Origin: an uncultured bacterium
GTDB taxonomy: Bacteria > Verrucomicrobiota > Verrucomicrobiia > Limisphaerales > UBA8199
Length of the DNA: 64,000 nt
Assembly: GCA_963749495.1 (NCBI GenBank)
Contig: CAVVMW010000018.1
Coordinates: forward strand, 62,240 to 126,239
Direction of reading: 5' to 3'
The notes beneath the pieces were generated by a model that searched no databases, was not told where the DNA came from, and worked only from the letters and a program-made list of their open reading frames with translations. Position numbers and translations under genes: made by a program. Positions 1 through 64,000 of the stretch are shown here, one piece after another (the first letter of the stretch is position 1; the number at the start of each line of letters is the position of its first letter).

Positions 1-1
1 C

Positions 2-865
2 ACCATCTACTACGGGCGGCGCGGCGCGGCCGTGCAGGTGCTCTCCGGGTTCGATATCGCCTGTCACGACATTATCGGCAAGGCCATCGGGCGTCCCCTG
101 CACAAGCTCCTGGGCGGCGCCTTCCGCCAGCGCGTGCGCGCTTACGCCTCCACCCTCTTCCGCCAGACGCCCGACGACATGAAGCGCGCCTGCGAGTTCT
201 ACTTGCGGCGCGGTTTCACCGCCATCAAGTTCGGCTGGGGTCCCTTCGGCCAGGACCGTCGGCGCGATATCGCCCTGGTCGCGGCGGCGCGCGAGGCGAT
301 TGGGCCCGGCGTTGAGCTGCTGGTGGACCCGGGCTGGATGGTCAACCGCAGCGCCTGCGAGGCCATTGAACTGATCCGCGCCTTGGAGCCATACCGCATC
401 TTCTGGCTCGAGGATTTCCTGCACCCTGAATGTTATGAGGGCTACGCCCGTGTCAAAGAGGCGGGCCTCAAGACGCGGCTGGCCGCCGGCGAGCAGGAAG
501 CCACCGCATGGGGCTTCCACGACCTCATCACGCGCGCCAAGGTGGACGTGGTGCAGCCGGACCTGAGCCGGTGCGGCGGCTTGAGCCAGGCGCGCAAGAT
601 CATCTGGGAGGCGCAGCGGGCCGGTGTGGACGTGTGCCCTCACGCGTGGCTCACGGACTTGCTCTCCGCCGCAAGCCTGCACGTCAATGCCTGCCTGGAA
701 CGCAGCCTCTTCCTGGAATACAACGTCTGCGACAACCCGATGCTCCGCGAAATCATCCGCAATCCGATTCAAATGGACCCCGACGGCATGGTGCCCGTTC
801 CCCAGGGGCCGGGCCTGGGCATCGAGATCGACGAGACGGCCGTGGAACGCTTTCGCGTGGGATGA
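2..865 (+). CDS. Enolase-superfamily enzyme (mandelate racemase/muconate-lactonizing family, sugar-acid dehydratase-like), 5' end outside window
   Basis: Frame is open from nt 2. Product has FDIACHDIIGKAIGRPLHKLLGG, FWLEDF, GEQE, DVVQPDLSRCGG and CPHAW, typical of the MR/MLE C-terminal barrel. Stop overlaps the next start (ATGA). Confidence 0.8.
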   Translation, partial: TIYYGRRGAAVQVLSGFDIACHDIIGKAIGRPLHKLLGGAFRQRVRAYASTLFRQTPDDMKRACEFYLRRGFTAIKFGWGPFGQDRRRDIALVAAAREAIGPGVELLVDPGWMVNRSACEAIELIRALEPYRIFWLEDFLHPECYEGYARVKEAGLKTRLAAGEQEATAWGFHDLITRAKVDVVQPDLSRCGGLSQARKIIWEAQRAGVDVCPHAWLTDLLSAASLHVNACLERSLFLEYNVCDNPMLREIIRNPIQMDPDGMVPVPQGPGLGIEIDETAVERFRVG

Positions 866-1542
866 ATGCGACTTCTTTCACCAACGACTCTCAGCGCTTT
901 GATTGGATTCGACATCACCTCTACGTGGCTGCTGTCTGCGACATTCTGGACAGCCTGGGCCATCGGCAGCAGGCCATGCACCAGCGCCTGCGGCCCCTTG
1001 ACCCGGCCAACTGCACCATCGTCGGCCGCGCCCGGACCATTCGTTGGATGGAGACTGATTACGTTGTCGAGGATGATCCCTACGGCTTGGAGATCGACGC
1101 GATGGACTCGCTCAAACCGGGCGATGTGCCTGTCCACTCCACCGACTACGGCGGGACCAACGCGCCCTGGGGCGAGTTGATGAGCACGGTGGCCAAGCGC
1201 AACGGCGCCGTCGGCTGCGTCTGTGACAGCCAGATTCGTGACTGCCGCAAGATTATCGAACTTGGTTTCCCGGTTTTTTACCAAGGCATTCGGCCGCTGG
1301 ACAGCAAAGGCCGCGGGCGGGTGATGGCCTGTGACGTGCCGGTGAAGTGCGGCGAGGTGCTCGTGCGCCCGGGCGAGCTAATCTTCGCTGATTTTGACGG
1401 CGTGGTTGTGGTGCCAAAGGCCGTGGAGGACGAGGTCCTGCGCCTGGCCCAGGAGAAGGTCGGCAAGGAAAATGACTCGCGCCGCGAACTGCTCAAGGGC
1501 CGCTCTCTTCGCGACGTGTACAACCAATACCATGTGCTTTGA
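862..1542 (+). CDS. RraA-family protein (RraA / HMG-aldolase-like)
   Basis: ATG 862 overlaps the upstream stop. The 226-aa product has GGTNAPWGELMSTVAKRNGAVGCVCDSQIRD and FADFDGVVVVP, which are RraA-fold hallmarks. Confidence 0.8.
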   Translation: MNATSFTNDSQRFDWIRHHLYVAAVCDILDSLGHRQQAMHQRLRPLDPANCTIVGRARTIRWMETDYVVEDDPYGLEIDAMDSLKPGDVPVHSTDYGGTNAPWGELMSTVAKRNGAVGCVCDSQIRDCRKIIELGFPVFYQGIRPLDSKGRGRVMACDVPVKCGEVLVRPGELIFADFDGVVVVPKAVEDEVLRLAQEKVGKENDSRRELLKGRSLRDVYNQYHVL

Positions 1543-1545
1543 CTT

Positions 1546-2253
1546 ATGAACATACTGGCGGTCGGGGCGCATCCCGATGACATTGAAATCCTGTGCGCGG
1601 GCACCCTGGCGCGTTACGCCCAGGCAGGACACGCCGTGACCCTGGCCTCGTTCACGTGCGGTGATATGGGCGACACCCGGGTTCCGCCGCCTGAACTTGC
1701 GCGCATCCGCAAAGCGGAGTCGGAGGCCTCGGCCGCGATTCTTGGGGCGCGCTTGCTCTGGCCGGCCATCACCGATGAACTGGTCTTCCCCAACGAGGAG
1801 CAGCGCCGCATCATGATCGACCTTCTGCGCCAAGCCGATCCGGACGTCATTCTCACACACAGCCCGAACGACTATCATCCGGACCATCGCTACGTTTCGC
1901 AGCTTGTGTTTGATTCCTATTTTCAGAAGGGGCTGCCGCACTTGCCCAACCAGCGCCTGCCGGCCTGCCGGTTCGGCCAGGCACAGGTTTATTACATGGA
2001 CAACCTCGGCGGCATCGCCTTCGAGCCGGCCGAATACGTGGACATCACGGAGGTGATCGAAACCAAGTGCCGCATGCTGCAATGCCACCAGAGCCAGCTC
2101 AAGGGCATGAAGGACCTGGCCCGGACTGACATTGTGGAAATGGTTCGCATCCAGGCGGCCTTTCGGGGTCTGGCTGCGGGCTGCCGCTACGCGGAGGCCT
2201 TCCGCCCGCTCCAGGCCTTCCAGCGCGGCCTCACCCGCCGCATCCTGCCGTGA
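1546..2253 (+). CDS. PIG-L/LmbE-family deacetylase
   Basis: MNILAVGAHPDDIEI and HPDH motifs; 235 aa; starts 3 nt after the upstream stop. Confidence 0.85.
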   Translation: MNILAVGAHPDDIEILCAGTLARYAQAGHAVTLASFTCGDMGDTRVPPPELARIRKAESEASAAILGARLLWPAITDELVFPNEEQRRIMIDLLRQADPDVILTHSPNDYHPDHRYVSQLVFDSYFQKGLPHLPNQRLPACRFGQAQVYYMDNLGGIAFEPAEYVDITEVIETKCRMLQCHQSQLKGMKDLARTDIVEMVRIQAAFRGLAAGCRYAEAFRPLQAFQRGLTRRILP

Positions 2254-2306
2254 AGATCGACCGCTCAGGCCGTGCGTTGCCCTGCAACCCTTGGCGACCA
2301 GGAATG

Positions 2307-2350
2307 CTCCCTCTCCCCATCAGATGGGGAGAGGGCCGGGGTGAGGGGTC
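2307..2350. repeat. Family-1 hairpin repeat, single unit
   Basis: CTCCCTCTCCCCATCAGATGGGGAGAGGGCCGGGGTGAGGGG. Same unit recurs at 4343, 4450, 31087, 31224, 33422, 50470 and 50556. Confidence 0.9.
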
Positions 2351-2389
2351 GTCCGTCTGTCGTGCATCCCGCGGCTCGCTCGGTGACGC

Positions 2390-3994
2390 ATGACTGACTT
2401 TGCCCTCAGCCCACTCGACCTGGGCATCATCGTCGCCTCGATCCTGTTCTCGGTCGGCGTGGGGTTTTGGGCCTCGCGCCGCGTCGAGAAAACCACGCGT
2501 GGTTTTTTCCTGGCCTCCGGCAAGATGCCGTGGTGGCTCATTGGCGCCGCCTTCGTCTCGACCAGCGTCTCCAGTGAGCAAATCGTCGGCACGGTTGGGG
2601 CCGCTTACAAGCATGGCATGGGCATAGCCAACTGGGAATGGTGGTGTCTGCCCACCTATGGGCTGGTCATGGTCTTTTTCATTCCCCTCTACCTGAAGAA
2701 CCGGATTTCCACCGTCCCGGAACTGCTGACGCGCCGGTTCGGCCCTGCCTGCGCCGACATCTACAGTTGCGTCATCCTGTTGGCCTACGTCTTCCTTTTC
2801 CTCACGCCGGCGCTCTATGGCGGCAGCGTCACGTTCAGCAGGCTCACCGGCTGGCCGTCGGCGGCCGTGCTGGCGGGGATCGTGTTGCTCGTGGGATTCT
2901 ACACCATTCTCGGGGGACTCAGCTCGGTCATGTGGACCGATGCCATGCAGTGCGGCATGCTCGTGATTGGCGGCGTGGCGCTCTTCTTTGTCGCCCTGGG
3001 CCACATCCCAGGCGGATGGGCGGCCATGGTCCTGGCGGCACCCGAGCGATTTCATCTCTATCATCCTCCAAGCGACCCGCAGGCGCCCTTTCTGGGCCTC
3101 ATCACCGCGACCTTTGGTGTGTTCCTCTTCTACCAGTCCACCAACCAGGTGATGATCCAGCGCGTGCTCGCGGCGCGCAGCACCTGGGACGGCATGATGG
3201 GCATCGTGTTCGCCGGTTTCATTAACCTGCTGCGCCCGCTGGTGACCTGTTTGCTCGGGCTCGTCGTCTTCCATTGGATCGAGAAGATGGGCAAAGCCCC
3301 GTCGCTCCTGCCGGACAAACAGGACCAGGTCTTCCCGTTCGCGCTCGAGGTGTTCGCGCCATCGGGCTTGCGCGGCGTCATTCTCGCGGGCTTCATCGCG
3401 GCCGTCATGTCCTCGACCAGCGCCCTGGCCAATGCGGTGGGCACCCTCTTCTCGCTGGATGTCTATCGCCGCCTCTTCCGCCCTGCGGCCGGGGACCGCC
3501 AGTTGATCCGCGCCGGACGGCTCGCCTCGGGCGCGGCCCTGGTCCTGGCGTCTCTGACCACGCCGTGGGTGCCGCGCCTGGGTGGCATCTTCAAATACTT
3601 TCAAACCGGCGTGACCTATATGGCCACGCCCTTTGTTTCGGTGATCGTGCTCGGGATTCTCTGGAAGCGCGCCAACTACGCCGGCGCCCTGGCCGGCCTG
3701 CTGGGCGGACTCGTCATCCAGATCGGCCTGGCCCTGGCGTTGGGAGCGATGGACGTGCGGATGAACTGGCTGTTCATCGGCTCCACAGCGCAAGTCCTGA
3801 CGATGGCGCTGGTAGTGGTGGTCACCCTGCGCACCGCCCCGCCTGCCCCGCGCCAATGGGAGCCATTCCTCTGGCGGCCCTCGGTCCTCGCGCAATACGA
3901 TGAGGGCCGCCGCCGCCCGTGGTTCCAGCAGGTCAAAGTCTGGTTCGCCCTCTACGCCTTGATTTGGGCTTATATCTACTGGCGGTTCTGGTGA
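2390..3994 (+). CDS. Sodium:solute symporter family (SSS/SLC5) transporter
   Basis: 534 aa, multi-TM. N-terminus RGFFLASGKMPWWLIGAAFVSTSVSSEQIVGTVGAAY is typical of SSS transporters. Confidence 0.9.
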   Translation: MTDFALSPLDLGIIVASILFSVGVGFWASRRVEKTTRGFFLASGKMPWWLIGAAFVSTSVSSEQIVGTVGAAYKHGMGIANWEWWCLPTYGLVMVFFIPLYLKNRISTVPELLTRRFGPACADIYSCVILLAYVFLFLTPALYGGSVTFSRLTGWPSAAVLAGIVLLVGFYTILGGLSSVMWTDAMQCGMLVIGGVALFFVALGHIPGGWAAMVLAAPERFHLYHPPSDPQAPFLGLITATFGVFLFYQSTNQVMIQRVLAARSTWDGMMGIVFAGFINLLRPLVTCLLGLVVFHWIEKMGKAPSLLPDKQDQVFPFALEVFAPSGLRGVILAGFIAAVMSSTSALANAVGTLFSLDVYRRLFRPAAGDRQLIRAGRLASGAALVLASLTTPWVPRLGGIFKYFQTGVTYMATPFVSVIVLGILWKRANYAGALAGLLGGLVIQIGLALALGAMDVRMNWLFIGSTAQVLTMALVVVVTLRTAPPAPRQWEPFLWRPSVLAQYDEGRRRPWFQQVKVWFALYALIWAYIYWRFW

Positions 3995-4046
3995 GCCAAT
4001 AACACACATCGCGATTATGCAAAACAGCTATGATCCGTCTCCTGCC

Positions 4047-4342
4047 GCGCGGCCCAACGGGCCGCTAGAGCCTAGCCCAGGGCTGAGGCCGTCAGGCCGA
4101 TGCCCTGGGTGTTGGCCTCAGAAGTGCGCAAGGCGCCCTGAAAGAATTCCCGGAACAAATTCGCGCTTTGGGCCCCTGAACCTCGACACTGCGTTCCCGT
4201 CCCGCGAAGCGTTTTGGACTGCCGCAGTCCAAAACCTTCGGCCTTGGCGACGGTTCATGGAGAAGGCGCCAGACGGTTCTGGCGCCCCTTCAGGGCGCGC
4301 CGGTTCTCGCGCACGCCAGTCCCAGGGCATCGGCCTGGCGGA
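4047..4342. repeat. Family-2 composite repeat (right arm truncated)
   Basis: Contains AGCCTAGCCCAGGGCTGAGGCCG-CAGGCCGATGCCCTGGG, GCGCCCTGAAAG, AATTCGCGCTTTGGGCCCCTGAACCTC and the 25-bp palindrome GTTTTGGACTGCCGCAGTCCAAAAC. Colinear with 8018-8420 and 34896-35112. Confidence 0.85.
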
Positions 4343-4489
4343 CCCCTCACCCCAGCCCTCTCCCCGTCAGACGGGGAGAGGGAGCAGCGAAGCCTGGCTC
4401 GCCCCGGCTCCCGAGCCTTGGGATTCGCCAAGCGACGTGCGACGGTCCACCCTCTCCCCATCCGATGGGGAGAGGGCCGGGGTGAGGGG
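4343..4489. repeat. Family-1 inverted pair (TIR-like unit, about 147 bp)
   Basis: CCCCTCACCCCAGCCCTCTCCCCGTCAGACGGGGAGAGGG at 4343-4383 and its inverted copy at 4450-4489. Confidence 0.9.
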
Positions 4490-4646
4490 AAGAAGGCGTC
4501 CGAACCAAGCCAACTTCCAAAAGCCAGGCTGCACCCACAGGCAGGCGCTGTGGAAGAAGCTGTTTGCCTTGTGCATCGCAGGTCTCCTCACAACCCTTCC
4601 TCTGAGGGGAGCGGAAGAAACACCCAGCGCCCCGGCACCGGCCGTC

Positions 4647-7373
4647 ATGACCGGGCGCCTCAAGGTGCATCTCTCCTGGGGGCACAGGTCCAAGACCACG
4701 CGGCCCTTCCGCATCAGCTTCCTCACCAACGAGGTCGCGGTGAGCGAGTTGCACCCCGTCGGCTTCGAGCCGGGCGACCTGCTCCAAGACGGGGTCTGTC
4801 AGACTCGAGCCGGCGCTGGCGACGTGGACGGAGTCGAATTGAGGCTGTCTTTCCCGGAACGCAAGGTGGCGGAAATCAAGAATGTGCAACAGATTTGGGG
4901 CTACCTGTTGGCCCACTCCGATGCCGACACCGCTCGCCGGTTGCGGCTCGACCCCGGTTTTCGCCCCGATGCGCGCAAGCTGACCATCCAGATGGATGCC
5001 GAGGGAGCGCAGGGCTTCAGCGTCACGGTGGACCAGTTGCTGGCGAACAAGGCCTTTTGGGTGCCGGAACTGGATGTGTTCCTCTGGGCTGGAGAGGACG
5101 CGGTCTCTTTCGATGAGCACCAACGGGAGTTAGAGGCCTGGGGTGGCCGGCGGGTCATCAGCCAACTCCAAAGCGAGCCGGAAGCCACCTACGAGCAATA
5201 CACCTCGCGCTGGGAAGACATGGGCAGCCCGGCCTACAACAACCCGGCCTCGCCTCCTCCCGGCCACATCGTGTGCGTCACCTGGGACAGCGCGATTCCC
5301 AAGTTCGGCATCGACCGCGGGGCGGGCCTCTGGAACGACCTCGGCAACCCGGACCACTTCCGCCTCCGCTTCGACTTCGGCGACCTGGCGCCAGACCTCG
5401 CCGCCTCGTGGAAAGGCCAGAAGCTCGAGAACGGGCTGCCGGTGATGACGACGACGATTGAGCGCGACGGGGTGCGTTACCAAGTCGAGCAGTTCGCCTA
5501 TCCCTTGCACGGGCCCCCGGCGGAACGGCGCGGCGACATCGCGATGGTGCTGCTGGAGAAGGTGCGCCTGACCGAGCTGCGGGGCGAGGACCGAACGGTG
5601 TCGCTGGGCCTGACGCATTGCCGCGAGTTGCCGGCGGCGGGCTCGAGCGTGCTCGCTCGCACCAACGGAGCCGTCCTGCTCTGGGAAGCGCCGGACCCCG
5701 CCCTCCTGCTGCTCGCCGTCGAGGGCCCGGGCCTCACGCTCCAATCCAACTTCGTCCAGGGGACCAAGTGGCAGACGAACCGAATCGTGCTGGGCGCTGC
5801 GCTCCCCGCCCACGGCGCGCGCGAACTCATCGTGAAACTGCCTTCACCGCTGGTGGCCGCGGCGGACCGGCAGACGTTCCTGGCCCTGGACTACGCGGCC
5901 GCCCGCGAGACAACGCTCAAGTTCTGGTCGGATTACCTCGGGCGCGGCGCCCGGTTCGTGGTGCCGGAAGACGCGGTCAATCAGTTGTTTCGCGCCAATC
6001 TCTGGCATGCCTTGCGCCTGCCGCGCCGCCACGGCGGCCAGGGCGCGAACGTCAGACTCGACCTCCCGTACTCGAACTTCGCCTACGACCAGGCCGGCAC
6101 GCCCTGGCCGGTGAACCAGTCCATCTATGTGGACTACATGCTCTACGATCTGCGGGGCTATCACGCCGAGTCGGCCGAGGAACTGGCGGCCATCTATCGC
6201 AACAACCAGGAGCCGAACGGGCACGTCGGCGGCGTCGCCAATTGGGGCGTTTATACGCCCAGCATGATTTACGCGGTGGCCAGGCACTACCAACTCAGCG
6301 GCGACCGCGCCTCGCTGGACGCGCTGCTGCCCCAAACCCTCGAGGCGCTGGACTGGTGCCTGGGCGAAATCCAGCGGTCCTCCGGGCCCGGCGCCCCCGC
6401 GCGCGGCCTGGTGCTGGCGCCGCTCAACGACTTGTCCCACGACCCCAGGGCCTGGGCGTTCAACCAGGCATATCTGTGTGCCGGACTGGAGGTGCTGGGC
6501 CGGGTGCTGGCGGACCTCCGGCATCCGCGCGCCCAGGAGTGCCAGGCGGCCGCGCGGGCGATGCGCGAGTCAGTGCAGCGCGAATTTGGCCACGCCGCGA
6601 TGCTGGCGCCGCTGATCCAATTGCGCGACCATTCCTGGATGCCCTACGTCCCTTGCGACGCGCTGACGCCCCGGCGCCTCCTGGACATCTGGTATCCCAC
6701 CGACGTGGATTGCGGCGCCTTGCACCTGGCCCGCCTCAAGGCGCTGGATCCGAACGGCCCGTTGACCACCTGCCTGTTGAACGACCACGAAGACAACCTC
6801 TTTCTCAAGCAGTGGGGCATGGCCAATGAGCCGGTCTATAATCCGCACGCCACCGCGTATCTGCTCCGCGATGAGGTGAAGCCGGCCATTCGCGCCTTTT
6901 ACAGCATGATGGCCTGCGCCTTCAGCCACTCGGCCTTCGAGCCGGTCGAGCACCGTTGGTGTTGGGGCCAATTCTTCGGACCGCCCAGCACCGATGGCGC
7001 CTGGTTCGAGCTCTACCGCCAGATGCTCATCCACGAACGCGACGACGACACGCTCCTGCTCTTGCAGGCCACGCCCAGGAAATGGCTGGAGGACGGCAAA
7101 CAAATCCGCATCGAACGCGCCCCAACCTGCTACGGACGGCTGGACCTGACCGTCGCCAGCCGTGCCGCCGCAGGCGAGATTTCCGCCGCCATCAACCTGG
7201 AGCAGCGCCGGCGCCCCGCGGCGCTCCTGCTGCGCCTGCGCCATCCTCAGGGCCAGGCCCCGCAATCCGTCTCGGTCAACGGAAAAAAATGGACTGACTT
7301 TGACCCCGCCAAAGAATGGGTCCGAATCCCCAGCCCGAGTGAAGACCATTATGACGTGACGGTTCGATATTGA
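4647..7373 (+). CDS. Large secreted hypothetical protein, possibly (alpha/alpha)-toroid glycosidase-like; start uncertain
   Basis: Uninterrupted 1118-codon ORF from 4017, but the first ~530 nt are family-1/2 repeats. A signal-peptide-like WKKLFALCIAGLLTTLPLRGAEE at 4551 has no canonical in-frame start nearby. First clean ATG is 4647. Function not recognised beyond general resemblance. Confidence 0.6.
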   Translation: MTGRLKVHLSWGHRSKTTRPFRISFLTNEVAVSELHPVGFEPGDLLQDGVCQTRAGAGDVDGVELRLSFPERKVAEIKNVQQIWGYLLAHSDADTARRLRLDPGFRPDARKLTIQMDAEGAQGFSVTVDQLLANKAFWVPELDVFLWAGEDAVSFDEHQRELEAWGGRRVISQLQSEPEATYEQYTSRWEDMGSPAYNNPASPPPGHIVCVTWDSAIPKFGIDRGAGLWNDLGNPDHFRLRFDFGDLAPDLAASWKGQKLENGLPVMTTTIERDGVRYQVEQFAYPLHGPPAERRGDIAMVLLEKVRLTELRGEDRTVSLGLTHCRELPAAGSSVLARTNGAVLLWEAPDPALLLLAVEGPGLTLQSNFVQGTKWQTNRIVLGAALPAHGARELIVKLPSPLVAAADRQTFLALDYAAARETTLKFWSDYLGRGARFVVPEDAVNQLFRANLWHALRLPRRHGGQGANVRLDLPYSNFAYDQAGTPWPVNQSIYVDYMLYDLRGYHAESAEELAAIYRNNQEPNGHVGGVANWGVYTPSMIYAVARHYQLSGDRASLDALLPQTLEALDWCLGEIQRSSGPGAPARGLVLAPLNDLSHDPRAWAFNQAYLCAGLEVLGRVLADLRHPRAQECQAAARAMRESVQREFGHAAMLAPLIQLRDHSWMPYVPCDALTPRRLLDIWYPTDVDCGALHLARLKALDPNGPLTTCLLNDHEDNLFLKQWGMANEPVYNPHATAYLLRDEVKPAIRAFYSMMACAFSHSAFEPVEHRWCWGQFFGPPSTDGAWFELYRQMLIHERDDDTLLLLQATPRKWLEDGKQIRIERAPTCYGRLDLTVASRAAAGEISAAINLEQRRRPAALLLRLRHPQGQAPQSVSVNGKKWTDFDPAKEWVRIPSPSEDHYDVTVRY

Positions 7374-7395
7374 GACCTCGGAACAGGGCATTGAC

Positions 7396-7602
7396 ATGCC
7401 AGCCGATCCGGCGAAGTCTAAGCCCGTGAAACGCAGCAGATCGAACCGCCAGCGGAAGAGCAAGGGCACGCTCAGCGTACAAGAGCATCGCCCAATGATG
7501 AACAAGCTCTCTGGCACGGAACGCCAGCAACTTATGAAGGCAGGCTACGAGCTGATCTATGGAGTCCAGCGGCAACCCGAACCTGCTGCTCGCCGCCGAT
7601 AG
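7396..7602 (+). CDS. Small basic hypothetical protein (68 aa)
   Basis: ORF only; no recognisable domain; lies between a large CDS and a repeat. Confidence 0.25.
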   Translation: MPADPAKSKPVKRSRSNRQRKSKGTLSVQEHRPMMNKLSGTERQQLMKAGYELIYGVQRQPEPAARRR

Positions 7603-7637
7603 CAATCTCCCACTGGACGTGGCCGACGGGAACGAGG

Positions 7638-7905
7638 GGTGCGATTAAAACTGGCGGTCAGCCCACGGCGCCTTTTTGCCCCGGAGGGGCTTCCGACAAT
7701 AGCCCGGCGTTTCAACGCCGGGTGCGCGGACCCAAGGAGCAGGTCCGTCCCGAAGGGACGGCTGAAAGCAAGGAGCGTTCTCAGTCGTCCCTTCGGGACG
7801 AGGGTCGCTTTTGTGGCCTCCCCGGCGTTGAAACGCCGGGCTATTGTCAGATGTCCCTCCGGGACAAAACCCCCGAGGCGCATGCCCGACGCTTTTAATC
7901 GCACC
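7638..7905 (+). repeat. Family-3 MITE-like element (about 268 bp, TIR GGTGCGATTAAAA)
   Basis: Terminal inverted repeat GGTGCGATTAAAA...TTTTAATCGCACC. Internal hairpins CCCGGCGTTTCAACGCCGGG (x2), GTCCCGAAGGGAC and GTCCCTTCGGGAC. Other copies at 43421, 56099, 60138 and 63908. Confidence 0.9.
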
Positions 7906-8017
7906 CGGAACCGATGCGGCCATTGACGCGATTGATACGACACAATCCCGACTGCCGCGCGCGTTTTGTCATTTCCCCATCCGTGTTCTTCAGATGAAGC
8001 TTAGGCTAACGTTGGCC

Positions 8018-8420
8018 GGCCCAAAGGGCCGGGAGAGCCTAGCCTAGGGCTGAGGCCGCCAGGCCGATGCCCTGGGAACACGTCCATCGAGGATCATGTG
8101 CGCCCTGAAAGGGCGCCAGAGCCCTCTGGCGCCCTCCCCAGGAACCGACACCAAGTCCGAAGGTTTTGGACTGCGGCAGTCCTCTGCCGCTTTCGCGCCG
8201 GCAGCGAGGGGACACAAAAGCGGCAGAGGACTGCCGCAGTCCAAAACGCTTCGCGGGACGGGAACGCAGTGTTGAGGTTCAGGGGCCCAAAGCGCGAATT
8301 CGTTCCGGGAAATCTTTCAGGGCGAGGGGCCCGGGTTTGTGGCGAAACCCAGGGCATCGGCCTGGCGGCCTCAGCCCTGGGCTAGGTTCTGGCGGCCCGT
8401 TGGGCCGCGAGGCAGCGGCT
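8018..8420. repeat. Family-2 composite repeat, full palindromic form (about 400 bp)
   Basis: Outer arms AGCCTAGGGCTGAGGCCGCCAGGCCGATGCCCTGGG / CCCAGGGCATCGGCCTGGCGGCCTCAGCCCTGGGCTAGG. Core is GTTTTGGACTGCGGCAGTCCTCTGCCGCTTT...AAAGCGGCAGAGGACTGCCGCAGTCCAAAAC. Confidence 0.9.
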
Positions 8421-11400
8421 AATCCTGGGTGACTCGGAGCCGGTAGAGGCGGCCGTTGGCGCCTAGGGGATCGGTGAAGGTAATCGGCCCATCGGTGCCG
8501 GGAATCTGGTCCTGGAGGGTGGTCCAGGCATTGGTTTGGCCGATCTGGTCCAGTGTCTCTACAGCGTAAGTGCGGCCGGCGTGGGCTGTGAACTCGAGGA
8601 CACAGTTCGCGCCCTGGAGCGAGATGCGGTCAAAGCGCAGGAAATCCCGGGGATCCAGGGGGTCGGTGCCGGCAATCAACTCGAATTCATCGGGCATCCC
8701 GTCGTGGTCGGTATCCACCGTGAAGGCGCCCTGGTTGATGGCGCCGGGGGTGGGGCTGGCGGCTTGCCAGTTGGCGGGGTCATCCGCAAAGACCGCGCTG
8801 GACAGGCGCTGGAGAGAATTGCCGGTCTGCTGGGCGCCCGCCGGCCACGGCGGCTGGCTCGAATAGTGAACTTCCTCGACGAGCACTTTGGGCACCGACC
8901 CGGCCATGAGCGAGGGCGGCGCCACCGGCTTGCCGGGCTGATAGAGCCCCACGCCCGGACCCTCGTTAGCCAGGTCTCCCTGGAAAGGACCAAAGAGGGG
9001 AAGACTGGCATCGACGCCAAAGCGCTGCCGGAACCAACTCGACCTGGCCGGATCCTGGATGGGATCGAAGCTCACCACCAGCAGGTAGGACCAGGGGGAC
9101 ATCGAACTCCATCGCGGGAAGACATATTGCGCCGCGCCGTCAAGCTGCCAGGCATTGGTGGGATAGGCCGGGTCGTATAGCGGCACGGACTGGCCGGAAA
9201 TGTTCCTTAGCTCGACGTACTCGTCGTCGGTATCGGGCGCCAGCCCAAACGGCGGCGGTGAATACATGAGCTCGTTGATAACCACTGGGCCGACCCTGGG
9301 GCCGAGTTGGCGCAGCCCAAGGTGTTGCTCCGTTGGGCCACGAAATGCTCGAGGCCGTCACTGGACACGTAACGGCCAAACGTGACCCCTTTGAGTTGCG
9401 CCCCAAACGAGAACCCGTGCCGGTAGCCCGTGAGATTCGTGCCGTCGCCCGAGAAGAGATAAACCGCGTCGCCGAGCGAGGCTCAAAGCGAAGCTGTTGG
9501 ACCCGTTAAGTCCGAACTGGTAGCGGTCGAAGAGCGCGTATCCGCCGGCAGGAATCGTGGTGCCGGGCGGTGTGCAGTACTTGGCCGGGCGCTTGAGGTT
9601 GTCGGTGAGAAACCAACCGCCGATTGAGGCGGGAGCGGTCGTGGGGTTGTAGAGCTCGATGGTGTCCACCGCTGGGGCTTGGGGATGCGACAGGGCCTCG
9701 TTGACGACCACCGGCGGGATGAGTTGCGGGGCGGGATCGGCCTGGCCGGGGGAGCCGCCGGGCAGGGTGCTGGCCCGCCAACTCGCCGGGTTGCTCCAGG
9801 TGTCCAGCGGGGCGTATTCGTTGCGAATGACCAGCGAGAAGCCCGCGCCGTCAGCAGCCGGATACCATGCGCTGTCGAAGGGGAAGTCCAGGATCGGTTC
9901 CCGGCGCGGGCCTTCGAGATAGATGCGCCCGCTGCCCTGGCCCAACGAATTGGTGTATTGACCGGCGAGGTTGGTGACCCAGGGATAACGCGAGAGGAAG
10001 GCCTGCTGATTTCCGGCCAGCACCAGGTACTGGCCCGGGCCGAGGTTGGTGATGGCGCTGGCGGCGGTGAACGTGAACTCGATGCCGTTGGTGAACCGGA
10101 AGCCCGCCAAGGCGAGGGGGTTGCTGCCGACGTTCTTGAGTTCGATGAACTCGAACTGGGTGCTGTCGTTGGCGCCGGAGGTGTCCGGGGCCGGTTGGCA
10201 CATGATCTCGGTAACGGCCAGCGGCGGGGTGGCGACGATGAAGGTGGCGGCCGCAGGCCCGGACCAGGAACTGCTGATCCGCGGGTTGCCTTGGCCGGTG
10301 AGATTATGATGGGCGGCGTTCCAGTTGCGGGCGAAGACGCGCGCATTATTGGTGAGCGTGAGGCTGGCGATGTTGAGGTTGGACAAGGCCGCCGGTGACA
10401 CGCCGCCTCCGGGCAGCCGCGGGTCGGTGCCGTCCAATGTGTAATAGAGGGTGCTGTTGGCCTCGCGGGTCGAGGCGGTGAGCGTCAAGGTGAAGCCGGA
10501 GGTGATGGCGCCGCCGTTGACGCTGAACACGGGGGCGTGCAGGAAGTTGGTATCGATGAAGTTCAGCCGGTTGGCGGTCCAGGTTTTCAACGTGCTGATT
10601 TGCTGCTGGTAGCCGGACCCGTAGCCCCAGCGCTGGGCCTCACGCGGCGCGGCTTTGGTGAACTGGCGGCTCAGGCTGTCCATCACCGCGTTGATGTGGT
10701 CCGTGGTGAGCACGCGCGAACGCAAGTCCGTCCAACGGTCAATCCACCGCTGCCAGAAGTCCGGGTCGGTGAACAGCCGCGACCACCACCGCACGCCGTC
10801 GCCGTTGTTCGAACCATTGAAAAAGTCCGTGCCGCCGCTCCTCCACTGGCGAGGGTCGCCCCCCAGCGTCAGGTGCAGGTCCCACATCGGCCCCATCTCG
10901 ATTTTCTTCTCGCGGTCCTTGAAAAAGAAGCCGCTCAGCCGAAAGGCGTCCACATTCTGCACGAAGCATTCCAGGAGGTGATGATCGATCCACGAGTCCA
11001 CATCAATGTAGTCGGCGTAACCGCCGGGCGAATTGGTGTAATTGGCGCCCCAGAGCGCCGCGCCAAACTGGGCGAAGTAGTTGCTGATATAGGTGAGTTG
11101 GGGCAGGCGCGCGGCACTGGCCATCTGCAGGTGCGGCGGGTCAACAAAGACGATGGGATTCTGCGAATAGGCATCGTAAAAGGTCGTTTCCTCCGAGCCG
11201 TAGCTGTCGATCTTGAGCAGGTAGCCGCCCGTCACGGTTGGGGGCGTCGAGTTCTGAGGGTGGAGCTTGGTAATGTCAACCCGGTTTGTCCCCCGCTTTA
11301 TCTTTTCCTCGATGGTGTAGAATCCCCAGTAGTCGCCCCCCGCCGGCGCCGTGAACGCGACCGGCCCGCCGTTGGTGTTGAAGAAGCACTCGGCGAACCG

Positions 11401-12663
11401 GGTGCGGGCCGAGTAGCGGCCCACGTCGCGGCTGAGCTGGTGAATGAGCGCGTTGCGGATGAGGGAGTAGTCGATGAAATCCGGGGGGTACAAGACCCAG
11501 TCCGAATCGGCGGGCAGGCCGAGGAATTCCAACTTGTTGTTGGCGTTGTAATCGTCCCAAAACTTGAGCGAGAGCGGCCATTGGGGCAAACCCCCTGTGA
11601 TGCGGCCTCGGGTGTGGAGGCCCGCGCGGGTCACCAGCGCCGGCGGATTGGTGAGGGAGGCGACGCCATTGACGGGCTCGAAGACCATGAGAATCGCGCT
11701 CTGGCGCACAAATCCCGCACCCATCGGCACTCGCCCGCCCCCGAGGTTATGGAACAACATGATCGGCAAATCGGAGGTAAAGCTCGCGGCTGCCGGAGTG
11801 AGTTGCACGTAGCTCTCGGCGTGGACCGGACCGGGAAAGAATCCGCCCTGTCTCGGGAAGGCCCGCGCCGCGACCAGCGCGGCGTTGGTGAGCTGGATCG
11901 GTCCGGTGTAGAGGGGGGAACTGGCCGTGGGGATATTCGTCCGCGCGATGGAACCGGCAGGCACGTTATTGGTCACCACCAGGAACCGGATGTCGCAATT
12001 GGGGTCCGCCGTGGACAATGCCAGGGTGAAGCCGGCGAGGAAGGCGCCGCTGGCCCTCGAGAATTCAATGGCCGACCCGAAGCCCGGACCGCACGTGGCG
12101 TTCGGGGCGCCCGGCGTCGGGTTGAGGAAGTATCCGACCAGCGATGGGTCCAGGCGGTCGCGCCCATACGAGACGTCTGCCTGTTGCGGAGGGTAGGATG
12201 GGGCAAAGTCCGAAACGACGTTGGTGCCGTCATCGACCAGCGCCAGAAAGTCCCCGCTGGCCGCCAGCTTGAAATTCGTGTGGAGTTGGCCCGCCACGTT
12301 CGTGTCCCGCCCCGAGGCAAAGACCACCAGGTAGCCGCCGGCCGGCAGCAGCGTGGGCGGAAACGGCCACTTCGTGAGCTTGTTCGCGTTGTCGGTCAGG
12401 AACCAACCGGTCAGGCTCGCATCGGTGGCGCCCGCATTGCAGATCTCGATCCAGTCCGGGCTGTTGCCGAGTTCGTCGTGGACGGCATTCGCCGGCTTGC
12501 CGCTGTTGGACGCCATGAACTCGGAGATGAACACGTCGGGTGCGCCGGCCAGGGCCAAGGCGCCGCCGCCCAGGAGAACCGTCAGGGCGCCCACCGCCGC
12601 CAGGCACGCCCGGTTGCTTCTGAACTGAGTTCCAAATCCCTGGCGCCATCGAGTGAGCATCAT
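8419..12663 (-). CDS. CotH-family protein with multiple lamin-tail (LTD) domains; apparently one gene broken by two compensating frameshifts
   Basis: ATGATG at 12663 is followed by a signal peptide. LTD motifs (ISEFMASN, VVNEALSH, VINELMYS) and a CotH core are present. ORFs 9358-13083 and 8419-9285 share a frame. Between about 9475 and 9310 the homologous reading (SLGDAVYLFSGDGTNLTGYRHGFSFGAQLKGVTFGRYVSSDGLEHFVAQRSNTLG) is in another frame. Confidence 0.75.
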
Positions 12664-12806
12664 CACGTCCTTCCAATTCTGCCGAAGCAAGCCCCTGGAC
12701 CCGTTCCAGGAGAGCGTGCTTGACCGGGTTTTTACCAAAAAGCGCCCTCCGTGTGAAGTGTGCGTTTGGGGGCACACCCCGCTAGGGCCCATCCTGACAG
12801 TCCCCC

Positions 12807-12918
12807 CGGAGTGCGCCCGTCCCCGGGCGCAGCGACGTCCGGAGCCAGCGCAGCGGTCAAACGCTCCACCGCGCCTGCTCGCCCCGTCGCTGCTGCGCCC
12901 GGGGACGGGCGCACTCCG
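12807..12918. repeat. Family-4 foldback repeat (about 110 bp)
   Basis: Perfect 26-bp arms GGAGTGCGCCCGTCCCCGGGCGCAGC / GCTGCGCCCGGGGACGGGCGCACTCC. Copies at 24151, 56027 (split) and 57790. Confidence 0.9.
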
Positions 12919-12967
12919 CTCGCCCTCGGCGGTGGGGGCAATGCCGGGATGCGCCTGCCCCTGCGGA

Positions 12968-13139
12968 GCGCGCGACAGAATTCTTCGGATGCACGATGGA
13001 ACCGGCGGTGCGTGCTCTGGACGCCAAAGGCGTCGTTCATACCAGCCCAGGGCAACGCCCTGGGAACAGCCGCCAATAGTCATCTGGATCGCTGAAAGCG
13101 CGATTCATCCTCCCGGAGGCTTATGAGGCAGGCCGTTGG
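12968..13139. repeat. Family-5 foldback repeat, left half (interrupted)
   Basis: Colinear with 63090-63250 up to ...GAGGCAGGCCGTTGG, then homology stops at 13139. Confidence 0.9.
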
Positions 13140-13145
13140 TCAAGC

Positions 13146-13451
13146 TTGCCAACTACGCCTGATTGCGACGATCTGGCACAGGTCTTTCGCATCACGCACC
13201 CCTATCACCCGCTCCGTGGCCGGGGGTATAGACTACTGCGCCGCGGACAGGGCTGGGGAGATCGTCGGGTCTGGTTCCATGATGACGCCGGACAGTTGAT
13301 TTCATTGCCTGAAGCCTGGACCAGCCTGGGACCGGCCGACCCGTTTGTGACCCTCTCGCAGGGGCGCGCTTGCGCACGGGTGGAAGACCTGCTTGGGCTG
13401 GCGCAACTGGTGGCGGACTTAAGCCGCAACGATGTAAAGGGGAATATGTGA
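13146..13451 (+). CDS. Small protein resembling the DUF5372 / Y4bD-Y4pK family (from memory)
   Basis: FRITHPYHPLRGRGYRLL...RVWFHDDAGQLISLPEAWTSLGPADPFV. Only a TTG start is available in the integrated state, 6 nt inside the element end. Confidence 0.55.
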   Translation: MPTTPDCDDLAQVFRITHPYHPLRGRGYRLLRRGQGWGDRRVWFHDDAGQLISLPEAWTSLGPADPFVTLSQGRACARVEDLLGLAQLVADLSRNDVKGNM

Positions 13452-13538
13452 ATGCTGTAAAGAAGAATATGTGTAATGATTTTGGGGTGTGGGCGGTTGA
13501 TGTGCATTGTTACGCCTATAATAAGGCAAATAATAGGG

Positions 13539-13568
13539 TTGACACGGAGCCGGAGACGCCACTATACT
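13539..13568 (+). promoter_or_regulatory. Sigma70-like promoter inside the element (TTGACA-18-TATACT)
   Basis: TTGACA at 13539-13544 and TATACT at 13563-13568, in the only AT-rich stretch of the element, 39 nt upstream of ATG 13607. Confidence 0.5.
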
Positions 13569-13606
13569 CACATAAACTAGTTCACATAAGCCCACCCCCA
13601 TCCTTT

Positions 13607-14110
13607 ATGCCAACGGCTCCATCCCACGACGCCAAGCACCAAGCCCTCCAAACCAGCCATACCCTGCATCCCCACCCCGACAAAGTCCGCCACCCCCTCT
13701 TTGTCCCCGGCGGCTTCTTTGATGCCCGCGACCTCCTTCAAGTCAAATATGAGGCCCTGCGCGCCCTCCGCGCCGAAGGCTGGTCCTTGAGCCGCGCCGC
13801 CCGAGATTTCGGGCTGTCGCGACCCACGGTTTACCAAACCAAACACCTCTTCGCCCTCCAGGGCCTGGAGGGTCTGGTGCCTCGCAAGCCGGGACCCAAA
13901 ACCGCTCATAAATTCACCCCCGAGGTTTTGGGCTTTCTCCAAGCCAGGCGCGCCCAGCAACCGGCGATCTCGGCGGAGCAGTGGGCCCGACAGGTCCAGC
14001 AACGCTTCCGGCTCACCATCCATCCCCGGAGCATTGAACGCGCCTTGGTTGGCCACCAAGAAAAAAGGGGGCGACACAACCCACCGCCCTCAACACCCCA
14101 AAATCCATGA
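13607..14110 (+). CDS. Helix-turn-helix domain protein of the recombinase element
   Basis: WSLSRAARDFGLSRPTVYQTKHLF is an HTH. Stop overlaps the next start (ATGA). Confidence 0.7.
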   Translation: MPTAPSHDAKHQALQTSHTLHPHPDKVRHPLFVPGGFFDARDLLQVKYEALRALRAEGWSLSRAARDFGLSRPTVYQTKHLFALQGLEGLVPRKPGPKTAHKFTPEVLGFLQARRAQQPAISAEQWARQVQQRFRLTIHPRSIERALVGHQEKRGRHNPPPSTPQNP

Positions 14111-14385
14111 CCGACCTCAGCTCGCCACAATGGCCCCAACGCTACGAGGATTTGCGCGCGCACACCCTGGGCTCCCAGGCCACGCTCCACCCCCAAGCCT
14201 GGGCATGGGTGGTGTTCGCCCAGCAGGGTATGCGTGGCTGGATGCGCGCCTGGCAGGATCCGCTGCGCCCTGCCGGCCAGCGGGCCCAGCCAGCCCCCAC
14301 CCTCAATCCCTCGCTCAACACCAGCCCCCAGGCCACGGTGCTTCTAGCCAACAGGACCCTGCGTTGCCTGGGCCTTTCTTTATGA
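14107..14385 (+). CDS. Hypothetical protein of the recombinase element (92 aa)
   Basis: Translationally coupled on both sides (ATGA overlaps at 14107 and 14382). Confidence 0.5.
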   Translation: MTDLSSPQWPQRYEDLRAHTLGSQATLHPQAWAWVVFAQQGMRGWMRAWQDPLRPAGQRAQPAPTLNPSLNTSPQATVLLANRTLRCLGLSL

Positions 14386-16425
14386 ACCCCGAACCCAAAG
14401 TCACCCCCGAGCATCTGAAACGAACCGCTTGCCTTTGCATGCGCCAGTCCACCTTGCGGCAGGTGCTCGAGCATGGCGAAAGCGCCCGCCGTCAATGTGC
14501 GCTGCGGCAACGCGCCGTGGCGCTGGGCTGGGGTGAAGGCCAAATCATCGTGGTGGACGGCGACACCGCCCATAGCGCTGCTTGCGCCGCCGGCCTGGCA
14601 GGACTTCCAGCAACTGGTGGCCGAGGTGGGCTTGGGTCATGCCGGTCTGGTGATGGGCTTGGAGGTTTCGCGTCTGGCCCGTAACTGCAGCGACTGGCAC
14701 CGGCTCCTGGAGTTGTGCGCGCTGAGCAATACCCTCATCCTGGACGAGGAGGGCCTCTATGACGCCAATCAGTTCAATGACCGCCTGCTGCTGGGCTTGA
14801 AAGGCGCCATGAGCGAAGCGGAGTTGCACCTCATCAAAGGCCGGCTCCAAGGGGCGATTCTGAGCAAGGCCCGGCGTGGCGAGTTGAAGTTGCCCTTGCC
14901 CTCAGGGCTGGTTTACAGCCCCGATGAGCGGGTCATCTTGGACCCGGACCAGCAGGTGCAGCAGGCGGTCAAACACTTCTTCCAGAGTTTTGGGCGTGCC
15001 GGCTCGGCCAGGTCCACAGTGCAACTTTTTCGGCGCCAAGCCCTGCTGTTTCCTCACCGCCACCAGGCCGGCTCGGGCGAGCTGCAGTGGGACCCACTCA
15101 CGCAGTCCCGAGCGTTGGCGGTGCTCCGCAATCCGGGGTGTGCGGGCGCCTATGCCTTCGGCCGCACGCGGACGCGTCACACGCCCCAGGGCGGGGTCAG
15201 TTGCCGGCGCTTGCCGGCCGACCAATGGCGAGTGCTCATTAAAGACGCCCACCCGGCTTACATTACCTGGGAGCAGTACGAGCAAAACGTGCAACGGATC
15301 CGCAGCAATGCCCAGGCCTATGGAGCCGACCGCAGGCAAAGTCCCGCCCGAGAAGGTTGCGCGCTGCTCCAAGGACTGGTCCTGTGCGGCCGTTGCGGGG
15401 GGCGCATGACCGTGAATTACCACCAGCGCCAGGGCCGGCCGGTGCCCGCTCACCTCTGCCAACGCCAATGCCTTGAGAGCGGAAAAACCCTCTGCCAGTA
15501 CATACCTGGGCCTGCCATTGACCAGGCGCTCAGCAAGCTGGTTCTGGAAAGCGTGGCGCCGCTTTCCCTGGAGGTCGCTTTGAACGTGCAACAGGAGCTC
15601 CAAAACCGCCTGCAGGACGTGGATCGTCTGCGCCAACAACAAGTCCAGCGGGCCAGTTATGAGGCGGAGCAGGCCCAGCTTCGCTACATGCGCGTGGACC
15701 CCAACAACCGCCTGGTGGCCAACACTTTGGAGGCGGATTGGAACAACAAACTGCGCGCCTTGACCCAGGCCCAACAGGAATACGAGAAGCACCGCCAGAC
15801 TGACCAGCACAAGCTGAGCGAAGAGCAACGGGCACAAGTGCTGAACCTGGCCTGCGACTTCCCCAAATTATGGCAGTCACCCACCACCACCGACAAGGAC
15901 CGCAAACGCATGGCCCGATTGCTCCTGGAGGATGTAACCCTGCTGCGCGGCCAGGATCTGAGCGTGCAAGTCCGTTTCAAGGGCGGCGCCACCCGGTGCT
16001 TGAACCTGCCACTGCCCCTCAGGGGTGGCCAAGCGCGCCTCACCGAACCGGGGCTCTTGCACGAGATCGACCAGTTGCTGGATCAGTTTACCGAAGCACA
16101 ACTGGCGGCGCAGCTTAACCAGAGGGGCTGTTGCTCTTCGCTCAAGCGCCCGTTCTCGGCGAAACTCGTTGGAAGCTTGTGCCGCTGCCACCATTTCAAG
16201 ACCCGCCACCAACGGTTGCAGGACAGAGGGCTCTTGGATTCGCGCGCCATCGCGGCGTTGATCGGCACCAGGCCCAACCTGGTGGGCTATTGGCGCCAGC
16301 AAGGCTTGCTCCAGGGAGTCCTGCTGAATGAAAGGAATGAATATATGTATGAACGGCCGGGTCCGCAAGTAGTCGAACAAATCAAAATGCGCGTTCGTTT
16401 GAAACCCACCGAGGCCCAGTCTTAG
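14382..16425 (+). pseudogene. Large serine recombinase (resolvase/invertase N-domain plus large C-terminal region) with an apparent +1 frameshift near 14590
   Basis: The N-terminal part RTACLCMRQSTLRQVLEHGESARRQCALRQRAVALGWGEGQIIVVDGD is in the frame of ORF 14034-14684. The continuation FQQLVAEVGLGHAGLVMGLEVSRLARNCSDWHRLLELCALSNTLILDEEGLYD runs on in the frame of ORF 14473-16425. Confidence 0.8.
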
Positions 16426-16465
16426 ATCGCCCTAATGAGTGTGCAGTATGAAACCTTCGCTTTGG

Positions 16466-16572
16466 CCTGCAATAGAGAATGTGCGATGGACCCAGGGCGG
16501 CGGCCCGCCTGCGCTGCGCTCCGGCGGGCCTTGCCCTGGGCTGGTATGATTCAGGCCTTCGGCCTGAACGCC
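16466..16572. repeat. Family-5 foldback repeat, right half (interrupted)
   Basis: CCTGCAATAGAGAATGTGCGATGGACCCAGGGCGG...CCTTGCCCTGGGCTGGTATGATTCAGGCCTTCGGCCTGAAC, colinear with 63254-63363. Confidence 0.9.
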
Positions 16573-16884
16573 AGAGTGCCAACCCCAGGCCCGGCATCAG
16601 GGAGAGCACCAAGCGACGTATATATGGGCCCCACATACGTAGGCACCATGAATCCGCGCAAATCACAGGGTTCGAAGGATTTCGTCATGCACCCCCGCGC
16701 CCGGCCTCCAGGGGGCTTCCCGACACTGCCCCCGCTCCCCGGAGCGCGCTGAATAAAAAGGCCGTCGGCTCCGACTATAGGGTAACGACAAGCAGAGCGC
16801 GGCGAGATGCGCAGATCTCTGAGATCTCACCGCACTTGACCCCGGGCAGGCGCCTGGATAGCATCGGACCGCATAGGTGAGAAA

Positions 16885-17769
16885 ATGAGCGCGACGAATC
16901 TTTTCTCTCGCCTTCGGGCAGGGCTCTCCGGCAGCAGATCGCCATCTCCATGCCGGTTCTCAAGCGCACATCGCATCGCCGGCTTCACACTGATCGAACT
17001 GCTGGTGGTCATAGCCATCATCTCAATCCTGGCCAGCATGTTGCTTCCGGCGCTGGTCCGCGGCAAAGAACGGGCGCGGGAGGTCCAGTGTCTGAATAAC
17101 CTGCACCAAATCGGGTTGTTGACCAAGATGCTTTGGGACGATGCGGGCGGGAAGATGACTTATGTCTCGGGCGGGCGCGATCCTGTGACCGCGTGCCTGG
17201 CGACCAATTACGGCTGGGCGCGCGACCGGAAGCTCTTCCCCTATCTGAGGACCTCCGAGGTGTTCCGTTGTCCGGTGGACAAAGGGAAGATCAGCCAGGA
17301 TTGCCATCTCCACCCTGCGCAAACGTTGCTGCCCTCCTGCTGGGAGACGCGCGGGTTCAGCTACGAGATGAACCTGGGCACGCCCGACGGGATACCCCTC
17401 CCTTCCACGCGCCTGCCCGTGGCGGGGAGCATCGAGGGCCAGGTCGAGGCCTGGGTCCCCTACCCGGTGCGGTTCATCCTGTTTTACGAACCGCCCGCCG
17501 CGGTGCAGGTCTGTCATGCACGGCCCCCGCTCTTCCCGCCGCATTGGTACCAGTGGCACCGCGGCCGCGTCCTGAGCCGCTTCCTGGACCCGCGCCTGGC
17601 CCCCGGCCTGTTTTTTTCGCCGATCCTGTTTATGGACGGACACGCCAAAGTCCACAATTTCACGCAGGCGCTGTGCACCGATCCCTACTATCCCTACGAG
17701 GCGACCCGGGACTGGATGTGGTACAAGCCTCTCCAGCAAACGGCGAGCGCGGCCAACAGCCAGCCATGA
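16885..17769 (+). CDS. Prepilin-type N-terminal cleavage/methylation domain protein (pseudopilin-like)
   Basis: [25 protein letters not shown] motif; 294 aa. Confidence 0.85.
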
Positions 17770-18359
17770 GCGCCACTCTGGAAAACGCGGCAACCATCCG
17801 CGAACAGCATCTGCAGACACTGGCGCCGTTCTGCCGCGCCCTGGACCAGGCCCTGAGCGCGCAGGAACTGCCCCCGGACCAGGCACTCGACATCTGGCGC
17901 ACAAATGTGAGCGGCGTGTGTGTGTGCTGCGGCACCATCATCTCCGGCGACGACCTGTTCGGGCTGTCGCAGACGCTGGAGGGTCCGTATCCCAGCGCCC
18001 CGCTCCAGCGGCTGAGCCTCGGCTATTGCCCGCACCCCGGGTGCGAATCCTTTTTCTGCCGGCTGACGTTCCGCAAACACGAGAAGGTCGATTGGCCGGC
18101 GTTGCTCGAGCGGGCCGAGGCCCTCATGGGGGAACCCGGAAGACCGGCCGGAAAGCTGCGGGCGGCGGATTACCTCAAAGGCTTCTTGAGCCTGGGCCTG
18201 ACGCGCCGGATCGGCATCGGCCTGGCGCTGCTCATCGTGTTGCTCCTGGTCCGGCAATGGTACGGCGGCGGGCGCATCCCCTGGGTTCGCGAACCGGAGC
18301 GATTCCGCGTGGATCCGGCACCGGAGACCAACGAGCCTGCCGAGCATGGCGCGCACTGA
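17766..18359 (+). CDS. Hypothetical Cys-rich, single-TM protein coupled to the pseudopilin gene
   Basis: ATG 17766 overlaps the upstream stop (ATGA). Has CVCCG...[12 protein letters not shown] cysteines and a TM segment [14 protein letters not shown]. Confidence 0.55.
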
Positions 18360-18411
18360 GGGGCCGCAGAACACGCGCAAGACGCAGAATCCCGAACGTG
18401 GAAGTTGACGT

Positions 18412-19554
18412 TTACTCCACCAGCTTCCATCCGCCATTTTCGACCCTGACGATGACCATCGAGTCAACGCCCAGGCCGCAATGGTCCTGGGGGGAGAGGT
18501 TGTAGATGCCGCTCACGCCGACGTAATCCCTGGTGCTCTCGATGGCCGCGCGCAAGGCGGCTGGTTCGGTGCCGGCCTTCTCCATCGCCTTGAACACCAA
18601 TTGCACCGCGTCCCACGCGTAACCCGAGTGCGTGCTCAGGTTCTTGAGTCCGTGGCGGTCGTATTCCTTGATGAAATCCAGCACCACCGGGCGCTGGGGG
18701 TCGCTGGGCGAGAGCTGGTCGCCGGCCATGAGCTTGGTGGCGGGCATGGCGGTGCCGTTGGCGGCATCGGCTGCCAGCTTGATGTAATTGGGGTCGGGCT
18801 GCCCGTGGCATTGAAAGAGCGGGACGGTCAGGGCCGCTTGCCGGGCGTTCCTGGCGATGATGGCGCCCGCAGGCCCGATCGTCCAGACGACAAGGGCGTC
18901 GGGTTTTGCGGCGGCGACCTTGGCGAGCTGGACGGTCATATCGATGTCATTGGGGTCGAACGATTCCTGGGCGACGATTTGGAGGCCGAACCTTGGGGCC
19001 AGTTGCTTGAGGTAGGTCTCTCCTTCCTGGCCGAATTTGTCGGAGGCGGTGAGCGCGCCGAGCCTGGCGAGGCCCCGGGCCTTGAGATGGGCAAAGAGCC
19101 GTTCGACGGCGGTGCTGGTGCGCTGGGGCGTTTTGAAGACCCACTGGCGCGGGGGAGTGACCGGCGCATCGCCGCCCACGCACGCCACCATGGGGATGCC
19201 GCTCTGCTCGATCGTGCTCAGGCACGCCATGGCCGCGCCGGTCGTCGTGGGGCCGATGACCGCGACGACCTTGTCTTTGCCCAGCAACCGCTTGAGCGCC
19301 ACCACCGCCTGGGACGGCTCACTCTGGGTGTCCGCGATGACCAGCTCGATCGGCCGCCCCCTGAGCCCGCCTTGCCGGTTGAGACGCTCGACCACCATCC
19401 GGGCCACGTCCTTGGTGACCGAGCCGATGGCCTGGGCCTTGCCGGAGAGATCGAACAAGCCGCCGATTTTGATGGTGTCCGCGCCCGGCGCGGCGCCGGC
19501 CAGTCCCGCCGCCAGCATTGTGTTGAGCGCAAACAGTCTAGCGATTCTCGTCAT
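18412..19554 (-). CDS. ABC transporter substrate-binding protein, branched-chain amino-acid (LivJ/K-like) type
   Basis: Signal peptide followed by IKIGGLFDLSGKAQAIGSVTKDVARMVVERLNRQGGLRGRPIELVIADTQSEP, typical of the Leu/Ile/Val-binding family. Confidence 0.85.
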   Translation of the reverse strand: MTRIARLFALNTMLAAGLAGAAPGADTIKIGGLFDLSGKAQAIGSVTKDVARMVVERLNRQGGLRGRPIELVIADTQSEPSQAVVALKRLLGKDKVVAVIGPTTTGAAMACLSTIEQSGIPMVACVGGDAPVTPPRQWVFKTPQRTSTAVERLFAHLKARGLARLGALTASDKFGQEGETYLKQLAPRFGLQIVAQESFDPNDIDMTVQLAKVAAAKPDALVVWTIGPAGAIIARNARQAALTVPLFQCHGQPDPNYIKLAADAANGTAMPATKLMAGDQLSPSDPQRPVVLDFIKEYDRHGLKNLSTHSGYAWDAVQLVFKAMEKAGTEPAALRAAIESTRDYVGVSGIYNLSPQDHCGLGVDSMVIVRVENGGWKLVE

Positions 19555-19600
19555 GGTGTTCTTTAGTTTTAAGGGACGAAAGGGACGTGCTCGCGCCGCG

Positions 19601-20146
19601 TCACGGCAACCCGACTTGTTTTGGAAACGCCGGGCAGAGGCGCGAGGCCTGGAGGGGCCCGGCGGCGCCGGCGGCGAGGAAGGTCATTGCCCCGGAGGCG
19701 GCGCACAGCCACACCTCTTTGGCGCCGGCATCGAAATAGAGCGCCGTCTTCTCCCGGACTTCCGCTCGGGTATTGGACGGTGAGAGCACTTCAGCACAGA
19801 TCTCCGGCGCTTGCGGGAAGCAGGCGCGGTTGCCCAGTGAGCGCATCCGTTCCGGTGAGGCCCAGGCGACGTCAGCCACCTTCACGCCGTCGGCCGTCGA
19901 AATTGGGCACTCGGTCAAGACACGTCCACGGGGCATGAGATTCGCGAGCAGATGTCCTATCCAAGCTTGGAAGCTTCCATGTGCGGGTGGGGGAGGCGGG
20001 CTCATGATGATATGGCCGTGGCGATCGGTTTCGATGCGGCCTTGGATCTTCGCCAGTTCGGTATCGGCGACCAACTCGGCCCAGCGGCGCAGGTTCAACC
20101 TCGTTTGGGCCTCGTGTGGCGGTAGTTCGATCGTCAGCGTTGCCAT
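19601..20146 (-). CDS. Uma2-family (DUF820) endonuclease
   Basis: Start MATLTIELP at 20146. Has HGHIIMSPPPPPAHG and PEICAEVLSPSNTRAEVREKTALYFDAGAKEVWLC. The longer ORF to 20434 runs through a family-2 repeat. Confidence 0.75.
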   Translation of the reverse strand: MATLTIELPPHEAQTRLNLRRWAELVADTELAKIQGRIETDRHGHIIMSPPPPPAHGSFQAWIGHLLANLMPRGRVLTECPISTADGVKVADVAWASPERMRSLGNRACFPQAPEICAEVLSPSNTRAEVREKTALYFDAGAKEVWLCAASGAMTFLAAGAAGPLQASRLCPAFPKQVGLP

Positions 20147-20276
20147 GGGAGCAGAATAGGACCCCGGCGCAAATTGTTCAATCCTGGAATCGAGCTGATC
20201 CCTCGCCGGGGCGTATCTCACCTTTCTCGGCCTTCGGCAAGCCTGACTATTGGAGCGGGCGTCGGGAAGCCCGCCA

Positions 20277-20366
20277 GGTTTTGGACTGCGCCAGTCCTCT
20301 GGCGCTTTGGCGTCCCCAGGGGTCCGAAAAGCGGCAGAGGACTGCCGCAGTCCAAAACGCTTCGCG
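20277..20366. repeat. Family-2 repeat core (long palindrome form)
   Basis: GGTTTTGGACTGCGCCAGTCCTCTGGCGCTTT...AAAGCGGCAGAGGACTGCCGCAGTCCAAAACGC. Confidence 0.9.
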
Positions 20367-20449
20367 ACTTCGGACGCCCGCTCCAACCGCCCGGTTCGGC
20401 CGGGCTCGGCAAAGGTGAGATGCGCCCCCCTCACCGGCCGGATTACGGC

Positions 20450-21166
20450 TCACACACCCAAGTAGGCCTTCCTGACTTCGTCCGAGCGGGCCACATCGGA
20501 GGCGGGGCCTTCCATGACCACGCGCCCGGTTCTCATCACGTAGGCGCGGTCGGCGGCTTCCAGGGCGCGGCTCACGTGTTGTTCGGCGAGGATGAGGGCA
20601 AGGCCCGCCTGCTTGAGGTCCTTGATTTTCCGAAAGACCTCGTCCACCAGGAGCGGGGCCAGGCCGGTCGAGGGCTCGTCCAGGAGCAGGACCTCCGGCT
20701 CGCCCACAAGCGCCCGCGCCAGGGCCAGCATCTGCTGCTGGCCGCCGCTGAGGCTGCCGGCGCTTTGGGCCAGCTTCGGAACCAGGGCGGGAAAGCCGGC
20801 GCACACCGCCTCGATGCGCCGGACCAGGCCCCGTCCGCGCAACCGCCGGGCGTAGCCCCCCATCCTCAGGTTCTCCAGCACGCTCATGCCGGGGAAAAGC
20901 CCGCGCCCCTCCGGGACCAGCGTCAACCCCGCGGCCGCTATCCGGTTGGCGGACCGGCCGGCCATTTCCCTGCCTTTGAGCAGGACACGTCCCTCGGCGG
21001 GCGTGAGCAGGCCGGCGATGGTCTTGAGCAAGGTGCTCTTGCCCGAACCGTTGCCGCCAACCAGCGCAATGACCTCACCCGGGCAGGCCCGCAACGATAC
21101 CCCATCGATGACCCGCAACGAACCGTAGCCGGAGATGAGGTGGACGACCTTAAGGAGGCTATTCAC
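20450..21166 (-). CDS. livF: Branched-chain amino-acid ABC transporter ATP-binding protein (LivF-type)
   Basis: Walker A GGNGSGKST, signature LSGGQQQ, Walker B LLLDEP. GTG 21166 (MNSLLKVVHL) is preferred over the longer ORF to 21256. Confidence 0.85.
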   Translation of the reverse strand: MNSLLKVVHLISGYGSLRVIDGVSLRACPGEVIALVGGNGSGKSTLLKTIAGLLTPAEGRVLLKGREMAGRSANRIAAAGLTLVPEGRGLFPGMSVLENLRMGGYARRLRGRGLVRRIEAVCAGFPALVPKLAQSAGSLSGGQQQMLALARALVGEPEVLLLDEPSTGLAPLLVDEVFRKIKDLKQAGLALILAEQHVSRALEAADRAYVMRTGRVVMEGPASDVARSDEVRKAYLGV

Positions 21167-21348
21167 GATAACATGGACACTATCGCGCCGGGATTTTGAC
21201 CGCTGGCGAGGCGCGAGCGAGGAGCATACCCGAAGCGGTCTGTAACGAGCGAGCAACGACCCGTCCGCCGTAGCTTTAGCGAAGGCGGAAGCCAGCGGTC
21301 AAAAGACCAAGCGAGAGTGTTCATGTTATTGTGAATGGCCTCCTAAGC
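21149..21348. repeat. About 200-bp intercistronic foldback between livG and livF
   Basis: Outer ~38-bp imperfect inverted arms are 21149-21187 and 21310-21348. Inner arms are TTTTGACCGCTGGC / GCCAGCGGTCAAAA. The arms include the livF start region and the livG stop. Confidence 0.8.
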
Positions 21349-22128
21349 ATCCGGCGCCTCCTGCCCCAGGTAGGCGGTGCGGACCGCCGGCTCGGCGCGC
21401 ACCTGCGCGGGTGTGCCGTCGGCTATCACCCGGCCCTGGTCGAGCACGATCACCCGCTCCGCCAGGTCCATGACCAGCCCCATGTCGTGCTCCACGAGCA
21501 GGACCGTCAGCCCGCGGCCGTGAATCCGTTTGATGAGCGCGCCCAACCGGGACGTCTCGGCCGCGTTGAGGCCCGCCGCCGGCTCATCCAGCAGCAGCAG
21601 CCTGGGCCCAGGCGCCAGCGCCCGCGCCACCTCGACCAGGCGCTGCTGGCCGAAGGGTATCTCCCCCGCCGGCCGGTCCCCCAGGTGCGCCACACCAACG
21701 TCGTCCAGCAGGTAATACGCCCGCTTCATCCGCAGCCGCTCGGCCTCCACGCAACCGGGCAGCCGCAGCACCCCGCGCCAGAAGCTCAACCCGCCCATGC
21801 CCGTCAGGACGTTTTCCAGCACCGACATCTCATGGAAAAGGCGCACGTTTTGGAACGTCCGCCCGATGCCCAGGGCGCAGGCCCAAGCCGCGTCGCGCAC
21901 CGGCCGGTCGCGGAAGAGAATCCGGCCCGAGCTGGGCGGCAGCGCGCCGGCTATCAGGTTGAAGAGAGTTGTTTTGCCCGCCCCGTTCGGCCCGATGACC
22001 GCCGCCAGCGAACCTTGCGCCACCTCCAGCGAGACCCGGTCCACCGCCCTGTGCCCGCCAAAATGCCGGCTGGCCTCCCGGACCCGGAGCAGCGGAGTGT
22101 CTGTGTTCTGGGCGTCCATCGTTTTCAT
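21343..22128 (-). CDS. livG: Branched-chain amino-acid ABC transporter ATP-binding protein (LivG-type)
   Basis: MKTMDAQ start at 22128 overlaps the permease stop (ATGA). Walker A GPNGAGKTT, Walker B LLLLDEP. Confidence 0.85.
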   Translation of the reverse strand: MKTMDAQNTDTPLLRVREASRHFGGHRAVDRVSLEVAQGSLAAVIGPNGAGKTTLFNLIAGALPPSSGRILFRDRPVRDAAWACALGIGRTFQNVRLFHEMSVLENVLTGMGGLSFWRGVLRLPGCVEAERLRMKRAYYLLDDVGVAHLGDRPAGEIPFGQQRLVEVARALAPGPRLLLLDEPAAGLNAAETSRLGALIKRIHGRGLTVLLVEHDMGLVMDLAERVIVLDQGRVIADGTPAQVRAEPAVRTAYLGQEAPDA

Positions 22129-24086
22129 CCGTGGTTGAAGTTGGCGTGGGCGTGTCTGAGCCAGTCTCGCGCCGCCGGCACCAGCCCTTTGGGGCAGAAG
22201 ATGAGCATCGCCACCAGGAGGCTGCCGTAGGCCAGTTGCTCGTAACGGCTGACGTCCGTGCTGCCGAGCCGGGCGCCGGCGGCGGTGATGACTTCGTGGA
22301 GGCTGGTCATCACCACGGCGCCGATCAAGCCGCCCCAAATCCCGCCCATCCCGCCGACAACGCCCATGGTGACCAGCATGATCGAGAGCATGAGGCTGAA
22401 CTCGTCGGGCCCCAAGTAGGAGGGCGAATAGACCAGGGCGTAGAGCACGCCCGCCAGCGCCGCCAGCACGCCGGAGGCAACGAACATCTTGAGCTTCACG
22501 CCGAACACCGGCACCCCCAGCGCTGCCGCGGCCTCTTCGTCGCCGTGAATGGCCCGGAGCGCCCGCCCCACCGGCGAGGCCGTCAGGTGTACCGCCGCCA
22601 GCATCACCAGCCACGCCACCAGCCAGATGAAGTAAAACCGCGCCGGTTCGCTGCCGTTGCCCAGGCCGAAGAAAGTGATCTCGGGCAGGTTCAACAGGCC
22701 CTCGGCTCCGTGAGTGAGCCTCGAGCGGTTGATGAACTGGAAGATGATAACGCCCAGGCAGAGCGTGGCCAGGGCCAGGTGATGCCCCTTCAAACGCAGG
22801 ACCATGAATCCGCCGCCCAGCGCCGCCAAACCGCCGGCCGCAAGGGCCAGCGGCACAGCCAGCGGGACGGGCAGATGAAAGGTGGTCCAGGCCACCGCCG
22901 CCGTGTAAGCGCCGACACCGTAAAAGCCGGCCTGCCCGAGCGAGACCTGGCCCGTAAAACCCATCAGGAGTGTCAGGCCGGTGACGGCAATGGCGTAGAT
23001 GCCGCAGAGTTGCGCCAGAGGCAGGAGGTAAGCGTGCGCCCCTCGCGCCAGCAGCGGCACAACCAGGATGAACAACAGGAGCGCCCCCAAACCGCGATAG
23101 AGCTTCAGGCGGGGGACCGGCTCCGGCAATTTGATCCTCCCCGCTTTGACGGGCTCCGCGATTGGGGCAAAGGCATCCCGGCATTGCCCGCTTCCGCCCT
23201 CTCCCTCAGCGCTCCGGCCCAGGCCTTCTGCGCCCCGGCCAAAGACCCCCTCGGGCCGAAGGACCAGCACCAGCACCACGATGGCCAGCGCCAGGGTCTC
23301 CTTGTACACCGAGGACCCCCACGCGCTCAATTGCTCAAGGACCCCGAGCAGCACTCCGCTGAGCACCCCGCCGACGGGGTTGCCCAGGCCCCCCAAAATC
23401 GCCGCCGAAAACCCCTTCAAGCCCAGCATCGTGCCCTGGTCGAACTGCATCGAAAGCATCGGCGTCAATAAGACCCCGCCCACGCCCGCCAGCAGCGCGC
23501 CCAGGCCGAAGGCCAGGGCGGACATCCTGCCCGGACTCACCCCGCAGAGCCGGGCGCCCTCCGGGTTTTCCGAGCAGGCCCTCATCGCCCGGCCCGTCCT
23601 CGAGAACCGAAAAAACAGGGCCAGCGCCCCCATGCACACCGCCGCCGTGCCGAGCATCACCAGATTCTGCGACTCGACCCGGATGCCTGCCAGCCTCACC
23701 TCCCCGCTCAGCAGCGGCGGCAGATGGAACCGGTCCGTGCCCCATACCAGGGCCGCCAGCGCCCGCAGGACGATCAACACACCGACGGTGATGATAATCT
23801 GAATGACCGGCTTGGCGCGGCGCGCGGGCCGGATAGCCAGCCCCTCGACCAGCAGGCCCGCCAACCCGGCCCCCAGCACGCCCGCCGCCAGCGCCCCCCA
23901 CAGCGGCACCGAGCCCCCGCCATAGAGCCACGCCGCCGCCATCCCGCCGATCATCACAAACTCGCCCTGGGCGAAATTGAGCACGCCCGTGGTGCGGTAA
24001 ATGACGTTGAACCCCAGCGAGATCAGCGCATAGATGCTGCCGACCATGACCCCCTTCACGCACAACATGAGGGCAATGTTTCGCAT
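22125..24086 (-). CDS. Fused LivH-LivM-type branched-chain amino-acid ABC permease (no stop between the two domains)
   Basis: The LivH-like part (GSIYALISLGFNVIYRTTGVLNFAQGE ... LRPEGVFGR) continues in frame through a ~40-aa linker. It then runs into a LivM-like part (GFTGQVSLGQAGFYGVGAY...). GGAGGA-N5-TTG at about 23128 could be an internal start. Confidence 0.75.
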   Translation of the reverse strand: MRNIALMLCVKGVMVGSIYALISLGFNVIYRTTGVLNFAQGEFVMIGGMAAAWLYGGGSVPLWGALAAGVLGAGLAGLLVEGLAIRPARRAKPVIQIIITVGVLIVLRALAALVWGTDRFHLPPLLSGEVRLAGIRVESQNLVMLGTAAVCMGALALFFRFSRTGRAMRACSENPEGARLCGVSPGRMSALAFGLGALLAGVGGVLLTPMLSMQFDQGTMLGLKGFSAAILGGLGNPVGGVLSGVLLGVLEQLSAWGSSVYKETLALAIVVLVLVLRPEGVFGRGAEGLGRSAEGEGGSGQCRDAFAPIAEPVKAGRIKLPEPVPRLKLYRGLGALLLFILVVPLLARGAHAYLLPLAQLCGIYAIAVTGLTLLMGFTGQVSLGQAGFYGVGAYTAAVAWTTFHLPVPLAVPLALAAGGLAALGGGFMVLRLKGHHLALATLCLGVIIFQFINRSRLTHGAEGLLNLPEITFFGLGNGSEPARFYFIWLVAWLVMLAAVHLTASPVGRALRAIHGDEEAAAALGVPVFGVKLKMFVASGVLAALAGVLYALVYSPSYLGPDEFSLMLSIMLVTMGVVGGMGGIWGGLIGAVVMTSLHEVITAAGARLGSTDVSRYEQLAYGSLLVAMLIFCPKGLVPAARDWLRHAHANFNHG

Positions 24087-24150
24087 TTGCCGCCAGTCAG
24101 GGTAAAATGAATGGGGGCGGGATGGGAAGCCTCTTGGCAGGATCCTGCCC

Positions 24151-24263
24151 TCGGAGTGCGCCCGTCCCCGGGCGCAGCAGCGACGGAGCCGGCAGGCGCG
24201 CCGGAGTACTCGGCCGCTGCCCTGGCTGCGGACATCGCTGCGCCCGAGGACGGGCGCACTCCC
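24151..24263. repeat. Family-4 foldback repeat
   Basis: CGGAGTGCGCCCGTCCCCGGGCGCAGCAGCGACGGAGC...GCTGCGCCCGAGGACGGGCGCACTCC. Confidence 0.9.
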
Positions 24264-24338
24264 CTCTCGCCGCAACCGGATCTGGTTTGACACCTCCGGG
24301 GCGATCTTTAGGCTTGGCTGACTGATTTTCGGAGCACC

Positions 24339-25616
24339 ATGACAACCTTCTGGAACCAGAAAACCGAGACGATGTCGCGCGACGAACTGGCGAGCGGCCA
24401 GTTGGCCCGGTTGCGCCAGACCGTCAAACGCGTGTACGAGCGCAACCCGTTCTACCACAGCAAAATGGAGCAGGCGGGGGTAAAACCGGCCGACATCGAG
24501 GTCCCCGAGGACCTGCGCTGGCTTCCCTTCATCAGCAAAGAAGATTTCCGGCTCCAGTATCCGCTGGGGATGTCGTGCGTCGAGCGCTCCGAGTTGCGGG
24601 AGATCCACCTCAGCTCCGGTTCGAGCGGCTCGCCGGTGGTCATGGCCTATACGAGCGAAGACCTGGACCAGTGGGCCGAGTGCATGGCGCGCTGTTACGC
24701 GATGGCGGGCCTGGGACAGGGCGACACGATCCAGATCACACCGTCGTTCGGCCTGTTCAACGGCGGCTTCGGTTTTTACCATGGGGCGCGCAAGGCCGGG
24801 CTGTTTGTCATCCCCACCGGGGCCGGCAACACGCCGCGCCAAATCAAGTTGATGAATGATTTCGGGGTCAAGGCGCTCATGGGGGTCGTCTCCTATGGCT
24901 TGCGCATCCTGGAGGTCCTCCACCAGCAAAAGGCCGCCATCCCCTCGCTCAAGATCGGCATGTTCGGCGCCGAGACCTTCTCCGACAGCATGCGCGAGCG
25001 CATACAAAACGGCCTGGGCATCGAGGCCTTCGACATCTACGGGATGACGGAGACCGGCGGCGTGGGCACCACGGGCATGGACTGCCCCTTCCATTGCGGC
25101 ATCCACGTGTGGGAAGACCAGTATATCACCGAGGTGGTGGACCCCAAGACCGGCAAGCCGCTCGAGGACGGCCAGAGCGGCGAGGTCGTGTTCACCTCGC
25201 TCCAGCGCCAGGCCATTCCCGTCATCCGGTTTCGCACCGGCGACCTGGCGCGGGTGCTCAGCCGGAAACGTTGCGAGTGCGGCCGCACCAGCCTCCGCCT
25301 GGACCGCATCACCGGGCGCGTCGATGACATGCTCATCATCAAGGGTGTGAACTTCTTCCCGCGCCAAATCGAGCAGGCGCTCATGGAGATTCCCGGCGTG
25401 CTCCCGCACTACCAGATCATCGTCGAGGAACACGACGGCGTCCGCGACCTGCGCATCCACGTCGAGGTCCAACCCGGCGTCACCGGCTTCATGGTCGAGA
25501 AACATCTCAAGGAGAAACTGGGCTTCAGCCCCAAGGGCGACGTCTTCCCGCCCGGCACCCTGGCGCGCCAGGAGGGCAAGGCCAAACGCGTCTTTTTCGG
25601 CAAGGCCGGCGATTGA
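24339..25616 (+). CDS. paaK: Phenylacetate-CoA ligase family (PaaK-like) adenylate-forming enzyme
   Basis: 425 aa with SSGSSGSPVVMAYT, ITPSFGLFNGGFGFYHGA, YGMTE and FRTGD motifs. Confidence 0.85.
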   Translation: MTTFWNQKTETMSRDELASGQLARLRQTVKRVYERNPFYHSKMEQAGVKPADIEVPEDLRWLPFISKEDFRLQYPLGMSCVERSELREIHLSSGSSGSPVVMAYTSEDLDQWAECMARCYAMAGLGQGDTIQITPSFGLFNGGFGFYHGARKAGLFVIPTGAGNTPRQIKLMNDFGVKALMGVVSYGLRILEVLHQQKAAIPSLKIGMFGAETFSDSMRERIQNGLGIEAFDIYGMTETGGVGTTGMDCPFHCGIHVWEDQYITEVVDPKTGKPLEDGQSGEVVFTSLQRQAIPVIRFRTGDLARVLSRKRCECGRTSLRLDRITGRVDDMLIIKGVNFFPRQIEQALMEIPGVLPHYQIIVEEHDGVRDLRIHVEVQPGVTGFMVEKHLKEKLGFSPKGDVFPPGTLARQEGKAKRVFFGKAGD

Positions 25617-25712
25617 CCGGGCGCACTCCAGCTCTACCTCCGAGCTGCATCCGCGATTCCACCGTCGGAAAGCGGTCTTGTCGAGAACCTCAAGTCTTGG
25701 TAACTTTCTTCT

Positions 25713-25970
25713 GTGAAAACGTTGACGGTTGAGGAAGCGGTGGCTGGTTTGGGCCGGTGGGTGGAGTTGGCCTTGGCGGGCGAGAGAATCCAGATCCGAC
25801 AGGGAGAGGGGGTAGTGGAACTGCGGCCGGCGCGGGCCGGCGCGTCCGCTGAAACGGAACAACTGACGCCGCGTGAGGCGCTTCGCCGCTTGCAGGCCGA
25901 GGCGCGGCTCAAGCCGGAACAGGCGGAATCCTATCTCCGCGAGGTGCGCGAGGAACGCTTCGCGCTCTGA
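25713..25970 (+). CDS. Phd/YefM-like antitoxin, no cognate toxin ORF downstream
   Basis: GTG start. MKTLTVEEAVAGLGRWVELALAGERIQIRQGEGVVELRP resembles prevent-host-death antitoxins. Confidence 0.5.
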   Translation: MKTLTVEEAVAGLGRWVELALAGERIQIRQGEGVVELRPARAGASAETEQLTPREALRRLQAEARLKPEQAESYLREVREERFAL

Positions 25971-26169
25971 GGCCCTGGGGCGTCAGTCAACGACGTGAAG
26001 GACTGGAGACTTGGTGTCGTCCATGTTATCCAGTTTCCGCTCCAGCGTATTGGCATCCAAAAGCGCCTTATTCATCATCTAGCGAGGCCGGGCCTCAGAC
26101 CGTGGCTTGGGCATCCTGCCCAAGCCCTCACGGGCAGGATGCCCGTGCCACAAACTTGACCTGTCTGCA

Positions 26170-26394
26170 TCACGTTTTGAAATTCAAGGACTCTAGAGCG
26201 GCTTCAACTTCCTTGGACGTATAGACGCCTCCCTCGGAGCGGAACACCGCTGAAGGGTGCGCCGTCTGCGGGCTTTGCTGCAGTGCCTGGAGTATCAACT
26301 CCGAAACAGCCTTGCCCAGAGAGGTTTTCTCCTGGGCGGCCTTGGCTTTGGCGGCCCGGAACGCATCAGGCTCGAGTGTCACCGTGGTTCTCAC
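26170..26394 (-). CDS. VapB-like (MRTT-type) antitoxin, no intact toxin downstream
   Basis: MRTTVTLEPDAFRAAKAKAAQEKTSLGKAVSELILQAL. Downstream there is only a hairpin repeat and a 31-aa ORF (25983-26078). Confidence 0.55.
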   Translation of the reverse strand: MRTTVTLEPDAFRAAKAKAAQEKTSLGKAVSELILQALQQSPQTAHPSAVFRSEGGVYTSKEVEAALESLNFKT

Positions 26395-26599
26395 GATGGC
26401 ATCATGGCATCGGCATATCAGAGCGTCAAGCCCCTCTGGGCCGGATGGTCAAACGAAAGCTTCACCGTCGCGGGGCCTTTGTGCTAGCCCGCATATTTCA
26501 TAGCCCACCCGGCTTTTCGCGTTTCGGAGGATTTTTTGGAGACAAATCGGGCTGGGCGGCGCAGTTTTTTCCGTCTGGGCACTGATCAGGGCGCAACGG

Positions 26600-28145
26600 A
26601 GTCTTTAGTCAAACAAAAAGGCTGCCGCTGAAAACACCCCTCCCGTGACTCTTGAAACATTGACCCCATTTTTCTGCACTTAGCCCGGGGCCGGCGCCAA
26701 CGCCATCAGCCGCCGGTGGCACCGCCGAAACAGCGCTTGCAAGGGATAGGCGCTGCACATCTGCACATAGACCCGGCGCACGCTCACGCGCACCTGGGCC
26801 GCGATTTTCAGCAGCTTCACACGCAGGCTCCCAGCCGTCGCCCGCTCCAACTCCGTTCCCGCCAAGCCCTGCGTGCGCAAGCGCTCCATCAACAGGTAAG
26901 CAAACATGGCCTCCCACAATCGAAACTGATTGCTGGCCATATAATGCGTGCTCATCCGGTCGGCGTGTAAATCCAGCACTTGCTGCTTGAGCAGGTTTTC
27001 CATATCGCCCCGGGCGCAGTACAGTTCCTCATAAAGCCGGGCCGGACTGAAGCGGCTCTGTTGCTCATCCTCATCCTCATCGTTCTTGAAGCCTTCGGCA
27101 GGCAGATTGGTCACCACAAACCGTGGGTTTTCCCCTGCGTTCATCACTTCGGCTTTGCCGATCACCCGGCGCTCCCGACTCCAACTGTCGAGCGTCCGGT
27201 ATTGAAACTCAGCGAACTGGCGCACGCTGGCCGCACCGGTCAGACAGTGACGGGCCCGGGCTTGAGCCAGGGCCTGCCCAGCTTCTCAATTAACACCGAG
27301 TTCTTGGCCAAGCCCAGGCAATAGTAAATCCCCCGCTGGCTCTCGCACCAAGCCATAATCTCCTGCCGGCCAAAACCGCTGTCCCCGCGCACAATAATCC
27401 GCGCCTTGGGGCAACGCTTGCGAATCGCGGCCACTATCTTCTCCAGCGCGGGCACCGCTCCGTGGGCTGCCTCGTGCTCGGCGGTGCGCAGTTGCGCCCA
27501 TAGCGGGAAGTCCCCGACAAAGGCATAGAGCGGCAGATAACAATAGTCGTCATAGTAGGCGTTGAAGTGCCGCCCCTCCTGAAATCCGTGCAACCGATGG
27601 CCCATTGCGTCCAAATCCACCACGATCTCCTTGGCGCGTTTGGGCAGACAGCGCACCCCCATTTTCAGCAGGCAGGCTTCCACCTTGGCTGGGGCGTGCG
27701 GCAGTTTGTGGCAGCGCGTGTCTTTGTTATTGGATAATTCCAGCCGGTTGAGTGTGGAGGGCGCCGCCAGCGCGATGCCCCGGTGCTGCGGCAGCACCCT
27801 GTCTTGTCCCAGCGGATCGGTCTTGCCGCAGGCGGCAGCCAGCAGCGGGTCCAAGCGCAGGCGCTGGTGATCCTCAATGTCTTCGTAGCCCAGGGCCGTT
27901 CCGAAGATGCGCTGGCGCAGGAGTTCCTGCACCGAATGGTTTACCCAGTCGGGGTCACGCAGGTCGTAAAAACATTGCGCCAGTTCCGCCGTCACCCCGA
28001 GGTTAGTGTCGACCTGGCGCAGCAGCAGCGCGCCGGCATCACTGGAGAGGGCGCCGCCGGAGAAATCGGCTTGCACACGGCGAGGACCCAAGTCATCAAA
28101 GAGAATTGCTTGATTGGCAACGCACATGTAGTTAGTCTATAGGCT
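26600..28145 (-). mobile_element. IS1380-family insertion sequence (ends not resolved)
   Basis: Defined by the transposase reading frames. Terminal inverted repeats could not be identified with confidence, so the coordinates are approximate. Confidence 0.5.
26680..28127 (-). pseudogene. IS1380-family DDE transposase, frameshifted near 27283
   Basis: The N-part ends ...LAKNSVLIEKLGRPWLKPGPVTV*. The homologous continuation ALAQARARHCLTGAASVRQFAEFQYRTLDSWSRERRVIGKAEV...NPRFVVTN is in another frame. Confidence 0.75.
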
Positions 28146-28149
28146 AGAT

Positions 28150-28371
28150 ATGAAAAAGCAAGTAAAATATTCACTCAAAGTGCAGGCAATCCGTTCCAAG
28201 GGGCAGACCCCCAAGCTCTATGTGTATTTTCCGATCCCCCTGGCCGCCGCCATTGGGCTGGAGCCGGGAGAGCAGGTCGAGTGGGAGCTTTTGAACCGAA
28301 GCGAACTATATTTGGTGCGCCCGCACGCCCCGCCGCCGCGCGCTCGTCCCCGCGCTTTGGCAGTCGGCTGA
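28150..28371 (+). CDS. Small AbrB/SpoVT-like protein (possible orphan antitoxin or IS passenger)
   Basis: PIPLAAAIGLEPGEQVEWELLNRSELYLVRP resembles a swapped-hairpin AbrB domain. The gene has an AT-rich 5' end. Confidence 0.35.
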   Translation: MKKQVKYSLKVQAIRSKGQTPKLYVYFPIPLAAAIGLEPGEQVEWELLNRSELYLVRPHAPPPRARPRALAVG

Positions 28372-28513
28372 GCGTTCGACACCCTGTCGGTAACCCACCC
28401 GCCATCCTGCCAGTGGTCCAGGCCCGGTAAATCCGGCCCACCATGGCGATTTCATGCCAAATTTCGCGATCAACTATGAAATATGCGGGCTAGGCTGTCC
28501 CCCTTGTCTGGTT

Positions 28514-30280
28514 ATGACAGGAAAAGTTGAACTGCTTTCCGGCAACGAGGCGATAGCGCGCGGGGCCTACGAGGCGGGGGTGACCGTGGCCACGGGCTAT
28601 CCGGGCACGCCCTCGACGGAGATTCTCGAGGCCGTCTCCGGCTTCAAGCCGGAGGTCTATAGCGAATGGGCGCCCAACGAGAAGGTGGCGCTGGAGGTGG
28701 CCGTGGGCGCCTCGTTGAGCGGGGCGCGCTCGATCGTGACGATGAAACACGTCGGGCTCAATGTCGCCGCCGACCCGCTAATGACCTTCGCCTACATCGG
28801 GGCGGTGGGGGGCCTGGTGGTCTGCGTGGCGGACGACCCCGGCATGCACTCCTCGCAAAACGAGCAGGACACCCGCCACTATGCCCGCCTGGCGAAGATC
28901 CCGCTCCTGGAGCCGTCCGACTCCCAGGAGGCGCTCGATTTCACGGCACTGGGGCTGGACATTTCGGAGCAGTTTCAGACGCCGGTCATTCTGCGCACGA
29001 CCACGCGGGTGAGCCACTCGCGCAGCATCGTGAGCCTGGGCGAACGGGCGCCGCGGCCCCGGCCGGCCGGCTTCGTCAAGAACCCGCCCCGCTACGTGCC
29101 CATTCCCATGTGGGGCCGGGTGATGCGCCGGGCGGTGGAGGAGCGTCTGCCCAAACTGGGCGCCGCGGCGAGCCAATCCCCGGCCAATCGCATCGAGATG
29201 CGCGACCCGGCCCTGGGCATCATCACCGGCAGCGTCGCCTACCAGTATGCGCGGGACATCTGGCCGGAGGCCTCGGTCTTGAAATTGGGCTGGGCGTATC
29301 CGTTTCCGGACGAGTTGATCCGCCGGTTCGCCGGGCAGGTCAAACGCCTGCTGGTGGTCGAGGAATTGGACGATTTCCTGGAAGAACACATCAAGGCGCT
29401 TGGCCTGGCGTGCGATGGCCGCAATATCATCCCCGGCGTGGGCGAACTCTCCCCCACGGTCTTGCGGGCCGCCCGCGCCAGGCACGAGGGCCGGCCCGAG
29501 GCCGCCGCCAGCCCGCGCGCCGACACCCGGGACCTGCCCCTGCGCCCGCCCGTGCTCTGCCCCGGTTGCCCGCACCGCGGCATCTTCTATGCCCTGGCGC
29601 AATTCGACGTGGTCGTCACCGGCGACATCGGCTGCTACAGCCTGGGCGTGTTCCCGCCGCTCAACCGCATGGACACCATCCTGTGCATGGGGGCGGGGGT
29701 CTCGATGACCCAGGGCTTCGAAAAGGCCGGCGAACCCAAGCGCGTCGTCGGCATGGTCGGCGATTCGACCTTCTTTCACTCCGGCATCACCGGGTTGCTC
29801 AATATCGCCTGCAACGGCGGCTCCGCCGTCATCATCGTGGTGGACAACCGCACCACGGCCATGACCGGCCACCAGCCCAACCCCGGCTCCGGCCAAACGC
29901 TCATGGGGGAGGCTGCCCCCGCGGCCTCCATCGAGGCCATCGCCGCCGCCTGCGGCGTCAGGCGCGTCCTGACCGTCAACCCTTACGAACTGCAGCCCAC
30001 CATCCAGGCCCTCAAGGAATCGCTGGCCGCCCTCGAGCCGACGGTGATCGTCTCGCGCGCCCCCTGCCCCCTGGAGCAGGGCAAAGCGGCCGGCCCGCCC
30101 CAGGCCATCAACCCGGAGCAGTGCCAGCAGTGTTACGAGTGCCTGGGCCTGGGCTGCCCCGGGCTGGAGCGGGACCAGGCCCAGGGCCTGCGCATCAACG
30201 ACCTGCTCTGCGGCGGCTGCACCCTCTGCCGCCAGGTCTGCGCTTTCGAGGCGATCTCAACCCGCGCGGCCCCTCTATGA
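28514..30280 (+). CDS. iorA: Indolepyruvate:ferredoxin oxidoreductase alpha subunit
   Basis: Start MTGKVELLSGNEAIARGAYEAGVTVATGYPGTPSTEILE. Has a TPP-binding GDIGCY...GDSTFFHSG and a C-terminal ferredoxin-like Cys cluster. Confidence 0.85.
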   Translation: MTGKVELLSGNEAIARGAYEAGVTVATGYPGTPSTEILEAVSGFKPEVYSEWAPNEKVALEVAVGASLSGARSIVTMKHVGLNVAADPLMTFAYIGAVGGLVVCVADDPGMHSSQNEQDTRHYARLAKIPLLEPSDSQEALDFTALGLDISEQFQTPVILRTTTRVSHSRSIVSLGERAPRPRPAGFVKNPPRYVPIPMWGRVMRRAVEERLPKLGAAASQSPANRIEMRDPALGIITGSVAYQYARDIWPEASVLKLGWAYPFPDELIRRFAGQVKRLLVVEELDDFLEEHIKALGLACDGRNIIPGVGELSPTVLRAARARHEGRPEAAASPRADTRDLPLRPPVLCPGCPHRGIFYALAQFDVVVTGDIGCYSLGVFPPLNRMDTILCMGAGVSMTQGFEKAGEPKRVVGMVGDSTFFHSGITGLLNIACNGGSAVIIVVDNRTTAMTGHQPNPGSGQTLMGEAAPAASIEAIAAACGVRRVLTVNPYELQPTIQALKESLAALEPTVIVSRAPCPLEQGKAAGPPQAINPEQCQQCYECLGLGCPGLERDQAQGLRINDLLCGGCTLCRQVCAFEAISTRAAPL

Positions 30281-30413
30281 ACCGGCGCCACGTCCGAAGG
30301 TTTTGGACTGCGGCAGTCCTCTGCCGCTTTCACGTCCCCACGCTCCCAAAAGCGGCAGAGGACTGCCGCAGTCCAAAACGCTTCGCGCCGAGCGAAGCCC
30401 GTCCGGTTCATGG
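30277..30413. repeat. Family-2 repeat inserted between iorA and iorB
   Basis: ATGAACCGG...CCGGTTCAT outer arms and the GTTTTGGACTGCGGCAGTCCTCTGCCGCTTT...AAAGCGGCAGAGGACTGCCGCAGTCCAAAAC core. The left arm overlaps the iorA stop codon. Confidence 0.9.
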
Positions 30414-30449
30414 TCCCAATGCCCGATCTCAGAATAGCGGAGGCTCTCC

Positions 30450-31037
30450 ATGACCGCCACCCACACCGTCAATGTGGTCCTGGCCGGTGTGGGCGGCCAG
30501 GGCATCCTGCTGGCCAGCGAGATTGTCGCCCGCTCCGCCATGGCTGCCGGCTATGCCGTCAAGACCAACGAGGTACACGGCATGGCCCAGCGCGGCGGCT
30601 CGGTGCTGGCGCAGATTCGCTATGGGCAGGAGGTCCATAGCCCGCTGGTCGAGCGCGGCGCCGCCCAGGTGCTGGGCGCGCTGGAGTGCATCGAATCGCT
30701 CCGGCACGCCGATTACCTGGCGCCCGACGGCCTGGCGGTGGTCTCCAGCCAGAGGGTCGTGCCCATCACCGTCTCCAGCGGCCAGGCCAAATACCCCGAG
30801 GATGCCGAGGCGCGGATTCGGGCCGCCTTTCCGCGCCTGGTCTATCTGGATGCCCTTGGAATAGCGGCGGCCCTCGGCTCCATCAGATGTTCCAACCTCG
30901 TCATCCTGGGTGCCCTGTCCACGGGCCTGACCCTCCCCGCCGTGGCCTGGCACGAGGGCATTGGCCAGTCCGTAAAACCGCAATTTCTCGAACTCAACCT
31001 CCGGGCCTTCGCGCGCGGAGCGGCCTTGCGGGCGTGA
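30450..31037 (+). CDS. iorB: Indolepyruvate:ferredoxin oxidoreductase beta subunit
   Basis: VNVVLAGVGGQGILLASEIVARSAMAAGYAVKTNEVHGMAQRGGSV. GGAGG sits upstream of the ATG. Confidence 0.85.
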   Translation: MTATHTVNVVLAGVGGQGILLASEIVARSAMAAGYAVKTNEVHGMAQRGGSVLAQIRYGQEVHSPLVERGAAQVLGALECIESLRHADYLAPDGLAVVSSQRVVPITVSSGQAKYPEDAEARIRAAFPRLVYLDALGIAAALGSIRCSNLVILGALSTGLTLPAVAWHEGIGQSVKPQFLELNLRAFARGAALRA

Positions 31038-31086
31038 TCACATCATGCAACCGGTCATGGAAGGCGGAACCAGAGTCTCCGGCCGA

Positions 31087-31262
31087 CCCCTCACCCCAGC
31101 CCTCTCCCCACCCGCTGCGACGGCGCGGCAGCGCGGCGAGTCGGATGGGGAGAGGGAGAATTCTGCGCAGCCGCTGGAGGAACCAGAGATGCTTGGAAGT
31201 TCAAGCGACTGCCGACGCTTCTCCCTCTCCCCTTCAGAAGGGGAGAGGGCCGGGGTGAGGGG
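31087..31262. repeat. Family-1 inverted pair (about 176 bp; left unit has an expanded loop)
   Basis: CCCCTCACCCCAGCCCTCTCCCC...GGGGAGAGGG at 31087-31157 and CCCTCTCCCCTTCAGAAGGGGAGAGGGCCGGGGTGAGGGG at 31224-31262. Confidence 0.9.
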
Positions 31263-31305
31263 TCTGCCCCCGTGACACTCCCGCCTTCACTGCGGCCTTA
31301 CCACA

Positions 31306-31660
31306 TCAGGTCTGATCGCGCTGGCCCAGCTTGCGGATCCAGATGTTGCGGAACCGAAGCGGGTTGTTGTGGTACTGCAACTCGATGAAGACCTCGGGCG
31401 GATGAGGGCTGCCGTACTTCGAGAGCGTCCTCCAGGGCACCTCGCGGGTGATGCCGTCGGTAATTCCGGCCAGTTCGTATCGGTTCTGGACGACGACGCC
31501 GTTGTAGAGCACGGTGACAATGGCCTTCTTAGCATAGGTTTAATGGTTCACAGTGATGGTCGTTTTCAAACGGATGCCGGCGGAAGAGCTTCCCGCGCGC
31601 AGTTCGACCTTTCCGCTTTCCAGGACGACAGAATGCCGATCCATGTCCCAACAGGCCAGT
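31306..31660 (-). pseudogene. Remnant of a DUF1080-like (3-keto-disaccharide hydrolase family) gene with an in-frame TAA
   Basis: C-terminal LQYHNNPLRFRNIWIRKLG is a hallmark. An in-frame TAA at 31540-31542 separates ...IRLKTTITVNH from TYAKKAIVTVLYNGVVVQN. Too short for the full domain. Confidence 0.4.
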
Positions 31661-31862
31661 GATTTCGCCGGCGAAGGGAGTTCGGCGAGCGGAGGCCCCG
31701 GTAAGCCGGCGCTCCTCGGAAAGCCACGGCCTGTAAGGCCGGGACCTTATGGCGCCCCTAAAAGGGCGTGCGCGCAAGGCAGAATTCTTCGCTGCCGCAT
31801 AGCGGAACCGATGCCTTACACCGAGAACCTCGTTGACCCTCTGCCCGCCGCCGGTCTATTCA

Positions 31863-34091
31863 ATGCCCATGCGCGTATGCTCTGCTCGAAGGTTGTGGTG
31901 GTGGTTTCCCGGATTCCTCTGCCTGTTGGCAGGCATGATGGCGGCCTGGGCGGAGGAAGGCGGCGCGCTCCGGCCCTGGACAGAATACCGCACGATCATG
32001 TGGGTGGGGGACACCGCATACCGGCGGCCGGAGAAGCTGCCGCTGTTCTTCCAGCGCCTGCGCGAGATGGGCATCAACACCGCGATGGTCTATGGCGAAG
32101 GGGAGGCCCAGCCGCTGCTGGACAACCGGTTCCCCTATTATGTCGAGAACATGGTCAACCGCGGGCTCTGCCTCAAGTTCAACTCGAACGTCCGCGACTG
32201 GGACAAATGCGTCACCGAGTGGGCGCATTCCGGGCGGCCCGAGAGCGGCCTGGTGCGCGATTATTGCCTGGACGACCCCCAGTGGCGGCAGTGGGCCCGG
32301 CAGCAGGTTCAGAAACTGGTCCGCAGGCACCTCGAGCATCAACCGCTGGCCTACAACATCCGCGACGAACTCTCGACCACCACCTCCGCCAATCCATTCG
32401 ACTACGACTTCAATCCCATCGCCCTGGCCAAATTCCGCGAGTGGCTCAAGACCCAATACACCGGCCTGGCCGCCCTCAACGCCCAATGGCAAACGCGCTT
32501 TGCGTCGTGGGACGACGTCAAGCCCTTCACGACGGACCAGGTCAAGAACCGCATGGGCAGCGGCGAGGCCCTGCCGCGCGGCACGGCCGATTGGCAGCAG
32601 GTGCAGGCGCTCAGGTTCGAGCCGGCCTCAGCCCGCCAATCTCTCACTCGCTGGAACTTCGCGCCCTGGGCCGATTTCCGGACCTATATGGACCTCTCGC
32701 TGGCCCGGACGTTGGCTGACCTCCGCCAGGCCGCCCACGATCTGGACCCCCGCACGCCCGTCGGCATCGAAGGCACCCAGATGCCCCATGCCTTCGGCGG
32801 CTACGACCTCTGGCGCCTGGCCCAGGCGCTCGATTGGGTCGAGCCCTACGACGTCGCCAATGCCCGCGAAATCTTTGGCTCGTTCATGCCCGGCAAACCG
32901 GTGCTCACCACCGTCTTCGAATCGCTCACCAACCCTGCCCGCCGCCGGCTTTGGCACCTGCTGCTGGAGGGCGATCGCGGCTGCATCATCTGGTGGAGCG
33001 AGGACTGCCTCGAGTGGAACAACCCAGATTATCCGCTCACCGCCAAGGCCAAGGCCCTGGCCCCGGCCCTCCAGGAAATGACTTCGCCCCTGGCGCGGCT
33101 CTTCCTCCGCGCCCGCCCCGAGCGCGACCCCGTCTTTATCCATTACTCCCAGCCGTGCATCCAGGTGGATTGGCTGCTCGAATTGACCGTGGACGGCTCG
33201 ACCTGGCTGCGGCGGTTCTCCAGCTTCGAGGCCGATCACAACCACCAGGCCGTCATCCGCGACGGCTGGCTCAAGGCCTTCCAGGATTTGGGATACAGCC
33301 CCCAGTTCATCTCCTCGGAGCAAATCGAGAACGGCGCCCTCAACCGGCCGGGCGGCGCAGTGCTGGTGCTCCCGGCCTCATGGGCGCTCTCGGACAAGGA
33401 GGCCGCGGCGATTCGGGCATTCCTCACCCTCTCCCCATCCGATGGGGAGAGGGTGGCTGGCAGGCCGGGTGAGGGGAAGCCCCTGGAAGGTCCTTCCGCA
33501 AACGTTCCCCAGCGCGTTGCCTTCTATGATGGCACACCGGGCCTCTTCGACCAGCACGGCACCCTTCGCCCGAAGAGCCCGCTCGAACCGTTGTTCCCTC
33601 TGGCGGCAGCCGATTCGGCGGGCTGCATCGCCCCCAATGGCGGCAGCGGACAAGTCCCGCCCCCCGGCGGCATCGCCCGCTATGCCGCCGAGCGTTTGAA
33701 AGCGCAGCCCGCCGCAGCCTGGCCGGATTGGATTGGCGCCCGGCTCAAGGAGATGCCGGGCGCGGTCCAGTTGCCCGCCAACTCGCGGACACGCATCCAC
33801 CGCTTCAGCGCCGGCCGCGCCCGGCTGCTCGCCTTCGAGCGCAACATCGATTACCACATGAGCGAGGAGTTGAAGCAGGCGGGCGGCAATGAGGCGCTCG
33901 AGAAACCCGTCGAGCTGGAGGCCGCCCTGCCCCAAGCCGCCCACGTCTATGACCTCCGCACCCAACAATATCTCGGCCACACCGACCGGATACGTTTCAC
34001 GCTCGACCCCTGGCAACCGGCCCTCTTTGCCCTTACCCAGGAGAAGCTGCCCGCGGGGTCCATCGTCGAGGCGCTGTCGGAACAGCAGTAG
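31863..34091 (+). CDS. GH42-like beta-galactosidase-family protein (secreted)
   Basis: MPMRV start followed by a signal peptide. General resemblance to GH42 catalytic and trimerisation regions (NPFDYDFNPIALAKFREWLKTQYTGLAALNAQW). Carries an in-frame family-1 repeat. Confidence 0.7.
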   Translation: MPMRVCSARRLWWWFPGFLCLLAGMMAAWAEEGGALRPWTEYRTIMWVGDTAYRRPEKLPLFFQRLREMGINTAMVYGEGEAQPLLDNRFPYYVENMVNRGLCLKFNSNVRDWDKCVTEWAHSGRPESGLVRDYCLDDPQWRQWARQQVQKLVRRHLEHQPLAYNIRDELSTTTSANPFDYDFNPIALAKFREWLKTQYTGLAALNAQWQTRFASWDDVKPFTTDQVKNRMGSGEALPRGTADWQQVQALRFEPASARQSLTRWNFAPWADFRTYMDLSLARTLADLRQAAHDLDPRTPVGIEGTQMPHAFGGYDLWRLAQALDWVEPYDVANAREIFGSFMPGKPVLTTVFESLTNPARRRLWHLLLEGDRGCIIWWSEDCLEWNNPDYPLTAKAKALAPALQEMTSPLARLFLRARPERDPVFIHYSQPCIQVDWLLELTVDGSTWLRRFSSFEADHNHQAVIRDGWLKAFQDLGYSPQFISSEQIENGALNRPGGAVLVLPASWALSDKEAAAIRAFLTLSPSDGERVAGRPGEGKPLEGPSANVPQRVAFYDGTPGLFDQHGTLRPKSPLEPLFPLAAADSAGCIAPNGGSGQVPPPGGIARYAAERLKAQPAAAWPDWIGARLKEMPGAVQLPANSRTRIHRFSAGRARLLAFERNIDYHMSEELKQAGGNEALEKPVELEAALPQAAHVYDLRTQQYLGHTDRIRFTLDPWQPALFALTQEKLPAGSIVEALSEQQ
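33422..33475. repeat. Family-1 repeat embedded in-frame in the GH42-like CDS
   Basis: CCTCACCCTCTCCCCATCCGATGGGGAGAGGGTGGCTGGCAGGCCGGGTGAGGGG is translated as LTLSPSDGERVAGRPGEG. Confidence 0.9.
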
Positions 34092-34722
34092 GGCGGCGTT
34101 TCAGAAACTGCTTGGCCTTTTTCCGTGTGGCGGGGCGCGGGTTGTGGAGTTGGTTTCGCACGAAGCGGAGGGCCGGGGCCGGGTCCCGGATGAGGTCAAA
34201 GAACTCCCCCAGGGCCAGGACGGCATGGCCGATGGCGACGTTCCGGCACTCGGCAGTCTGGTAGCGGGCCCTGGCCACCTTCAACACCTCGCTGGCTATC
34301 CGGTCGGCGAGCTGCGGCTTGGCCCGGGCGACACGCGCCGCGCCCCGGATGACGTTGGCGGCGGTGATCATGACCGGGCCGGGGATCGGGGCAAAATACC
34401 GGTCGAAAATGGCGGCGAACCTGTCTTGGGCATCCACGCGGGCCAACTGCGAGAGCACGAACGCGCCGTGCCACTGGAAGATCTTGTTCTTGTGGTCCAA
34501 TAAGCGGGCGAAGATGTCGAATTTCGGATAGAGCAACTCGGGGCGCTCCTCGCTGAGAATGCGCAATGCCTTGGCGCAACCGAATTTGCTGCGGGCCGCC
34601 TCGGCACCGAGCCCCGCGATGATGCGGTCCAACAAGGAAGGGTTGCGGATGGTCTTGCGCGCGAGCAGCAGCGGGTTGGCAGCCGCCCGCAGAACCGGCG
34701 CAAGCGCAGTGGTCGTGGTCAT
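34033..34722 (-). CDS. Hypothetical helical-repeat protein (HEAT/alkylation-repair-like; weak)
   Basis: 229-aa ORF with good coding appearance. The 3' end overlaps the convergent gene by 59 nt. Function not recognised with confidence. Confidence 0.5.
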   Translation of the reverse strand: MTTTTALAPVLRAAANPLLLARKTIRNPSLLDRIIAGLGAEAARSKFGCAKALRILSEERPELLYPKFDIFARLLDHKNKIFQWHGAFVLSQLARVDAQDRFAAIFDRYFAPIPGPVMITAANVIRGAARVARAKPQLADRIASEVLKVARARYQTAECRNVAIGHAVLALGEFFDLIRDPAPALRFVRNQLHNPRPATRKKAKQFLKRRPTAVPTAPRRWTPRAASPG

Positions 34723-34895
34723 GGCGCGAGATTACTCGCCGTCGGTTCGGCCGTAAAGAACGCGGTGTCATTCAAGGGCGTCGTGTTGCAGAACCACACC
34801 AACCGCTGGGGCTATTTCCTGGGAACGAACCAAACCGGGCAGGTCCTCATCTCCAGCCCGTAGCCAGGTGGCAGAGGGGCCTTGTTCCATGCCTG

Positions 34896-35112
34896 AAGGG
34901 CCGCCAGCCTAGCCCAGGGCTGAGGCCGGAAGGCCGATGCCCTGGGTAGAGGGTCTTCGAAATGAAATGCGCCCTGAAAGAATCCCCCGAACGAATTCGC
35001 GCTTTGCGCCCCTGAACCTCAATCTTGCGTTCCCGTCCCGCGTAGCGTTTTGGACTGCCGCAGTCCAAAACCTTCGGACTTGGTGTTGGTTCATGGAGGG
35101 GCGCCAGAGTCC
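34896..35112. repeat. Family-2 composite repeat (half element)
   Basis: Colinear with 4060-4275: AGCCTAGCCCAGGGCTGAGGCCG...GCGCCCTGAAAGAATCCC...GTTTTGGACTGCCGCAGTCCAAAACCTTCGG. Confidence 0.9.
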
Positions 35113-35398
35113 TCGGTCCCACACATACCGCTCGTCGTATCGTTGACCGTCCCGCCCAGGCAGGCGCGCAGCAAGCGGTTAGGGATGGGGGACGACTCGC
35201 GAATGGCGCAAGCCATCGGGCGAGTCAACCGCGGGGCGGACCTCGGACTGGAGCGGCCCAAGGAGCAGTTGGAACAGGCACACGGAGATGCCGCGCCGAC
35301 GGAGATATGAGCAAAAATCAGAATTCAGGGACTTCATAACGACCCCTTCAAAAACCCCTTCAAAAATCAGAATTCAGGGACCCCTTCACTTCACTGAG

Positions 35399-35572
35399 TC
35401 ATACCAGCCCAGGGCAAGGCCCGCCGGAGCGTAGCGCAGGCGGGCCGCCGCCCTGGGTCCACCGCACATTCTCGATTGCAGGCCAACGGCCTGCTTCATA
35501 AGGCTCCTGGAGGTTGAATCGCGCTTTCAGCGCTCCAGATGATTATTGGCCGCCGTTCCCAGGGCTTTGCCC
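35399..35572. repeat. Family-5 foldback repeat (reverse orientation), truncated at the IS4-like element
   Basis: Contains an uninterrupted CAGGCCAACGGCCTG at 35479-35493. Homology ends at ...CCCAGGGCTTTGCCC (35572), where consensus continues TGGGCTGGTATGA. Confidence 0.85.
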
Positions 35573-37077
35573 CATAAGCGTTAACTTGTTTCTATAAACT
35601 CATCTTCTAGATCCAATATTACGTCTTCTTGAAACTTCCGCTTCCGCGGCGGATCCGCCAAACCAGCCGAGATCTTTTCCCACTGGTCGAGCGTTTCTCG
35701 CAGTGAGAGCCAAGGGATTACCGTCTGCAGCACCTGGCGAAACATAAAAACAAACTCTCGCCAAGGGCTACACCGTCTGGATTGCTTGGACGTCGTACCC
35801 CCAGGGGGAAAGGGCGCGCGCGTGCGCCAGGACCTTCTCGGTGAGCAGTGCCACGAACAGCTTGCCGTAAAGCCAGGCTCTGGCGCTCTCCGGATCCTGC
35901 TTGGGCAGGTGGCCTAGTTGGGCGATCTGCTTGAAACGCTTGAAGACCAATTCAATCTGCCACCGAAACCGATAATACTCCAAGACCAACCACGCCGGAA
36001 ACTCCACCTCCGGGAAGGTGCTCAGCACCATCACATACTCGGCGTAAACCAGTGTCTCGGGCTGCAAGTGCGAACCCTGCTTGCTGGCCTTGCGCCGGAG
36101 TTGCTCCTGCGCCAGGGCGATGGCGGCCTTGCTCTTGCGAATCACGCACACCCGCACCGCGACTGCGGGCTCCTCCTCCCATGGAACCAAGGCCTTCCAT
36201 TGGGCTATCTGGCCCGTTCGCTGGAGAGGTTTGAGCCTCTTTAGCAGATCGAAAGGATCGCCGGCCGGGGTCTGTAGCGCGATCCCATCCGGGTTCAACC
36301 GAACCGTGACGTAGCTGTTCCGTTTGGCGGCATAATGAATGCCGCTGGCGTGGCAGTAGCCCCGGTCCGACAAGGTGTAGTCACCGGCCTCCAGTGGAAA
36401 TTGCCGCAACGACTCCCCGTTGCCTTCGCCTTCGACCGGGGTGAGTTTGAAGCAGTCGCACCGCAGTGCGGGCCACAGCAGGCTATAATGAATTCGCCAC
36501 TGACTCCCCCTCGGACCGGGCTCTTTGATGAGCGTGCCGTCCACTAAACGCAATGGGTGGGTGCAGGCAGCGGGCGGTTTTAGGCCACGCTCTTCAAACA
36601 GGGCGCGACACAATTCATGGAGCCATTCCGCGCTCTTACGCAGCCGCTTGAACAACGCCACCGCCGAGAGGTTGGCCAATCCACCCTGCTTGGCGCGCGT
36701 CGCAGTATCGATCAGGGACAGGCCGCAACCAAAGTGCACCATCAACACTCGCAGGTAATTCTCCTCGCCCTTATCTTGCCGTAGGCCCTTGAGGGCGCGG
36801 GTCGTTTTGGCCAAGTGCCTCCAGCCGGGCGGAAAAAAGCTGCAGAGCAATTCCCAATCCTTTTTCTTCACTTTTGATCATTTCGGACTTGAAACTTGGG
36901 CGCAGTTGTGGCCGATTAGTTGGTTCGAGGTCTGTTTGGGCCGGAACCTTGCCGGTCAGAGACTGTCAGAGCCCTTACAAGCGGCGTTGAAAAACTGGGC
37001 CAGGTGGAGAATAATGTAGGGTGTGTGAGCGTCGATCTTCTGGTTCTGGTGTTTGCAGCAGTTGAACGCTTGATAAG
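35573..37077 (-). mobile_element. IS4-family insertion sequence (about 1.5 kb; ends tentative)
   Basis: Candidate imperfect IRs are CATAAGCGTTAACTTG (35573) and AGTTGAACGCTTGAT (37060-37074, reverse complement). The left end coincides with the truncation of a family-5 repeat. No clear target duplication was found. Confidence 0.55.
35768..36871 (-). CDS. IS4-family DDE transposase (intact)
   Basis: 367 aa with LVDGT, LSDRGY and YYRFRWQIELVFKRFK (the Y-2-R-3-E-6-K region). Confidence 0.85.
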   Translation of the reverse strand: MKKKDWELLCSFFPPGWRHLAKTTRALKGLRQDKGEENYLRVLMVHFGCGLSLIDTATRAKQGGLANLSAVALFKRLRKSAEWLHELCRALFEERGLKPPAACTHPLRLVDGTLIKEPGPRGSQWRIHYSLLWPALRCDCFKLTPVEGEGNGESLRQFPLEAGDYTLSDRGYCHASGIHYAAKRNSYVTVRLNPDGIALQTPAGDPFDLLKRLKPLQRTGQIAQWKALVPWEEEPAVAVRVCVIRKSKAAIALAQEQLRRKASKQGSHLQPETLVYAEYVMVLSTFPEVEFPAWLVLEYYRFRWQIELVFKRFKQIAQLGHLPKQDPESARAWLYGKLFVALLTEKVLAHARALSPWGYDVQAIQTV

Positions 37078-37178
37078 GACCGGGAAAGTGCCGGTCCGCC
37101 CCATTGAGATGAACTGTTGTGGCTGAACGACTTACGGAAATTTCTGAACTAAAACAGACTCGGCCAGTCTGATTATTT

Positions 37179-39038
37179 ATGCTGAATAGGAAAGAGAACA
37201 AGCCGGCCGACGCGGCAGATCCTGCCAGCCAGCACGCGAGCCGGACAGCAGCCGGAAACCACCGCCCGCATCGCCGCCGCTTTATTATTTCGTCCAAGGC
37301 CCCCGGCGTCTGCCCCGAATCGGCTGGGGCATCCGCTTCCACTCCTTCGGGGCGAGCCGATTCCGTTCCTCCGGGGCAGCCGGACCCGGCCCATGCTCCC
37401 GAGGCGCCCGCTGCCTTGGCGGCGGGTCTCAACGAGTGCATCAAGACCCTCCTCCACATGGCCCGCGAGCACGGGCACGTCACTTACGACAACATCAACG
37501 ATGCGTTGCCGGACGGGCTGTCGTCGCCCGATGACCTGGATGAGGTTTACACCCGGCTGCGGAGCCTGGATGTCGAGATCCTCGACCACGGCGAGGCAGA
37601 ACGGGTCAAGCCCCTGGAGCCGGACGAGGACGAAGACCACCGGTTGGAGGTTTTGGACGACCCGGTTCGAATGTACATGAATCAGATGGGCAAGGTCCCG
37701 TTGCTGACCCGCGAGCAGGAGGTCGAGATCTGCAAGCACATCGAAGATGCCGAATCGGAGATGCGGCGGCTGGTCTATAGCCTGGGTTTTGCCGCCAAAG
37801 AGCATATAGCCATTGCTGAAAAGCTCCTCTCCGAACCGCCCAAGGAACGCTTTGACCGCGTGGTGGTGGACAAGAAGGTCTCCAGTCGCGAACGCCATCT
37901 GAAGGAGCTGCGCAACCTGATCAAGAAGGTCCGGCAACTGGATGATGAGGTTGACCATTACTACAACGCCTGGCAGAGGAGCGCCAACAGCCGGCGCGAA
38001 AAGCACTTCATCGAGTTCCGGAAACGCGACCGGAAACTCCAGGAGATGTTCTCCAAATTCTATTACAAACAGCGGGTGCTCGAGGACATGATCGTCGTGG
38101 CCGGCAACGTCCACGAGAAATTCCAGTCCAGCCTGCGGCGCCTCCAGGAGTTGGAACCGCACCGCAAGACGCCCGAGCAGCAGGCCTCTATCAACGGGGA
38201 GCGCAGCAGGGTCCTGGCGCTGGAGCAGTTCGTGCGCACGCCCCGCGAGGAGTTCTACCGCATCTTCGACCAGTTGCGGCACGCCGCCGAGCGGGCGCAC
38301 CAGGCCAAGACCCACATGGCCGAGGCCAACCTGCGCCTGGTGGTTTCCGTGGCCAAGAAATACACCAACCGCGGGCAGTCCTTTCTGGACCTCATCCAGG
38401 AGGGCAATATCGGGTTGATGAAAGGCGTGGAAAAGTTCGAGTACCGCCGCGGCTACAAGTTCTCCACTTACGCCATCTGGTGGATTCGCCAGGCCATCAC
38501 CCGCTCCATTGCCGATCAGGCGCGCACCATCCGCATCCCCGTCCACATGATCGAGATCATGAACAAGCTGTGGCGGGCGCAGAAGCAATTGACCCAGGAG
38601 CTGGGCCGAGAACCGACCCCCGAGGAGATTGCCGATGAAATGCACCTGCCGGTCACGCGCATCAATTCGCTGCTCAAGATGGCCCAACAGCCCATCTCCC
38701 TCCACGCCCCCGTGGGCGACGACGGCGACGTGAGCGTGGGCGATTTCATCGAGGACAAGACCGCCGAGAACCCCTCGGACGTGACCAGCTACAGCCTGCT
38801 CAAGGAGAAGCTGGGCGACGTGCTGACCAGCCTGACCGAGCGCGAGCGGAGGATCCTCGAAATGCGCTTCGGGCTGGTGGATGGTTACGAGCGCACGCTT
38901 GAGGAAATCGGCAAGATGTACAACGTCACCCGCGAGCGCATCCGCCAGATCGAAGCCAAGGCCCTGCGCAAGCTGCGCCACCCCACCCGCGTCCGCCACC
39001 TCCAAGGCTTCCTGGATACCGAGGAAGAGGCCGCCTGA
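37179..39038 (+). CDS. rpoD: RNA polymerase primary sigma factor
   Basis: Regions 1.2 to 4.2 are present: [50 protein letters not shown] and [30 protein letters not shown]. Confidence 0.95.
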
Positions 39039-39065
39039 GGCCGGCGCACCCGCCCTCCCCGAGGT

Positions 39066-39279
39066 GCGTCGCGGAGCGACGCAGTGAAGGCAGCCGTGGA
39101 CCTCGGTCCACGGTTTGGGGCGTGGGGATGGCGTCGCGTCGCGTAGCAACGCCTGACGGTTCGGGGCTTAGACAGATCGGCGTCCCTCTTCAGGCGTCGC
39201 TCCGCAACGCGGGGCGTCCTGGGCACAAGGTCCGTGGACTGAAGTCCACGGCTGCCGTCAGGCACCGCTACGCGGTGAC
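39066..39279. repeat. Family-6 foldback repeat (about 210 bp)
   Basis: GCGTCGCGGAGCGACGCAGTGAAGGCAGCCGTGGACCTCGGTCCACGG...GTCCGTGGACTGAAGTCCACGGCTGCCGTCAGGCACCGCTACGCGGTGA. Lies 28 nt after the rpoD stop. Confidence 0.9.
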
Positions 39280-39463
39280 CGAAGGTCCCGGCACGCGCGG
39301 GAGCGGCACCCGGGCCCCCACCGGCTTGCAAAAGGCCCAGGGACGGCTATTCTACTGACGGCAGGACGCGCCAGCCAGGCAAACCGACGACCGGACCGGC
39401 GCCCTGCCATTTGGCGGGCTGTTGCCAAATAGACCAGTGCTAAACCGACAATTCAGGAATCGT

Positions 39464-40387
39464 ATGATTGCACAGATAGGCAAGCGCATTTTTCTGCTCG
39501 TGATGGTGAACATCCTGATCATGGCCACTATCACGGCGATCCTCGCGGTATTGCACGTAGGCCGTTACTTTCCTCGGGGCGGCCTGGCGGGGCTGGCGGT
39601 ATTGTGCCTGGTCATGGGGTTCGGAGGGGCTTTCGTTTCCCTGGCGCTGTCGCGCGCGATGGCCAAATGGTTCATGGGGGTGCAGGTGGTGCCGCCGAAT
39701 GCCACGGACCCGGGCTTGCAGGAATTGGTCCAGACCGTTCATGGGCTGGCGCGCGCGGCCGGCCTGCCGCTGCCCGAGGTGGGAATCTATGAATCACCCG
39801 AGGTGAACGCCTTTGCCACGGGCCCCACGCAATCCCGCGCCTTGGTGGCCGTCTCGACCGGGCTGCTGGGGCGGATGCGGGAGCGGGAAATCCAGGGTGT
39901 CCTGGGCCATGAGATGACCCATATCGCCAATGGCGACATGGTGACCATGACGCTCCTGCAGGGGGTCATCAATGCCTTCGTGATGTTCGTGTCTTACGTG
40001 CTGGCCTTTGCCCTGAGCCAGGCCATGCGCTCCAAGGATGACGAGCGCGACGGCGGGGGCTCCTGGCTGTGGCAGTACCTCCTGAGCCAGGTCTTCCAGG
40101 TGGTCTTCGGCCTCCTGGGGATGATCGTCATCTGCTGGTTTTCGCGCTGGCGGGAGTTCAGGGCCGATGCAGGCGGCGCCCGGTTGGCCGGGCGCGGCAA
40201 CATGATCGATGCCCTGCGGGCCTTGCGGCGGCTCCATGACCCCGCGCTCGCCCTCGCCGAAGCCAAGCGCGCCCAGGCCTTTCAGTCCCTCAAGATCTCC
40301 GGCCCGCGCGGCGGCTTGCTGGCCCTCTTTGCCACCCATCCTCCGCTGGAAGAACGCATTGCGCGGCTCGAACACGCAACGGTGTAG
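39464..40387 (+). CDS. htpX: Zinc metalloprotease HtpX (M48 family)
   Basis: HEMTHIANGDM motif and four TM segments. The ATG at 39464 is preferred over the upstream TTG. Confidence 0.9.
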   Translation: MIAQIGKRIFLLVMVNILIMATITAILAVLHVGRYFPRGGLAGLAVLCLVMGFGGAFVSLALSRAMAKWFMGVQVVPPNATDPGLQELVQTVHGLARAAGLPLPEVGIYESPEVNAFATGPTQSRALVAVSTGLLGRMREREIQGVLGHEMTHIANGDMVTMTLLQGVINAFVMFVSYVLAFALSQAMRSKDDERDGGGSWLWQYLLSQVFQVVFGLLGMIVICWFSRWREFRADAGGARLAGRGNMIDALRALRRLHDPALALAEAKRAQAFQSLKISGPRGGLLALFATHPPLEERIARLEHATV

Positions 40388-40391
40388 AGTC

Positions 40392-40829
40392 CACGGTTCA
40401 AGGCGTGGGAATCATCGCGCGTCGCGTAGCGACGCAGTGAAGGTAGCCGTGGACCGCGGTCCACGGTTTGGAGCTTGGGAATGCTCGCGCGTCGCGTAGC
40501 GACGCCTGACAGCATCGCGGTTTTCAGGCGTCGCTACGCGACGCGGTCGAGCTTGGGCCATGGGTCCGTGGACTGGAAGTCCACGGCTACCATCGGGCAC
40601 CGCTACGCGGTGAGCCGGGAGCAGTGCGTGCGTCGCGGAGCAACGCAGTGAAGGTAGCCGTGGACCTCGGTCCACGGTTTGGAGCTTGGGAATGCTCGCG
40701 CGTCGCGTAGCGACGCCTGACAGCATCGCGGTTTTCAGGCGTCGCTACGCGACGCGGTCGAGCTTGGGCCATGGGTCCGTGGACTGGAAGTCCACGGCTA
40801 CCATCGGGCACCGCTACGCGGTGAGCCGG
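40392..40829. repeat. Family-6 repeats, two tandem copies (211-bp period)
   Basis: 40461-40617 is repeated essentially identically at 40672-40828. Begins 5 nt after the htpX stop. Confidence 0.9.
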
Positions 40830-40858
40830 GAGCAGTGAGGGGTCCGCCCCGTCCCGCC

Positions 40859-43356
40859 TTACTGTGCGGCCGCGGCGTGGCCCGCGGTGGCCAGGCTGGA
40901 CCGCGACAAGACGGACATGTAATCCACCAGGATATGTTCGGTTTCCTCCAGGGCGGCGTCCACTGCGGGCGGTGTGTCCTGGTCCAGGGGCGAAGCCGAG
41001 TCGTCCTGGAGGTCCGGATCCTGCCGGGTCCCGGTCGAGGTATTGGCGCTGCTGACCGGAGCGAGGGCCCTGGTGTGGGGGGAGAGCTTGGCCACGGTGT
41101 TGGTCGGCGGCGGCAGGCCCGGTTTGTCCACCAGGTCGAGGGTCAATTCATGAACGATCTCGGGCGGGCTTTTCCGGGCCAGGCGCTCTTTTTCCCGGGC
41201 CTTTTCGCGCGCCTCATCCTCCTGTTGCTGCTTGAGCCGCTGCCCTTCGTTGAGCGAGATGGTCTTGTCGTCCTGGAGCTTCTTGTAAATTTGGATGTCC
41301 TCGCGGATGTAGCGGTACTCGGGGTCGGCGGCCTGTCGCTCGGCGGAGTGTTTGCGCAGGTCGGCCAGGTAGGGCGCGACCAGGTTCAGCCGATCATAAT
41401 CGGCGCTGGGGATGGGATCGGGCTCGAGCGGGTTTTCGAGCGCGCTTTCGCCGATCAGCTTGGACTCGCCCAGGACGGAGGGCAGGATGATGTCGGGGAT
41501 GACGCCGATTTTCTGGGTCGAGGAGCCGCTGGGGCGATAGAATTTCTTGATGGTGATTTTCATCGCGCCCGGGTCGTCGGCGGGGGCGGGGCTGTGAGTC
41601 AGGTTGGTGTAATAGGCATTGATGGGAAGCAGGCTTTGGACGGTGCCTTTGCCGTGGGTCGAGGTGTCGCCAACGATCAAGGCGCGTCCATAATCCTGCA
41701 ATGCGCCGGCGAGGATTTCCGAGGCGGAGGCGCTGAACCGGCTCGTGAGCACGATGAGCGGCCCCTCATAGTCCACGGACGAATCGGAGGAGTTGTCCTG
41801 GTCGATCGAGCCGTCGAAGTTCTTGACCTGGACGACGGGTCCTTTGCGGATGAAGAGGCCGGTGAGCTTGATGGCTTCGTCGAGGGAGCCGCCGCCGTTG
41901 CGGCGCAGGTCCAGGATGACGCCGTGGACGTTTTCCTTCTGGAGCTTGTTGAGCAATCGGCGGACGTTGACCGAGGTGCTCTTGCCCCCGGCGTGGTCGT
42001 GCCGGCCGGTCAGTTCCATGTCGGCGTAGAAGGAAGCGAGGTCGATGACGCCCAAACGCACGTTGCCGCCCTGGCCGTTGGGCAGTTCGATGACCTGGGC
42101 CTTGGCTTCCTGGTCGTGGATTGTGATCTCGTCGCGCACCAGGGTGAGGCACCGGCGCGAGGAGCCCTCGGCGCCGGGACGCTCCAACGTGAGCGTCACC
42201 TGAGTCCCCTTGGGTCCGCGAATAAGCTGGACCGCCTTGTCCAGGCGCATGTCGATCAGTTCCACCGGGGGTGAATTGCTCTGGGCGACCGCCACGATGC
42301 GGTCGCCTTCCTTGATCTGGTTCTTGGTCGCGTTGCTCTTCTGGCCGGCCCTCCGGGCAAAATTTTGTACACGATGCAATAGCCGTCCTCGGAACGCAGC
42401 TCGGCGCCGATGCCCTCCAGTTTCAAATTCATTTGGATGGAAAAAGTCACCAACTGCGAGTGGGTCATGTAGTCGGAGTGCGGGTCATAGACGTGAGCCA
42501 GGGTCGTCAAATAGATGCCCAGCACGTCCTCGTCGTTGAGTTCGGCGAAGGCGCGCATCCGGCGATGGTAGCGGCGGTGGAGGATCTCGACGATTTCCTC
42601 GTGCTCGGTCTTGGGCTTGGCGGCCAGCTTGGCGTCCGTGTCGCCGGGGCTGCTGCCCGGGGCCTCAGCCGGCGGGTTGAGGACCTCTTTGGGAGGAGCC
42701 GGTTTGGCGGCAGCATGGGGGCCTTTCTCTTTCTTTTTGGCGCCGGCTTTGACGAGTTTCTCCTGCAAGTACTCGAAGCGGAGCACGTCCCGCCAAAGCT
42801 GCTTCGCCTCGTCGAGCGTCTTGGGATAGGGCTGGTCCTTGCGGTTGATGACCACGCGCTCGTTGGTGTCAAAGGTAAACTGCTCGTGGTCCAGCAGGTC
42901 GTCCACGCAGGCGACGTGCTGTTCGAGCCGCTCCATGAAGCGGTTGAAGATCTCGTCGGCAGGCGCTGTGTTGGCGTTGGGCCGCAGAGCCAGGAATAGC
43001 CGATGGAGATTGGTTCTGTAGTGGTCAAACTCCGCCAAATCGGACTGGACGAAGTGCAAATGCTGCGGGTCATAGGTCTCGAGGTAGCGGCCGAAGAAAT
43101 TCGTCGACACTTTCGTGTTGAAGGTCTTGTGCAGAAACTGGGAATGCTCCAACAACCAGGCCGTCGTATAGGCGATCTTGCCGTCTTCCGGCCGCGGGCG
43201 GACCGGATGAAAGACGTTGGTCCAGGAGTCGGAGTTCTCCGCCCGGGCCGCCTCGGGGGAGCCGCTCGGGGCAGCAGGTTCTGCGGAAAAGAGCGGCCAG
43301 GCCAGGTTGCAACTCAACAGCAGCAACAGAATTCTCATCAAGCAACGATTTATCAT
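40859..43356 (-). CDS. prc: Tail-specific (C-terminal processing) protease, S41 family, with an apparent frameshift near 42355
   Basis: N-part ...LEGIGAELRSEDGYCIVYKILPGGPA (ORF 42256-43512). It continues as GQKSNATKNQIKEGDRIVAVAQ...DLRRNGGGSLDEA...TSRFSASASEILAGALQDY in ORF 40859-42379. Confidence 0.8.
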
Positions 43357-43420
43357 GACGTTCAATGTGCTAAAGCTTAGCACAGGTTCGACGGTCCGCA
43401 CCAGCGAATGTTCACTCGCG

Positions 43421-43687
43421 GGTGCGATTGAACGCGTGGGACATGCCCCTCGGGGTTTTGTCCCGGAGGGACATCTGACAATGGCCCGGCGTTTCAACGC
43501 CGGGGAGGCCACGAAAGGGACCCTCCTCCCGAAGGGACGACTGAGAACACTCCGTGCTTTGAGCCGTCCCTTCGGGACGGACCTGCTCCCTGGGTGCGCT
43601 CACCCGGCGTTGAAACGCCGGGCTATTGTCGGAAGCCCCTTCGGGGCAAAAGCTCGCCGTGGGCTGGCCGACCCTTTTCATCGCACC
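43421..43687 (-). repeat. Family-3 MITE-like element
   Basis: GGTGCGATTGAACGCG...CCTTTTCATCGCACC, reverse orientation relative to 7638-7905. Confidence 0.9.
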
Positions 43688-43761
43688 CCTCCGCGGGTCT
43701 TGACTGTCGCCCGGATGATGCCGCATCTTCTGGTCCGGACAGGTGCGACAGGTGATCTGAC

Positions 43762-44332
43762 GTGCAGCAGCCATTTCAATCTCGAGCCGTGCGTTTGCGG
43801 CGGGCGGGGGCCGGCCTGGTCGTCGTGGACATCCAGGAACGGCTCCTGCCCTCGATCTACGAGAAGGAGCGGGTGACCCAAAATGCGGCGCGCCTGGCCA
43901 GGGGCGCCGCCGTCCTGGGCATCCCGGTGCTCGCCACCGAGCAATACCGCAAGGGGCTGGGGGCCACGGTTTCGGAGGTGGCGTCCGCCATCGAAGGCTT
44001 CGCGCCAATCGAGAAAGTGGCCTTTAGCGCCTGCGGCGCGGAGGGCTTTATGACGGCGCTTGGGGACAAGCAGATGTCGAGCGTCCTGCTCTGCGGCATC
44101 GAGAGCCACGTGTGCGTCGCCCAGACCTGCCTGGATCTGCTCGAGGCATGGCCTTTGCGTCTTCGTGGCGGCAGACGCGGTCTCCTCGCGCACGGCCCAA
44201 AACTACCGCCTGGGCCTGGACCGGGTCCGGGACGCCGGGGCGGTTATCGTCTCGACGGAAATGGCCCTCTTCGAATGGCTCGGCCAGGCCGGCACCGAAG
44301 AATTCCGCCGCATCCTGCCCCTGGTCCGGTGA
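43762..44332 (+). CDS. Isochorismatase-family hydrolase with an apparent frameshift near 44148
   Basis: LVVVDIQERL...LLCGIESHVCVAQTCLDLLEA (frame of 43762). It continues as CVFVAADAVSSRTAQNYRLGLDRVRDAGAVIVSTEMALFEWL in the frame of ORF 44060-44332. Confidence 0.75.
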
Positions 44333-44443
44333 CTCAAAGTACACTACACACCACACGCGGCGCTTGCAATCTGCGGGCAGCCGTTCCATGCTGCTTGAGC
44401 AGTATTTGCAGGGCGCACTGCGATTAGCGCCTGACGTAACGTA

Positions 44444-46300
44444 ATGAGCACATCGCCTGAAAACGAATTCGATCTGGAAAAACTCTTCCTGCCGGCGTGG
44501 GCGCAACAGCCCTCCTCGGCCAAGTACATCCACTACGAGGGGGAAGAAGAACGCCCGGAGCGCCGAGGGGAACGGCGCGGCCCCCGGCCCCCGCGCCGCG
44601 AGGGCATGCCGGGGCCAAGGCGCGACGGGGCCCGCCCGCGTGGAGAGTCGCGTGGCCGCGCGCCCCGGCCCGAGGGCGGCCCCTGGCCGCCGCGCCACGA
44701 GGGCAGGCCCCCCGCCCGGCGCCCCGAGGCCCTCGAACACCGCCCGCCGCCGCCGCCCCTGCCCGAGCTCAACCTCTCCCTGCTCCCGGACGAAAAGGGC
44801 GTCGAATCCCTCGCCCGCCAGATCAAGATGACCGGACGCGCCTACCCGCTCTTCGACATTGCCCAAATGATCCTGCAGAAGCCGGAGCGCCACGCCATCG
44901 TCTTCAGCATCAAACGCAATCCCGAAGGGCAGCCCGTCCAGCCCCTGTTTGTCTGCGCCCTGGACGACACCCTTTGGCTCTCGCAAACCGAGGCGGCGGC
45001 GCACGTGCTCCGCAAGCATTTCGCCACGTTCTACAAGGCCGAACGCACCCCCAAAGACCCGCCCAAGGGCACCTATACCTTTGTCGCCCAGTGCGGCCTG
45101 AGCGGCGTCATCCTGGGCCCGCCCAATTACCACGACTACCAAAACCAGTTGCGCAAGCTCCACGCCGAGCGGTTCTCCCGAATGCCATTCGAGGCCTTCA
45201 AGGCCCGCGTCCGCATCGTCCGCGACGAGGAAGTGGTCAAGAAATGGATCGAAGACCAAAGCTGGCACACCGTCTATGACTGCCTCAACCTGCCGGAACC
45301 GCTCCGCCTGGGCACCATGGACGAGGTCGAAAAGCACTTCCGCCAGACCCATCAGGAGAACATCATCAAGCCGGTCGAATCTCACACCCTGAGCGGCGCC
45401 GCCGCGCGCCTGCTCCGCAGCCCCGAGCTGCTGCGCCTCATCCGCAGCGTCTGGGAAGACCAGCGCCGGTTCCCCCTCCAGATCGCCACGGTCCTCAGCC
45501 AGCAGTTCGCCACTCACGGCTTGCAGTTCTTCAAGGTCAACAAGTCCATTACCCACGTCTGCGTCGCCCGCCCGCACTTTCTGGACCTGGCCGCCGCCCC
45601 GGTCTCCGAGGGCATCAGGCGCATTGTCGAGCACATCGACGCCCATCCCCGATGCACGCGACGCGACCTGGTCGAGGGCCTCGCCCCCTCCCCGGCCCCG
45701 GCTCCAGCCCCCGTCCCGATTCCGGCCCCGGCTCAGGCACTGCCCGGCCAGGACCAGCCCCCGGCTCAGGCACTGCCCGGCCAGGACCAGCCCCCGGCTC
45801 CTCAACCCGAACTCAATCAGCCCACGCCGGAGCAGACGAGCATCATAGCCGATTTGCACTGGCTCATCCATCAGGGGCACGTTATCGAGTTCGCTAATGG
45901 CATCCTCGAGACGGCCAAGAAACCCGCTCCCAGGCCGCCCAAGCCCGAACCCAAGCCCGCCGAGCAACCTGCCCCGGCCCAGGCCGAACCGGTCTCCGCC
46001 CCCACAGGTCAGGCGCCAGAGGTGGCCGGGGCTGAGCCGGCGCCGCCCCCCAAGGCCGGCCCCGAGACTGCCGCGGCGCCGGAGCTTGCCCTCTTGGAAC
46101 CGCCTCCTCCGCCCGCGGAGGCGCCGCCCGCCGTCCCCGCAGAGGGCGCGTCGCTTGAGAGTCCCCCTGCCGCCGCCGCCGCGGCGGCCCGCCAGCCGGA
46201 GCAGGCGCCCCCGGCAGGCGAGCCGGCAGAACCGCTCCCTGCGCCAGAGGGCCAAACGCAGGTCGAACCGGTCCCGGCCCCTGCTCAGTCTCAGCCGTAG
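44444..46300 (+). CDS. Hypothetical protein with an Arg/Gly/Pro-rich N-terminus, a central folded region and a Pro/Ala-rich tail
   Basis: 618-aa ORF ending 9 nt before the helicase gene. Contains a perfect 33-bp tandem duplication (45728-45793). Confidence 0.7.
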   Translation: MSTSPENEFDLEKLFLPAWAQQPSSAKYIHYEGEEERPERRGERRGPRPPRREGMPGPRRDGARPRGESRGRAPRPEGGPWPPRHEGRPPARRPEALEHRPPPPPLPELNLSLLPDEKGVESLARQIKMTGRAYPLFDIAQMILQKPERHAIVFSIKRNPEGQPVQPLFVCALDDTLWLSQTEAAAHVLRKHFATFYKAERTPKDPPKGTYTFVAQCGLSGVILGPPNYHDYQNQLRKLHAERFSRMPFEAFKARVRIVRDEEVVKKWIEDQSWHTVYDCLNLPEPLRLGTMDEVEKHFRQTHQENIIKPVESHTLSGAAARLLRSPELLRLIRSVWEDQRRFPLQIATVLSQQFATHGLQFFKVNKSITHVCVARPHFLDLAAAPVSEGIRRIVEHIDAHPRCTRRDLVEGLAPSPAPAPAPVPIPAPAQALPGQDQPPAQALPGQDQPPAPQPELNQPTPEQTSIIADLHWLIHQGHVIEFANGILETAKKPAPRPPKPEPKPAEQPAPAQAEPVSAPTGQAPEVAGAEPAPPPKAGPETAAAPELALLEPPPPPAEAPPAVPAEGASLESPPAAAAAAARQPEQAPPAGEPAEPLPAPEGQTQVEPVPAPAQSQP

Positions 46301-46309
46301 GGACTGGTT

Positions 46310-47545
46310 ATGTCATTCTCCAAACTGGGGCTTTCCAGCGCCATGGTCGAGGGAGTCAAGGCCATGGGCTACGTGGAGCCAACGCCAATTCAGCTTCGGG
46401 CAGTGCCGCTCATCTTGAACGGCCAGGACGTCATTGGCAGCGCGCAGACGGGCACAGGCAAGACGGCGGCCTTTGCGTTGCCGATCCTGTCCCGGCTCGG
46501 CCGGCATGACGCCCGGGCCAGAGTCCTGGTCCTGGAACCGACGCGGGAGCTGGCGGCGCAGGTCGAGACGGCCATTCGCGGCTTTGCGCGGTTCACCGAC
46601 CTGCGCACGGTGGTGGTGTTTGGCGGCGTGGGCTACGGGCGCCAAATCGAGGCGCTCCGGAGCGGGGTGGATGTCATCGTGGCCACACCGGGCCGTTTGC
46701 TGGACCATCTGCGCCAGGGCCATTGCACGCTGGGCTATGTGAAGTACCTGGTCCTGGACGAAGCGGACCGGATGCTGGACATGGGCTTTTTGCCCGACGT
46801 GCGGCGCATCCTGGAGCGGTGTCCCCGCCAGCGGCACACCTCGCTCTTTTCGGCCACCATCCCGCCGGAGATCGAGACCCTCATCCAGTGGGCCATGCGC
46901 AACCCCCAAACCGTCGAAATCGGCGCCCGGCGCACCCCCAAAGACACCGTCACCCACGTCCTCTACCCGGTCTCCGATGCCCAGAAAACCGACCTCCTCC
47001 TGGAGTTGCTCCGGCGCGTCAATTTCGAATCGGCCATCGTCTTCTGCCGCACCAAGCAGGGGGCCGACCGCGCCGCCCATGTGCTCAAGCGCCACAACCA
47101 CGCCGTCGCCGTCCTGCACTCCAACCGCACCCAGAGCGAGCGCGAACAGGCCCTCCGCGGCTTCCGCGAAGGCCGCTACGAGGTCCTGGTCGCCACCGAC
47201 ATCGCGTCGCGCGGCCTGGACATCTCCAACGTGAGCCACGTCATCAACTACGACGTGCCCCAGCACCCCGAGGACTACATCCACCGCATCGGGCGCACCG
47301 GGCGCATGGAGGCCACCGGCGATGCCTTCACCCTGATGGTCGCCGAGGATATCCGCCACGTGAATGCCATCGAACGCTTCATCAGCCAGAAAATCCCCCG
47401 CGTCAAACTCGACCATTTCGATTATCGCTACACCGCCCTTTTCGAGGAGGGCAAGCCGGGCCGGCCCCAGGGCGGCGTCTCCCGCGTCCGGGGCGCCCGC
47501 ATCCGGGGCGGCTACTTCTACGGCCCCGCCCGGCGCAGACATTGA
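46310..47545 (+). CDS. DEAD-box ATP-dependent RNA helicase (RhlE-like)
   Basis: Q motif, AQTGTGKT, DEAD, SAT and HRIGRTGR motifs, plus an Arg/Gly-rich C-terminal tail. Confidence 0.9.
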   Translation: MSFSKLGLSSAMVEGVKAMGYVEPTPIQLRAVPLILNGQDVIGSAQTGTGKTAAFALPILSRLGRHDARARVLVLEPTRELAAQVETAIRGFARFTDLRTVVVFGGVGYGRQIEALRSGVDVIVATPGRLLDHLRQGHCTLGYVKYLVLDEADRMLDMGFLPDVRRILERCPRQRHTSLFSATIPPEIETLIQWAMRNPQTVEIGARRTPKDTVTHVLYPVSDAQKTDLLLELLRRVNFESAIVFCRTKQGADRAAHVLKRHNHAVAVLHSNRTQSEREQALRGFREGRYEVLVATDIASRGLDISNVSHVINYDVPQHPEDYIHRIGRTGRMEATGDAFTLMVAEDIRHVNAIERFISQKIPRVKLDHFDYRYTALFEEGKPGRPQGGVSRVRGARIRGGYFYGPARRRH

Positions 47546-47570
47546 ACGCAAAAAAAAGTTTAAAAAAACG

Positions 47571-47598
47571 TTGACACGGGCCGCCCTTTCGCTATGAT
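47571..47598 (+). promoter_or_regulatory. Sigma70-like promoter (TTGACA-16-TATGAT)
   Basis: TTGACA at 47571-47576 and TATGAT at 47593-47598, about 65 nt upstream of ATG 47663. Confidence 0.5.
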
Positions 47599-47662
47599 GG
47601 ACCTCGAAATCGTTTAAGCCGGCTATCTAGCGGTAGCTGGACGGCACCGTACCGAGGACCAT

Positions 47663-48383
47663 ATGAAGAATCTTTTAACGAAGAGCGGTTGGTTGGCGGC
47701 AGGCGCCCTGAGCTTCACGTTGGGCTTCTCAGCCAACGCGGACATTCTGTTCAACAATACCAGCGTCGATCGGGCGATTCAGTTTAACCCCGGCACGTCC
47801 GAAGTTGGAGACCAGATTTACCTGAGCAGCGCCGGGTACATCACCAATTTCGCCATCGAGTACCTGGGGCACCGGTCCCGGCGGCAGTTCCACCTTCGCA
47901 GGTTCCACCGTCCAGATGCGCGTGAGGTGGTACCTCAACGACGGCACGGCCGTCAATGGTTATGGCTCTCCGGGCACCCTGGAGTTCGATAGCAATTGGA
48001 ATACCATTACAGCAACCGCTGGCTCTACTCTCAAGTTCACCACGCCCCCTGATTTCCCGACCGCTGCTCCGGGAGGCACCAACGGACTCTTCATCCCCTC
48101 CCGGCAACTGACCGTGACCGTCCAGTTCCAGGGCCTGGGTGCCGGCGACACCGCGGGCCTCGAACTCTTCGGCCCCGTCCCGACCACCGGCGACCAGTTC
48201 GCCGATTACTGGTTGAAGACCGTCTCCTCCAGCACGTGGCAGTTGCTCCAGGACACTAATGGCGTCCAGGTCACCTTCGGCGAGGAATGGATGGGCACGC
48301 CGGTGCCTGAGCCCTCGACTCTGGCCATCTCCCTCGTGGGCGGTGTGGGCCTGTTCCTGGCGGTTCGCCGGTTCCGCAAGTAA
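47663..48383 (+). CDS. PEP-CTERM sorting-domain protein with an apparent frameshift near 47870
   Basis: Signal peptide (frame of 47663). C-terminal VPEPSTLAISLVGGVGLFLAVRRFRK (frame of 47916). The frames switch at a G-run (CTGGGGCACC). Confidence 0.75.
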
Positions 48384-48408
48384 GCGGCAGCCCGCCAAAT
48401 GCTCTTCC

Positions 48409-48441
48409 GAGGCGCGAGTTTCACTCGCGCCTCACTTTTTT
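48409..48441 (+). terminator. Rho-independent terminator
   Basis: GAGGCGCGAGT-TTC-ACTCGCGCCTC followed by ACTTTTTTG, 26 nt after the stop at 48383. Confidence 0.8.
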
Positions 48442-48475
48442 GTACACGCCCGGGAACAACGCTGAGGTCTAGCGC

Positions 48476-48672
48476 GCGTCGCGGAGCAACGCAGTGAAGG
48501 TAGCCGTGGACCTCGGTCCACGGTTTGCGGCGTGGGAACGGACCCGCGTCGCGTAGCGACGGCTGACGGCCTCGCGGTTTTCAGGCGTCGCTCCGCGACG
48601 CGGTCGTGCTTGGGCCATGGGTCCGTGGACTGGAAGTCCACGGCTACCATCGGGCACCGCTACGCGGTGAGC
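48476..48672. repeat. Family-6 foldback repeat
   Basis: GCGTCGCGGAGCAACGCAGTGAAGGTAGCCGTGGACCTCGGTCCACGG...GTGGACTGGAAGTCCACGGCTACCATCGGGCACCGCTACGCGGTGA. Confidence 0.9.
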
Positions 48673-48796
48673 CGGACGCGGTCATGACCTGGGCCGTTGG
48701 CCCGGGCATGGGCCGCGCCGTTGGCGCTCCAGGCCATCAATCCATCAATCCATCAATCCATCAATCCCCCCCCGAAGGGTTCTTGCGCCCAGCAAC

Positions 48797-50477
48797 TCAC
48801 TGGGCGGGCTTTTCGAATTTGGCCGGGCCGAGGGTGAGGGTGCCTTGGAAGAGGGCGGGGGCGTTGGTGACGATGCCGGCGCCCAGCAGGGTGGCCGTGG
48901 CGGCGGCGCTGGGCCAGGAGATGGCGGCCAGGGCCTGGGAGTCCAGGGAGAGCAAATCGGAAGTCAGCACCAGGCGCTCGAGGGCGTACTGAGTGCGCGC
49001 GGCGGGCGCGGAATTCGGGACGGATGCCAGAACGCTGTTGGTGAACCAACTGCTGATATCCGTATCGCGGTTGGTCCCGTTGAGCATGTCGCGGACCACG
49101 AATCGCGAGGCGCCCGTGTTTGAAGGAGTGACCAGGAGGAGTTTTGCTGCCGAGGAGAAGCCGCCATTGGGCGCCGCTTGCGCCAGGGCTTTGAGGATGT
49201 CCTTGTTGGCAAGGGCTGCTCGGAAGACGGTCGAGCCGGCGGCATTGGCCGGGCCTTGGATAGTGGCCGTGAGAGTGAGCAGCACGCTCTGGACGGCGTT
49301 GGAGAAACCGCCGTTGATGCTCCAGGCTCAGCTTCTGGGTCAACAGGCCCGCAGGGTCGGTGCGCACAAGGCTGGTGCGGTCCTGGACCAGAGCGCTGAT
49401 GAAATGGCCGCCGGGGCCGAGTCCCGGCGGCAGGCCCAGGGAAAGGTTGGTGGCCCCGCTCACTGGCTGGCCGTCGGCCAGCCACTGCACGCTCAGGTCG
49501 TGAGTGGCAGGCTGCAGCAGGTCCAGGCTGAAGTCCGCCCCCTGGCCGGCAGGCACCGTCAGGCTCAGGCCTCCAGGGCTGAAACCGTCCACTGGCCGGA
49601 CGCTCTGGTAAATCGCGCGCACCAGGGCCTGGCTGCAGACCTCGCAGAAGGGCGAACCGAAACTGCCCATCATGCAATTGAGCTTGGGACGATACCAGCC
49701 GTTGGTGTGATAATGGGCGCCCTGGAACAACCCGACTACCTCGGCGTAGTCGGAGCTCAGCGGCGTGGGCAGCGGGGTGCCGGGCGCTATCCAGACACTC
49801 CATTTGATATAGCCTGGCCGCGTCTCGCGCGTGGTGTTGGGCTCCTCGGTATCGGGAAAACCGGGCCTGGCGGTGGTGTATTCATCGCCCAGGTTGGCCA
49901 GCACGTGGCCCGTCTCGTGGGTGAGAATGATCAGGGCTTCGTCCGGAACCACGCCGGCCGAAGTCGAGGCAAGGGCGGTCTTGTCGAATCCGTCCGAGCC
50001 TCCGGGGACGGAGTCGTTTACCAGGAGAATGGGCAGGCGGCAGCGGGGCAGGAGGGCCTTGAGCAGCGCGTCCACCTTGGCCTGGCCGGCCGGCGGCATC
50101 GTGATGAGACGGTCGTCGAGGTCGTACGTGCTGCCGAAGTAAGTGTTCCTCTTGATCCCGGAATTGAGGTGAGTCGAGCCGGCTTGAGGCGAGGCAACGA
50201 AGATGGCGAAGGCGTTGAAATAGCCGCTGTATTCCCGGTAGGGCGGCCAGGAGAGCAGGGCGGTGACCGAGTTGGTCGCAGCCGCCAGGAACAGGCCCGA
50301 TTGATTGCTGGTGTAGCCCTCGGAGAGCAGCACCATGTTCAGCCGGTTGGACACCGGGCCGTTGATCAGAATCGTGCTCAACAGGGGCTGGCCATCCGCG
50401 CGCAGGCCGCCCGCAGCCAGCACGCCCAATCCCAATGCCGCGATAATGCCGAGCAGCCCGCGCCGGTGACCCCTCAC
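48797..50477 (-). CDS. M64-family (IgA-peptidase-like) zinc metallopeptidase with an apparent frameshift near 49310; start uncertain
   Basis: Has LTHETGHVLANLGDEY. The C-terminal domain (WSINGGFSNAVQSVLLTLTATIQG...) is in the frame of ORF 48797-49285. The candidate GTG start at 50477 lies inside a family-1 repeat and precedes the signal peptide RRGLLGIIAALGLGVLAAGG. Confidence 0.7.
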
Positions 50478-50595
50478 CCCGGCCCTCTCCCCATCTGATG
50501 GGGAGAGGGAGATGCTACGGACGCCCTCGGGAACATCGGACGCCGAAACGCTACCCCCTCTCCCCGTCCGACGGGGAGAGGGCTGGGGTGAGGGG
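50470..50595. repeat. Family-1 inverted pair (about 126 bp)
   Basis: CCCCTCACCCCGGCCCTCTCCCCATCTGATGGGGAGAGGG at 50470-50509 and CCCTCTCCCCGTCCGACGGGGAGAGGGCTGGGGTGAGGGG at 50556-50595. Confidence 0.9.
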
Positions 50596-50633
50596 CTTTC
50601 CGGTGATAGTCTCATCTTGAAAGTCAAATCGGG

Positions 50634-53544
50634 TCATTCGAAGCTCAGCCGGTAAAAGCGGCTAGCCGGGGGATTGGTGAGACTGAGCACCCACCAGTTG
50701 TTGGTGGTCAGGACCGGCGTTGAGGCCAAGGTGGTCCACTGGGCCGGGGGTGCGAGGCTGGGCGTTTCCTTGAGCGTCAGGGGTGCGCTATTGGTCCAGG
50801 AGAGCAGGACCAACTGCCGGCCCAGATGCGCGCCGGCCGCGCCATAAGAACGAGGTCATGCTCAGCGCCGGCACTGCCTGCACCGGCACGGCCAGGGAGA
50901 ATTCGGAGGTATTGCCCTGGGCATCGGTGGCCGTGGCGGTGATGACGCTGACCGCCGGCACCGGGTTGGTGAGAAAGGCCAGGAAACTGCCGTTGCAGTC
51001 CGCGCCGGTGGATACCGTCTTTTCGCCCAGATAGACCTGTCCCTCGCCATGATCCTGGCCGATGATCAGGTCGGGCATCGGCTCAGCAAAGAACTGGACA
51101 CGGCAGAGGCCGTTGGGGCGGGTGTTGAGCGTGCCGCTGACGCCGGTGCCGTTTGGCCCCGCCACCGCGTTGGAGAGCACGGGGTAATTCTGCCCGAGAT
51201 TGGCGGCCCCGGCCCCGACCCCCGCATCGCAGGGCAGATTAGCCCACACGCCGTATTGGCCGAGGTTGATGCCCAGGGCGCCATTGGCGAAGATCGCGTT
51301 GCCCAGGATGGAATCGCAAGCGGCGCCGTCGCGGATGCGGACCCCCGCGAAATCCCCATGGGCGTAAGCGATGCGGTTGCCCGCGTTGGCATCGCCGCCG
51401 ATCAGGTTGTAATTGGCCCCGGCCTCGCACTCGACGCCGTGAAAGATGTTGCACAGGTTGGCCACCCCGTCGCTCTTGGTGCCAATCCAGTTGCCCTGGA
51501 TGACATTCCAGCAGGAATTGGTCATGTAGATGCCGTCGCCGTTGGCATAAGAAGCGCCGTTGCCGGAGATTAGATTGCCCGCGCCCGGCGCCGCGCCCCC
51601 GATGACATTGGTGGAGGCGCTCTCGATGTAGATGCCGTCGTAGAAGTTGCCCAGCCGGGCCGTGCCGGTGAGGTCGGTGCCGATCTTGTTGCCCTGGATG
51701 AGAGTGCCGCTGGAGCCGCTGCCGACGATGGAAATGCCCGTGTAGCTATTGGCTGAAATGAGGTTGCCGGCCCCCGGGGTTGCGCCGCCAATCCTGTTGC
51801 CCGGAGCATCGGAGAGGAAGAGCCCGGACGCGCCGTAGGGGGCGGCGAGGCCGTTGGGCAGGGGGGCCGTGCCGCTGGAATCGGTCCCGATGAGATTGCC
51901 GGCCACCACGTTGCCCGTGGCGGTGGCGCCGTCCAGTTGGAGGCCGTCCAACCCGTTGCCGGAGATCACGTTGCGCGCCCCGGTGAGGGCCCCGCCGATC
52001 GTGTTGCCTGGGGATTGGATGTACACGCCCGCCATGCCATTGGTCAACGAGGTCTGGCCGCCGGCATCGGTGCCGATCCAATTGCCCTGCACCAGGTTGG
52101 CCGTGGTTCCGGAGATGAGCGCGACCCCGTGGCCGCGGTTGCCTGAAATCACGTTGCCCGCCCCGGTGAGCGTCCCCCCAACCGCGTTGGAAAGTCCGCC
52201 GGAAATGGTGACTCCACTATAGGCATTGCCCAGGGTGCCTGCGCCAGTTCCGTCCACTCCGATGCGGTTGCCCTGCACCAGGTTGCCCACGCCGTTGGTG
52301 ATGAAGATGCCGTCCTGTTGGTTGCCCAAAATCAGGTTGGCCGCCCCGGGCACAGTCCCCCCGATGAGGTTGGCGTTCGCGTTTTCGATGGTTATGCCTG
52401 CGTAGCTGTTGCCCAGGGCCTGCCGTCCCGAGGGCCTGGCGCCAATGCTGTTGCCCTGCACCACGTTGTTGGTCGCGCCGGCACCGTCGACGAGGATTCC
52501 TGCATGGCTATTGGCCAGGATCACGTTGCCCGCCCTGGCACCGGTGCCCCCAATGAGGTTCGAGGCCGCCTCGACAATCGAGATGCCGTCCCCGGCGTTG
52601 CTCAAGCTCATGCTCCCGGTCACGTCGGTGCCGATGTAATTGCCCTGCACCACATTGCCGTTGGCGCCCGGACCCTGGAGCAGCACGCCGCTGCCGCCGT
52701 TGCCGGCGAGGATGTTCGTTGCACCGGGCGTCGCGCCGCCTATGAGGTTGCCCGACGAGTTCAACACCAGCACGCCGTTATTGGCGTTGCCGAGCCGCGT
52801 ACGGCCGTTGGCAGTCGTGCCGATGAAATTGCCCAGCACTGCGTTGCTCGGGGCGGAGTAGAGATAGACGCCGCAATCGGAGCTGGCAGAGATCACATTG
52901 CGGTCCGCGGCATTGGTCCCGCCTATCACATTGCCCTGGGACGAATAGACGTAGATCCCCTCCCCGCCGTTGGCCCGGCTGAGGGTGCCGCTCACATCCA
53001 GGCCGATGAAATTGCCCCGGATCCAGTGGTTGCCCAGGCCCTCGATCCGCACCCCGCCCCCGGCAAACCGGTTGATGACCAGCCCGCAGACCACACAGTT
53101 GCTCGAGAGCAAATGCAGACCGTTGCCGCCCCCCGCGCTCGCCCCGTCCAGCTCGATCAATGGAGAGCCGGCGAACCCCGGCTGGGTCGTGCCGTCAATC
53201 ACCACCGGGTCCGTGACTGCTGGCAGGGCCGAATGGGGGAGGATCGTGTGAGTGGCCTTGCCCGGTATTCGGAAGATGATCTTGTCCAGCCCATTGCTCG
53301 AGTTGGCATTGAGCATCGCCTCGCGCAATGAACCCACCCCGCTGTTGAGCGTGTTCGAGACCACGAACGTCGCCGCCTCGCTCCTGAGCCCCGCGCCAGC
53401 CGCCGCCAACACCAACCCCAGCCACGCCCCAGCCCAGCGGCGCCCGAGGCCAGCCTGGGCCCGGAGACGCGAAATGCCCGGAATAGTCTCTTCCCTCCGG
53501 CCGCCTTCGCCACCGCTTGTCATATCCGGCATAAGTGCAGACAT
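50634..53544 (-). CDS. Right-handed parallel beta-helix repeat protein with an N-terminal CSLREA-like motif; apparent frameshift near 50830
   Basis: GSLREAMLNAN, then dozens of G-N-x-I-x-G-N repeats. The C-terminal HLGRQLVLLSWTNSAPLTLKETPSLAPPAQWTTL...ASRFYRLSFE is open in another frame down to the TGA at 50634. Confidence 0.75.
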
Positions 53545-53802
53545 CGCCCCCTGTGATGCCCTAAATCCGCGTCAATTGCAATGTGATAATGGGCGGGAAC
53601 CGAGGGCCGAGGGGCGAGGGTCGAGGGAAGGGACCTCCGCCCCTCGCCCCTCGCCCCTCGGCCCCCGGTGTGCGGTCACTTCTGAACCGAGGTCTGAGTT
53701 TGCCAGCCGCTCTTGGCCAGAGGGCCTCCTGCCATGATTTTGCCAAAAATGATTTTGCAGAGAATGATTCTGCAAAAATGATTCTGCCTTCCTCCGGCGC
53801 GC

Positions 53803-55929
53803 TCAGCGCCCCAGGGCCACCTCTTGCTCGGCATCCCGGTCGACTGGCAGCTCGAGCGTCTCATTTCGGGCGGCAAGCCCCTCGAGGTGGAGGAGGACCC
53901 TGTTGGGGCGGCTGCCCTTGAGCTGGGCCAGCCTGACGCGGGCACTCCGCCCATCGTCCGAAACGCGGACCTCCAGGCGCAACGGGCCGAACGGGGTCAG
54001 GACGCCGTTGAGGCGGGTGATGCTCCCCGGGCGGGCCCATTGCGAGGGGAACCCCTCCAGCAGGTGCAGTTCCCTGCCGCGGTCCAACTCCAGCAGGTGC
54101 GCCGTCAGGCGGACGAATTCGGCGCTGGCCCAATTGTGGGGCATGTCGCCCACTTCCTCATTGCCCTTGCCCGAGGGTTTCTGCTCCTCGCGCCAGACCC
54201 GGGTGGGGCTGGCGTGCTGGGCGAAGGCGTAGAGCACCTCGGCGGCCTCGCGGCCCTGGCCCTGCCAGAGCAAGGCATGGCCGTAAAAGGAAGCGAAGTA
54301 AGTCCAGATGCCGTCCCGCATCCAGCCCGTGTCGAAGACCATCCCCTCGACTTTGGTGGCCCCGAGCATCGCCAACTGGCCCGCGACCAGCGGGTCGTCC
54401 TGGGCAAACACCTGGCCCGGGTACACCGCATGGCAAAAGGCCCACTGGCCCCGCGCGGGCACATGCCCATCGAGATTGCCCATCATCGTCGGCAGGTAGG
54501 CATGGCCGAACCTGTCCTTGAGCAGGTCCCGCGCGGCCGCTTTGCGGAAGGCGGCGTTGAAATCGTCGAACTCCTCTTGCCATGCGCGGGCATCGGCGTC
54601 GTTCCCCAGCCAGCGCGCCGCGGCGATCGCCGCCTTGAGGCCCGCCAGGCACCAGCACGTGTTCGAGTACTCCGGCTTGTCGGTCGTGCCGATGCCGCCA
54701 TCGACGAAGCCCCCGGGCAGCAAGCGGTAATTGAGGGCTTGCGGGTCCGACGAGGCGCGCGCCCTCAGGTTCTGTATCGCCTTGACCACGCGCTGGAGGG
54801 CGGGCCAGCGCGCCCGCAGCCACTCCTTGTCCTGCGTCAACTGGGCATGCCGCACCGCCGCCCACAATACGATCCCGTTCTCTTTCCAGTACCTCCCCAG
54901 CAGCTCGAAGCTGCCGTCGGGCTTTTGGTGGCTCAGAAGGTACTCGATCCCGGCCCGGGCATCCTGGCCCCGGCCCAGCAACGCCGCCGTCTCCAGCAGA
55001 AACGAGCCGTCCACCACCCACAACCCGCGATAAACGGTCGGCCCGACATGGAACGCCGGCTGGCCCTGCTTGATCTCGCGCGCCTGCCAGATGTTGCGCA
55101 CGCACGATTCGAGCATGGCCTGGATGTCGGCGTCCGGCACCTGGATAGTGGCGAAGGGCAGGTCCGCCTGCTCCCACCATTGGCGGGCGGCGTCGCGCGC
55201 CTGGCGGGCCTGCTCGACGCTCAGCGCCCGCGCAGCTTTGGCGCCGTGCCGGCAGACCGTGAAGGCTGCCTGGCGGACCGCACCCGGCTCCATCTCCACC
55301 GCGGGCAGGCGCACCAGGGACTCCCTGGCGCCGTTGGTGCTGCACGACTCGATGCGCTCAGACGCCGCGATGCGCGTTCCTTGCCCCGCCTCGATTTCCT
55401 GGTCGTTTTCGTTGAAAACCACCGGCCCCGGGGTCTGGATGCGCAGGAGCGGCTGGCGGGTGGCGTTCTTGGCCGTGTTGTTGTGGAGCGTCACCAGGAT
55501 GACGGCTTGGCGTTCCGGCAGGCCCCCGCCGGCATTGGTTGCCGTCACGACGAAGGCCTCTTCCAATACCTCGACGCCTTGGGCGTCCTTCCGGGTCTGG
55601 ACAATCGGCGCCCGCGCCGAGGCGGTCTGCTGCCGCAACCAGCGCGCGCCGCCCGCTATCTCGGGCTGGGTGCAGATGCCGAAATTGCGCGCCCCGCCGC
55701 CCCCAAAATCCAGCAGCAGTTGGCCCTCCTTGCCCACCAGCATCTTGTCCGGGTCATCCGGCAGGCAGATGGCCGTCTGCCACCACGCGGGCGCGCAACG
55801 AAAATCCGCCCGCATCGGTTCCGCGACCCCTCCGGCGGCTGCCAGCGCCATGAGCAGCGCGGCCGCGGGGCCAAGGCGAAGGTGAGGGCCGCGCACAGGG
55901 GGCGAGGGGCGAGGGGCGAGGGTGTTCAT
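53803..55929 (-). CDS. Secreted hypothetical protein, (alpha/alpha)6-barrel glycosidase-like
   Basis: 708-aa ORF with a signal peptide. Helical-repeat composition (LLSHQKPDGSF, WCLAGLKAAIAAARWLG). Family not identified. Confidence 0.65.
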   Translation of the reverse strand: MNTLAPRPSPPVRGPHLRLGPAAALLMALAAAGGVAEPMRADFRCAPAWWQTAICLPDDPDKMLVGKEGQLLLDFGGGGARNFGICTQPEIAGGARWLRQQTASARAPIVQTRKDAQGVEVLEEAFVVTATNAGGGLPERQAVILVTLHNNTAKNATRQPLLRIQTPGPVVFNENDQEIEAGQGTRIAASERIESCSTNGARESLVRLPAVEMEPGAVRQAAFTVCRHGAKAARALSVEQARQARDAARQWWEQADLPFATIQVPDADIQAMLESCVRNIWQAREIKQGQPAFHVGPTVYRGLWVVDGSFLLETAALLGRGQDARAGIEYLLSHQKPDGSFELLGRYWKENGIVLWAAVRHAQLTQDKEWLRARWPALQRVVKAIQNLRARASSDPQALNYRLLPGGFVDGGIGTTDKPEYSNTCWCLAGLKAAIAAARWLGNDADARAWQEEFDDFNAAFRKAAARDLLKDRFGHAYLPTMMGNLDGHVPARGQWAFCHAVYPGQVFAQDDPLVAGQLAMLGATKVEGMVFDTGWMRDGIWTYFASFYGHALLWQGQGREAAEVLYAFAQHASPTRVWREEQKPSGKGNEEVGDMPHNWASAEFVRLTAHLLELDRGRELHLLEGFPSQWARPGSITRLNGVLTPFGPLRLEVRVSDDGRSARVRLAQLKGSRPNRVLLHLEGLAARNETLELPVDRDAEQEVALGR

Positions 55930-56026
55930 AGGCTGGGCTGGTTCTTTTCTGCGCGTCTATAGTCGAAATGCGACCGGGAGGCGAGTCAAAAAGGGCGGAG
56001 GGCGAGGCAAGGGCGCGTCCCTGCCC

Positions 56027-56417
56027 CGGAGTGCGCCCGTCCCCGGGCGCAGCAGCGATGGAGCGGGCAGGCGCGCAGGTGTGTTTGACCGCTGCCCAGG
56101 TGCGATTAAAAGCGTGGGGCATGCGCCTCGGGAGTTTTGTCCCGGAGGGACACCTGACAATAGCCCGGCGTTTCAACGCCGGGGAGGCCACAAAAGGGAC
56201 CCTCGTCCCGAACGGACGAGTGACAACACTCCTGGCTTTCAGCCGTCCCTTCGGGACGGACCTGCTTTTTGGGGCCGCTCACCCGGCGTTGAAACGCCGG
56301 GCTATTGTCGGAAGCCCCTTCGGGGCAAAAAGGCGGCCTTGGCTGGCCGACAGTTTTAACAGCACCCCCGCTGCCGTGGCTCCGGACGTCGCTGCGCCCG
56401 GGGACGGGCGCACTCCG
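56027..56417. repeat. Family-4 foldback repeat split by a family-3 MITE
   Basis: The left part 56027-56098 and right part 56367-56417 together match the intact copy at 57790-57897. Confidence 0.9.
56099..56366 (-). repeat. Family-3 MITE-like element nested in a family-4 repeat
   Basis: GGTGCGATTAAAAGCG...CAGTTTTAACAGCACC, flanked by CCGCTGCC at 56089-56096 and 56368-56375. Confidence 0.9.
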
Positions 56418-56599
56418 GTCCGGCCCCCGGCGTTGGGGGCGGTGTCGGGATGCGCCCCCCCTGTGCATTGAAACGCACAGTTTGCAACCCCCGGGGGGAA
56501 GCGAAGGGTGCGTAATGAAGCCCTGTGAAACAGCCATTCATTCATCGGACCGCGATCGACCCTCGATCCCCAGGCTTGACAAAACAGCGGGCCAAACGA

Positions 56600-56627
56600 T
56601 TGACTCCATCCGCGCAACAGATACAAT
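56600..56627 (+). promoter_or_regulatory. Sigma70-like promoter (TTGACT-16-TACAAT), 7 nt before the start codon
   Basis: TTGACT at 56600-56605, TACAAT at 56622-56627, GTG at 56635. Duplicated at 58082-58109. Confidence 0.5.
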
Positions 56628-56634
56628 CCCAGTT

Positions 56635-57384
56635 GTGAAAACGAACCCAAGATCTCCAGACCAGCCCCTGGCCTTTACGCTGATCGAGCTTCTGGTGGTG
56701 ATCGCCATCATCGCCATCCTCGCAGCGATGCTGCTGCCCGCCTTGGCGAGCGCCAAGGAAAAAGCGCAGCGTATGCAGTGCGTCAACAACAACAAGGAAT
56801 TGGGGTTGGCGGTAACCATGTACGCGACCGACAGCAGAGATATTCTCCCTTACCCGAATTGGAACCCGCCCTGGTATGCGGGCTGGCTTTACGCGCCTTA
56901 TGCGGGAAGCGTCCCTGACCCCACCCACAGCCCCTTCAATACGAACTCAACGTCGGCATACGGCAGCGGACAGATCTGGCAGTACCTCAAGAACATCGGA
57001 GTCTACCGGTGCCCCCTGGACAAGACCAACGCGCCGGACTGGAAGGTGCGGGCCAACAAACTGTCCACGTACGTCATGAATGGCGCGGTGTGCGCTTACG
57101 GCAATTTCGCTCCCCGAAGTTATAAGCTTTCCGACTTTAAGGCCACCGACTACATGATGTGGGAACCGGACGCGGACTTGATGGGGAACAACTACAATGA
57201 CGGCAGCAGCTACCCGGACGCGAATGAAGGCTTGGGCCACCGCCATGGCAAGATCGGAGGCATCGTCCTCGCCTTTGGATCGCATGTCCTATTCGTCCAA
57301 TACGCCAAATGGGCGAAGCTCAGCGCGAGCCCAACCAGAAACGAACTGTGGTGTAGTCCCGGCAACCCCCAAACGGGCCGTTAG
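56635..57384 (+). CDS. Prepilin-type N-terminal methylation domain protein (pseudopilin paralog 1)
   Basis: [37 protein letters not shown]. Ends at an in-frame TAG, followed by 31 more codons homologous to the paralog 2 tail. Confidence 0.8.
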
Positions 57385-57488
57385 TTCCGGCGGGAGGCCG
57401 ATTCCACGGGCACGGGGCCGGGAGGAAGGAACCTTTTTTGGTGGGTCCCTGACAGTCAAGGCTCGCCACCAGGGCATTGAGAAATGGG

Positions 57489-57851
57489 ATGCACCGCAAA
57501 CCCGCCATGCCCGCTCAGAAGCCCTTGCGCACCAGCCTTGTTTCTGCCAAGAGATGGCTCGATTGGACAGCCGTCTTCTGCCTGCTCCTCCTCATCGCCT
57601 GCACCCTGGCGGGCTGCAAGAAGCCCGTCGCGGGCACTAACGCCCACTCGAGGCTCCTTCAGTCGGCCGCCCCCAGATCAAGTCCGCAAACGTTGTCGCG
57701 GAACCCGAGCTGCGGGTCGAGTGCCGACTCGCGCTTTCCGACCCGTCCGACCGGTCCCCACCCCCCCTGGCGTATCGCGACACTGCCCGCGGAGTGCGCC
57801 CGTCCCCGGGCGCAGCAGCGACGGAGCGGGCAGGCGCGCCGCAGTACTTGA
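57489..57851 (+). pseudogene. Small lipoprotein paralog, 5' fragment only
   Basis: KRWLDWTAVFCLLLLIACTLAGCKKPVAGTNAHSRLLQSAAP matches 59637-60029 up to about 57685. The ORF then runs into unrelated sequence and a family-4 repeat. Confidence 0.6.
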
Positions 57852-57897
57852 CCGCTGCCCTGGCTGCGGACGTTGCTGCGCCCGAGCACGGGCGCAC
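57790..57897. repeat. Family-4 foldback repeat (intact)
   Basis: GGAGTGCGCCCGTCCCCGGGCGCAGCAGCGACGGAGCGGGCAGGCGCGCC...GCTGCGCCCGAGCACGGGCGCACC. Confidence 0.9.
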
Positions 57898-58081
57898 CCC
57901 CATCTCGCCGCAGCCGGTGGGGGCGGTGTCGGGATACGCCCCCCCCTGTGCGCTGAAACGCACAGTTTACAACTCCTGGGGGGAAGCGTAGGATGCGTAC
58001 GTAAGCCCTGTGAAACAGCCATTCATTTATCGGACCGGGATGGACCGTCAATCCAGGCTTGACAAAACCGCGCGCAAACGA

Positions 58082-58109
58082 TTGACTCCACCCGCGCAAC
58101 AGATACAAT
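58082..58109 (+). promoter_or_regulatory. Sigma70-like promoter (TTGACT-16-TACAAT), 7 nt before the ATG
   Basis: TTGACT at 58082-58087, TACAAT at 58104-58109, ATG at 58117. Confidence 0.5.
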
Positions 58110-58116
58110 CCCAGCT

Positions 58117-58962
<846 letters not shown>

Positions 58963-59120
58963 GCGGCGAGTTGCTCCGCGGCGATGCAAACCAACGGTTA
59001 TGTCGCCGCCTATATGGGCTTCTCGCAATTGCGCGCCCAACCGGGCCTCGGGTGGCGGCCCTTAGGCGCCGGCGGGTCTGTCGCGCGCTGTCATCCGTTG
59101 TTGGATCATAAGCGATATTG

Positions 59121-59561
59121 ATGAAATCTGTGCCGATTTTCAAGCCGGTTCGGGGCGGGCAAAGCCGGGCTCGCTGTTTCACGGCTTGGGGCCTGGACCC
59201 CTGGGCCAGGGCAACGGCGGTCCTCGTCCTTCTGGTGGCGCTTGGGTTCGCCGTTGCCGGCTGCAAGGGATCTGGAGAGGGGGGGGCCGGCTCCAAGGCC
59301 TTTGAATCAGCCGCGCCCGAGGCCAAGGCGGCGTGGGATGGCGCGGTGGCCGCCAGCCGGTCGAACGATTATGCAGCCGCTTTCCTGACGCTCAGAGAGT
59401 TGCGCGCCCAACCTGGCCTCACGCCGGCACAGACTCAAGCCGTTGAGGCCCAGTCCACGCTGATCAACCAGCGAATGGCGGCGGCGGCGGAGAAGGGCGA
59501 TTCCAACGCGCTCCAGGCGATCCGGGACATACGGGCAGTATCGCGAAGGGGACGCCCGTGA
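59121..59561 (+). CDS. Small lipoprotein (paralog family)
   Basis: Lipobox LGFAVAGC. ESAAPEAKAAWDGAVAASRSNDYAAAFLTLRELRAQPGLTPAQ is shared with 59637-60029. Confidence 0.7.
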   Translation: MKSVPIFKPVRGGQSRARCFTAWGLDPWARATAVLVLLVALGFAVAGCKGSGEGGAGSKAFESAAPEAKAAWDGAVAASRSNDYAAAFLTLRELRAQPGLTPAQTQAVEAQSTLINQRMAAAAEKGDSNALQAIRDIRAVSRRGRP

Positions 59562-59636
59562 GCGGGCAGGTCTGCTCGAAACGCTTGAGCTGGTTTGGCC
59601 AGACGTGTAACTGGCCGCTCGGACATTCGGACAATC

Positions 59637-60029
59637 ATGTGCATGAACATCGTTTCTATGAAAAAGTGGCTCCACTGGAGCGCCGCCCTTTGCTCGCTCC
59701 TGCTCCTGGCCTGCGCTGTGGCGGGCTGCAAGAAGCCCGTTGCGGGCACTAATGCCGATTCGAAGCTCTTTCAGTCGGCCGCCCCCGAAATCAAATCCGC
59801 CTGGGACGACGGCGTGGCGGCGATGCAAACCAACGGCTATGTTCCGGCCTATCTGGGTCTCCGGCAATTGCGCGCCCAACCGGGCGTGACCCAGGAGCAG
59901 AAAGACGCCATCAACGCCCGGCTCAAGCAGATCAACACCCAGTTGGGCGAGGCCGCCCAAAAGGGCGACACGAGCGCCGCCGAGGCCCTCACCGAGATCC
60001 GCAACGCTTCCCGAATGCGCGGGCGGTGA
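59637..60029 (+). CDS. Small lipoprotein (paralog family)
   Basis: Lipobox LLACAVAGC, plus QSAAPEIKSAWDDGVAAMQTNGYVPAYLGLRQLRAQPGVTQEQ. Confidence 0.7.
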   Translation: MCMNIVSMKKWLHWSAALCSLLLLACAVAGCKKPVAGTNADSKLFQSAAPEIKSAWDDGVAAMQTNGYVPAYLGLRQLRAQPGVTQEQKDAINARLKQINTQLGEAAQKGDTSAAEALTEIRNASRMRGR

Positions 60030-60137
60030 CGTGCCGTCCCGCTGACGGGCACCCCAAATTGCAAAGCGCCTGGAGATGCGCGGCACGCCCGCGTTCTGGC
60101 TCCATGAGCGCCGCCCCGCCCGGCCGGGGGATTATTG

Positions 60138-60403
60138 GGTGCGATTAAAACTGTCGGTCAGCCCACGGCGCCTTTTTGCCCCGAAGGGGCTTCCGACAAT
60201 AGCCCGGCGTTTCAACGCCGGGTCAACGAACCGAAAGAGCAGGTCCGTCCCGAAGGGACGGCTGAAAGCAACGAGTGTTCTCAGTCGTCCCTTCGGGACG
60301 AGGGTCCCTTTTGTGGCCTCCCCGGCGTTGAAACGCCGGGCTATTGTCAGATGTCCCTCCGGGACAAAGCTCCAAGGGGCATGCCCACTCTTCTAATCGC
60401 ACC
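60138..60403 (+). repeat. Family-3 MITE-like element with a perfect 9-bp flanking duplication
   Basis: GGTGCGATTAAAACTG...CTTCTAATCGCACC. GGGATTATT occurs at 60128-60136 and 60405-60413. Confidence 0.9.
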
Positions 60404-60828
60404 TGGGATTATTCCAACCATTGACACCCCAACCCCTTGGGCTAGATTGCGGCGCATGATGACGCCGCGTAACGAGACACGACAGGGCCACCCGGCCGCG
60501 GGCGCTTCCCGACACTGCCCCCGGAGTGCCCTCGTCGCCGGGCTGAAAGCCCGAAATGTGACAGCCTGGGCTGGAGCGAGCTTGCGAGCGGAGGCCCAGG
60601 TCATCGGGCCGGAATCTGGCGCGCCCTGTAGGGGCGCCATAAGGTCCCGGCCCTACAGGCCGGGGCTTTTCGAGGGGCACTGGCTTACCCGGGCCTCCGC
60701 TCCGCTCCAGCCCGGGCCATCACATGGCGGGCCTTCGGCCCTGGGGCGCCGGGGGGGATTGGTCCGGGCCAGGCAGGAAATGCCGGACATCTCGATGGCG
60801 GCGGTGTATAGTGATCCGGATTGAGTTC

Positions 60829-62277
60829 ATGAGCACGGCAACGGAAACCATCGAGGGCCTGGTCCAGAAGGAGTACAAGTACGGCTTCTACACGGACCTG
60901 GAGGCGGACTCGGCGCCGCCGGGCCTGAACGAGGACATCATCCGGCTGATCTCGGCCAAGAAGAACGAGCCGGCGTTCATGCTGGAGTGGCGGCTGAAGG
61001 CCTACCGGCATTGGCTCACGATGAAGGAGCCGGCGTGGCCGCACGTGCATTACCCGCCCATCGACTATCAGAAGGCGGTCTATTATTCGGCGCCCAAGCA
61101 GCGGGGCCAAGGGCCCAGGAGCCTGGAGGAGGTCGACCCCAAGCTGCTGGAGACCTACGAGAAGTTGGGCATCCCGCTCAAGGAACGGGAGCGGTTGGCC
61201 GGCGTGGCGGTGGACGCGGTCTTCGACAGCGTCTCGGTGGGCACGACCTTCAAGGAGAAGCTGGCGGAGCGGGGCATAATCTTCTGCTCGTTCAGCGAGG
61301 CGGTGCAGCAGCACCCGGACCTGGTCAGGAAGTACCTGGGCATGGTCGTGCCGTACACGGACAACTTTTTCGCCGCCCTCAATTCCGCGGTGTTCAGCGA
61401 CGGCTCGTTTTGCTTCATCCCCAAGGGCGTGCGGTGTCCCATGGAGCTCTCGACCTATTTCCGCATCAACGCCGCCAACACCGGCCAGTTCGAGCGGACG
61501 CTCATCGTGGCCGAAGACGGGGCCTCGGTGAGCTACCTGGAGGGGTGCACCGCCCCGATGCGCGACGAGCACCAGTTGCACGCCGCGGTGGTGGAGCTGA
61601 TCGCCCTGGACAACGCCCAGATCAAGTACTCGACCGTCCAGAACTGGTACCCGGGCGACGAACAGGGGCGCGGCGGCATCTACAACTTCGTCACCAAACG
61701 CGGCCTCTGCAAAGGCAAGAACTCGAAGATCTCCTGGACCCAGGTCGAGACCGGCTCGGCCATTACCTGGAAATACCCGAGTTGCATCCTCCTGGGCGAT
61801 AATTCCATCGGCGAGTTCTACTCCGTGGCCGTCACCAACCACTTTCAGCAGGCCGACACCGGCACCAAGATGGTCCACCTGGGCAAGAACACGCGCAGCA
61901 CCATCGTCTCCAAGGGCATCGCCGCCGGCCACGGCCAGAACAGCTACCGCGGCCTGGTCAAGGTGCAAAAGAGCGCACTCAACGCCCGCAATTTCTCCCA
62001 GTGCGATTCGCTCCTGCTGGGCGACAAGTGCGGCGCCCATACATTCCCCTACATCGAGGTCAAGAACACCTCCGGCCGCGTCGAGCACGAGGCCTCGACC
62101 TCGAAGATCGGCGAGGACCAGATCTTCTACTGCAACCAGCGCGGCCTCTCGACCCAGGACGCCGTCAACATGATCGTCAACGGTTTCTGCAAGGAGGTCT
62201 TCCGCGAACTGCCGATGGAATTCGCCGTCGAGGCCCAGAAACTCCTCGGCGTGAGCCTCGAGGGGAGCGTGGGGTGA
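60829..62277 (+). CDS. sufB: Fe-S cluster assembly protein SufB
   Basis: [25 protein letters not shown]...; 482 aa, with conserved SufB sequence throughout. Confidence 0.95.
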
Positions 62278-62322
62278 GCACTGAAACAACCGATCCTGGA
62301 GATTGTTGATCTCAACGCCGGC

Positions 62323-63051
<729 letters not shown>

Positions 63052-63089
63052 AGGCTAAAGGCTAAGGTGCAGCGGGGCAGGGCGCACGA

Positions 63090-63363
63090 CAGAGTTCTTC
63101 GCGTGCATGATGGGGCCGGAGGTGCGTGCTCTGGACGCCAAAGGCGTCGTTCATACCAGCCCAGGGCAACGCCCTGGGAACAACCGCCAATAATCATCTG
63201 GAGCGCTGAAAGCGCGATTCATCCGCCGGGAGCTTCATGACGCAGGCCGTTGGCCTGCAACAGAATAGATGATGGGCGGTGGACCCAGGGCGACGGCCCG
63301 CCTGCGTTGCGCTCCGGCGGGCCTTGCCCTGGGCTGGTATGACTCAGGCCTTCGGCCTGAACC
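63090..63363. repeat. Family-5 foldback repeat, intact reference copy
   Basis: Arms are TCATACCAGCCCAGGGCAA (63151-63169) and TTGCCCTGGGCTGGTATGA (63324-63342). The apex palindrome CAGGCCGTTGGCCTG is at 63243-63257. Confidence 0.9.
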
Positions 63364-63381
63364 CCAGCGCGCAAACTCCGC

Positions 63382-63594
63382 CTAATGCTTCTTCAAGAGC
63401 GCCAGCAGCTTGCCGTCCAGCCTGTGCCCGTGCCGATCCTCGTAGAATCCCGAAGGGAAATATCCCCGGCAGCCCTGGGCGATGTTCAGTTCCTTGAGTT
63501 CGGGAGTCACCAGGTTTCCGACCCTGTTTCCGTCAGCAATCACCCGATGGCCCGGGTTGGCGGCGCGAATGGCCTCGGTTGCGCCCTTGGCCAC
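63382..63594 (-). pseudogene. Gene fragment, possibly a glycoside-hydrolase remnant, truncated by a family-2 repeat
   Basis: 70-aa ORF (EAIRAANPGHRVIADGNRVGN...) whose upstream side abuts the repeat at 63598. Weak similarity only. Confidence 0.25.
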
Positions 63595-63597
63595 CGC

Positions 63598-63659
63598 CCG
63601 CGAAGCGTTTTGGACTGCCGCAGTCCAAAACCTTGCGGGCTTGGCGACGGTTCATGGAG
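63598..63659. repeat. Family-2 repeat, short form
   Basis: CGAAGCGTTTTGGACTGCCGCAGTCCAAAACCTTGCGGGCTTGGCGACGGTTCATGGAG. Confidence 0.9.
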
Positions 63660-63717
63660 ATCCCCCTTTGGCTTCTGCCAATGCATTGGGACCGTGAACC
63701 GGTCAGGGGCCCCGAGG

Positions 63718-63837
63718 CTGCGAAGCGTTTTGGACTGCGGCAGTCCTCTGCCGCTTTTCCAACCCCAGCGCGCACGAAAGCGGCAGAGGACTGCCGCAGT
63801 CCAAAACCTTGCGGGCTTGGCGACGGTTCATGGAGAG
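63718..63837. repeat. Family-2 repeat, long form
   Basis: GTTTTGGACTGCGGCAGTCCTCTGCCGCTTT...AAAGCGGCAGAGGACTGCCGCAGTCCAAAACCTTGCGGGCTTGGCGACGGTTCATGGAG. Confidence 0.9.
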
Positions 63838-63907
63838 CTTGTGCCAGCCGCAGGGCAAAGAGCAAGAATAGAAGTGCTTTCTCCCGAAAACCTGAATGGG
63901 CGAAACG

Positions 63908-64000
63908 GGCGCGATTAGAACTGTCGGCCCGCCGCCGGGGCCTCTTTGCCCCGAAGGGGTTTCCGAGAGTAGCCCGGCGTTTCAACTTTCAACGCCGGGT
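63908..64000 (+). repeat. Family-3 MITE-like element, partial (runs off the window)
   Basis: GGCGCGATTAGAACTGTCGG...GCCCCGAAGGGG...AGCCCGGCGTTTCAAC, a diverged left end. Confidence 0.8.

Follow-up and report, generated by a model that had tools for sequence, protein, structure and literature searches.

Nested insertion of a miniature element with Acido-Lenti-1-type hairpin modules into a second repeat of an uncultured Verrucomicrobiota bacterium

Bacterial MITEs are mobilised in trans by DDE transposases, enzymes that make staggered cuts and leave target duplications of fixed length. HUH/Y1 enzymes, among them those of IS200/IS605 and REP/RAYT, insert beside a fixed tetra- or pentanucleotide and give no target duplication; Y1 enzymes are not known to generate target duplications of fixed length, and REPINs are not reported to possess tails with terminal repeats and 9-bp target-site duplications (TSDs). 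Inverted units that flank a transposase gene are called REPtrons, or 'TIRtrons' when the transposase is of the TIRYT type, and an Acidobacteria-specific group has been noted (Di Nocera et al. 2013, PMC3733652). The TnpA-Y1 proteins of subclass 1.2 occur mostly in Cyanobacteria and Bacteroidetes, generally without terminal secondary structures (Quentin et al. 2018, PMC6006769). In Rfam, family RF01687 (Acido-Lenti-1 RNA; Weinberg et al. 2010, PMC2864571) is entered as an sRNA gene whose function is unknown and which is 'sometimes near group II introns'. A link between RF01687 and REPtron or TIRtron systems was not found in the literature searched.

The locus described here lies in a window, the whole stretch of 64,000 nucleotides of DNA that was analysed, from an uncultured member of the Verrucomicrobiota. 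At 56026-56418 one repeat (family-4) is interrupted by another (family-3), and the following features can be distinguished:

56026..56097, no strand assigned: left half of the interrupted family-4 copy, including the hairpin arm GGAGTGCGCCCGTCCCCGGGCGCAGC; aligns to intact copies
56089..56097: left copy of the TSD, CCGCTGCCC, 8/9 identity with the right copy
56098..56367, minus strand: family-3 element, 270 bp and nearly palindromic, from a four-copy alignment
56098..56111, plus strand: left terminal inverted repeat, AGGTGCGATTAAAA; consensus GGGTGCGATTAAAA
56138..56183, minus strand: RF01687 two-hairpin motif reading outward to the left end, 45.6 bits against a threshold of 37
56282..56327, plus strand: RF01687 two-hairpin motif reading outward to the right end, 40.2 bits against 37
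56354..56367, minus strand: right terminal inverted repeat, TTTTAACAGCACCC on the plus strand, with 2 mismatches to the consensus
56368..56376: right copy of the TSD, CCGCTGCCG, 8/9 identity with the left copy
56377..56418, no strand assigned: right half of the interrupted family-4 copy, from arm complementarity and alignment to intact copies

The outer arms of the interrupted copy (56026-56053 and 56391-56418) are 100% complementary over 28 nt and match both ends of three intact copies elsewhere in the window:

12806..12920, no strand assigned: family-4 copy, matched and aligned
24151..24266, no strand assigned: family-4 copy, matched and aligned
57789..57904, no strand assigned: family-4 copy, the intact paralogous unfilled site, with the target 9-mer at 57852-57860

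A unit rebuilt from 56026-56097 and 56377-56419 measures 115 bp, and its end-to-end alignment with the intact copies gives 87-90.5% identity. If 56098-56376, the element plus one TSD copy, is deleted, the site becomes colinear with 57776-58273 (86% over 501 bp), and the junction (...TTGACCGCTGCCCTGGCTCCGGACG...) is free of gaps. In view of this gap-free colinearity and the full-length match, the two flanks are the halves of one family-4 unit, as the preliminary description had supposed. The unfilled comparator was a paralogous site in the same window instead of a related strain; its intact copy contains the 9-mer CCGCTGCCC once, and the predicted unfilled allele of 56026-56418 reads ...GACCGCTGCCCTGGCTCCGG.... 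Since the target CCGCTGCCC is present on both sides of the element, the break was staggered by 9 bp, and the insertion took place through this break, which was subsequently filled in. The interruption and the duplicated target that had been noticed from the letters therefore stand, with two corrections: the element is 270 bp long in the four-copy alignment instead of 268 bp, and the 8 bp seen on both sides (56089-56096 and 56368-56375) are the identical part of a 9-bp TSD. Searches with 28-nt and 30-nt repeat probes gave 8 and 6 matches, respectively, where 0 were expected. The nested insertion is a clean, ordinary proof of the transposition of a miniature element.

The intergenic site falls between two divergent genes, a glycosidase-like one, for whose protein no relative above 71% identity was found, and a DUF1559/prepilin-like one. 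In this single case the insertion point is just 3' of the centre of the family-4 palindrome. At 55885-55925 a short tandem GGGGCGA repeat (GGGGCGAGGGGCGAGGGGCGAGGG) immediately precedes the annotated start of the glycosidase-like gene, which is on the minus strand; the repeat falls inside a longer open reading frame that starts at 55929, and the database gene call (682 aa) starts downstream.

The ends of the element were placed at 56098 and 56367 because it can be aligned end to end with three other family-3 copies. It matches the nhmmer profile with E=1.8e-95 and, folded as DNA, reaches -97.4 kcal/mol (z=-11). Within 64 kb there are four complete copies of 268-270 bp, 88-93% identical in pairwise comparison, and one partial copy; the copy at 56098 is oriented opposite to those at 7637 and 60137. 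In testing for TSDs, the 9-mers directly outside the ends set by the four-copy alignment were compared in strict register, against a null of 20,000 random pairs of sites from the window. The copies, including one from an unrelated MAG, are:

7637..7906, plus strand: family-3 copy with flanks GGGAACGAG / GGAACCGAT, 6/9, chance P 2.5e-2
43420..43688, minus strand: family-3 copy with flanks 3/9 in strict register, not significant; 6/9 with the ends shifted by up to 2 nt
56098..56367, minus strand: family-3 copy with flanks 8/9, chance P about 7e-4
60137..60404, plus strand: family-3 copy with the perfect TSD GGGATTATT at 60128-60136 and 60405-60413, 9/9, P 1e-4
63907..64000, plus strand: fifth family-3 copy in the window, partial, nhmmer E=3.7e-16, model positions 2-86
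Locus L023, unrelated MAG: family-3 copy with flanks 7/9, chance P 4.5e-3

A significant TSD in the same register accompanies four of the five complete copies (P 1e-4 to 0.025, with n=5 only); the copy at 43420 has no convincing one. The length of 9 bp is a trait of the family, and the claim of the preliminary description that family-3 moved by transposition with duplications of about 9 bp agrees with what these other copies show. The copy in locus L023 is 78-81% identical to those in the window, with which that locus shares nothing else. The partial copy is truncated where the window ends and contains a small internal duplication (TTTCAACTTTCAAC) in its hairpin 1. Directly outside the left ends no shared tetranucleotide was found (CGAG, TATT, GGAG, GCGG, GGAG, AAAC), which is evidence against targeting of the IS200 type.

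Both ends of every window copy carry the 14-bp terminal repeat GGGTGCGATTAAAA with 0-2 mismatches, the copy at 56098 having one and two. The two arms within a family-3 copy are only about 76% alike, whereas the outermost 14 nt agree between the two ends; by this comparison the termini are conserved beyond the general similarity of the arms. The ends of the L023 copy are more diverged but keep the core CGATTA. Terminal inverted repeats together with a TSD of fixed length and no target specificity form the signature of staggered-cut transposition. In being small (270 bp), non-coding and multicopy, in its terminal inverted repeats, its fixed 9-bp TSD without target consensus and its nesting in other repeats, family-3 resembles the bacterial MITEs, and the earlier classification as a MITE holds with respect to form. 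It does not hold for the interior, which is not an internally deleted IS but a doublet of hairpin modules of the REP/TIRtron-like kind, tied in other genomes to Y1 transposase loci.

The insertion at 56098 is later than the family-4 copy that it interrupts. That family-3 as a whole is younger than family-4, as was also claimed, does not follow from this single order of events; the identities within the families (83-91% for family-4, 88-93% for family-3) are weakly suggestive of such an age difference. With one mismatch in its TSD, mismatches in its terminal repeats and 7-12% divergence between the copies, the insertion is not recent.

In an Rfam scan, all the matches that passed the gathering score of 37 were to RF01687, eight in number, at 38.2-45.6 bits. 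Each complete family-3 copy of the window has two of them, one on either strand and both directed outward from the middle, and the two-hairpin RF01687 consensus with its GGCUA linker was found in each arm. Hairpin 1 is CCCGGCGTTGAAACGCCGGGCTATTG. Family-3 is composed of two head-to-head modules of about 95 nt with three hairpins each, the Acido-Lenti-1 motif included. Each module continues into a tail of 41 nt, at whose end lies the 14-bp terminal repeat. The presence of pairs and tandem arrays is also a property of the RF01687 seed alignment itself.

When the 26-nt core of hairpin 1 was scanned against one genome per species, at least 93 loci were obtained; the source genome of the window is outside the listed loci. 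Most of these loci belong to Verrucomicrobiota and Acidobacteriota, and among the matches listed the core also occurs in Phycisphaerae, Chlorobiota, Ignavibacteriaceae, Capsulimonadaceae and others. The common unit in the listed loci consists of TTCAGCCGTCCCnnnGGGAC, about 22 variable nt, CCCGGCGTTGAAACGCCGGGCTATTGTC and a third hairpin, and with the family-3 profile most of the at least 93 listed loci were found to hold inverted doublets of this unit; family-3 tails are present among them only in L023. The core is identical across MAGs of several phyla, while the Y1 proteins of loci L034 (Verrucomicrobiota) and L052 (Acidobacteriota), discussed below, are only about 57% identical. This contrast points to very strong constraint on the sequence of hairpin 1 or to horizontal spread. 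Some loci are from MAGs labelled Akkermansia or Bifidobacteriaceae, which by appearance are binning errors.

Several variants of the doublet were seen. Within the window, a diverged doublet at 48480-48680 has a hairpin 1 of CCGTGGAC...GTCCACGG, followed by CTACCATC, with an outer hairpin CACCGC..GCGGTG and inner hairpins CGTCGC..GCGACG; it scores under the Rfam gathering score and matches the family-3 profile weakly (E=4e-4), so that the genome contains at least two covarying module families. In locus L094 (about 2480-2580) a minimal palindrome, GCCCCGAAGGGGC-TTCC-GACAATAG-hairpin 1-CTATTCTC-...GTTCCTCCGGAAC, has a single hairpin 1 common to two inverted linkers and outer hairpins. Four loci of the Phycisphaerae MAG DATIKE01 (L003, L018, L080, L090) have doublets in which hairpin 1 differs between the arms (CCCGGCG...CGCCGGG versus CCCACCG...CGGTGGG). 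In these the local hairpins are kept and the long palindrome is broken, and they adjoin short tandem repeats (GTTGCACGAGGCCT-like). The ends of tail-less doublets in other MAGs are too ragged for TSD scoring; CAGCTGC on both sides of the doublet in L063 was not counted.

When the open reading frames within 2.5 kb of the motif in the at least 93 loci were clustered, a single cluster proved to be linked to the element; it comprises proteins of about 148 aa from 16 loci, which tblastn extended to 17 of the 93 listed loci. The other clusters (at most 6 loci each) are by appearance conserved neighbouring genes, and no element-linked cluster of DDE transposases was found within this distance. The 148-aa protein belongs to the Y1/HUH transposases, with a Pfam Y1_Tnp match of E=6e-28; it scores 66.4 bits with the NCBIfam IS200 equivalog (cut-off 55) and fails the cut-off of REP_Tyr_transpos (23.9 versus 80 bits); the nearest solved structures are the TnpA proteins of ISDra2 and IS608. 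Its motif Y---Q--HH (EYIRGQEAHH) places it, by motif alone, in subclass 1.2 (Quentin et al. 2018, PMC6006769). Its family is a very large and conserved one, with at least 7987 matches of which the top 120 are 86-100% identical, and the members are labelled 'RayT' by JGI and IS200/IS605 by NCBI.

Wherever both flanks could be read among these 17 loci, from Verrucomicrobiota and Acidobacteriota MAGs, the Y1 gene is bracketed by two inverted units that read outward, and RF01687 matches flank the gene in L034, L071, L019, L048 and L055. The arrangement in the first of these is:

L034: Y1 gene at 3798-4241; RF01687 at 3698-3744 (minus strand) and at 4290-4335 (plus strand)

The core modules of family-3 are homologous to the arms of the Y1 loci. 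These loci show no evident tails and no evident flanking duplication, the inverted repeat stopping at the outer hairpin. Several Acidobacteriota Y1 loci adjoin one and the same neighbouring gene, and the Y1 locus itself appears immobile. In the Acidobacteriota loci L052, L085, L065, L076 and L093 the unit is found upstream of a conserved gene (start MKTFEQI...), with the Y1 gene next to the unit in L052 and L085 and absent in L065, L076 and L093. This suggests that the Acidobacteriota Y1 locus is syntenic and vertically inherited, and that occasional loss of the gene leaves the repeat behind.

A second lineage of tailed doublets is present in Verrucomicrobiota (L001, L025, L028, L054, L066, L073). 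Its doublet is like that of family-3, but its tails are unrelated and end in CAGGGYTGACGCATATCAATTTTG, with the terminal repeat CAGGGYTGACGC.... The only complete and uncomplicated copy (L066, 5634-5937) has 10-bp flanks that match at 8/10. Since this lineage combines unrelated tails with matching flanks, the tails may be an intrinsic, fast-evolving part of the doublet elements instead of borrowed IS ends. CAGGG-ended tails may have an ISAs1-like origin, and GGTGCGA may bear an IS5-like similarity. In L054 (60-480) two elements are fused via a tail. In L001, L025, L028 and L073 the elements lie at the ends of the loci; several contigs of MAG JBDSYB01 end inside CAGGG-tailed elements, which implies a high copy number.

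For the mobility of family-3, a non-autonomous element, we regard it as reasonably probable that it has a REPIN-like core and is moved in trans by an enzyme that cuts with a 9-bp stagger. The non-autonomous status follows from the absence from the window of both a Y1 gene and further terminal-repeat pairs. Family-3 would then be a hybrid: its core may be a doublet of the REPIN/TIRtron type, and its conserved 14-bp termini would be recognised in trans by a transposase whose gene lies at another place in the genome and whose cuts are staggered by 9 bp in a DDE-like way, the REPIN-like core being either the ancestral part or cargo. However, the sole enzyme family tied to the modules is Y1/HUH. 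The search for a cognate transposase that the preliminary description had proposed gave no positive result: no transposase with family-3-like terminal repeats was found in the window, family-3 had no match in the plasmid collection, and among viral contigs neither the terminal-repeat pattern nor the 26-nt core was found. In metagenomes, a 32-nt A-arm pattern matched three loci, none of them family-3 (Y1-flanking units and one minimal palindrome).

The main alternative, in which family-3 would be a REPIN-type doublet moved by an IS200-like Y1 enzyme through recognition of single-stranded DNA hairpins, with the tails as part of the substrate, seems to us unlikely, although several facts are in line with it. 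The inner modules of family-3 recur around Y1 genes in 17 of the 93 listed loci, the doublet is the common form across phyla among the listed loci, the Y1 family is as large and conserved as described above, and flanking repeats are found in two lineages with unrelated tails. Against it, known HUH/Y1 chemistry uses a fixed tetra- or pentanucleotide and leaves no TSD, whereas the TSD of family-3 is fixed at 9 bp and its flanks have no tetranucleotide in common; moreover, the Y1 loci themselves lack tails and flanking duplications, and the window contains no Y1 gene.

With REPIN/RAYT systems and TIRtrons (Bertels & Rainey 2011, PMC3116915; Di Nocera et al. 2013, PMC3733652) family-3 shares the inverted hairpin doublets in intergenic DNA and the presence, in other genomes, of RF01687-type units in inverted orientation around a Y1/HUH gene. 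Family-3-type units nevertheless have no GTAG-type 5' tag, the module-linked Y1 protein falls outside the RAYT (TnpA-REP) clade by its REP_Tyr_transpos score, and the tails with 14-bp terminal repeats and 9-bp TSDs set family-3 apart from REPINs; the insertion without TSD at a conserved tetranucleotide that typifies REPIN/RAYT is not what family-3 displays. From IS200/IS605 elements, which have same-strand end hairpins, the element differs in the lack of a gene and the possession of terminal inverted repeats and TSDs, and the Y1 loci differ in that their flanking units are inverted where both flanks are readable. The Y1 protein is, like those of subclass 1.2 to which it was assigned by motif alone, short and IS200-like with the Y---Q--HH motif, but here the genes come from Verrucomicrobiota and Acidobacteriota and have conserved hairpin modules on their flanks. 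The RF01687 motif, annotated as an RNA gene, is in family-3 one module of a mobile DNA repeat and lies on both strands.

That family-3 is a convergent pair of sRNA genes, as the Acido-Lenti-1 label in Rfam would have it, and not a mobile element, we consider very improbable. In its favour, all eight matches are above the Rfam threshold, and covariation in the two stems was reported when the motif was first described (PMC2864571), but covariation is equally compatible with hairpins of single-stranded DNA. The motif invariably comes in inverted pairs, one member per strand, within a unit that has terminal repeats and TSDs; it flanks transposase genes, it is found in tandem arrays and doublets, and the sole promoter-like site in 55850-56700 is outside the element. 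This genomic arrangement, seen at the level of sequence, argues for a DNA-level repeat over a transcribed sRNA.

The surroundings of the insertion are themselves repetitive. The family-4 copies are 83-91% identical to one another; each arm consists of GGAG followed by the hairpin TGCGCCCG-TCCC-CGGGCGCA, and the whole is a REP-doublet-like palindrome with a DNA fold of -46 kcal/mol (z=-4.5). In a Verrucomicrobiae MAG, a relative of family-4 (L077, 4160-4270) preserves the hairpin of one arm through compensatory changes (GCGGCCG...CGGCCGC), and family-4 is thus a structured REP-like doublet outside the source genome as well. Around the insertion, about 500 bp are present in duplicate with 86% identity (56014-56950 versus 57776-58273); the duplicated segment holds family-4, the upstream region, a sigma-70-like promoter (TTGACT-16-TACAAT at 56600-56627) and the first 50 or so codons of two paralogous prepilin-type genes, both of which have the N_methyl motif and the first of which also matches DUF1559. 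The family-4 copies at 56026 and 57789, being inside this segment, are not independent insertions, and the paralogous copy at 57789 therefore serves as a natural unfilled control. Most simply, the insertion at 56098 postdates the segmental duplication. Downstream of the duplicated segment the bodies of the prepilin-type genes are much more diverged, a pattern that suggests gene conversion or recombination confined to the 5' region. The idea that there was no insertion, and that two partial family-4 copies flank family-3 by chance or through recombination between repeats, can draw on the repeat-rich region and the 500-bp segment duplicated nearby but has a next to negligible probability, given that the halves join into a full 115-bp unit with exactly one 9-mer in surplus, that the 28-nt outer arms are fully complementary, that the 9-bp signature also occurs at unrelated sites, and that the junction, checked for a gap or overlap beyond the 9-mer, showed none in the alignment to 57776-58273.

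What the element means for RF01687 goes beyond this locus. A curated Rfam 'sRNA' family would be reassigned to mobile or repetitive DNA, with consequences for how thousands of loci are annotated across Verrucomicrobiota, Acidobacteriota, Planctomycetota and further phyla. The motif is now tied to an abundant and highly conserved family of IS200-like Y1 proteins, whose motif belongs to a subclass described as generally without terminal secondary structures (PMC6006769), unlike the module-flanked genes found here. There is also a mechanistic conflict between a core that resembles a Y1 hairpin substrate and ends with terminal inverted repeats and 9-bp TSDs. The boldest interpretation, for which we see only a slim chance, is that the Acido-Lenti-1 'sRNA' is the recognition module of a very widespread Y1 system (IS200-like, Y---Q--HH) and not an RNA gene, and that its tailed, gene-less doublets transpose with fixed TSDs of 9-10 bp. 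If that were true, transposition of the Y1 modules would represent either a new insertion chemistry of HUH/Y1 enzymes or a hitherto unseen cooperation of a Y1 locus with another enzyme.
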